Source of the DNA: a virus | Taxonomy: Duplodnaviria; Caudoviricetes | Length of the DNA: 31,759 nt | Strand: one strand, 5' to 3' | Virus record (IMG/VR): IMGVR_UViG_3300030047_000088 | Location: 1 to 31,759 of that record | Part shown: positions 1 to 31,759 of the stretch, piece after piece | How the letters are laid out: every line of letters starts with the position of its first letter | Numbering within the stretch: the stretch's first letter is position 1 | The notes under the pieces: generated by a model | The model's input: the letters and a program-made list of their open reading frames with translations, nothing else | Databases searched by the model: none | Told to the model about the DNA's origin: nothing | Program-made: the position numbers and the translations under genes

Positions 1-1341
1 GAATCCTTTTACATCTAGTCTTGTCCTTTTTTTATTTAATTGATTTGTCGGAGTTATATCATCTAATGTTATCGTTTGTGTTCCTGCTATAATATCTTGA
101 CCGTCTCCATAAACTGTTACACTTATCTTATCTGTTCCAGATTGAGGAGGAGAGTCATACCAAATATCTAATCCTTGAAGATTTTTTACTGGAATCCATT
201 GAGAAGCATATGATATTTGATTAAACGTTGTGCTTGTAAAATCATAGAAAAATAAATGAGTGCTCCCATCAATTCCTAGTAAATAACCATTATAAGAGTT
301 TAGGAATTTATAATATACTTGACCTGTTGATAAAACGAATTCTTCTGTTCCAATATCTTTTTTTGCATATATTAGTAAATCGTTTGAATCTAGATTAAGT
401 CCAAGTCTGTTTCCAAAATCAAATAAAGCTCCTTTATCACTTGCTGTGGTTATTTTAGATATTTGTGGATTAATAAGTGGAACAAGTTGAGTTCCTTTTA
501 GATAAAATATTACTGTGTTTGTCTTAGTTACATTACCTATATCAACTGCAACGTATAGAATTCCATCAATAACCCTCATATCTACGAATTTACCTGCCAT
601 CTTCATTGAATAGTTATATCTACTATCAATACCATTCCACAAGAATAAATAGTTACTATTGAAGTTTCCGTTTGCTCCAGCGATTGCTAGATACTTGTCA
701 TTAAAATTCTTTAGTCCTTTAATAGACCATCCTGTTCCCAAATCTATTCCGGGTGTTGGAGTTGAGAAACTTCCATCAATCTTTTCTACCTTAGAGTTTT
801 GGTTTGTTATCATGCAGAAGTTTAAAAAGTTCTCCATGTAGTGAGGGTCAAACGTTCCACTTAGATAACCATTTGCAAAGTTACTCCAAGTTGATGAAGA
901 TAAAGGAACTGGTGCTTTGTAAATCTTGTTTGAAGTTGCTGGATTTGTAATTACTAAAAGTTGTCCATTATAAACTTGGACTCTACCTGTTCCTATTCCA
1001 ACCGTTTCATTTCCTCCACTAGGTTGAGAGAATATCGCTAGGTTTCCTCCGAAAGTAAATACCCCGCCATATATTTTAGATATTGCATCTATCGCATAGA
1101 ATTCATATGTTGAGTCATTACTTGGTGTTATGTCTATTCCATTATTTAAAAATTGTTGTGCAAAAGGTTGCCAAATATTAGATGCAATTAGTGGTGCAAC
1201 TTGTTCTTCTTGTCCACCAACTACATCCAAGTAGTATGTTGGATTAACACCAGATATTAAATAGTGTTGATTTTTGTCTGAATATTGTGGAACATCCGGA
1301 CTCATCTTTAAGAAATTTTCTATTGGTATTTTTTTACTCAT
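1..1341 (-). CDS. Virion structural protein, probable tail hub/DNA-stabilisation (P22 gp10/T7 gp12-like position); runs off the left edge
   Basis: Not in ORF track. Manual translation from ATG 1341 (MSKKIPIENFLKMSPDVPQ...RTRLDVKGF) is open to base 1. Beta-rich composition; lies downstream of the adaptor gene. Confidence 0.6.
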   Translation of the reverse strand, partial: MSKKIPIENFLKMSPDVPQYSDKNQHYLISGVNPTYYLDVVGGQEEQVAPLIASNIWQPFAQQFLNNGIDITPSNDSTYEFYAIDAISKIYGGVFTFGGNLAIFSQPSGGNETVGIGTGRVQVYNGQLLVITNPATSNKIYKAPVPLSSSTWSNFANGYLSGTFDPHYMENFLNFCMITNQNSKVEKIDGSFSTPTPGIDLGTGWSIKGLKNFNDKYLAIAGANGNFNSNYLFLWNGIDSRYNYSMKMAGKFVDMRVIDGILYVAVDIGNVTKTNTVIFYLKGTQLVPLINPQISKITTASDKGALFDFGNRLGLNLDSNDLLIYAKKDIGTEEFVLSTGQVYYKFLNSYNGYLLGIDGSTHLFFYDFTSTTFNQISYASQWIPVKNLQGLDIWYDSPPQSGTDKISVTVYGDGQDIIAGTQTITLDDITPTNQLNKKRTRLDVKGF

Positions 1342-1714
1342 AACCGGGATAACCCATAGCTTCGTATTTCTTCCAATTAATACCAAGCTCTTTAGCTAGT
1401 AATTTTTCAACCTTTTCTGCAAAATGGTGTTCTTTCTTATAGGGTGCTTTTGGATGGTCTCCGGGTTCTCCGGGTAAACCTTCTTCGTTAAACCATATGT
1501 CAAATTTTGAAATTTCCTTTTCGTTAATTCCTCTTTTTTGAGTTAAAAACCATTCTGTAAATTCGTGCATTAATACCAAGAATTCATATTCTGGTGTCCA
1601 GTTAGATACTCTAAATTGCCATATTCCTTTTTCTGGATAATAGTCTCCGCACGTTTCATATCGTTGCTTTTTTGCGGGTATAGTTTTAAATTGTATATTT
1701 GGTAAATGCTTCAT
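1334..1714 (-). CDS. Hypothetical protein with HExxE zincin-like motif
   Basis: 126 aa; LMHEFTEW plus distal EHHFAE; overlaps the next start. Confidence 0.6.
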   Translation of the reverse strand: MKHLPNIQFKTIPAKKQRYETCGDYYPEKGIWQFRVSNWTPEYEFLVLMHEFTEWFLTQKRGINEKEISKFDIWFNEEGLPGEPGDHPKAPYKKEHHFAEKVEKLLAKELGINWKKYEAMGYPGYE

Positions 1715-1715
1715 A

Positions 1716-2489
1716 TTAACTCATTGAATTAAATCCGAAAGGATAAGCCCAACCCCCAACTTCTTCTTGACCTTCTACTACTCCTAATTCTAGTGGCATA
1801 TGTGCTGATGCGTAATCTTTTACTTCTTGAAGTCTTTTTGCGAACATTCCTTGTGCTTGTGCTAATAACTCATCGTTCCCTAGTCTTAGTGCAACATCAA
1901 TTAAAGCTCCCCAAGTTATTGTATCATGAAATGATGGGAATATTCTAGGAGAATCTACGTCATTAATGAGTTTATCTTGTCTCATTATATAATACATTTT
2001 TACACCATTTGTTACTGGATATTTTGTTGCGTCAGTTACTAGCGGTAGAAGTGTAAAGTAAAGTCCAAACAAAAGTGCCTTTGATGATTCGGTTGAGAAC
2101 ATATACTCTGGGTCGCTTATTGAGTCTGGGTCTATTATATCAACTCTTTGATATTCATTTGACTGTGGGTTTGTTATGTCTTGTGGCATAAATGCTACCC
2201 ATATAGATTTTATCTTTTCATAAGCTGGTGCTGTTCCTGTTCCATCTGGGAAAGTGTAAGAACCATCTCCTATTACTAGGTCTGTGGTTGCTTCTCCCAT
2301 GTAGAAGTTCTCGTTCACTGAACGAATAGCATCTTGGCATTGTGCATAGTATTTATTGATTATTCTATTTAAGTCTCCCTCTGAAATAGATGAAGAATTA
2401 CATTTTCCAATAAAATATATGTCTTGCTTTAGTCCCGAAAGTGTTGTAGAGCCAGTATCATTATAAGAAAGTCCTAAGTATTCTGTCAT
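1716..2489 (-). CDS. Putative head-tail adaptor protein
   Basis: 257 aa; LNRIIN..Y N-terminal helix, YTFP, MYY, P.IFPSFHD.I.WGAL pattern of podovirus adaptors; position in the module. Confidence 0.6.
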   Translation of the reverse strand: MTEYLGLSYNDTGSTTLSGLKQDIYFIGKCNSSSISEGDLNRIINKYYAQCQDAIRSVNENFYMGEATTDLVIGDGSYTFPDGTGTAPAYEKIKSIWVAFMPQDITNPQSNEYQRVDIIDPDSISDPEYMFSTESSKALLFGLYFTLLPLVTDATKYPVTNGVKMYYIMRQDKLINDVDSPRIFPSFHDTITWGALIDVALRLGNDELLAQAQGMFAKRLQEVKDYASAHMPLELGVVEGQEEVGGWAYPFGFNSMS

Positions 2490-2523
2490 ATTGTTTATAT
2501 TATAGCACGTTTATAAAATTCGT

Positions 2524-3180
2524 CTAGTTTCCTAATTTGCTTATTGTTAATGTTACGTGGTCTATTATTAGATTTGTTGCACCTGTATGGTTTGCTACAC
2601 ATAAACTAATAAGGTCTCCTACACTTAGAAAAATTATTCCAGAACCGGAAATAGATGTAGGCTTCCCAGAGTTTATTATTTCAGAGTGGTTAGCCATAAA
2701 ACTTTGTCCAGTTCCATTCAACATAACTGAACCCTCACATTCTTGGTTATTACTTGCAGAATGAACAGACATAGACCAAACAACCCTATAAGTTCCTTCA
2801 ACTCCGCATAATAATTCTCTCGCATTTTGGAAAGTAAAACCTACACATAAACCACCAGATAAACCAGTCCCTATTTGATAGAAAGTATTTGATGCAGATA
2901 CAGTTATTGTTATGGTTGCATTGTAAGCATACATATCTCCATAAACACCCATGAAAAGATTTGTTTGTTCGTTTATTAGGTCGATTGTGTCTTGACTTAG
3001 TGGAAATAATAGTTGACCCTCATTTGTTTGAAGTTCGTCAACATTATTATTTATATCATCAATACTACCATTGATATCTTCTAAATTATTATCTAGATTA
3101 TCAGAAAAGTCCTGTAATGAAGAATCATTATCATCAAGTCTTGAATTTATATCATCTATTTGTTGTTGAATATCGTCCAT
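2524..3180 (-). CDS. Putative fibre/spike protein: acidic coiled coil plus C1q/BclA-like beta domain
   Basis: D/N-rich heptads at the N-terminus; C-terminal GTYRVVWSMS...SGSGIIFLSVGDLISL resembles C1q/TNF-like domains. Confidence 0.5.
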   Translation of the reverse strand: MDDIQQQIDDINSRLDDNDSSLQDFSDNLDNNLEDINGSIDDINNNVDELQTNEGQLLFPLSQDTIDLINEQTNLFMGVYGDMYAYNATITITVSASNTFYQIGTGLSGGLCVGFTFQNARELLCGVEGTYRVVWSMSVHSASNNQECEGSVMLNGTGQSFMANHSEIINSGKPTSISGSGIIFLSVGDLISLCVANHTGATNLIIDHVTLTISKLGN

Positions 3181-3181
3181 T

Positions 3182-4744
3182 TTATTGTCCGCTTATTTTA
3201 CTTTTCCAATTAGTTACCGCCTTCGTTATACCATTCCAAGAAGTAGGGGTAATTGGTTTGTTAATAATGTTCCAAATCGTGTGAATTGCACTATTTATTC
3301 CTTTTAATATTGCAAATCTTCCCACTGCGTTCATAATTGAATCACTTATTTTTCTACTAAATGTTCCGAGTCTAGATAGAGTTGCAAATCTTGAAGCACC
3401 GTTCATTATTGAATCAGAAAGATTTTTCATATGCGTAACTAATTTTGTTAAGACAACAAATCTAGAAACACTATTCATTATGGAATCAGATAAACTTCTC
3501 ATATAATTTGCTAGTCTATTTAAGGTTACAAACCTACCTACGGAATTAGATATTGAGTCAGATAAACTTCTAAAATAATTCTCCATTCTTGAAAGAGTAG
3601 TGAACCTAGAAGCTCTATTCATTATATTATCAGTTAAATTTCTTATATATCCCAAAAACCTACCAAGAGTTACAAATCTACTTGCATTATTCATCATAGA
3701 AACTATAAGTGTTCTAGCCATAGTAGCCAATCTATTTAGTGTAGTAAATCTACTTGCACTATTCATTATTGAGTCAGAAAGTGCTCTTGATGCTCCTTTA
3801 GTGAGTGTTGCTAATCTTCCTGCTCCATTCATCATAGAAACGGTAGGTTTACGAGACATAGTGGCTAGTCTAGTTAGTATAGCTAATCTTCCAGAATTAT
3901 TCATCATGGAAACGGTTACAGTTCTTAGAGAGTTAAGTATTCTTGTAAGTCCCACAGTTCTACTTGCTCCATAAGATATTGAGTCAGAAAGTGAACGAGT
4001 ATAATTATTTACATTAGTTACAAGTGTTAAGTTTCCACTAACTATAAATTTAGCAATACTCTGTCCTGCAACTGTTGAAGTATCTAAAGTATTTCCTGCA
4101 CCTGTAATTGTTGGTGTTCCAAAATCGGATGTTGTCCAACGAATAATTACGATACCATTTGCTCCATTTGAACCATTCGTTCCAAATCCATTTCCTCCTA
4201 TTCCTCCTTGACCAATAGCACCAGCTCCCGAAGTTCCATTTCCTCCATTACCACCTCCAGCACCGCCTCCTGCATAAGTTACTGCTGAACCTGTAATTGA
4301 ATTTGATGTTCCTGCTCCACCATTACCTCCCACAGAAGTTCCGGGAGTTGTTCCACTTGCAGAAGCACCTCCTCCTCCTCCCCCACTAACATTAGCTCCT
4401 CCCTCTGCTCCACCATTTCCACCTTGTGAACCTGTTCCAAATCCAAAACCATGCCCCGCACCTCCTCCACATCCTCCATTTTGTCCAGCACTTCCTCCAC
4501 CTCCACCTCCCCCCCCTCCACCTGTAGCGGTAATTGTAGAAAAGACACTATTATTTCCATTAGAACCACCATAAGTATTTATACCACCACCTGTTCCAAC
4601 TACTACAGAATAAACTTGCGGGGTTAGAGTGAAAGAAGCATTATATTGGTATCCTCCAGCTCCTCCACCTCCTGAACCTCCTCCACCATTGGAAGAACCT
4701 CCTGCTCCACCACCACCTATTGCTAATACTTGTCCTGTTGCCAT
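3182..4744 (-). CDS. Glycine-rich tail/fibre protein with ten C-terminal ~24-aa repeats
   Basis: GGGAGG...GSNGANGIVIIRW glycine-rich domain (aa 1-205), then RSLSDSIMNxASRFxTLxRL repeats. Confidence 0.7.
   Translation of the reverse strand: MATGQVLAIGGGGAGGSSNGGGGSGGGGAGGYQYNASFTLTPQVYSVVVGTGGGINTYGGSNGNNSVFSTITATGGGGGGGGGGSAGQNGGCGGGAGHGFGFGTGSQGGNGGAEGGANVSGGGGGGASASGTTPGTSVGGNGGAGTSNSITGSAVTYAGGGAGGGNGGNGTSGAGAIGQGGIGGNGFGTNGSNGANGIVIIRWTTSDFGTPTITGAGNTLDTSTVAGQSIAKFIVSGNLTLVTNVNNYTRSLSDSISYGASRTVGLTRILNSLRTVTVSMMNNSGRLAILTRLATMSRKPTVSMMNGAGRLATLTKGASRALSDSIMNSASRFTTLNRLATMARTLIVSMMNNASRFVTLGRFLGYIRNLTDNIMNRASRFTTLSRMENYFRSLSDSISNSVGRFVTLNRLANYMRSLSDSIMNSVSRFVVLTKLVTHMKNLSDSIMNGASRFATLSRLGTFSRKISDSIMNAVGRFAILKGINSAIHTIWNIINKPITPTSWNGITKAVTNWKSKISGQ
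3285..3997 (-). repeat. Degenerate ~72-nt coding tandem repeat, 10 units
   Basis: Visible in the translation and as recurring TTCAT(T/C)AT...GA(G/A)TCAGA on the + strand. Confidence 0.85.
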
Positions 4745-4776
4745 AAATTACTTATTTCCTTAATAAATTTAATTTC

Positions 4777-4810
4777 CTAGTCCTGCCCTCCTGTAAAGGG
4801 CAGAGTAGAC
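4777..4810 (-). other. Intergenic GC-rich hairpin (processing, stability or terminator element)
   Basis: Minus strand CTGCCCTT-TACAG-GAGGGCAG; no U-tract follows. Confidence 0.55.
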
Positions 4811-4812
4811 AA

Positions 4813-5196
4813 TTAAAGGTTTTTAAATTGATTACCAAACTCTTTCTTTTCTATTCTTTTTATTTGGTTACAATTTGAACATAGAATTTGATATTCGGAA
4901 TCATATTTACCAGAAAGTATTTTCTTATAAATTAGATACCAACTTATCTTTTTTCTTTCTATGTTTCCTCCTCCATTAACGTGGTCTATTTGGAGTGCTC
5001 TAAGGTCTGTGAAACCACATTTAACACATTTATTTCCTAAATATGCCATAACTGCAAGTCTTAATTTTTTACTATTAAAACTGGCATTTTTATGATTACA
5101 CTTTTTACACCACGGGGTAAGTCCATTTTTCCCAAGTTTATTTTTGTAGAAATTTTCTTCCCCTAATGATTTTTTACACTTAGAACAAGTTTTCAT
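4813..5196 (-). CDS. HNH endonuclease (free-standing, homing type)
   Basis: CSKC...CKKC zinc finger, CVKCG, LQIDHVNGGG, ILCSNCN; likely start ATG 5196. Confidence 0.85.
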   Translation of the reverse strand: MKTCSKCKKSLGEENFYKNKLGKNGLTPWCKKCNHKNASFNSKKLRLAVMAYLGNKCVKCGFTDLRALQIDHVNGGGNIERKKISWYLIYKKILSGKYDSEYQILCSNCNQIKRIEKKEFGNQFKNL

Positions 5197-5198
5197 AA

Positions 5199-5786
5199 TC
5201 AGAGATTTACAGTCCATGTAATCGCTAGAGTATCTGAAACTGCCATAATAGCATTTGAAGATAGGTTTGCTTCAACGAATAGATTTCCGGTTGATATTGC
5301 ATCAAATAAACCTGCTCCGTAAATAGTTACTGCACCTCCAGATGAGTTAGTGAAGGTTTTTGTAACTGTATATGAACAAGCTCCATCGAGAACTGATGGG
5401 GTAACATATCCTCCTTGAACTCCTAAAGCTCTAGTCAAACCAGTAGCAACACATTCATGAGAAAGTGTAGTATCACCGTTTGCTGGAGTTAGTGCTCCTG
5501 TGTCTTGAAGTGCAATATACTTTGGAGGTAATGGAGAAGTAATTGAGTTTTGGGATGCACCTGTAATGAGAGAAGCGATTAAGTCTCCTCCTTTTGCTAC
5601 ACGTGAGTTATAAGCAAAACCAATGAACTTCGTCTTACCTGTAAGAGCAGAGGTGTGGTATGCACCAACACGATTGAATCCTTTTAGTTTCAAGTAGTAA
5701 CCTATTTTTGCACCAATCTTGGTGTGGAGAAAACTTTTTAGGGCGTTCCCATATTTACTAAATTGAAATGGTATTTTTTTATTCAT
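5199..5786 (-). CDS. Tail structural protein (fibre/collar-like)
   Basis: YIAL..G..TP...DTTL..E, TKTF, AGLFDA..GNLF, DTLAITWTV pattern common in phage tail proteins. Confidence 0.6.
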   Translation of the reverse strand: MNKKIPFQFSKYGNALKSFLHTKIGAKIGYYLKLKGFNRVGAYHTSALTGKTKFIGFAYNSRVAKGGDLIASLITGASQNSITSPLPPKYIALQDTGALTPANGDTTLSHECVATGLTRALGVQGGYVTPSVLDGACSYTVTKTFTNSSGGAVTIYGAGLFDAISTGNLFVEANLSSNAIMAVSDTLAITWTVNL

Positions 5787-5860
5787 TTTTAATTTAATTA
5801 ATTATTAATAGGTGTAGTAAACACCTTTCTAGATACTATTTCTAATATCTAGTGAGGTAA

Positions 5861-6127
5861 TTAATACCCCTTTGCTTTTTGAACTGATTTTTGAACCTGT
5901 GCGTAAGTTGGCAATCTACTTTTCATAGTTTTAACTGCTGACTTAACTTTAGACATTGGTTTAGATGGTTTAGCTGGATTATCCCCATACTTTTTATTGT
6001 ATGCTGGATTATTATAAGCCTTACTATCCATACCCGGCATTGAAGAAGCCTTGCTTTTTAATGGCATAGGTGCTATTTTACTCAATCCTTTAGCAAGTTT
6101 AGTTTGTTGTTGTTGTTGTCCTGTCAT
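5861..6127 (-). CDS. Small basic low-complexity protein
   Basis: 88 aa, K/P/S/M-rich, in the structural operon. Confidence 0.6.
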   Translation of the reverse strand: MTGQQQQQTKLAKGLSKIAPMPLKSKASSMPGMDSKAYNNPAYNKKYGDNPAKPSKPMSKVKSAVKTMKSRLPTYAQVQKSVQKAKGY

Positions 6128-6128
6128 T

Positions 6129-6575
6129 TTAATATCCGTATAGTTGCTTTCGCAAATCTAATAAGTGTTGTTGAAATGAAGATTTGCAGAATAAGAATTC
6201 TCGTTGTGGTAATAGTCCGTAGTCTTTGGTAAATCCTTTCTTATTTGCGTTTTCATTTGGGTCTGCTAGGAACAATGCTTCTTTTTGAAAATCATTCTTC
6301 ATTCTAACAGAAATATTTTTATCAGTTAATTTCTTAACTGTTTCCCAATATTCTTCTTGGATTCTTAAAAGGTCTTCTGCAATACTCTTTGGAACTTTTA
6401 TGTGTCCAATGAATATCTTTCCGTTTACACGAATACCTCCTTTTCCAACCATTTCTGGGTCAATAAAGATATTCTCTAGTTCTTCCTCTACAACTTTCTT
6501 TGTTATTTCTGGAGCTACAGAAGCAGGAACTTTAGTGTCTACTTTTACTGGTTTTGGTGTTGAAGTTTTAGGCAT
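6129..6575 (-). CDS. Hypothetical protein
   Basis: 148 aa, tightly packed in the operon. Confidence 0.7.
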   Translation of the reverse strand: MPKTSTPKPVKVDTKVPASVAPEITKKVVEEELENIFIDPEMVGKGGIRVNGKIFIGHIKVPKSIAEDLLRIQEEYWETVKKLTDKNISVRMKNDFQKEALFLADPNENANKKGFTKDYGLLPQREFLFCKSSFQQHLLDLRKQLYGY

Positions 6576-6576
6576 A

Positions 6577-6915
6577 TTAGTTTTTGGTTAGTTTGTCTGA
6601 TAATTTTTCTGCCTTTTTAAGAGTGTCTGTAGCATCTTTCTTTGCATCCATTTCATCTTTCAAAGCCTTATCTCTTTTCTTAATTTCTACTGTTCGTCTT
6701 TCTGATAGATTTGCTGAAACTTCCATTTCACTAATCTCTCTTTCACTACAAGCTAGAAATGCTTTAGCGATTGCAGTATCAATCTGTTTAATTCCAGAAT
6801 TAATTTCATCTGGAGTTAATTCAGTTTTATCAGAATGAATTACAGCACTAAAACTAAACTGTTCTGAACCAAAATTTCTTAATGTGCTAAACTTGAACTC
6901 ATTTTTGTCTGTCAT
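6577..6915 (-). CDS. Hypothetical protein
   Basis: 112 aa, first gene after the major capsid. Confidence 0.7.
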   Translation of the reverse strand: MTDKNEFKFSTLRNFGSEQFSFSAVIHSDKTELTPDEINSGIKQIDTAIAKAFLACSEREISEMEVSANLSERRTVEIKKRDKALKDEMDAKKDATDTLKKAEKLSDKLTKN

Positions 6916-6929
6916 AATTTTATACTTTT

Positions 6930-6951
6930 ACTGCCTATTGTTATAGTCAGT
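6930..6951 (-). promoter_or_regulatory. Conserved leader hairpin, copy 1
   Basis: ACTG-A-CTAT-AACA-ATAG-G-CAGT, 14 nt before ATG 6915; second copy at 9359-9378. Confidence 0.65.
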
Positions 6952-6967
6952 GTTATTATTAATTTTT

Positions 6968-7019
6968 TCTTCTGGGCTCTATTGGTGGGACATTTAATCC
7001 CACCGTAGAACCTAGAAGA
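6968..7019 (-). terminator. Long hairpin after the major capsid gene (terminator or processing site)
   Basis: TCTTCTAGGTTCTA-C-GGTGGGA...TCCCACC-AA-TAGAGCCCAGAAGA. Confidence 0.6.
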
Positions 7020-7038
7020 TATTTAATTTTCCCTAAAG

Positions 7039-8010
7039 TTAGGCAGTTGCCCCACTTAGAGTAGCTGAAACTTCTAGACGAACCAATCGGTTGTTGTCAA
7101 GAATAGCTGATGTTCCTTCCCACTTCCATCCAACGGTTGAACGTTGTTCTAATGGGTCAGATGTGTCTTGAACTCCACCTGTGTGGATGTAAGTCTTTAG
7201 ACCTCCAGAGAATTCTGAAACTGCGTATGCTCCCTTACCATATGCCAAACATCCGTAGATAGCTTGTGCTGATGCACCTGCTCCTGCGTAAACTGGAGAC
7301 ATAGTTGTGGAAATAATACGAACACCTTGCCAGTAACCAAGTTCACCTGTGAATAAATCACCTCTCTTTGGGTTAGAAGGAGTAGGAGATGAGTAGTTAA
7401 CTGCTGAAATGAATGAATTGTCGTTTCTCCAATCCATAGCTACGTCTGGGTGGATAACCAATGCGTAAGCATCAGAAATCATACCGGACATAGATGAGAA
7501 CTTTTCTACGTTGTTTCTTTCTAGGAAACGAACTGCTCTAGTAACTAGAGTAGCTGTAAGTTTCATAGCGGTTGTAACGGTTACTCTTGAAGCAACTGTT
7601 CCATCTCCGTAAACTACGTTTGTTCCAGAACCTACTACGTTCATGATTGTGGTATCAATAGTTTCTGAAGATTGAATACCAAGAACATCGGAAGCATCCT
7701 TAATAGCTGAACGGTCATAAAGGAATTCTGCTACGTCTGTAATAACAGTAAAGTCTCCGTATTGAGAAAGAACTGCGTTAACTTGATTCATTGTCAAGTT
7801 TTGTCCTGCTGGAGTGATACCTTCATTTAAAGGTGTCAAGGCAAGAGATAAACGGTTGAAACCTCTGAATATTACGGTTTTACTATTTGAACCTTTTGTA
7901 ACAGGGTGAACTTTTGCGGTTTTATACCACATAAGTTTTTGTTTCAAAATGTCAATAAGTTCTTTCGTAACAATCTTTTGTCCAACGTCTATTGCTGAAA
8001 ATAATGTCAT
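7039..8010 (-). CDS. Major capsid protein, N4-gp56 family
   Basis: TPLNEGITP, LSQYGDF..ITD, VIHPDVA.D, GELG...GVRI, SDPLEQRSTVGWK. Confidence 0.93.
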   Translation of the reverse strand: MTLFSAIDVGQKIVTKELIDILKQKLMWYKTAKVHPVTKGSNSKTVIFRGFNRLSLALTPLNEGITPAGQNLTMNQVNAVLSQYGDFTVITDVAEFLYDRSAIKDASDVLGIQSSETIDTTIMNVVGSGTNVVYGDGTVASRVTVTTAMKLTATLVTRAVRFLERNNVEKFSSMSGMISDAYALVIHPDVAMDWRNDNSFISAVNYSSPTPSNPKRGDLFTGELGYWQGVRIISTTMSPVYAGAGASAQAIYGCLAYGKGAYAVSEFSGGLKTYIHTGGVQDTSDPLEQRSTVGWKWEGTSAILDNNRLVRLEVSATLSGATA

Positions 8011-8050
8011 GTTGTTAATTTGTTGTTAATTGAATAATACTTCGTTAGGT

Positions 8051-8626
8051 TTATTTACCTTCTTGTCCGAAGTTGTTTGTGAATACAGTTGTAACGTTGG
8101 TTGCATCTAGAGCTGTTGTTCCGGGAACAAATGCTACTGCACCTTCGTTTTTAATGTATAAGTAACCTACTTCAACTGATGTTGCAAGAGGAGTGTGGGC
8201 GATGTCTGATTCTTGTGATTGTCTGTGTTTTGGGAATGGAGCACCTGCTAACCAATAAAGGCTAACTGTTCCTGCTTCTGTTTCAACTGAATTAGCACAT
8301 AGGGTAAAAATTTGGCATGAATTTGTAGAAGCTGGTTGTGAACCATTATCAAATGCTAGACTTGAAACTACTGTAAGTGGAGAACCACCATAAGTAAGTT
8401 GGTTACCAGTAACTACTGGCAAAGAACCTGCACCTACGTTACCAACGATAGGTTGCATTAATCCTGCTAGTGCAAGAGATGGGGCATCTTGTGCTGTAAC
8501 ATACATACTTCGAGTATTTACTTTGAAGAAAGCGGTTGTTGCAATCTTTGCGAGTGCAGAACCTCCAGCTTTGATAGCAAATCCGGGAGTTGTAGTCATA
8601 TTATTTGATGCGGTTGTGTCTGTCAT
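8051..8626 (-). CDS. Putative capsid decoration/minor head protein
   Basis: A/T/G-rich; FVPGTTALDA motif; between scaffold and major capsid. Confidence 0.5.
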   Translation of the reverse strand: MTDTTASNNMTTTPGFAIKAGGSALAKIATTAFFKVNTRSMYVTAQDAPSLALAGLMQPIVGNVGAGSLPVVTGNQLTYGGSPLTVVSSLAFDNGSQPASTNSCQIFTLCANSVETEAGTVSLYWLAGAPFPKHRQSQESDIAHTPLATSVEVGYLYIKNEGAVAFVPGTTALDATNVTTVFTNNFGQEGK

Positions 8627-8652
8627 AATACTTTTTTAATTTAGTGAATAAT

Positions 8653-9345
8653 TTAATCCTTAGTTTTATCTAGAGCATCATATAGCCCTTCTAAATCTAA
8701 TCCGTCAAGGTCTGGTTTACCAGCTCTATTGGGAGCTGATTCCTTAGTCTCAACTTTCTTAATTCTATTCAAGGTAAGGTCTGTAACAGTTTTATTAATC
8801 AATGCTCCTAAATCTTGGTTTGGGTTTCGTAAGAAAGTCTTTTTAAGTTCTTCCTTACAATCTTTCATTCCATCAATTTTTTCGTATTGATTAAAGATTG
8901 TTTCAAATTTCGCTTTGTTATTAGCTTCCTCTACGGGTGCTAGTGTTGTAGAAGTTTCCTTCCTTAGAACCTTTGCAAAAGTTTCCAATAACTTACGAGA
9001 ATCCTTATCTTCAACTGCATTAAGAAATTCGTCAACGTTTTCGAATTCGTGGGGTTTGTTTTCGGGGGATATTTCCTTTTCCTCCTTAACTTCGGGAACT
9101 TCCTCTATTTCTTTTTTGGAAATTTCCTTTACTTGCTCCGCTAAATCTCTAATACGCTTCTGTGCTCTAGGACTAAGTTTTGAAATTTCTTCCTCACTTA
9201 GTTCTGGCTCATCTTTGGTTTCTTTTTCAGATATTCCTTCATCTGTAGGTTTTTGGTCGGACGCTACCGAAGTTTCCTCTGCTTCTGACTTTTCGAGTTC
9301 TTTGTTAAGTTCCTCATACAAGTCTACGTCATTATTTTCTGTCAT
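8653..9345 (-). CDS. Capsid scaffolding protein
   Basis: Acidic N-terminus, AQKRIRDL coiled coil, position between portal and capsid. Confidence 0.7.
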   Translation of the reverse strand: MTENNDVDLYEELNKELEKSEAEETSVASDQKPTDEGISEKETKDEPELSEEEISKLSPRAQKRIRDLAEQVKEISKKEIEEVPEVKEEKEISPENKPHEFENVDEFLNAVEDKDSRKLLETFAKVLRKETSTTLAPVEEANNKAKFETIFNQYEKIDGMKDCKEELKKTFLRNPNQDLGALINKTVTDLTLNRIKKVETKESAPNRAGKPDLDGLDLEGLYDALDKTKD

Positions 9346-9358
9346 AGTTTTTGTGTTT

Positions 9359-9378
9359 GAGCCTATTGTTATAGTCTC
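9359..9378 (-). promoter_or_regulatory. Conserved leader hairpin, copy 2
   Basis: GAG-A-CTAT-AACA-ATAG-G-CTC, 13 nt before ATG 9345. Confidence 0.65.
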
Positions 9379-9415
9379 GTTAATTAATAAACTATTCTAT
9401 TCCGTTTTTATTACC

Positions 9416-9718
9416 TTATTGCGGAATTATATTTTCAATCTCATCATCCAATATCTTAGATAGAGACTTTGTGTCTGCTACCTTTAATAAGGACAAGAGT
9501 GTTAAAATCTGTAAATCATCCTTCACTAATGCGTTAATTCGTTCGTGAAGTTCCTCTCTAATCTTTTCTTCTAGAATCTTCCATCCCGGAGTTCGTTTCA
9601 TATTTTCAATTTCAGAGATATTTCTATCAGATAAAACCAAACTATCTATGAAAGCTCTTGACTCTGGGTCAAATGATTCCTTTTCATGAATTAATTTTTC
9701 TAATCCTTGCTTTGTCAT
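9416..9718 (-). CDS. Hypothetical head-module protein
   Basis: 100 aa with TPGWK motif, directly after the portal. Confidence 0.65.
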   Translation of the reverse strand: MTKQGLEKLIHEKESFDPESRAFIDSLVLSDRNISEIENMKRTPGWKILEEKIREELHERINALVKDDLQILTLLSLLKVADTKSLSKILDDEIENIIPQ

Positions 9719-9748
9719 ATTATAACATACTTTATAAATTGGTAAAGA

Positions 9749-11545
9749 CTATTTAAAACCTGTTCCTTGTCCTATTCTTTTTGGAACTTCTACTTGTGCT
9801 GTTTTTTGTGTATCTGAATTAAGTGGTGAAGCATCCGTCATTGGTTTTGATGTTGGGTTTGCTCCTTCTGCTCCGGGAACTACTGGTAATTCTTTAGTTG
9901 GTTGTTTTTCTTCTGTGAACCAGTCTTCTATTTCTTGTGGAGGAATATCGAATGATTTAGCAACACTTCTTCTCATAGCAAGTTGTCCGGGAATCTTAGG
10001 GTCATCTTTAAATAAAGTGTAAAGTTCAATTTTAGCCTTTTGTTTTATAGCTTTATTATTTGCTGAATCTTCTGATGCTGTTGTGTGTGCAACTAATGTA
10101 ACATCCTTAAAGTTTTCTTTTGTTACTCCTTCAAGAGTTAAATCCTTATATCCAAAAATCTTAACTTGTCTAGGTTTAGTTAGCTTCGTTGAAGTAATAT
10201 CTGCCATAAGTTGACATAGTTCTTCAAAGGCTAGTGTTGCCTTTCTTTTCATTATTACGGTTTTTTGTTCTAGATTAGCGTTAAGTTGTGCTTGTTGGGT
10301 AACACTTAGTTTACCTTTTTGTCCTACTGGCATTGAAGGAGACATTCCAGATGCAGAATCAGCGTAACCCTTTACGTTACTTGCCAATCCTAATCCTTGT
10401 GTTATTTCTGGAATTGGTTTTACCCATACTTTATCACCTATCTTTTCATCTTTAGAAACTTGAACGGGAGTTACTCCGTTCGGTCTTGGAACGATTGATG
10501 ATTGTTTTAGTCCAGAGTTTGAAGCTACGAATATTTCTCCAAAGTTTCTATACGTATTGTTGTCTATTCCTTGATTTGTTAAAACGTTTATTGCAAGGTT
10601 TGGGTCTCGGTAAATGTCTGCGATTGATGGAGCTAACATAGCAATACCTCTAGAGAATATACCCCACCAAATAAATGGAGGTCTTTTTAATCCGAATTGT
10701 TTAGCTGGTTTAGCTGAAAGTAAATATAGGTCATTAGCTACCATAAGGATATAAAGTTCACCTTTTATGTAGGTGCACCACTTTGTAAGTTCGGCTACCT
10801 TAGAACCGAATTGAGTAGTATTGGATAGACCCATGTTTGCTAGACGGATATTCTTTGCGGATGCTTCACTAGAGTTAGATTGTTCTGTTTCATTTGGAAC
10901 TTTGTTATCCTTTAATTTTTGGACTTCTTCCATATCGTATTCAAATTCTTCTGCATCTTCCTCAATCTGTTCCATCGTTTTGTATATAAATTGTCTTCCG
11001 CAGTATAGAGCTGATTTAGATTTCTTTGCTATTGGGCTTCTTAGGAACGCCAAAGTATCAACCAATTCTACGGTTTGCTTATCATTTCCGGGTATTACTT
11101 CGTAAACTGTTTCACCATAGATTCCACATTCAATCTTAGAGTCTTCCCAAATCATATCAAAGTCGGATGAGTTTAAATCCTCTCTAACTACGTGGGTCAT
11201 AATATCTGATGCGTTCTCATCTCCTTCTGGAATAGTATCGAAATCTAAGTCTGGAACTTTACCTATTTTAGCACTAGCATTATTGACACCTTCAAATACG
11301 ATTGGTAGGTGAAGATTAGAACGAGTCATAAGTGTTCTTTGTGTAACACCGTTATAAAGTTCTTCGTTTTTTAGCCAGTTATTAATCTTTACTTGTCTGA
11401 CTTTAATTGCATAATCTTTTTCAATAAGATATTGCTTTAGTATGTCCCTCTTTCCTTCTATAACATTTGCATATTCCCTAGGTTGGTTAGAATCCTTTGG
11501 AGCATCTGTATCTGGGTTGACATTAGGTTTATTTTTCTTTGCCAT
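9749..11545 (-). CDS. Portal protein
   Basis: ~598 aa directly after TerL; NLHLPIVF, CGIYGE and other P22-like portal features; ATG 11545 follows a promoter motif. Confidence 0.8.
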   Translation of the reverse strand: MAKKNKPNVNPDTDAPKDSNQPREYANVIEGKRDILKQYLIEKDYAIKVRQVKINNWLKNEELYNGVTQRTLMTRSNLHLPIVFEGVNNASAKIGKVPDLDFDTIPEGDENASDIMTHVVREDLNSSDFDMIWEDSKIECGIYGETVYEVIPGNDKQTVELVDTLAFLRSPIAKKSKSALYCGRQFIYKTMEQIEEDAEEFEYDMEEVQKLKDNKVPNETEQSNSSEASAKNIRLANMGLSNTTQFGSKVAELTKWCTYIKGELYILMVANDLYLLSAKPAKQFGLKRPPFIWWGIFSRGIAMLAPSIADIYRDPNLAINVLTNQGIDNNTYRNFGEIFVASNSGLKQSSIVPRPNGVTPVQVSKDEKIGDKVWVKPIPEITQGLGLASNVKGYADSASGMSPSMPVGQKGKLSVTQQAQLNANLEQKTVIMKRKATLAFEELCQLMADITSTKLTKPRQVKIFGYKDLTLEGVTKENFKDVTLVAHTTASEDSANNKAIKQKAKIELYTLFKDDPKIPGQLAMRRSVAKSFDIPPQEIEDWFTEEKQPTKELPVVPGAEGANPTSKPMTDASPLNSDTQKTAQVEVPKRIGQGTGFK

Positions 11546-11579
11546 TTGGTTTGTATTATAACACACTTATAAAATTCGT

Positions 11580-12896
11580 CTATCCAAAATAACCCGTCTT
11601 TGGGTCTATTGACATATCTGCTAAAACTTCGTCTACTACTTGTTGGTAAAAGTTAGGAACTTTAAGGGGTTCAGTAGGTATATTCCATACCGCTAGTGCT
11701 AGAGACATAACACAGTCATCGTGTAAGTTGTCATCACATCTTGCTCCAATCTTTCCGTTATCTGAAATATCATATTCGAAAGATTTTAACTCTGCGATTA
11801 GGGTAGGGTCGTTAGGAATCTTTATCTTTTGTTGTTGGATTAAGAGTTGTAGGTTTGTGAGTAAGTCCATTCTTGACTTCTGTGTGAACGTAAAACGTTC
11901 AAGGTTAGAAATATCTTGTGAAAGGTCATCTGATATAGGGTCTCCTACTCCAGTGCTGTCTATAGTCATTGTAGGCTTATTAAAGCGACTATATGCAGAT
12001 ACTATCCTACTCTTTTGTAGGTTATAGTCGATTTGATTGAAACGTTCCTGTTTACCCACTTTGAAAGTCATAAGGTCGAACGGTGTTACAACAGTGTAGT
12101 CGTTACTCTTTCCTAAGTCAGTTCCTAGTTTATATTCATGATTAGGCATAGGTTCTTCAAATGGGTCAGTATATATTACCTTTTCTATTCCCCTAAAGAA
12201 TTGTGAAGCTCCATCTATGAACTTACAATAGAACTCTTGTTGGAATAGGTCGTCTGGCATTTGTGCCTTTTCTTCCGCTAGACTATCCTTAGAAATAACG
12301 TCTGTATCGTCTACTGTTAGGATTTGGGTAAACCATTTAGGATTACTCTTAGCCATTTGTAGAAGTTCCCAAGCGTGGTTTGTTCCTCTAGGGGTAAATA
12401 CGAATACTGCCCATCCTCCGTTTTCGGCTAGAATAGGTCTTATGTAGTCCCATGCTTCTCTGTGTTGGAGGGAGAACTCGGTAAATATACATCCGAATGG
12501 ATTACTTCCCATCACCGAGTCAATGTTATCAGTCCCGACTATCTGAACATAAGAGCCATTTGTTAACTCAATTTTGAGTTCGTTTTCGTTTTTATTTTTG
12601 ATGATACTCTTGGGTATGTGGTCTAGGAACTTGAAACCATTACTATCGATGTTGTCCCAGATAATCTTCTTACCCTGTTTGTAGGTAGGAGCAAAGTAAA
12701 AGTAAGGTGCTTTCTTTTCAAACATCTTCTTTGGTAGGTTGGCAAAACAGGTCTTATCCTTTCCAGAACGTCTATGCCAGACTAAGATAAAACGGTTTAT
12801 TCCAGAGTCCCACGCTTCAAGAAAAGGGAGCTGATAGTCTCTTGGGATGAAGTTAAAGGGGAGTGTTACTTTTGTGTTTTCCAAATTAGATGACAT
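11580..12896 (-). CDS. terL: Terminase large subunit
   Basis: PRDYQ, WHRRSGKD Walker A, APTYKQGK, FTPRG, FQQEFYC.F, nuclease DLG..NDYT, IDSTGVG, HDDCVMSLALA. Confidence 0.95.
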   Translation of the reverse strand: MSSNLENTKVTLPFNFIPRDYQLPFLEAWDSGINRFILVWHRRSGKDKTCFANLPKKMFEKKAPYFYFAPTYKQGKKIIWDNIDSNGFKFLDHIPKSIIKNKNENELKIELTNGSYVQIVGTDNIDSVMGSNPFGCIFTEFSLQHREAWDYIRPILAENGGWAVFVFTPRGTNHAWELLQMAKSNPKWFTQILTVDDTDVISKDSLAEEKAQMPDDLFQQEFYCKFIDGASQFFRGIEKVIYTDPFEEPMPNHEYKLGTDLGKSNDYTVVTPFDLMTFKVGKQERFNQIDYNLQKSRIVSAYSRFNKPTMTIDSTGVGDPISDDLSQDISNLERFTFTQKSRMDLLTNLQLLIQQQKIKIPNDPTLIAELKSFEYDISDNGKIGARCDDNLHDDCVMSLALAVWNIPTEPLKVPNFYQQVVDEVLADMSIDPKTGYFG

Positions 12897-13051
12897 TTTT
12901 TATTTTTTTGAAAGTTGCTATTTAGGTGAACTATGCCCTATGGGGTATTTAACATTCATGGGTTTATAATAGAAATCAACAAGGGGTCTAACTTTCCACC
13001 AGAACATCCGGCTAACATCTAGTCAAGTGAACACCCGTTCACCGGAACAGT

Positions 13052-13492
13052 CTAAGCCTTAGGCTCTATGTCTGTGTTCTTCTTATAGCTTATAAGATTA
13101 ACTTCTATAGCCTTTCCGTCTGTTGTCATGTCTAGCTTGTCCCCGTATTTCTTAGGCTTCATCTTAGACATTATCCATTTGCGGGTGTCCACTCTAAGTC
13201 TTTGTGCTTGAACCTTAGCGTTTGAACGTTTGGCGTCTCCTGTTGATGCTTCATCTAGAGATTCGTCTGCTATTGATAGGATGTCTTCCGACATGGCATC
13301 AGTTGATTCTTCCTTTGCTCGTGCGTATTGGTCTTGAAATTCTTTATGTAAACGTAACCACCTAAACACCGTTGACTTGTCCGGCATCCCTTCACCTTGA
13401 CATATAGTCCTTAGACTTACGCCTTCTGCTAACTGTGAACATATGTTGTCTATAAGTTCTTGATTGTATTCTGTTGGTCTTCCTGCTGTCAT
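13052..13492 (-). CDS. terS: Terminase small subunit (Sf6 gp1-like)
   Basis: GRPTEY...IC.QLAEG.SLR.IC...MP...TVFRWL...QYARAKE...VDTRKW...PKKYGD. Confidence 0.92.
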   Translation of the reverse strand: MTAGRPTEYNQELIDNICSQLAEGVSLRTICQGEGMPDKSTVFRWLRLHKEFQDQYARAKEESTDAMSEDILSIADESLDEASTGDAKRSNAKVQAQRLRVDTRKWIMSKMKPKKYGDKLDMTTDGKAIEVNLISYKKNTDIEPKA

Positions 13493-13563
13493 GTTATTTT
13501 CTGCTCTCTATTATTAAAGCGATTACTAGCACTATAAATATTACCGGAGCAATTATGTTCATA

Positions 13564-13653
13564 TTAATATCCCATTGTCTTCTTAATTGATTTGTTGACC
13601 TTTGCTGTTTGTGTGTGAAAAAACTTTCTTTGTTTGTCGCTTTTATATGGCAT
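13564..13653 (-). CDS. Tiny basic protein MPYKSDKQRKFFHTQTAKVNKSIKKTMGY
   Basis: Manual translation; MP(Y/F)KSxxQR N-terminus is recurrent near phage terminases. Confidence 0.55.
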   Translation of the reverse strand: MPYKSDKQRKFFHTQTAKVNKSIKKTMGY

Positions 13654-13659
13654 GATGTT

Positions 13660-14037
13660 TTAATAACTTAATAATTTGAAAACTTGTTCTTTTGATATAA
13701 TGTTTCCGTATAGTCCGGAGCTTAATGTTTCACTAGCCCAGATTCTACACTTGTTCTTTTGCTCTCTGTCCTTAATTGATTTGATTTGATTTCGATATGC
13801 TTCTAGCTCATACTCTATTCTCTTTGATGGATTCTCTAAAAAGTTCTTTACCCATTCATTAACTCCGATTTTTTGCTGTTGCCTTAGATGTGTTGATTCA
13901 TGAACAAGCAAGTCCGGTGTTAGTTTGTTGTTTGTGTATATGTCCGGGTATAATGCAAAGATAACATTTTCGTTTAATTCAAAATGTTTTGCATATTCAT
14001 CCCATAGCGGAAACTCTGCTTGTGGTCTAATTGACAT
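13660..14037 (-). CDS. HExxH zincin-like protein
   Basis: LVHESTHLRQQ...EYELEAY. Confidence 0.65.
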   Translation of the reverse strand: MSIRPQAEFPLWDEYAKHFELNENVIFALYPDIYTNNKLTPDLLVHESTHLRQQQKIGVNEWVKNFLENPSKRIEYELEAYRNQIKSIKDREQKNKCRIWASETLSSGLYGNIISKEQVFKLLSY

Positions 14038-14044
14038 TTCCTAT

Positions 14045-14084
14045 ATTATAGCACACTTTAAAAATTGAGCCGGTCTGTGGATAA
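14045..14084 (-). promoter_or_regulatory. Motif promoter plus DnaA box at the head of the packaging operon
   Basis: TTATCCACA (14076-14084), then AATTTT-N6-GTGCTATAAT. Confidence 0.75.
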
Positions 14085-14094
14085 CCTAAAATAC

Positions 14095-14217
14095 TTGACA
14101 TTTATATATTGATATGTAAAATGCTATTTTTAAGCTATATTCTATATGGTTAGATTACTACACCATTTTATACCAAATTGTCAAATGCCTTGCAATAAAA
14201 TACAGATATGATATTCT
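14095..14217 (+). promoter_or_regulatory. Tandem sigma70-like early promoters
   Basis: TTGACA-16-TAAAAT and TTGCAA-16-TATTCT (TGn-extended). Confidence 0.55.
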
Positions 14218-14266
14218 TATTGTAGGTGAGGGAGAAACATATAAGACACTCCCAGAGCCAAAAATT

Positions 14267-14605
14267 ATGAGAAAGATTACAAGCGAGGTTTGTGAAGCGT
14301 TCGAGAACGGTCGAAAGTTTAGAAAGGGAAATGACGAAGTAGTTGTTTTTCCGGAAGAAGGAAGAATTGAAATGAGGTTGCACGGAAACACTATTGCTAG
14401 AAAATATACTGATAATCCGGGAGAGATACAGATAAGTGATGCGGGGTGGTCTACAAACACCACTAAAGAACGTTTGAACGGTTTGCATGGTGTTAGAATA
14501 AGTCAAAAAGATTTTGTTTGGTATTTAAACGGTGAAATATGGGAAGGTGAAAAAGACGGATATAGATATTTTCATCCATTTACTAAAATAACATTAAATA
14601 ACTAA
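14267..14605 (+). CDS. Hypothetical early protein
   Basis: LHGNTIA...GWSTNTTKERLN is a recurrent phage early-gene pattern. Confidence 0.75.
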   Translation: MRKITSEVCEAFENGRKFRKGNDEVVVFPEEGRIEMRLHGNTIARKYTDNPGEIQISDAGWSTNTTKERLNGLHGVRISQKDFVWYLNGEIWEGEKDGYRYFHPFTKITLNN

Positions 14606-14606
14606 T

Positions 14607-15131
14607 ATGTCAACAAATAATTTCAAGTATGATAATATTTTGATTAAGACTCCGGAATTTGTTTTCGGAGGTATATGTTCAGAATGTGAAAAAAAAGGTG
14701 TAGAAAATGACTGTGAACACATAGAACCGGAATTCGACAATTTTTGTTATGATGAATATGTTTCAGATGTTCAAAGTCAGTTAGAAAAAATAGGCTTTGA
14801 ATCTTGCGATAAATACGATAAAGATAGAAACTACGGAGGAAAAATAATCTCACGTTTTGGAATGGAAGACACGGATGGGATGATTGTTTGGCTAGAGGTT
14901 GTGATTCGTTCCGGTTACTATTCGGGGATGAACATTGACTACACAATAGACGGAGATTTTGGAATTGAAAACGAGCAAAATAAAAAGCAAGTTGCTCACT
15001 ATGAAGCCATGCACCGAAAACTGGACAGACTTGTTAAAAAAACAGAGGAGATACTACGCAAAAACGGAACGGAGCTAACACTTGTCGGTGTGTTCTCCAA
15101 CGGTGAAGCTGTTTATAAACTTAAAAAATAA
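14607..15131 (+). CDS. Hypothetical early protein
   Basis: 174 aa; RSGYYSG, FSNGEAVY; operon packing. Confidence 0.75.
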   Translation: MSTNNFKYDNILIKTPEFVFGGICSECEKKGVENDCEHIEPEFDNFCYDEYVSDVQSQLEKIGFESCDKYDKDRNYGGKIISRFGMEDTDGMIVWLEVVIRSGYYSGMNIDYTIDGDFGIENEQNKKQVAHYEAMHRKLDRLVKKTEEILRKNGTELTLVGVFSNGEAVYKLKK

Positions 15132-15136
15132 ATATC

Positions 15137-15445
15137 ATGTCCGAAAATGAAGTCGAAAAAATGTTTGAAAGTTTGTCAAAAAAATACAATTTAGCTGGGT
15201 ATAGTTTCATGTTTGATAGAGCAAAGAGTAGACGGGGAAGACATATAGGAATTAAAAAATTGATAACAATGTCAAAATACAACATCCAACATAGAAGTTA
15301 CGAAGCCACAAAAAATACTTTACTTCATGAGGTAGCCCACGCAATAGCTTATATGAAGTATGGAAGAAGTCAAAAGCATAATTCTATATGGAGAGATATT
15401 GCTGTTAGTATTGGTTGCGATGGAAAAACTTGTAGCGAAAATTAA
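15137..15445 (+). CDS. SprT-like zinc metalloprotease
   Basis: TLLHEVAHA...H...W...A..IG. Confidence 0.85.
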   Translation: MSENEVEKMFESLSKKYNLAGYSFMFDRAKSRRGRHIGIKKLITMSKYNIQHRSYEATKNTLLHEVAHAIAYMKYGRSQKHNSIWRDIAVSIGCDGKTCSEN

Positions 15446-15463
15446 TCACTTAATATAACATAT

Positions 15464-15649
15464 ATGATATACAAAATAACACTAGACAACGGAGAAGTTC
15501 GAGACTGTGAAATGAGTCCGGAGCAGGTAAAATGGGTTGAAGAAGGTATCAAGCTAGGTCTCCCCGTGCCTTTATTCTCCACGACATACGCCAAAAAGAA
15601 ATACGGAGACTATGAGATGGGTCGTATTATCAATATAACAAAGAATTAA
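15464..15649 (+). CDS. Hypothetical protein
   Basis: 61 aa in the operon. Confidence 0.6.
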   Translation: MIYKITLDNGEVRDCEMSPEQVKWVEEGIKLGLPVPLFSTTYAKKKYGDYEMGRIINITKN

Positions 15650-15652
15650 TTT

Positions 15653-15763
15653 ATGTATGATAACGATGACGTTCAAGACTATGAGAACATAGAAAACTTT
15701 GAATCCATCTCCGAGATGGAGGAAGACATAAACGGTTTTGATGATGACTTATTAAAAGAATAA
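15653..15763 (+). CDS. Tiny hyper-acidic protein (36 aa)
   Basis: Manual: MYDNDDVQDYENIENFESISEMEEDINGFDDDLLKE; fills the operon gap. Confidence 0.6.
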   Translation: MYDNDDVQDYENIENFESISEMEEDINGFDDDLLKE

Positions 15764-15772
15764 TACAAAATT

Positions 15773-15943
15773 ATGATTAAAAAAATATTGATTGTGTTGA
15801 TAGTTTTAGCCGGTGCTATATTTTGGTTATACTGTTCGGACAATCGAGATAATGAGCTCATACGTTCATATGATAAATGTCAATCAGCTTATCAATTAAA
15901 TGCTATACCGTTCCCGGAATATATGCGAGATTGCATGAATTAA
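15773..15943 (+). CDS. Small membrane-anchored protein (56 aa)
   Basis: Manual: MIKKILIVLIVLAGAIFWLYCSDNRD... Confidence 0.6.
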   Translation: MIKKILIVLIVLAGAIFWLYCSDNRDNELIRSYDKCQSAYQLNAIPFPEYMRDCMN

Positions 15944-15945
15944 TT

Positions 15946-16260
15946 ATGAAAAAATGCAAAGGGTGTCCGTCCATGATATATAATGGACAATACAAATATT
16001 ATAACTATTGTAGCAAGGAATGTTTCCGTTTACACCGTGATAATGTTATGGTAAATCGTAAAACAAATAACTACAAATACAAAGAAAAAACCTTGTCCCC
16101 TGTTGTGTTTAGACATAAAACACTCCCTGTTGCCTTAATTGAGGACGTAAGCAGTCATCGTATATCGTTTTATACCCGTAAAGGAAACAAAAAGACGGAA
16201 GAAAGGCTACTTGCTAGGCGTAAAAAGGAAAGATTTTCAAGGTATGCTATAATAAACTAA
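15946..16260 (+). CDS. Basic zinc-finger protein
   Basis: CKGC...YCSKEC; likely start ATG 15946. Confidence 0.55.
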   Translation: MKKCKGCPSMIYNGQYKYYNYCSKECFRLHRDNVMVNRKTNNYKYKEKTLSPVVFRHKTLPVALIEDVSSHRISFYTRKGNKKTEERLLARRKKERFSRYAIIN

Positions 16261-16343
16261 AGGGTTTCACTGTAAACATATATAATTTTATAAAGACAGC
16301 ACGACAACCCACAAGAGCCACCGCAAGGATGGCTTTTGTTTTT
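16260..16343 (+). ncRNA. Candidate ~85-nt small RNA
   Basis: Motif promoter 16232-16253, interrupted stem GGGTT/AACCC and CTGT/ACAG, then terminator; no ORF. Confidence 0.4.
16311..16343 (+). terminator. Rho-independent terminator
   Basis: ACAAGAGCCA-CC-GCAA-GG-A-TGGCTTTTGT then TTTT, at convergent operon ends. Confidence 0.8.
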
Positions 16344-16394
16344 ATGGTTACACAAAGGGTGTCCATATATATTTTTGAATCAAAGTTTTTCCGT

Positions 16395-17228
16395 TTAGAA
16401 GAATCCGTAAGCAACTTGCAAGCAGGTCAATCCTAAACTACGCCACATTGACACAACTCTATTTCTATCGTCAAATACTGCTAGTATATTATACCTATTT
16501 TTTAAGTGATTGTCAAATATTTCTTTCTTGATGATTGAGTCTTCTCTAGTGTCTCCGGCTTTACGCATAAACAAGTCATCAAAGGGTATATTGTTATTTA
16601 TTAGCCATTCTGTTGTCTCTTTAAAGCAATCATCAGTTCTGCCGGACACGATTATTATAGGTAGCCCGGATGCTTTTAGTATTCTAGCTATCATGGTTAT
16701 ATTATGGTTTGGCAAGTCAGTATTTACTTTTGAATAGTCGAATATATCTCTACCATTATTTAAAGCAAGTGTGCCATCAATGTCAAAGATGTAGCAATTT
16801 TGTTTGTCATCAGAATATTCTGGAGATTTTGGTTTTAGGCATTTATCATACATCCTTTGAATAACTTTTCCACCAACAGATTTTTCTCCACGCTTGGCAT
16901 CACGTTCAATACATTCCAAAAGTGGAACATCGAAGAATTTTATTTCAAAGTCTGAACCTTCTAAGTCTGCCAATTCTTTCCAATATTCTTCATAACCAAA
17001 ATTTGTGTCATCAATAACAACATCACTTTCTATATGAAGAAAATGTGCTACAATATATCTTTCAACATTCTTTATTATTTCTTCATTTTTATGACTCCAT
17101 TGTCCACCATCAACCATAGCACGTAGGTCATCTTTGTTGACACGCTTCCAACCCTTCTTGACAAGTTCAAAAGCGTGTGTTGATTTACCGGATGCTGGAA
17201 GTCCTTTTAGTATTAAGAGTTTAGCCAT
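16395..17228 (-). CDS. pseT: Polynucleotide 5'-kinase/3'-phosphatase (T4 PseT-like)
   Basis: GLPASGKS P-loop, DDLR, IDDTN; HAD FDIDGTLA, SGR, FDDR. Confidence 0.95.
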   Translation of the reverse strand: MAKLLILKGLPASGKSTHAFELVKKGWKRVNKDDLRAMVDGGQWSHKNEEIIKNVERYIVAHFLHIESDVVIDDTNFGYEEYWKELADLEGSDFEIKFFDVPLLECIERDAKRGEKSVGGKVIQRMYDKCLKPKSPEYSDDKQNCYIFDIDGTLALNNGRDIFDYSKVNTDLPNHNITMIARILKASGLPIIIVSGRTDDCFKETTEWLINNNIPFDDLFMRKAGDTREDSIIKKEIFDNHLKNRYNILAVFDDRNRVVSMWRSLGLTCLQVAYGFF

Positions 17229-17949
17229 TTTGTTTTATTTCATAGCTAGAATCATATCTAGTATTTTCTCCTTTCGGATAATCTAACATTAAATTATAAC
17301 CACAACTATTTATCATTTTGTTTTTATCTTCTTCCGTTCCTAAAAACATTAAATATCTATGTTTAGTTCCAAATTTTTCTACGGTCATTCCAAACGATTC
17401 ACAATTTTGTGGCAATGTTTTTGTTTTATCGTAAGAACCAAATTTTTCTGTTACCCATTGTTCAGTTATAGTTTTTCCGTGATAATTTCTACCTTCAAAT
17501 ATATATTTCATATTTTTACCACCAATAGTGGACTTGCCTGTATATATCCAATTCGTTGCTTGATAAATATAACCTTGATGTCCATTACTAGGGTCTGCAA
17601 AACTAACTAAACATAGGGGTCTGTCCGGTATTAACTTTATACACCAAGAAACAAAGAACGAAAGAACGTTTTTACCAAGATTATCATTAACACATAATCT
17701 ATTAAGCTCTAAGGTTTTAACTCTATAACTACCAAAAATACATTTACCATTATTCATTTGAACACACGGCATACCAAAAGTGCAGATACCTTGTAATTTA
17801 TGTTCTTTATCAAATAATCCAAAAGCATATACTACTGGAGCTTTTCTACGAGCATAGTGTTTAAAAAGCATCCATTCAGCAGTTTCTTTGGTATCTATCT
17901 TTTCGATTCTCCAATCTTTTTTATTAAATTGTATTTCTTCTTTTTCCAT
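17221..17949 (-). CDS. mom: Mom-family GNAT DNA (adenine) modification enzyme
   Basis: KHYARR, FGLF, GICTFG.P, ELNRL, VSFADPSNGHQGYIYQATNWIYTG, KHRY, YPKG. Start ATG 17949; the upstream ORF extension is a tRNA. Confidence 0.85.
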   Translation of the reverse strand: MEKEEIQFNKKDWRIEKIDTKETAEWMLFKHYARRKAPVVYAFGLFDKEHKLQGICTFGMPCVQMNNGKCIFGSYRVKTLELNRLCVNDNLGKNVLSFFVSWCIKLIPDRPLCLVSFADPSNGHQGYIYQATNWIYTGKSTIGGKNMKYIFEGRNYHGKTITEQWVTEKFGSYDKTKTLPQNCESFGMTVEKFGTKHRYLMFLGTEEDKNKMINSCGYNLMLDYPKGENTRYDSSYEIKQNG

Positions 17950-17951
17950 TG

Positions 17952-18023
17952 TGCGGTATACTAGGAATTGAACCTGTGTCTCCCCACTGGAAGCGGGGCG
18001 TTCTACTACTAAACTAATACCGC
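17952..18023 (-). tRNA. tRNA-Gly(TCC), atypical
   Basis: GCGGTAT/ATACCGC acceptor; GTTT/GAAC D-stem; CCCCG-CTTCCAG-TGGGG; T-stem ACAGG/CCT(A)GT with a bulge. Confidence 0.85.
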
Positions 18024-18039
18024 ATTTGCTTACATAATT

Positions 18040-18085
18040 AGTATAGCACATTACTAAAATCTAAGCAACTAAAAACTGTGGATAA
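18040..18085 (-). promoter_or_regulatory. Motif promoter plus DnaA box for tRNA-Gly/mom/pseT
   Basis: TTATCCACA (18077-18085); GATTTT-N6-GTGCTATACT. Confidence 0.75.
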
Positions 18086-18088
18086 CTC

Positions 18089-18994
18089 CTATAAATCAGC
18101 AATAGACAAGTTATTTTGGATTATGTCAACAAACACCTGCTTTATCTTTTTACCGCAAATCCTTTTCAGTGTATCGTAATCAATCTTTTTTGCTTTGTTG
18201 GCAATTTCCCACGCTTCTTCGGTTATTAAATCGTGATAAACAGTTCCAATAATTCGGGGAATATGTTTCATATCAAGTTTTTCATTGATTTCCGGTTGCA
18301 ATTTGTTCATTATCTTTTGAACACGTGGAACATCAATATACTTATTACAGATATACATCTCCCAATAACAATCCGAATGTTTATTATTGCCACCAAAAAT
18401 AATTCCATTGTCTTCTTTAAAATCTTCCCGGACAAGTTTTGCATAACACATATCACCGAAAGTATTTTTAAAACTCATATTACGAATAACAATACCCTCT
18501 TTCTTTTCACCTAAAGTAGAAGCTCCTTCCAACATTTTATTTAATTGCTCCACTGTTGGATTATTAATAGAACCCATATCTGGAACTGTGTCAATACCAT
18601 ATTCTTTTCCTACTCCTTGCACAATTTCTTGATTAAAGAATCCTAAATCTTCTTGGTAAATATCAAATAAGTAAAACTTTTTATAAGCCATATTATTATA
18701 GCTTAGTGTGTGTCGGACAAGCCACTCACCATACAATCTAAAATTTGGATGTTCAGTTAATAGTTTTTTGATTCCTTCGTGAGCATTACAGTAATGAACA
18801 GCACCATTGAATTCGTTTCCGTTTTTAGTTAAGTCATTATTACGAGACCCTACACGGACTTCTCCACCATCTCCAAGCCACACTGATAGGTTTGCACCAT
18901 CAATTTTCTCGGTTATAGAACAAGTCCCGGATAGTATTCCTTCGACTTCTTCCTTTCCTAGTCTATGTATTTTTTCATATTTTCTAAATTGCAT
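18089..18994 (-). CDS. ATP-dependent RNA ligase (Rnl2-like)
   Basis: Motif I EKIDGAN, LYGEW, FYLFDI, EGIVIR, YAKLV. Confidence 0.9.
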   Translation of the reverse strand: MQFRKYEKIHRLGKEEVEGILSGTCSITEKIDGANLSVWLGDGGEVRVGSRNNDLTKNGNEFNGAVHYCNAHEGIKKLLTEHPNFRLYGEWLVRHTLSYNNMAYKKFYLFDIYQEDLGFFNQEIVQGVGKEYGIDTVPDMGSINNPTVEQLNKMLEGASTLGEKKEGIVIRNMSFKNTFGDMCYAKLVREDFKEDNGIIFGGNNKHSDCYWEMYICNKYIDVPRVQKIMNKLQPEINEKLDMKHIPRIIGTVYHDLITEEAWEIANKAKKIDYDTLKRICGKKIKQVFVDIIQNNLSIADL

Positions 18995-19220
18995 TTTTTT
19001 TGACTAGCATTTTATTAATGGCATCTTTACCTTTTTGTTTATCGAGCCACTTTTGAATCTTAACTTTTTTTGCTTCAAGTTTTCTATCTTTAACACCTTG
19101 ACTTGCAAACTTTCCCGGTTTAGCATTTCTCTTGTCTGCCTTTTGTTTTGCAAAAGTAGAACGAGTAGTTTCACCGTGAAGTGTTTTGAATCTATCATTT
19201 TTATGTTTACGTATTGACAT
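18984..19220 (-). CDS. Small highly basic protein
   Basis: 78 aa, K/R-rich, overlaps both neighbours. Confidence 0.6.
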   Translation of the reverse strand: MSIRKHKNDRFKTLHGETTRSTFAKQKADKRNAKPGKFASQGVKDRKLEAKKVKIQKWLDKQKGKDAINKMLVKKNAI

Positions 19221-19579
19221 TATGATGCTTTTATTTCATTATTAAGACCCCGACCAAGAGCCTTAGCCATGTTAACCATCTCATAAACAAGCTCCATGAA
19301 CATCTTTGTTTTTTGCCATTCTTTATATGAATCTTGTGCTTTCGCATGAGTTTCACAGTAAGCAGATGAATTTCTTTTGTCTCCTTGATATTCGTCTGAT
19401 AGTTTTGCTTCAAATTTCCTATAAAGTGATTCTTGCTCGATTGAGTAAATGATTAATTCCGGGATATACTCTAATAGAGCTTCACCATTAGTCATTAAAG
19501 TAAGATAGTCATTTTCACGTCTAGCTTTTTTTTGAGCTTGGATAATTTTGTCTATTGTTTTGTATATTGAATCAATCAT
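19220..19579 (-). CDS. Hypothetical helical protein
   Basis: 119 aa, all-helical character. Confidence 0.65.
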   Translation of the reverse strand: MIDSIYKTIDKIIQAQKKARRENDYLTLMTNGEALLEYIPELIIYSIEQESLYRKFEAKLSDEYQGDKRNSSAYCETHAKAQDSYKEWQKTKMFMELVYEMVNMAKALGRGLNNEIKAS

Positions 19580-19605
19580 AAATTTACATTAATTTATTAG
19601 TTAAT

Positions 19606-19968
19606 TTATAATTTAGCTCCACAATTAGAACATTTTGTAATAATTGGTTTAACGGTGCTTTCTTCTTGAGCAACAGCATATCCGTCAGTTGTATCAAAAA
19701 CTAAATAGTAATAAGTTTTCCTTTTTTTATTTAATGCACACTTAACTATCTCACCAATGGAATTACTTTTTATTAGTGGAAACAACTCAACAATTTCACC
19801 AACCTTAAACTTGGGCTCTATGAATTCAACAAGGTATTGTTCATTAATCCAACCTTTCTTTTTATTTTCGTCTTTTATAAGGTATCTACCGTCTCTTATT
19901 TTGTTAACAAAGGCATATAATCCAAATTTAGGTAGATACACTTTTTGATTTACTTGAAATTTAGTCAT
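19606..19968 (-). CDS. Hypothetical protein with tandem SH3/KOW-like units
   Basis: KFQVNQKV and KFKVGEIV repeats; C-terminal CSNCG. Confidence 0.6.
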   Translation of the reverse strand: MTKFQVNQKVYLPKFGLYAFVNKIRDGRYLIKDENKKKGWINEQYLVEFIEPKFKVGEIVELFPLIKSNSIGEIVKCALNKKRKTYYYLVFDTTDGYAVAQEESTVKPIITKCSNCGAKL

Positions 19969-19986
19969 AATTTTATTAGTTATTTA

Positions 19987-20415
19987 TTAAAAAGGGATGT
20001 CTTCTGGGTCTATTTCTTCTTCTGGATATTCTATTCCATCAGAAGGAACAGCTCCTTGAGCTCCTATTTTTTTAACTGAACCATCTTCTTGCATTTCCCA
20101 ACCCTCACCGACTAAGTATATGATGTCTCGGAACTTTCCAGAAACGTTCATCTTAATAACTGTAACATTTACCTTTTTTCCAACCCATTTAGCTGAATCA
20201 TCTCCATAAGCATCAATCAAATTATTTAGAGATGTCTGATTAAATGACAATAGTTTTTCTCCATTCTTTGTCTTGACGGTGTAGACTTGTCTATCACCAT
20301 ATTCTCCGGACACAATCTTTGCATCTGTTAGAATTTCTAGAACATCACCGTTATTAATATCTACTTTAACTTTAGCCCATTCTCCACTTATTGACACTTT
20401 CTTTTTTTGTTGCAT
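19987..20415 (-). CDS. Single-stranded DNA-binding protein (phage type)
   Basis: Beta-rich body, N.T....L..AYG.D...W.GK, acidic tail EEIDPEDIPF. Confidence 0.75.
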   Translation of the reverse strand: MQQKKKVSISGEWAKVKVDINNGDVLEILTDAKIVSGEYGDRQVYTVKTKNGEKLLSFNQTSLNNLIDAYGDDSAKWVGKKVNVTVIKMNVSGKFRDIIYLVGEGWEMQEDGSVKKIGAQGAVPSDGIEYPEEEIDPEDIPF

Positions 20416-20433
20416 AATATTATTTATTAATTA

Positions 20434-21306
20434 TTAATGAGTTGTATTTTTATACAACACTACACAAGCTCTAAAACATTCTTTAAGGGTTTCGACATCA
20501 CCCCGAATGTCTACTTTAAATTCTTCTGAACCGAAAGGAATTATTCCATAAAAACTAATCGGTTTAGGAAGTGTGAACGTTTTTAATCCGTCTTTGGTAA
20601 ATCCTCCGTTCTCTGTAATTTGTATATCATAACCGGAACATTGGATAAATTGACTGTCAAAACTGTCTTTAGAGGACTTAAAATCTATGATGCCGACTCT
20701 ACCATCCTTTAAAAGAACACCAACATCCGATATTCCTCCAACCCATAATGTCTCACTAAAACAATGTATTTCAGACCATAAGAACTTTTCTACATTTTCA
20801 ACACACCAACTAGAGAAGTAAACTAATCTTTTATCAGAAACTTTTTTAAGTTCTTCGGTCATCATCATCGGAACTGCATTATTATTGGAGAAACATAACT
20901 TAACATAATCCTCCATCAATTTGTGCATATCCGTTCCTTTATCTGCCTTATCATTCTTGTCATTAAAGTGTGCGAATCGTGCTTTCTTAAAGATTGGATA
21001 TTTCTTTTGAAGTGCATCTATCCCCGGTTTACCTTTCTTTTTAGCTTCTAGATATTCTTCACGGATTGTCGGGATTAATTCTCCGGCTTCAAGACATTCC
21101 ACAGCAGATAATTCTGAAGCCCACCAAGTTAAATTCTTTGCTAGGACTCCTACTACTGTTGAAGTTCCCAAAAGTGGCTTATCTCTAAAAGTATGTAGAT
21201 GAGCATTTTTTTCATCTGTATACTTGTAGTCCTTTGGTTCGGATGCTTCTAGTTCTGCATTTGCGAACCTATTTATTTCTTCTAACTCGTCTTTTATCTT
21301 ACTCAT
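20434..21306 (-). CDS. PD-(D/E)XK exonuclease
   Basis: GTDMH, SE, GGISD, IIDFKSS, QCSGY. Confidence 0.85.
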   Translation of the reverse strand: MSKIKDELEEINRFANAELEASEPKDYKYTDEKNAHLHTFRDKPLLGTSTVVGVLAKNLTWWASELSAVECLEAGELIPTIREEYLEAKKKGKPGIDALQKKYPIFKKARFAHFNDKNDKADKGTDMHKLMEDYVKLCFSNNNAVPMMMTEELKKVSDKRLVYFSSWCVENVEKFLWSEIHCFSETLWVGGISDVGVLLKDGRVGIIDFKSSKDSFDSQFIQCSGYDIQITENGGFTKDGLKTFTLPKPISFYGIIPFGSEEFKVDIRGDVETLKECFRACVVLYKNTTH

Positions 21307-21451
21307 ATATTGTTCTTGTTGTTATTTTAATGTATTTAGATTGTGCTTGATGCCAACCCATTGATATTAAATATGAAACATTATAAACTACCATATAAAA
21401 CAACAACCAAGCCAGAACACCAATACCAAATCATTCTAAAAATGAAATCAT
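21299..21451 (-). pseudogene. Small membrane-protein ORF with in-frame TGA at codon 7
   Basis: MISFLE*FGIGVLAWLLFYMVVYNVSYLISMGWHQAQSKYIKITTRTIYE; exactly fills the operon gap. Confidence 0.5.
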
Positions 21452-21454
21452 ATC

Positions 21455-21886
21455 TTATTGAAACTGTGCCGAACATTCCGGACACATATTTCCATTTAAC
21501 TTATAATGTTCACGACTATTTTTAAAATCATTATCACACAAGAAACAAACATCTTTAACTCTTTTTTCCCAACCCACACACGACTTACACAATGTCTCTG
21601 AAAACTTATTACTATCTATTTCTGTTTCTAAAAACTCTCTTATCGCTTGTTTACTTGTATACTGTATCAAATCTTCATCCCTCTTTTGTTCTTTAGTGTC
21701 GTATGAGTAAAATTTTCTTTCACCATCATGTAATAATACTTCACACATTTCACAAGGAACAAGGTCTAGACATTCTGAACACTTTTTATTTACCAAACAA
21801 TCTGTCATCTTACCACACTGAATACAATAATTTAATTCTCTAAAATCACTTGGAGATAAAACTAATCCTGTTGCTTTTTTAATCAT
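21455..21886 (-). CDS. Cys-rich multi-zinc-finger protein
   Basis: Six CxxC pairs; likely start ATG 21886. Confidence 0.7.
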   Translation of the reverse strand: MIKKATGLVLSPSDFRELNYCIQCGKMTDCLVNKKCSECLDLVPCEMCEVLLHDGERKFYSYDTKEQKRDEDLIQYTSKQAIREFLETEIDSNKFSETLCKSCVGWEKRVKDVCFLCDNDFKNSREHYKLNGNMCPECSAQFQ

Positions 21887-21986
21887 AGTCTTCATCTTCA
21901 TTAAAATCATCATCGACCAAATCTTCTTGTTCGTCTATTGAATCTTGACGACACAATGGACAATCTTCTGGACAATTCCAAGGCAT
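21879..21986 (-). CDS. Tiny acidic Cys-containing protein (35 aa)
   Basis: Manual: MPWNCPEDCPLCRQDSIDEQEDLVDDDFNEDEDYD. Confidence 0.55.
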   Translation of the reverse strand: MPWNCPEDCPLCRQDSIDEQEDLVDDDFNEDEDYD

Positions 21987-22006
21987 TTTAATTCAGAGCT
22001 TTTTAG

Positions 22007-22080
22007 TTGAAACACAGATGGGGATAATCCCCTTATGGTATGCAGAGGTCGAATTGCGATTACCCTCATCCATGTTTCAA
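22007..22080 (-). ncRNA. Structured 5' leader (three-way junction)
   Basis: 14-bp stem TTGAAACATGGATG/CATCTGTGTTTCAA (G-U pairs fit the minus strand) enclosing two hairpins. Confidence 0.6.
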
Positions 22081-22094
22081 TTTACTCTAAATAG

Positions 22095-22141
22095 AGTATA
22101 GCAAATTTTTATTCTATTGTAAAGTGCTTACCTGTGGATAA
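22095..22141 (-). promoter_or_regulatory. Sigma70-like promoter plus DnaA box
   Basis: TTATCCACA (22133-22141); TTTACA-17-TATACT. Confidence 0.75.
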
Positions 22142-22142
22142 C

Positions 22143-22346
22143 TTATCCAAACACAGAATCTTCATCGTTGTCAACTTTATATGGATGTAGGTATTTATCA
22201 AACTGTTCATGTAAACTAAAAAGTATATCTACTAGTTCATGCTTCCTATTAGAAACTGCTTTAGGTTCTCCGGTAATAACAATTTCTTTATTAACGAAGT
22301 CTAGTAATGCACTTCTAATTTTTACTTCTTGTTTTTCTGTTGACAT
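22143..22346 (-). CDS. Hypothetical protein
   Basis: 67 aa directly after the structured RNA. Confidence 0.6.
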   Translation of the reverse strand: MSTEKQEVKIRSALLDFVNKEIVITGEPKAVSNRKHELVDILFSLHEQFDKYLHPYKVDNDEDSVFG

Positions 22347-22678
22347 AATATTCTAAGTTATGGGTCGGGATTATGTTTTCCCGAAAGTTGGTTTAGGATT
22401 GGCAAGTTTATTTTTGTAGCTACTTGAACATCCTGTGTTCATTCACTAGAGCTTTCCACCCTAAGAGGAATCTTACTCAAAATCACAAGCGTATCAGAAC
22501 CAAAGTGCACGATGGCTCTTAATACCCGTTTGTGTGATTGTCTGATTTGCACAGACACGTTGCTGAAGTGCATTTAATAGTATTTCCCAACTACTTCCAC
22601 TTTAAGCCCACTTAAAGAAGAATAGTTTATCTCCCTTCACAGAGATTATTCACTCACCCATAACTTAACATATTATGT
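22343..22678 (-). ncRNA. Large unassigned structured RNA/leader
   Basis: Perfect 12-bp closing stem TAAGTTATGGGT/ACCCATAACTTA plus 8-bp extension; many internal hairpins; no ORF of 60 aa or more. Confidence 0.7.
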
Positions 22679-22756
22679 TTTAATGAACTAAATTCTAGAC
22701 ACGCATATCGACCACTACATATCTAGAATTAAATTCACTAAATCTCTAACATATTT

Positions 22757-22801
22757 AGTATAGCACATAATAAAAATTGATTACCCACTACCTGTGGATA
22801 A
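22757..22801 (-). promoter_or_regulatory. Motif promoter plus DnaA box upstream of the structured RNA
   Basis: TTATCCACA (22793-22801); AATTTT-N6-GTGCTATACT. Confidence 0.75.
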
Positions 22802-22829
22802 CTTTTAAGCCTTATATTATAATGGTTAT

Positions 22830-23456
22830 TTACCAACTTAGAAGTAATAGAGCATCCTTCTTCATTTCGCAATTTTCTGGAAGTTTTATTTTTGTGTAAT
22901 CGAATGGCTTAGTTATTAAGTGCCATCCATTTTTTGTTGGATAGTGTTTTACAATTAATTCATTAGGAATAGCTTGTAGTGCTTCTCCATCAATATCCCT
23001 TCCTTCAATATTATCAATATCAAATAAAAATAAAGATGTTGCTCTTTGCGGTGGTTGCATTAAACATCCTACGAATCTATTTTTTAAATCTAAATAAAAA
23101 TTTTCCTTTTGAACTTGGTCGTAATAATCTGCTTCAAGTTGTTCAAACTTAAATTGACGAATTGCCTTATTAAAATTTCTTTCATTTACTGCGGAGTAAA
23201 TTCTCATAGGAAGTTCAGAAGACATTTGTTCATCGAATAAAGATTTTAGAGCTTCAAACCACTCGTCAGAATTCCTAGTAATTATTTTTCTTAATTTAGT
23301 ATTATTTACTTCTCCACCCTCTTTGTGTCTTTGAATTAAAAACATCACCCTATATCCAGTAGAGAAATTTTTAAACTCATCAAAAATATGTTGTGCTCTT
23401 TTTAGTTTTTCTTCCTCAAAACTAATTGGAGATTTTACTTTGTCCCAAGTTTTCAT
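22830..23456 (-). CDS. Putative AEP (archaeo-eukaryotic primase) superfamily protein
   Basis: FLFDID (DxD) and TKNGWHLI (motif II-like His), PFD. Confidence 0.5.
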   Translation of the reverse strand: MKTWDKVKSPISFEEEKLKRAQHIFDEFKNFSTGYRVMFLIQRHKEGGEVNNTKLRKIITRNSDEWFEALKSLFDEQMSSELPMRIYSAVNERNFNKAIRQFKFEQLEADYYDQVQKENFYLDLKNRFVGCLMQPPQRATSLFLFDIDNIEGRDIDGEALQAIPNELIVKHYPTKNGWHLITKPFDYTKIKLPENCEMKKDALLLLSW

Positions 23457-23617
23457 TTTTTTATTTCCTTTTCTAACTCATAAATAATAAAATTCTTAAA
23501 ATCAATCGGATGTCTTCTTAGTGGTGATTCTTCTGTTATAAATCTAAGATACATTTCTTCTACAAACTTTACCCTACTTTCTAGTAACTCTTTTGCTATG
23601 GTGTTGATGATAGTCAT
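23453..23617 (-). CDS. Hypothetical protein (54 aa)
   Basis: Manual: MTIINTIAKELLESRVKF...; ATGA overlap with the next gene. Confidence 0.55.
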   Translation of the reverse strand: MTIINTIAKELLESRVKFVEEMYLRFITEESPLRRHPIDFKNFIIYELEKEIKK

Positions 23618-23815
23618 TCTGTGTTATGTTATTGTTAATTTTTTCTGTGTTGAGTTTGAGGTTTTTGGGACTTCCCCCCAAACCCCCCATTATTTTAAAA
23701 AAGAAAAATGAAAGTTTTGGAGAAGCATTTTCTCTGTGTTCGAGAATCGGCTTCTGTTTACTTAGAACTGGACTATATTTACATCGCTTCCAGTTATACC
23801 CCCAGCGATTAAAAG

Positions 23816-23904
23816 ATTATAGCACACCAAAAAAATTGTTTTAAAGAAAAAAACATTATAAAGGGGGATAACTTTTTTGTCAAATTTTAAAAGTGTGCTA
23901 TACT
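23816..23904. promoter_or_regulatory. Back-to-back divergent motif promoters
   Basis: Minus 23816-23837 AATTTT-N6-GTGCTATAAT; plus 23883-23904 AATTTT-N6-GTGCTATACT. Confidence 0.75.
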
Positions 23905-23929
23905 TAATACGAAGTTCATCGAGGTGTGC

Positions 23930-24098
23930 TATGAAGGTAACTTGTTCTAATTGCAGAACAGATGTTCCAGACGAACCGAAGATTTCAATAACGGTTCACA
24001 ATGGAAAAGTTGTTACACGTCAGTGCCCTTGCTGTCATCGTGCAGTTACGGTGATTGAGGAGGGACTACCCGCTAGAGAGGAGGTGGTCTGTATCTAA
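23930..24098 (+). CDS. Small zinc-ribbon protein
   Basis: MKVTCSNC...QCPCC; GAGGT Shine-Dalgarno upstream; start approximate (ATG 23931). Confidence 0.6.
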
Positions 24099-24145
24099 GA
24101 GCCATTTGGCTCGAATAGGATTATAACTCCTAGATTTGGGGGGAC

Positions 24146-24191
24146 TTATCCACAGTCTCCCCTTTCTTTAATTTTATAAATGTGCTATACT
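24146..24191 (+). promoter_or_regulatory. Motif promoter plus DnaA box
   Basis: TTATCCACA (24146-24154); AATTTT-N6-GTGCTATACT; ATG 6 nt later (leaderless-like). Confidence 0.75.
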
Positions 24192-24197
24192 TTTTAC

Positions 24198-24482
24198 ATG
24201 AAGACGATTCAAGAGTTATTACAAGAATACGAAAATAGAAAACCACAAGGAAAAGTTTTATATCCGAGACAAGAGTTAATAAAAAAGTTCGTTGATAAAT
24301 TAAATAGTGATAGAGTAGCAGGAGGGTATAAACCACTCCCGGCATCGTTCTATGCAATTAAAATGTATGATGCAGGATTGAAGTCAGATTTTCTTTTGTG
24401 GTGGTTTTGGGGATATTGTAATGATTCAAAAAGTTTTAGTAAGTGTTGGTGGTGGAGCTTGAATTCTAAATCTGTGTTATAA
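24198..24482 (+). CDS. Hypothetical protein
   Basis: 94 aa from ATG 24198; Trp-rich C-terminus. Confidence 0.65.
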   Translation: MKTIQELLQEYENRKPQGKVLYPRQELIKKFVDKLNSDRVAGGYKPLPASFYAIKMYDAGLKSDFLLWWFWGYCNDSKSFSKCWWWSLNSKSVL

Positions 24483-24483
24483 T
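24462..24483 (+). promoter_or_regulatory. Motif promoter of the tRNA array
   Basis: AATTCT-N6-GTGTTATAAT, 8 nt before tRNA-Ala. Confidence 0.7.
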
Positions 24484-24491
24484 ATATGGAC

Positions 24492-24563
24492 GGGGGATTA
24501 GTGCTAGTGGTAACACATCTGCCTTGCACGTAGAAATCTGGAGTTCGATTCTCCAATTCTCCA
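24492..24563 (+). tRNA. tRNA-Ala(TGC)
   Basis: Cloverleaf; G3:U70; TCTGC-CTTGCAC-GTAGA; TTCGATT. Confidence 0.93.
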
Positions 24564-24566
24564 CAT

Positions 24567-24633
24567 ACACTTTCCGCAGGGCGGTGGCGACTCTCCAAAA
24601 GTTGCTTACATAGTTCGAGTCTATGAGAGTGTG
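24567..24633 (+). tRNA. tRNA-Trp(CCA), compact D-arm
   Basis: ACACTTT/AGAGTGT, G73; CCGC-AGG-GCGG; CGACT-CTCCAAA-AGTTG; CATAG-TTCGAGT-CTATG. Confidence 0.8.
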
Positions 24634-24723
24634 CAACCTTAGTCTTTATGACAAGGCAAGAGAATATTCCACTTTTAGTGGATAAGATGTGTGCACACAC
24701 AAATTATTAATATATTCTCTTAT

Positions 24724-24794
24724 GCAATACAGGTGTTTCGGTAGCATTGGTGTTTTCCAAACATTAGGGGTGAGTTCAACTCTCACGTGTTGCA
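24724..24794 (+). tRNA. tRNA-Gly(TCC)
   Basis: GCAATAC/GTGTTGC; GGTGT-TTTCCAA-ACATT; GTGAG-TTCAACT-CTCAC. Confidence 0.88.
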
Positions 24795-24800
24795 CAAAAT

Positions 24801-24871
24801 CTGGGTAAGTTGTTACGGTAGCATAGGTAACTTGGACTTATCAGGCGGTGGTTCGACTCCACCTACCTAGA
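24801..24871 (+). tRNA. tRNA-Pro(TGG)
   Basis: CTGGGTA/TACCTAG, A73; GGTAA-CTTGGAC-TTATC. Confidence 0.9.
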
Positions 24872-24886
24872 CTTGTTCTTTAAAAT

Positions 24887-24959
24887 TCACGGGTCTTCTA
24901 TCTGGTTAGGAAATCGGACTTTGAATCCGAGAAAGGTGGTTCGAAGCCATCCCTGTGAG
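24887..24959 (+). tRNA. tRNA-Gln(TTG)
   Basis: TCACGGG/CCTGTGA, G73; TCGGA-CTTTGAA-TCCGA. Confidence 0.92.
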
Positions 24960-24963
24960 CATT

Positions 24964-25035
24964 GGGTTGTTAGTTCAGAAGATAGAATAGCGGTCTTCGA
25001 AACCGTTGACGAGGGTGCAATTCCTTCACGACCCA
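24964..25035 (+). tRNA. tRNA-Arg(TCG)
   Basis: GGGTTGT/ACGACCC; GCGGT-CTTCGAA-ACCGT; T-loop TGCAATT. Confidence 0.88.
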
Positions 25036-25040
25036 CACAT

Positions 25041-25113
25041 TCCTCTTTAGCATAATTGGTAATGCACCTAGCTGTTAACTAGGATGATGATGGTTCGAAT
25101 CCATCGGGAGGAG
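25041..25113 (+). tRNA. tRNA-Asn(GTT)
   Basis: TCCTCTT/GGGAGGA, G73; CCTAG-CTGTTAA-CTAGG. Confidence 0.94.
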
Positions 25114-25117
25114 CATT

Positions 25118-25188
25118 GGGGCTATGGTTTAGCGGTAAAACGATTCGCTGTCTACGATTAGTCCGGGGTTCGACTCCCCGTAGTCCCG
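25118..25188 (+). tRNA. tRNA-Asp(GTC)
   Basis: GGGGCTA/TAGTCCC, G73; loop CTGTCTA. Confidence 0.9.
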
Positions 25189-25190
25189 CA

Positions 25191-25255
25191 GATGAAAAGG
25201 AAATAAAAAAGTTTCCGAAGTAGTTAATCGAATGGGTTGATACCCCACGTTCATC
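25191..25255 (+). ncRNA. Non-tRNA structured RNA in the tRNA array
   Basis: GATGAA/TTCATC closing stem; GGAAAT/GTTTCC and TGGG/CCCA hairpins. Confidence 0.5.
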
Positions 25256-25275
25256 GCAAGATGTTATAAAATCAA

Positions 25276-25419
25276 ATGAACCACAAAAGAAAGAAAAATA
25301 AAAAAAGAAAAATTTTACGTATGATGAAAATGTATGGTGGGGGAAAAGGTGCAACCAAACAAAATAAAATTTATTACGGTTTAGATAAATATGGGGATTC
25401 TGGTGTAGTAGAAGCATAA
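25276..25419 (+). CDS. Small basic protein (47 aa) overlapping the tRNA-His 5' end
   Basis: Manual: MNHKRKKNKKRKILRMMKMYGGGKGATKQNKIYYGLDKYGDSGVVEA. Confidence 0.5.
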   Translation: MNHKRKKNKKRKILRMMKMYGGGKGATKQNKIYYGLDKYGDSGVVEA

Positions 25420-25464
25420 TGCTTTGTGAAAGCATCGGGTAGAGTGCAAATCTCTAGCTTCCCA
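25393..25464 (+). tRNA. tRNA-His(GTG), imperfect acceptor stem
   Basis: ATGCT-TTGTGAA-AGCAT; TAGAG/CTCTA; two acceptor mismatches; G-1 opposite A73. Confidence 0.72.
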
Positions 25465-25469
25465 CAATT

Positions 25470-25540
25470 CTCTTTGTAGCTTAGTGGAAAAGCAGTGGAC
25501 TTTTAATCCATCGACGGTAGTCCGATTCTACCCAGAGAGA
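25470..25540 (+). tRNA. tRNA-Lys(TTT)
   Basis: CTCTTTG/CAGAGAG; GTGGA-CTTTTAA-TCCAT; T-loop TCCGATT. Confidence 0.9.
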
Positions 25541-25561
25541 CAAGTTTTTTGAAAAAAGAAT

Positions 25562-25629
25562 AGCGGGAGTTCCGGTGAACGTTTGGGTCTCATAAGCCCG
25601 ATAGTGGAGCTCGACACTCCATCCCGCTA
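25562..25629 (+). tRNA. tRNA-Met(CAT), compact D-arm
   Basis: AGCGGGA/TCCCGCT; GTTC-CGGT-GAAC; TGGGT-CTCATAA-GCCCG; TGGAG/CTCCA. Confidence 0.8.
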
Positions 25630-25634
25630 CATTA

Positions 25635-25705
25635 GCCGGATTAGTTCAACGGTAGAACAGTTGATTTGTAATCTCCAGATTTGTGTTCGATTCACAAATT
25701 CGGCT
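25635..25705 (+). tRNA. tRNA-Thr(TGT), two anticodon-stem mismatches
   Basis: GCCGGAT/ATTCGGC; GTTGA-TTTGTAA-TCTCC; TTCGATT. Confidence 0.8.
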
Positions 25706-25709
25706 CAAT

Positions 25710-25761
25710 GCCTTAGTAGCCAAGTGGCAAAAGCATCCGTTTGCAAAACGGACAACGTGGG
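25710..25761 (+). pseudogene. tRNA-Cys(GCA) 5' fragment, truncated in the T-arm
   Basis: GCCTTAG-TA-D arm-TCCGT-TTGCAAA-ACGGA-CAAC-GTGGG, then coding sequence; no CCCAC/CTAAGGC 3' half follows. Confidence 0.8.
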
Positions 25762-26014
25762 ATTTTATCTAAAAAATAATTCTTCTGGAAAATCACACTA
25801 CCTCAAACTTAGATTATTTAAAGATGGTATTAAGGAGAAGAAGTGTGAAAAGTGTAAATTAAGTGTATGGATGGGAGAAGAAATGGTTTTAGAATTAGAC
25901 CACAAAAACGAAAACCATTTTGATAATAGGTTAAATAATTTAGAGGTTTTGTGCCCGAATTGCCACGCACAAAAAACAAGAAAAGCGAGATTGGCGAAAA
26001 AGAATACGCACTAG
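25757..26014 (+). CDS. HNH endonuclease (probably N-terminally truncated)
   Basis: KCEKC...W.G....LELDHKN....DNRLNNLEVLCPNCH; possible GTG start inside the tRNA-Cys T-stem. Confidence 0.8.
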   Translation: MGFYLKNNSSGKSHYLKLRLFKDGIKEKKCEKCKLSVWMGEEMVLELDHKNENHFDNRLNNLEVLCPNCHAQKTRKARLAKKNTH

Positions 26015-26067
26015 TTTTAGAAACTAGCGGGGGAAACCCCATACAGGTGCAATTCCTGTATCTCGCA
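25985..26067 (+). tRNA. tRNA-Leu(TAG)
   Basis: GCGAGAT/ATCTCGC, A73; CTAGT-TTTAGAA-ACTAG; variable arm GGGG-GAAA-CCCC. Confidence 0.9.
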
Positions 26068-26073
26068 CAATAG

Positions 26074-26118
26074 TTATCCACAGTTTTATTAAGGTCAATT
26101 TTAGTAGTGTGCTATACT
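26074..26118 (+). promoter_or_regulatory. Motif promoter plus DnaA box
   Basis: TTATCCACA (26074-26082); AATTTT-N6-GTGCTATACT; ATG 6 nt later. Confidence 0.75.
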
Positions 26119-26124
26119 TTTTAT

Positions 26125-26625
26125 ATGACAAAAACTAAATTTAAGGTTGGTGATAGAGTTTTTAGAGAAAATTTTGGTAAGGGAAAAGTAGTAGAAGTAG
26201 AATTTGATTTAGCTTCTGACCTTAAACAAAATGTTCACGTTAAGTGGGATAAAAATAAAAAATTTATTGATAACTTAAATTTTGCTGAAAATTTAGAATT
26301 TCTTGGTAAGGAAAATTTTGATGAATTAAATCTTTCTTCACAAATAGTAGACAGAAAAGATTACCCAGTTTTCTCTGGAGTATTAAAATATTTTCCAGAT
26401 GCTATTATGGAAGTTGCACACGTTTCTAAAATAGGTAACGACCAACATAATCCCGGAGAACCTTTACATTGGGATAGAAGTAAATCTACTGATGAGGGAG
26501 ATGCACTAGCTAGACATTTAATAGATGCAGGAAAAATTGATACTGATGGCACAAGGCACACAGCAAAATTAGCTTGGAGAGCCCTAGCAATCCTACAGAA
26601 GGAAATTGAAAATGACAGAAAGTAA
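26125..26625 (+). CDS. dATP/dGTP diphosphohydrolase-like (DUF5664) with N-terminal SH3-like unit
   Basis: YFPDAI.EVA.VS..GN.QHNPGEPLHW.R.KS.D..DAL.RHL...H.AK.AWRALA. Confidence 0.8.
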   Translation: MTKTKFKVGDRVFRENFGKGKVVEVEFDLASDLKQNVHVKWDKNKKFIDNLNFAENLEFLGKENFDELNLSSQIVDRKDYPVFSGVLKYFPDAIMEVAHVSKIGNDQHNPGEPLHWDRSKSTDEGDALARHLIDAGKIDTDGTRHTAKLAWRALAILQKEIENDRK

Positions 26626-26788
26626 AAAAGATATTTTAAGAACATTTGTTAATAAATTTTGTTTAGAAGATAATTTATTTGACCTAATGATTGCTATGAA
26701 AGTAGCAGTAGAAATTTTAGAGGAAAATGAGTTTCCAATAAAAGGTTACTCACAGTTTAAATATAAAAATAAAAGATATGAAAAATAA
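26612..26788 (+). CDS. Hypothetical protein
   Basis: Overlapping operon ORF; likely start ATG 26612. Confidence 0.55.
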   Translation: MTESKKDILRTFVNKFCLEDNLFDLMIAMKVAVEILEENEFPIKGYSQFKYKNKRYEK

Positions 26789-26987
26789 ATGCAAGTGTCA
26801 GTGTTTCGAGTGTTCAAATGAACTACATTGTGGAAGTATTAAATGTGGAGAAGAATATTTTTCTCCCACCAAAGCAGTAATGTGTAATAATGATTTTTGC
26901 CATAATAATAGACAAAGTGGAAGTAAGTTTTGTTCAGACTGTTCTTATAATTTTAATAAAAATAAATATGATAAAAGAACCAATTAA
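26778..26987 (+). CDS. Small Cys-rich protein
   Basis: Multiple Cys clusters in 69 aa. Confidence 0.6.
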   Translation: MKNKCKCQCFECSNELHCGSIKCGEEYFSPTKAVMCNNDFCHNNRQSGSKFCSDCSYNFNKNKYDKRTN

Positions 26988-27720
26988 GTTTTATTTTGAC
27001 ATAGAAAATGAGCCACCAGTAGTTAGAACTTGGAGAAAATATCAACAAGATGTTATATGGAAAGAAAGAGATGGATATATTTGGTCTTTTTCTGGATGTT
27101 ATAATGATGGAAAAATATTTCATTATTGTCTAGCTGATTTTCCTTTATATAAAAAGAACCCATGCAGTGATGAAGCTCTTGCTAAAAAACTATTTGAATG
27201 TTTCGAAAAAGCAGAAATTGTTATAGCTCATAATGGTAATGCTTTTGATATAAAACACGTAAATGCTTTATTTGCTAAATATAATTTAGGAGTTCCTTCA
27301 CCTTATAAAAAAATTGATACTTTATTAGTCGCAAGAAATGAATTCTATTTCTGGTCTAATAGTCTAAATGATTTAGCAGAATATTTAGGTATAGGTGTAA
27401 AAGAAGAAACCGGAGGATATGGATTATGGAGAAAGGTTGAACAAGGAAGCAAGAAGTCAATCTCCTTAATGAAAAAATATAATAATCATGATGTTTGGCT
27501 ACTTAGGGAAGTATATAAGAAATTAAGACCATATATGCACAATCACCCTAATGTTGGATTATTTATTGGAGAAAAAAGAGCCTGTAGAAATTGTGGTAGT
27601 TTAAAACTTCAAAAAAGAGGTATTTCAATGAGAATAAATGGTGCTAAGTGGCAAAAATTACAATGTCAAGGTTGCGGTAAATGGCAAGAAGCACCTAAAG
27701 AAGATGCACAAGTAAGATAA
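26968..27720 (+). CDS. RNase H-fold 3'-5' exonuclease (YprB/RNase_H_2-like) with zinc ribbon
   Basis: FDIE, AHNGNAFD, IDTL, NSL..LA.YLG, YN.HDV, C..CGS...C..CG. Confidence 0.85.
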   Translation: MIKEPIKFYFDIENEPPVVRTWRKYQQDVIWKERDGYIWSFSGCYNDGKIFHYCLADFPLYKKNPCSDEALAKKLFECFEKAEIVIAHNGNAFDIKHVNALFAKYNLGVPSPYKKIDTLLVARNEFYFWSNSLNDLAEYLGIGVKEETGGYGLWRKVEQGSKKSISLMKKYNNHDVWLLREVYKKLRPYMHNHPNVGLFIGEKRACRNCGSLKLQKRGISMRINGAKWQKLQCQGCGKWQEAPKEDAQVR

Positions 27721-27887
27721 TGCGTAAAAGAAAGATGGTAAAACTTTTAGCACGATGTAAATATTGTTCTCGTATAAAAGTCCTTTGCGATGACGATAAA
27801 GAATACTGGCAAGATAGCATCGTAGATTTTCCAACACTTCCAGAAGAATTATGTTACACACACCAAAAAAATGAGAAAACAAAGTAA
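27720..27887 (+). CDS. Hypothetical protein (55 aa)
   Basis: Manual: MRKRKMVKLLARCKYC...; TAATG coupling. Confidence 0.5.
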   Translation: MRKRKMVKLLARCKYCSRIKVLCDDDKEYWQDSIVDFPTLPEELCYTHQKNEKTK

Positions 27888-28272
27888 ACAACCAATCTCT
27901 TTAATTCAAAGAAAAATATGGGAAGAAATAAAAAGAATTATTAGAGCTCGTTATTTAAAACGTGGTTGTTCGGAAACGTGGACTTGTTATACTTGTGGAA
28001 GAAATTGTCGTGGTGTTAATTGTCATACCGGACATATGTTACCAAAAGCTAGTCTAGGAGCTTATTTAAAATATGATTTAAGACTTCTTAGAATTCAATG
28101 TTATAACTGTAATATAAATCTAGGAGGTAATGGTGCTATATTTATAGAAAAAATGCGTAAAATAGAGGGTGATGAATATGTAGACCAAATACTAAAAGAT
28201 AGACAAAAGACAGTTAAGGCATATGATTTCTACGTTGAATTATTAGAAAAATATAAGAAAATTAATAAGTAA
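27871..28272 (+). CDS. NinG/Rap-like endonuclease
   Basis: IR.R, CYTCG, HTGH, QCYNCN..LGGN. Confidence 0.85.
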   Translation: MRKQSKQPISLIQRKIWEEIKRIIRARYLKRGCSETWTCYTCGRNCRGVNCHTGHMLPKASLGAYLKYDLRLLRIQCYNCNINLGGNGAIFIEKMRKIEGDEYVDQILKDRQKTVKAYDFYVELLEKYKKINK

Positions 28273-28415
28273 TTATCAATTTAACCCATTGAATTAGGGA
28301 TATGGTGGATATAATGAGGACTGGGAAGCACAACAATGCCAATGGTGTTGTGAAAAAAGATTATTATTAGAAAAGTTTGATACAGCTCGCAAGCTGGAAG
28401 AAGGAGAATAAATAT

Positions 28416-28643
28416 ATGTCAGGAGGTTCACACGATTATGCGTATTCAAAATTAAATGAAATTGCTGAAAGTTTCTATCCAACACCATCAGACCATTTAG
28501 AAGAAAGGAAAAAGGTTGCGAAAATACTTAAACTTGTAGCGGAAATTTGCCACGACATTGAATGGATAGACAGTGGCGATTATGGAAACGAAGACTGGAA
28601 AATAGTTGAAGAAAATCTCTTAAAAATTAACATAGAAGAATAA
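28416..28643 (+). CDS. Hypothetical protein
   Basis: MSGGSHDY...HDIEW.DSGDYG recurrent phage family pattern. Confidence 0.7.
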   Translation: MSGGSHDYAYSKLNEIAESFYPTPSDHLEERKKVAKILKLVAEICHDIEWIDSGDYGNEDWKIVEENLLKINIEE

Positions 28644-28649
28644 GGAGTT

Positions 28650-28835
28650 ATGAACAACAAACACTATATAGCAAAAAACACACTAGGAGGTTCATTTTGC
28701 ACAAAGTGTTTGAATTGGTCAAACATGCCCGATGGACTAAAAGATGATATTTGTGAAGCAACAAGGGCAGAAATAAAATCAAACAGAAAATTACTAAAAG
28801 CTAACAGAACCCCTTTATCAACCAATAACAAATAA
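28650..28835 (+). CDS. Hypothetical protein
   Basis: TAAGGAG Shine-Dalgarno; CxxC. Confidence 0.6.
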   Translation: MNNKHYIAKNTLGGSFCTKCLNWSNMPDGLKDDICEATRAEIKSNRKLLKANRTPLSTNNK

Positions 28836-28839
28836 GAGA

Positions 28840-29079
28840 ATGACTGAAGAAACTAAAGAATGTGAAGGATGTCCAACGTGCGACCCATATAGTTATACAG
28901 CAGAAGTGGACTTAGCGTTCCTTGAAAATGTTAGAGGTGCTTTAACATCTTTAAGAGAAGAAGCCCCTAGATATTTTGCAATAGGTTGGTTAATTACTTG
29001 TGAAGAAAAAATTGCCCAAATAAGTAAAAAATGGGAAGACGATAAAAAAAGTAGAAGTCAATCAAAGCCAGTAGTTTAA
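28840..29079 (+). CDS. Hypothetical protein
   Basis: CEGCPTC; operon packing. Confidence 0.6.
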   Translation: MTEETKECEGCPTCDPYSYTAEVDLAFLENVRGALTSLREEAPRYFAIGWLITCEEKIAQISKKWEDDKKSRSQSKPVV

Positions 29080-29121
29080 GTTTGAGGTTCATTATCAATA
29101 GCAATAGGAAAGATAAAATAT

Positions 29122-29709
29122 ATGCAAAACACTTGTTGTGAAAAATGCAAAGGAAATGTGAACGGAATTATAATCTGCTTAAATTGTATGTGTTCTTGTC
29201 ATGTGATGTTGTGTAGTGAACCCCAAGAAGTAGAAGACATGGACATGACTGTAAAAACACAATGTCAAGAATGTAAAACTACCTATACTGGTATAGGAGA
29301 TAATGTTTGTCCCGCGTGCGAAGGAGAATTGCTTTTGATTGAAGAAATAACAAAAGACAACTGGGAAGCCTTCTACCCTGTTCCCCTAAAAGATGTGAAG
29401 ACAGAAAAAGAAGGGTGTATGCACTTGACAATGGGTAAAAGAATGATAGAACATAATGGAATTTCACACCCAAGTGGAGAGACTACTTGTTTTGAATGTA
29501 ATTTAACAATATCCCAAATTGTAGCCACCGCAGTTAAAAGAGCGAGAGAGGAGGAAAAGAAAGAAGATGTTAGATTTATTCTAAACATTTTAGCTGGAAT
29601 TGATATAGCCGATAAAGAAACCAACAATAAAGGTGGTAGCACAAAAGCAATAAGAATGGCTTTACAAGCGAGATTTAGCGACATTTTATCACTACTTAAA
29701 GAGGAATAA
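29122..29709 (+). CDS. Cys-rich mosaic hypothetical protein
   Basis: Several short zinc-finger-like modules. Confidence 0.65.
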   Translation: MQNTCCEKCKGNVNGIIICLNCMCSCHVMLCSEPQEVEDMDMTVKTQCQECKTTYTGIGDNVCPACEGELLLIEEITKDNWEAFYPVPLKDVKTEKEGCMHLTMGKRMIEHNGISHPSGETTCFECNLTISQIVATAVKRAREEEKKEDVRFILNILAGIDIADKETNNKGGSTKAIRMALQARFSDILSLLKEE

Positions 29710-29712
29710 GAT

Positions 29713-30132
29713 ATGAAGATACTATTCCTTGATATAGATGGAGTGTGTAACAAAAAAGATACATTCACAAAAGACCCAAAAGATTTTTTTCCAATAGACA
29801 CATATATGGCTTTTCTAGTTGGAAAGATTAAACTTCACACAGGTTGTGAAGTTGTGTTATCATCATCTTGGAGACATTCTCCATATGGGGTTGATATAGT
29901 TCAAAGACGAATAGTTCCAATATTAGACACCACATCAGATTCAGAAGACGGTATTCGTGGGGAGGAGATACAGGAATGGTTAGACGAAAATCCGGAAGTA
30001 GAAAAATACGCAATTCTTGACGATGACGATGATATATTAGACGAACAAGAAGAAAACTTCTTCCAAACAGATTTTGAAACTGGATTAACTGATGAAACAG
30101 CTTTAAAAGTTATTAAACACTTAAATGAATAA
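29713..30132 (+). CDS. HAD phosphatase, Swiss-Army-Knife RNA-repair type (HAD_SAK_2-like)
   Basis: LFLDIDGV, VVLSSSWR, RG.EI..WL, YAILDD, GLT. Confidence 0.88.
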   Translation: MKILFLDIDGVCNKKDTFTKDPKDFFPIDTYMAFLVGKIKLHTGCEVVLSSSWRHSPYGVDIVQRRIVPILDTTSDSEDGIRGEEIQEWLDENPEVEKYAILDDDDDILDEQEENFFQTDFETGLTDETALKVIKHLNE

Positions 30133-30601
30133 AAAAATAATAGAATTTTTAAGAGAAAGTAATGCGATAGAAGGAGTTTATGATGAAGATTCACTTAAAC
30201 AAGCTATTTATGCTTGGGAATATATAGAAGAACAAAAAGAACTCACACCTCACGATGTTTTAAGAACTCATGCAATTCTTATGAAAAATCAAAACCTTCT
30301 TCCAAGTGAGAAGGGATATTTTAGACGTTGTGCAGTTTATATCGGAGGTAGACAGGGATTACACCACGAAAAGATAGCTAAAGCTATTGATGAATGGGTA
30401 ACTTGTATGCACCAAGAAAATCAAGCGTGTGAAACAGTGAGTGGTGCTTTGCATATTCAATATGAAAAAATACATCCATTTGTAGATGGTAATGGACGAA
30501 CTGGAAGAATATTTATGAACTGGTGGAGAGTTAAAAATGGACTTCCAATATTAGTAATAAAAGAAGGTGAAAGACAGGAATATTATAAATGGTTTAAGTA
30601 G
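30125..30601 (+). CDS. Fic/Doc family protein
   Basis: Canonical HPFVDGNGRTGR; ESNAIEG. Confidence 0.93.
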   Translation: MNKKIIEFLRESNAIEGVYDEDSLKQAIYAWEYIEEQKELTPHDVLRTHAILMKNQNLLPSEKGYFRRCAVYIGGRQGLHHEKIAKAIDEWVTCMHQENQACETVSGALHIQYEKIHPFVDGNGRTGRIFMNWWRVKNGLPILVIKEGERQEYYKWFK

Positions 30602-31040
30602 ACCAATTATGTTTACTTGCTTTCCAGTCTCTTAGGTCTGGGTGCTGTTTGATAAGTCTAATAGCAAACTCCGCATTATCATCCATATCTCTTAAATTTA
30701 AACCAAGTTTCTTGGCTTCTTTTAAGTGTGTAGAATTAATTTGGAATATTCCTATATCCCTAGTTCCGTTTGTGTTTTTAGGTTCTTCTTTTTGATTATA
30801 AGAACTTTCAAAATACATAATCCGTGAGATTATTTCTTGTGATATTCCAGTCTCATTTGATACCCTTTCTGCGATTCTAAGCACTTTACCAGTCGGAGGT
30901 ATATAAATGTTCCTTTTTTGCTTTAAATGCGTTTTAGGAGCATCTGGGAGCTTAATTTCGCCTTCTACAAGGGGTCTATATGTCCAACTCGAACATAAAA
31001 TAACTCCTATTAAGAGAAATGTTAAAATTTTAAGTTTCAT
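30594..31040 (-). CDS. SLT-family lytic transglycosylase with N-terminal signal/anchor
   Basis: ESSYN...NTNGTRDIGIFQINSTH; hydrophobic N-terminus. Confidence 0.85.
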   Translation of the reverse strand: MKLKILTFLLIGVILCSSWTYRPLVEGEIKLPDAPKTHLKQKRNIYIPPTGKVLRIAERVSNETGISQEIISRIMYFESSYNQKEEPKNTNGTRDIGIFQINSTHLKEAKKLGLNLRDMDDNAEFAIRLIKQHPDLRDWKASKHNWST

Positions 31041-31067
31041 AAGGAAAGTCCGTTGGGGGACAATGCC

Positions 31068-31250
31068 TTACACTATAGCGGTATTGGTGAAGAAGATTCT
31101 TAGAATTAAGTTTCCTACCGCACCACCAAGAATATCAAAAGGAATCCATGTTGATGGAAGAACCTTTACGAATTCTGGTAAAGCCAAAATGGCTACTAGA
31201 AAAACTACCACATTAAACCAAACAGTTTTACTTGAAAATATACTTTTCAT
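31068..31250 (-). CDS. Holin-like two-TM protein
   Basis: SKTVWFN...NLILR..T pattern; two hydrophobic segments; between wall hydrolases. Confidence 0.7.
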   Translation of the reverse strand: MKSIFSSKTVWFNVVVFLVAILALPEFVKVLPSTWIPFDILGGAVGNLILRIFFTNTAIV

Positions 31251-31279
31251 AATTTTATTCGTTTACTGTTAATACCTTT

Positions 31280-31332
31280 ATTATAGCACAAAACTAAAAT
31301 TGGGGTGTGGAAAACTATCCATTTGTGGATAA
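31280..31332 (-). promoter_or_regulatory. Motif promoter plus tandem DnaA boxes upstream of the holin
   Basis: TTATCCACA (31324-31332), TTTTCCACA (31306-31314), AATTTT-N6-GTGCTATAAT. Confidence 0.72.
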
Positions 31333-31758
31333 AACAGCTACATTTTGAGGTAAAGTAGTTGAAATATCTACGTGGATATGAGCTGGACAGATTTCTATAC
31401 GATTAAAACCTATAGATAACAGAGCCTTAATCATGGTTAATCGTGAAACACTATCAGAACAAGCTATATCTACTGCTTCTCCGGTTAAGTGTGCAGAGTT
31501 TATGACTCCACCAACTGCGGTATTTTCTGCTACTGTTCTAAATCCAGAAGTAATAACGAATGGTATTCCAGCTATTCCTCTAGCCTTATCTAATAAATTA
31601 ACAAGTGATACTTTTAGTTCTGCTACTGTGTGCCCCCCTCCAGTGCTTTCAGAAGACTTAAAATACTTCCAAGTTGTAGGTGCTACTATTTGATTTGCTG
31701 GGATAAGAACAATAACATCACCCCCTTGTGAAAGTAGTGTTGCAAAGTCTTCCCATGT
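31315..31758 (-). CDS. Peptidase M15A-domain protein (endolysin), 5' end outside the window
   Basis: Not in ORF track. Manual: ...LDKAR...PFVITSGFR...N.AVGG..NSAHL.GEAVDI...HIHVD...STNG*. Confidence 0.88.
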   Translation of the reverse strand, partial: TWEDFATLLSQGGDVIVLIPANQIVAPTTWKYFKSSESTGGGHTVAELKVSLVNLLDKARGIAGIPFVITSGFRTVAENTAVGGVINSAHLTGEAVDIACSDSVSRLTMIKALLSIGFNRIEICPAHIHVDISTTLPQNVAVLSTNG

Positions 31759-31759
31759 T

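Follow-up and report, generated by a model that had tools for sequence, protein, structure and literature searches.

A bulged tRNA-Gly family linked to viral mom genes, and its candidate role as a glycine donor for DNA modification

The window analyzed here is the full 31,759-nt stretch of the IMG/VR record IMGVR_UViG_3300030047_000088 (Caudoviricetes), a linear virus sequence of 31.8 kb that is 35% complete; all coordinates refer to the whole stretch. On its minus strand, a tRNA-Gly(TCC) gene with a bulged T-stem (17952..18023; ARAGORN and Rfam, 54 bits) and a mom-family gene encoding 242 aa (17221..17949) lie between an RNA ligase gene (18089..18994; PF09414) and a PNKP gene (16395..17228; PF25109 and AAA_33), all in the minus orientation. 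This is the arrangement given by a first-pass annotation, made from the sequence by a model, and the same calls support its placement of the tRNA at 18023-17952. The discriminator base A73 at 17952 is followed by C, A and then the mom ATG at 17949, so that the 2-nt gap reported earlier is indeed present, and at the far end of mom its stop and the PNKP start share 8 nt. In the ORF list, the mom frame also extends upstream across the tRNA without a stop, as far as an ATG at 18051 inside the putative promoter. An array of tRNA genes begins 6.47 kb from the bulged tRNA-Gly on the opposite strand and contains a conventional, unbulged tRNA-Gly(TCC) (24724..24794, plus strand; ARAGORN/Rfam calls), in keeping with the distance of about 6.5 kb and the opposite orientation noted before. 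This array gene is our internal comparator.

A likely promoter (18040..18068, minus strand), recognized by its sequence and the recurrence of its motifs, consists of a weak -35 element (TTGCTT, 3/6 matches), a 17-nt spacer and an extended -10 element (TG-c-TATACT), and ends 16 nt before the bulged tRNA-Gly. Upstream of it is a box, TTATCCACA (18077..18085, minus strand), which we take to be the DnaA-box consensus. The box occurs in 7 copies in the window versus 0.44 expected, and TGTGCTATACT occurs in 10 copies at ≤1 mismatch versus 0.51 expected; both stand just upstream of the bulged tRNA-Gly, and most copies of the box precede a TGTGCTATAcT element by 30-45 nt. The promoter proposed in the first-pass annotation is absent from a consensus promoter scan of the window, but because both elements recur far above chance we judge it likely, and promoter, tRNA and mom would then be co-transcribed. 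The window more generally contains a repeated class of promoter-like sites in which TTATCCACA lies ~30-45 nt before TGTGCTATA(C/A)T (14045-14084, 18040-18085, 22095-22141, 22757-22801, 24146-24191, 26074-26118 and 31280-31332), and some copies start nearly leaderless genes.

The gap between ligase and PNKP in the window is 860 nt and holds exactly the promoter, the tRNA and mom. In a related record (L674) with a ligase 86% identical to that of the window, PNKP follows 27 nt behind, and both the tRNA and mom are absent from the record, which is 41% complete. In a 50% relative (L675), ligase and PNKP overlap, again without tRNA or mom. Because tRNA and mom are both missing in these relatives, the tRNA goes with mom and not with the repair pair. 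We thus regard the putative promoter, the tRNA and mom as one 860-nt cassette on comparative grounds, and the earlier reading of an insertion between ligase and PNKP holds.

The Mom-like nature of the ORF, as first annotated, is borne out by sequence and fold. Its product matches the Pfam Mom family PF25680 (E 2.9e-35, 122 bits; curated cut-off 27.1), phrog_1384 (E 1e-48) and the sequence of the Mu Mom crystal structure 8bv8, and the top two fold matches of its predicted model (pLDDT 93) are both 8bv8 (TM 0.64/0.69, E 1.5e-11). By these sequence and model comparisons the ORF belongs to the Mom family. The model has a GNAT fold with a hairpin and two helices at residues 147-192, a segment probably equivalent to the Mu Mom insertion. 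Six of the seven listed active-site residues of Mu Mom are kept: R111, S124, H58, Y59, D149 and Y159 correspond to R84, S97, H31, Y32, D119 and Y129 of the window protein, and each is invariant in 117/117 aligned sequences. The exception is R151, which is S121 in the window (column N 66, T 19, S 17, F 5; n=117); Mu W48 and W181 are also not kept. In Mu Mom, an R151 alanine mutant is inactive, glycine is moved from Gly-tRNA-Gly to dA, and all three E. coli tRNA-Gly isoacceptors serve the enzyme (PMC13219725); this is the recent work to which the first-pass annotation had referred. By analogy, we infer that the window enzyme shares this chemistry and makes 6-NcmdA from Gly-tRNA-Gly.

The bulged tRNA-Gly retains the bases needed for glycine charging. 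G1-C72, C2-G71, C35 and C36 are all present, as had been claimed, with the anticodon TCC at 17989..17991 (minus strand) supplying C35 and C36; these are the bases of the GlyRS identity set in bacterial tRNA-Gly (PMC9976931). The Rfam alignment inserts A 17962 (minus strand) into the 3' T-stem strand between positions 63 and 64, which agrees with the bulge read from the sequence earlier, and the adjoining pairs are A49-U65, C50-G64 and A51-U63. The combination of A49-U65 with A51-U63 is found in 0/119 control tRNA-Gly, and the comparator in the array has G49-C65, U50-A64 and G51-C63 together with a D-loop GG. The anticodon loop of the bulged tRNA is canonical, with 7 nt (CU-UCC-AG), and there is no encoded CCA. 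The usual bacterial discriminator is U73; both tRNA-Gly genes of the window carry A73, as do 5/10 tRNA-Gly from four Patescibacteria bins and 13/122 control loci, so this base is likely host-specific. The D-loop GG is absent, as first described, but it is also missing in 3/11 array tRNAs (Arg, His, Leu) and present in most of the bulged family described below; the first-pass argument from the D-loop is weak. In similarity, the window tRNA is as near to ordinary tRNA-Gly (0.67-0.74) as to the bulged family (0.67), and its bulge could therefore have arisen independently. A narrow sequence pattern for close relatives returned a near-identical record only. Minimum-energy folding gave no cloverleaf for either tRNA-Gly of the window, and folding was left unused.

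Bulged tRNA-Gly genes of this kind form a family that is tightly linked to mom. With a protein-blind DNA pattern (CCA, 13 N, T-loop, bulged A, acceptor end), 120 viral loci were taken from an estimated 320, and the same pattern without the bulge gave 122 control loci taken from an estimated 6400. A locus counted as mom-adjacent when mom was encoded on the same strand no more than 60 nt away; the tRNA was masked prior to protein searching, and both sets were searched with one profile. Among the loci listed, mom was adjacent to 102/120 bulged-pattern loci and 0/122 unbulged ones, which is the enrichment that the first-pass annotation had asked to be checked. The rate was alike for loci with 1.5-kb flanks (68/80) and 300-nt flanks (34/40), and dereplication left 62/76 versus 0/94. 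Among representatives that truly pair in the bulged register, adjacency rises to 62/68, and the 6/68 with no mom nearby are on records 14-66% complete. Three distant mom neighbors submitted to Pfam were confirmed; in the control records searched whole, a Mom match occurs anywhere in 2/29. Because this first pattern fixes the anticodon and acceptor end, a second pattern consisting of the 18-nt T-arm alone was also used. It placed 105/120 loci next to mom, and its 62 adjacent representatives carry features that it does not select: CC in the loop (61), G71-C72 (62), U73 (60) and CCA (40). Many contigs are common to both pattern sets, which are not independent. In the window locus, the A is bulged at 63/64, the three flanking pairs form, the acceptor is that of tRNA-Gly and mom lies within 60 nt, as in the family; its family-model score of 63.9 bits is circular, as a copy of the locus is in the training set.

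The position of the RNA relative to mom varies, from before the gene to inside its start, inside its end or behind it (32 of the 62 representatives before, 30 behind), which fits a product acting in trans. In 48/62 representatives the mom ORF runs through the RNA in the GGSIPT frame, and 13/62 interrupt the mom frame with a stop; the window copy is the sole one that is open in another frame. No ATG occurs within 30 nt after the RNA in 25 representatives, and at one locus (L237) the same CA-ATG junction starts a non-mom gene. In a Mom relative 88% identical to the window protein (P0002), the annotated start falls inside its own upstream tRNA, and the N-terminal peptide implies, as judged from protein only, a tRNA that retains the additional T-stem base and a D-loop GG and has changed in a compensatory way at 50-64.

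The family behaves as a structured RNA. A plain alignment of 73/89 representatives, with 16 length variants left out, shows pairing in 98.7% of cells of the acceptor, D and T stems and stem covariation of 0.605, compared with 0.175 in shuffled and ≤0.165 in slid alignments. Fitting all 89 to the model adds the anticodon stem, at 92.8%. In 62/62 representatives, the three T-stem pairs that flank the bulge form in the bulged register, so the conserved bulge that was proposed as a check is found, at a fixed position and with covariation; the T-stem consensus consists of G-C-rich pairs. The family keeps the glycine-charging marks (G1-C72, C2-G71, CC), and its T-stem and anticodon loop are deformed: a heuristic arm finder detects a canonical anticodon loop in 12/89 members versus 93/101 controls, leaving 77/89 non-canonical. 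The D-loop GG is kept in 75/89 members, which makes its loss private to the window copy, and we rejected GG loss as a mark of the family. At the level of sequence, we conclude that the association of bulged tRNA-Gly with mom is real, non-random and family-wide. Seven family members of 66-67 nt (L221, L304, L536, L570, L602, L619 and L635) seemingly have lost most of the D-arm. Another RNA that shares the bulged T-arm, found identically in several records (L519, L542, L550, L610, L624 and L628), has neither a Gly acceptor nor a mom within reach. Two fragments without mom (L204:1500-1575 and L273:1467-1540) have a tRNA-Gly-like gene flanked on one side by a ParB-like gene and on the other by a short one that, by eye, resembles a terminase small subunit.

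Viewed from the protein, the tRNA is an uncommon companion. Locus searches that began with Mom returned mostly tRNA-less relatives, and the bulged family surfaced only via the RNA-first patterns. Among 91 dereplicated relatives selected by protein, five have an adjacent tRNA-Gly-like gene, as judged by family-model searches of 236 loci together with inspection, and only one of these (L084) is bulged; 5/91 is if anything high, as tRNA-bearing loci were preferred as representatives. In a FastTree tree of 113 proteins, whose 45 tRNA-less rows are a random sample, the window Mom groups in a clade of 28 rows, of which 22 lack a tRNA, and tRNA-bearing Moms are spread over several deep branches. The term "self-supplying" in the first-pass annotation is therefore too strong, since most close Mom relatives are without a tRNA and Mu Mom uses three E. 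coli isoacceptors. In cultured phages, the bulged RNA was found in 0/12 mom loci sampled from 290 records, and an unbulged tRNA-Gly-like neighbor in 2/12. Blastn of family tRNAs against cultured phages gave, among the 40 of 84 rows listed, ordinary tRNA-Ala matches; further matches were one weak plasmid match and one true match, to Salinibacter phage B2_17, the single cultured phage found with the bulged form. Its bulged member (L671:1965-2573; 76 bits) is annotated as a plain tRNA-Gly and sits behind a mom gene that seems frameshifted in the deposited record.

Unbulged tRNA-Gly genes adjoin some mom genes as well (L093, L090, L019). A second mom-linked type, unbulged and with a G7.A66 mismatch (L019, L108, L661), occurs once before each of two mom genes (L019:4905-4976, 5958-6029), twice at 1.4 kb upstream of four mom genes in a row (L108:613-788) and on the strand opposite mom in Microbacterium phage Dropshot (L661:1251-1322). 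In Arthrobacter phage Shade, an unannotated tRNA-Gly-like gene lies over the mom stop codon (L660:1141-1211); it is unbulged, with the loop AUUCCGU and no D-loop GG, and offers a cultured test system. Just upstream of two further mom genes are more degenerate elements: in L018 a cloverleaf whose T-loop is non-standard and which has an ACC loop, in L155 a shortened, GC-rich fold resembling an acceptor.

Three known systems bear on the locus. Mu Mom (8bv8; PMC13219725) shares the Pfam family, the fold, six active-site residues and an insertion at the matching place, but it is only ~24% identical and differs at R151, W48 and W181. Mu uses host tRNA-Gly (PMC13219725), whereas the window mom has its own adjacent tRNA-Gly; in the Mu-like SfMu, no tRNA was found beside mom. 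A precedent for the RNA was described in 2011 in Dehalococcoides ssrA islands: a 'pseudo-tRNA' of 76 bp, tRNA-Gly-like and with a 'DCC' anticodon, lies within the opening 150 bp of their mom homologue (PMC3146451). Like the bulged family, it is a conserved tRNA-Gly-like cloverleaf with a variable first anticodon base and is tied to mom; unlike the window tRNA, which is free-standing with a downstream ATG, it is embedded in the gene. The available text of PMC3146451, whose figure is an image, gives neither a function nor a T-stem bulge for this element. The non-proteogenic tRNA-Gly NP1-3 of S. aureus have A49-U65, U50-A64 and A51-U63 pairs and have lost G18/G19; they are charged by ordinary GlyRS and feed the Fem/FmhB GNAT-fold transferase, which EF-Tu inhibits less with these tRNAs (PMC7826273, PMC4574755). 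The window tRNA has two of their three weak T-stem pairs, with C50-G64 as the third, and a bulge in addition, which the available text of those papers does not mention for NP1-3. Their GG loss is seen in the window copy but not in the family (75/89 keep GG), and they are chromosomal and serve cell-wall peptides, whereas the window tRNA is viral and sits beside a DNA-modifying gene. A literature search, thin in its coverage of subscription journals, found no proposal of a dedicated donor tRNA for Mom and no description of the bulge.

Based on the linkage to mom, the retained charging marks, the deformed T-stem and the homology of the enzyme, we think it probable, with real room for doubt, that the bulged tRNA-Gly is a glycine donor reserved for Mom that escapes EF-Tu. 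We propose that a single transcript containing tRNA and mom would start from the promoter at 18068-18040. The tRNA would be released by the same host steps as the array tRNAs, namely RNase P cleavage, trimming of the 3' end and addition of CCA, and the mom message left behind would have only 2 nt ahead of its AUG. All 11 array tRNAs examined lack an encoded CCA, CA follows 10/11 of them, as it does the bulged tRNA, and an SD-like motif is present in only 4/29 window genes and missing in 25/29, which makes the same processing and a near-leaderless mom message plausible. Host GlyRS is expected to charge the tRNA via G1-C72, C2-G71, G3-C70, C35 and C36, all of which are seen. EF-Tu affinity is set by the pairs 49-65, 50-64 and 51-63 (PMC11231383), and the bulge together with A49-U65 and A51-U63 is predicted to weaken binding; the literature examined, in the portions available, contained no EF-Tu-binding measurement for a 63/64 bulge. 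Mom would then move glycine to N6 of dA, with rearrangement to 6-NcmdA, a reaction demonstrated for Mu Mom only. The cassette likely modifies phage adenines against host restriction, and the tRNA would be an optional booster rather than a required part. Every step of the first-pass proposal that a genome can test came out as predicted. Several observations weigh against the donor reading: A73, the canonical anticodon loop, the equal closeness of the window tRNA to ordinary tRNA-Gly, the absence of R151, the low number of adjacent tRNAs (5/91), the many tRNA-less members in the clade of the window Mom, bulged copies with no mom nearby and the use of host tRNAs by Mu. A more speculative extension, to which we give perhaps a quarter of our belief, is a phage class of donor-only tRNAs in which the T-stem bulge both excludes EF-Tu and is a positive signal for Mom, and which travels with many Mom lineages, often inside the mom coding sequence, so that a transcript would yield either enzyme or co-substrate.

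Among rival explanations, the cloverleaf could act in cis on the mom message, as a processing signal that either generates or degrades the mRNA, or as a decoy for Mom or GlyRS that limits expression of a potentially host-harmful enzyme. Excision of the tRNA would break the message in many relatives, where the RNA is in the mom frame (48/62) or has no nearby ATG behind it (25 representatives), and in the window the AUG lies 2 nt behind the 3' cut site in a genome with few SD-like motifs. A cis element is nonetheless unlikely, as the RNA is found 5', 3', inside and outside of mom, and in Dropshot on the opposite strand; U73 and CCA (40/62) are kept without having been selected, charging marks persist while decoding marks decay, and the L237 junction serves a gene other than mom. 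Slightly less likely still is an extra, ribosome-competent tRNA-Gly that refills a pool drained by Mom, the bulge being merely tolerated. The canonical CU-UCC-AG loop of the window copy, the prevalence of GGA as the commonest Gly codon (180/316 in 11 ORFs) and the unbulged tRNA-Gly beside some mom genes (L093, L090, L019) would suit this role, but the array already supplies tRNA-Gly(TCC), 77/89 family members have non-canonical loops, and a tRNA in this role would not retain a bulge fixed at the pairs that EF-Tu contacts.

It is improbable that the RNA is a leftover, whether a captured tRNA gene or an attachment-site remnant, retained mostly as the GGSIPT peptide. Most pattern-found relatives do translate it in one frame and most close Mom relatives do without it; against this, compensatory changes occur in all four stems (one of the alignments being model-fitted), the whole cloverleaf is retained at non-coding positions, and the window tRNA is translated, if at all, in another frame. 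We rejected a link to RNA repair, in which the tRNA would be a nuclease-resistant substitute for a cut host tRNA-Gly within the ligase-PNKP module, and hold it to be very improbable: the tRNA does sit between the two genes, but in L674 and L675 they adjoin each other without tRNA or mom, and the family follows mom.

If the donor reading is correct, it addresses a difficulty left by the Mu Mom paper (PMC13219725), whose available text assumes that the enzyme scavenges the host Gly-tRNA pool; charged tRNA in that pool is almost entirely bound by EF-Tu. A tRNA linked to the gene, charged yet kept out of decoding, would account for the way in which many phages bypass this competition. It would also carry the use of dedicated non-ribosomal tRNAs beyond cell-wall synthesis into DNA modification, and would provide a natural single-base antideterminant for EF-Tu. 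The window locus is a clean test case, with a free-standing, nearly canonical tRNA and a normal tRNA-Gly of the same anticodon as control.

The array that contains this control includes further tRNA-like sequences. Within 25710-26014, a tRNA-Cys-like gene (GCA loop), called by neither ARAGORN nor Rfam, seemingly breaks off at its T-arm, and an HNH frame (PF01844) comes next. At 25563-25630 lies a further uncalled tRNA-like gene, which has a CAT anticodon and a short D-arm; a tRNA-Trp(CCA) at 24565-24634 was called by ARAGORN alone. The array (24492-26067) without encoded CCA, the rare SD motifs and A73 together hint at a Patescibacteria host.

Follow-up and report, generated by a model that had tools for sequence, protein, structure and literature searches.

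A large structured phage RNA with a manA-type core and an insert of about 170 nt in P8, base-paired alike in three phages

A conserved, strongly base-paired non-coding element lies on the minus strand at positions 22343-22678 of a 31,759-nt virus record (called here the window, meaning the whole stretch of DNA that was analysed); its core is of the manA type (Rfam RF01745) and carries within helix P8 an insert of about 170 nt. The base-pairing is conserved in three phages, and the element is independent of any one downstream gene. For what such an RNA does, we favour the explanation, which we hold to have an even chance of being right, that this enlarged manA-type RNA is made from its own promoter, is released by RNase III at its stalk and self-assembles through loop-loop contacts into a closed oligomer, as the short manA RNAs do. 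The window includes terminase, capsid, exonuclease, RNA ligase, PNKP, Mom and HAD_SAK_2 genes, and only 4 of the 28 likely genes of the phage have an SD-like leader. Carriers of the long form hold 13 (the window phage), 22 and at least one tRNA genes, and ten runs labelled as peat metagenomes contain at least half of the words of 21900-23500, six of which may have supplied the DNA itself. The features of the region, all on the minus strand, are as follows.

22793-22801, minus strand: a 9-mer that we take to be a DnaA box; the window has seven, all placed ahead of one and the same promoter motif
22757-22767, minus strand: TG-extended −10 promoter-like motif, recognised by sequence and as repeat family D4, with a start site probably near 22750
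22679-22742, minus strand: 64-nt leader hairpin between promoter and element, an imperfect 26-bp helix (z −6.5), in the window only
22656-22678, minus strand: 5' arm of the 21-22 bp end-to-end stalk, from pairing and covariation; candidate RNase III substrate
22595-22657, minus strand: manA-type 5' core, with GUG-NN-UGAAUA, a 2-bp P2, P3 with its loop L3 (22639-22635), P4 and a P5 hairpin with an invariant GUGGG loop
22564-22592, minus strand: P8 5' strand (22592-22587), a small hairpin and the predicted pseudoknot partner of L3 (22568-22564)
22392-22563, minus strand: insert of about 170 nt within P8, four hairpins and an A-rich linker
22539-22557, minus strand: hairpin Ia of the insert
22482-22538, minus strand: long hairpin Ib, its tip bearing a self-complementary hexamer (22510-22505)
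22454-22470, minus strand: hairpin Ic, its loop predicted to pair with 22397-22393
22418-22447, minus strand: hairpin Id
22366-22391, minus strand: P8 3' strand (22391-22386) and a manA-type P9 hairpin (22383-22366)
22343-22365, minus strand: 3' arm of the stalk, from pairing, holding the ATG at 22346-22344
22143-22346, minus strand: 67-aa ORF, with one relative 69% identical that shares the first 10 residues

The stretch is free of genes and measures 336 nt with the whole stalk and 313 nt within its 12-bp closing helix. Folded as RNA it reaches −103.5 kcal/mol (z −5.73, none of 100 shuffles as good), and the tile that holds it ranks first of 94 across the window (z −6.3 against −5.0 for the runner-up, at ten shuffles per tile), bearing out the structured RNA that a sequence-only reading had called here. 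That reading had also described a closing helix that buries the ATG at 22346, and such a helix was found: 22667-22656 pair with 22365-22354, and together with an outer helix (22678-22671 with 22350-22343) they make a single stalk of 21-22 bp with one G.A mismatch, in which the ATG has an unpaired probability of 0.0 and opening from −4 to +8 costs 8.2 kcal/mol. A stalk of about 20-26 bp is present in all three long RNAs (the window and two homologues, L351 and L385), G-U pairs occur in these stalks, and as helix 1 of the three-way alignment the stalk comprises 22 pairs, six of them with two-sided change and with 92% of cells paired.

The two homologues come from other phages, L351 as one of 47 loci in a scan for the P3 motif and L385 from a motif search of 35 records. 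Both align with the window RNA end to end at about 62-63% identity (227 of 359 identical columns for L351, 229 of 369 for L385), and the L351 alignment scores 284.5 against a shuffled maximum of 154. Across the three, 88.0% of alignment cells are paired versus 73.7% in shuffles (0 of 500), and two-sided change is seen in 40 of 98 pairs versus 18.1 in shuffles (0 of 500), with slid controls pairing at 38-49%, for a structure that was chosen with all three sequences in view and on those three sequences only. The earlier helices were fixed before any homologue was to hand; of their 78 pairs, 71 remain in L351 (null 57.8, 0 of 2000) and 66 in L385 (null 60.5, 50 of 2000). Every internal helix then listed can be found in the sequence, but two of them are not conserved: GAATA/TATTC retains 3 and 2 of its 5 pairs in the homologues, and CAAGT/ACTTG retains 4 of 5 only with an offset in one and 2 of 5 in the other. 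Five elements were likewise fixed on L351 while the L385 sequence was not yet known, namely P4, hairpin Ic, the pairing of the Ic loop, the palindrome at the tip and the pseudoknot of L3, and these keep 21 of 21 pairs in L385 (null 17.4; 8 of 2000). Within the insert 38 of 39 helical pairs are kept in each homologue (null 30.7 and 30.9; 0 of 2000 each). The claim of a large structured phage non-coding RNA is in this way upheld by covariation in two homologues.

The RNA had been thought an orphan, and in this the earlier reading was mistaken. A local Rfam scan of 22300-22780 alone aligns it with the full manA model RF01745 (positions 1-192), scoring 30.9 bits with an E-value of 2.8e-6 (reckoned on 481 nt by 4227 families), albeit under the gathering cut-off of 55.2 bits; the alignment places 195 nt inside P8 where the model has 24, and deletes P6/P7. 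A cmscan of the whole window listed tRNAs and one match at E 0.97, manA not being among them. L351 gives a partial and mis-registered match of 14.1 bits on RF01745, and L385 no Rfam match at E≤1. An indirect link of the long form to manA comes from a model built on the sequences of the three long RNAs, which among 39 records finds three short manA-like RNAs (G024, G031 and G032, E 2e-4 to 3e-3), two of them scoring 23.7 and 29.4 bits on RF01745.

The likeness to manA is one of motifs and of their order. The GUG-NN-YGAAUA motif comes with a 2-bp P2, the P3 hairpin and an AAR linker (0 of 100 shuffles), and the closing helix then encloses P4, P8 and a P9 ending in AAUCC, in the same order as in manA. 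P2 is AG/CU in the window, GA/UC in L385 and AC/GU in most short members, and two-sided changes occur in 3 of 4 pairs of P4, 3 of 6 of P8 and 3 of 5 of P9. Like manA the RNA is phage-borne, and it has a predicted partner for L3 in its P8 domain, similar in kind to the L3-L8' contact of one cryo-EM variant. Unlike manA it has the P8 insert and lacks the 5' P1 hairpin, the bases of which pair in the window, L351 and L385 with the 3' arm and so form part of the stalk (cmscan forces a weak P1 in the window alignment). The P5-P7 multiloop with its L5-L7 pseudoknot (SS_cons_1) was not found in the long RNAs and is reduced to the one P5 hairpin; for the L8-L9 pseudoknot (SS_cons_2) no L8 partner of L9 was found, a candidate in hairpin Id competing with other pairings. 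A partner search for L5 and L9 gave ambiguous candidates only, and thus two of the three known manA cage contacts are without a clear counterpart. Length differs too, 313-336 nt here versus about 170-210 nt in the nine manA seed rows and "under 200 nt" for the solved RNAs, as does the carrier, which is a peat phage poor in SD leaders here and a marine cyanophage for manA. On account of its score, its length, its missing P1 and its reduced P5-P7 the RNA is counted as a variant of manA rather than as a member. Divergent cores were present in the seed alignment as early as 2010, and some rows also lack the P5-P7 arms (nine sequence rows and the structure lines of PMC2864571 supplement 5). The enlarged form itself was not found in the accessible parts of the open-access and bioRxiv literature, including PMC2864571, PMC9964418, PMC7779021, PMC12286853 and bioRxiv 10.64898/2026.07.01.735769.

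Tertiary contacts are predicted for two loops. Taken alone the two pseudoknots, of L3 and of the Ic loop, are not significant (9 of 10 pairs in L351, 451 of 2000; 10 of 10 in L385, 97 of 2000), and the complementarity of L3 to the P8 domain, seen with changes in all three long RNAs (4-5 of 5 pairs), does not reach significance in these alone. Over 26 distinct L3 loops of the wider family the cognate partner scores 11.9 versus 10.4 for swapped partners (0 of 20000 permutations, with the P3 parses of L231 and L232 overrunning), a signal that stems from the divergent short members; the window ranks 6th of 26, and canonical manA members show no such signal (ranks 4-21 of 26). The tip of hairpin Ib is a loop of 10 nt, the central hexamer of which is self-complementary in all three RNAs (GUGCAC, CUGCAG and UUGCAA), its inner UGCA being invariant and its outer pair different in each. 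For OLE and GOLLD, changes that preserve a palindrome have been used to argue for intermolecular contacts (Kretsch et al., PMC12286853). Such evidence is weaker here, because the inner UGCA does not vary and the outer pair, the one that changes, could just as well close a UGCA tetraloop inside a single chain, as it does in the fold of L385; in the ROOL and GOLLD palindromes changes at adjacent bases exclude pairing within one chain, whereas the two bases that change here stand 4 nt apart and do not exclude it.

An own promoter and DnaA box had also been claimed for the RNA. Both motifs exist, the 9-mer at 22793-22801 and the TG-extended −10 at 22767-22757 (the latter not picked up by a −35/−10 scan), but they are general to the phage and not specific to the RNA, since perfect DnaA-box 9-mers occur seven times in the window against 0.44 expected (at 14076, 18077, 22133, 22793, 24146, 26074 and 31324) and all seven have a TG-extended −10 some 15-27 nt downstream on the same strand. 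By this layout the promoters of the phage may be tied to host DnaA; L385 shows the same arrangement of DnaA box and TG-extended −10. A promoter-like motif stands directly upstream of the RNA in all three long forms, and the leaders of L351 and L385 are about 10-12 nt long and do not have the 64-nt hairpin. Behind the next DnaA-box promoter of the window there is a second structured element of about 76 nt (22006-22081, minus strand; z −4.0, 0 of 200 shuffles), for which an Rfam scan gave no real match. A tRNA-Gly call at 17951-18023 (minus strand) falls inside the Mom-like ORF 17221-18051, just behind a DnaA-box promoter, and so the true start of that ORF is probably further downstream.

In the explanation that we favour, the RNA would be transcribed from its own promoter and host RNase III would cut the transcript at the stalk, so freeing it. 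A helix of 21-22 bp suits RNase III. Both pseudoknots would form (L3 with 22568-22564 and the Ic loop with 22397-22393), L3 and the self-complementary tip loop may make the contacts between molecules, and the insert might add contact surfaces or a cargo domain. The hiding of the AUG of the 67-aa ORF would be a local side effect, relieved by cleavage of the stalk. The role would likely be that of a structural scaffold or a decoy, made in bulk by tRNA-bearing phages. An own promoter, a stalk of processing type and the lack of a fixed downstream gene favour an RNA product over a gene switch. For short manA RNAs, assembly via L5-L7', L8-L9' and L3-L8' kissing loops into pentamers, decamers and a 60-mer is described in bioRxiv 10.64898/2026.07.01.735769. 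It tells against such assembly of the long form that two of these three interfaces have no clear counterpart in it. ROOL and GOLLD are similar in being large ornate RNAs of tRNA-bearing phages that assemble by kissing loops, some of them palindromic (Kretsch et al. 2025, PMC12286853); in contrast to these the present RNA matches neither of their Rfam models, and it is much shorter than GOLLD (800+ nt). A bolder idea, to which we give little credence as yet, is that the manA core is a reusable subunit of phage RNA cages with a plug-in site in P8, a pseudoknotted payload of 170 nt and a palindromic kissing loop then giving a particle made of RNA alone, in which a functional domain would be enclosed or put on display, such as a catalytic module or a decoy against the tRNA nucleases of anti-phage defence. 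As a riboswitch candidate manA has been an orphan since 2010; its cages were shown in vitro only recently, and it has no known biological role. Loss of two known cage contacts together with a new domain makes the long form a natural test of which contacts the manA family needs, and the three long RNA sequences are ready for synthesis and cryo-EM.

Every predicted contact could also be made within one molecule, and it is possible, at a rather modest probability, that the RNA is a structured monomer, cut at the stalk, which binds a host or phage protein or the ribosome. The invariant unpaired GUGGG loop, the A-rich linker and L9 would suit a surface for binding a partner, and the genes of the phage include 13 for tRNAs as well as those for an RNA ligase, PNKP and a HAD_SAK_2 protein; such a monomer might be a decoy or sponge against defence nucleases or else a partner of the phage tRNA and RNA-repair genes. 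However no partner protein was identified and the neighbours of the RNA differ in the three phages, and short manA RNAs assemble without protein (bioRxiv 10.64898/2026.07.01.735769).

That a ligand or a cleavage opens the stalk and frees the start codon, making the RNA a cis-regulatory leader (a riboswitch or a processing-gated switch), seems unlikely. The occurrence of manA in 5' UTRs had led to its being put forward as a candidate riboswitch (Weinberg et al. 2010, PMC2864571). The 67-aa ORF is likely a real gene, judging from its relative, even with no PHROG or Pfam match, and its AUG is fully paired, so its translation would depend locally on the stalk being opened or cut; no promoter-like motif of the phage type lies between it and the RNA, and in two of the three carriers a gene follows close behind. 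Yet the AUG is inside the stalk in the window alone of the three long RNAs, and the downstream contexts are unrelated: an orphan ORF in the window, a DnaB-like helicase in L385 with its AUG 13 nt past the stalk, and in L351 no adjacent gene, the next listed ORF being about 180 nt from the RNA. Stalk length is kept even where there is nothing to hide. The covering of the AUG in one of three and the differing genes downstream argue against the translational switch, as a conserved role, that had been suggested from the window.

Size, multi-way junctions and predicted pseudoknots are on the scale of a ribozyme, one in which the manA core would serve as a scaffold for folding while the insert, with its two pseudoknots and invariant linkers, formed the active site, and we regard this as improbable. 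RNase P, tmRNA, group I/II introns, ROOL, GOLLD and OLE gave no match at E≤1 in the window or at E≤10 in the local scan, where catalytic and self-cleaving Rfam families were also absent at E≤10, and ARAGORN found no tmRNA in the window; the earlier failure to match the RNA to tmRNA, RNase P or group I/II introns agrees with this. Exon context is lacking, the contigs compared show neither a joint nor a circular junction at the element, and catalysis by manA is not reported in the accessible portions of the literature examined. Bacterial RNase P RNA is comparable to the window RNA in length, in having paired ends and in a few short motifs, and this candidate was rejected as no family match was seen at E≤10 and the look-alike segments, which P8 and hairpin Ic account for, vary in L385. 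Resemblances to group I introns, group II domain V and retrons were dropped after the local Rfam scan and the homologues.

A MITE-like or other mobile insert at the DNA level, with the inverted ends as transposase sites, had been offered as an alternative and is very hard to credit: the inverted ends are long, gene contexts differ across the phages and no capsid or terminase gene common to the carriers was detected in the fragments examined (five were searched, and the single match shows little), but there is one copy in the 31.8-kb record, itself a fragment, with no flanking target-site duplication, the stalk has G-U pairs, the interior covaries as RNA under selection and the element comes with a promoter of its own.

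A weak hint of expression comes from contigs that cover only the interior of the RNA. A single long piece comes from the RNA run X20, spanning 22437-22646 at depth 2.7 with 2 differences, and X17, with its library type not recorded, covers 22432-22653 at depth 32.6; in each 20 kb of the window was compared, both runs were chosen for holding the element region, and their contigs give neither strand nor level. A piece from X14, labelled as DNA, extends past these ends to 22706. X17 also holds an exact 154-nt coding piece, 28620-28773, in a contig of 267 nt with its remainder elsewhere. The lake runs X16 and X22, which have a small share of the region, do not cover the element and were left aside.

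The wider searches are known to miss members: RF01745 run over 29 records missed the window phage's own copy, and L385 lies outside the insert search pattern. In 28 other records, reached via the exonuclease, the long form occurs in one (G009) and short forms in two (G024 and G025). The one metagenome scan gave 91 loci, among them 65 canonical manA, two copies of the window phage and two short or odd forms (L246 and L249), with no further long form. Neither the window RNA nor L351 has a blastn match in INPHARED, and an exact 16-mer scan returned 29 loci, one of them the window phage's own record and all others unrelated. GTDB scans gave no match in one case and 10 chance matches in another, and a sample of 401 genomes, taken from the phylum to which a Parcubacteria MAG belongs, yielded 18 matches, about as in the reversed control, none passing both the P2 and the P3 checks.

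Motif scans of viral contigs gave 50 canonical manA among 89 distinct matches in the 120 listed of about 390 loci, as well as varied forms of 150-230 nt with the same core. In the related phage L002 two tiles, 166-495 and 991-1320, fold strongly (z −11 and −13, eight shuffles each) and bear no likeness to the window RNA. In L351 a further non-coding stretch, its ends paired, lies some 10-130 nt downstream of the RNA and ahead of the next promoter-like motif. In L246, near the match at 2501-2559 (minus strand), an odd manA-like form has a core that seems to close early, with further hairpins after it. L162 (1494-1721, plus strand) is another odd manA-like form, with an enlarged P8/P9 region (about 225 nt). 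Divergent manA-like RNAs of 150-190 nt were seen in L154, L161, L164, L168, L171, L172, L183, L186, L201, L331 and L339; several of these adjoin tRNA or tmRNA-like genes, and most have a clear L3 partner in P8. A short manA-like subtype, with a closing stem of 13-16 bp and a common P9 loop bearing the palindrome UCUAGA, is found at L157 (1483-1667, plus strand), L176 (1369-1553, minus strand) and L231 (near 1515-1700, plus strand).
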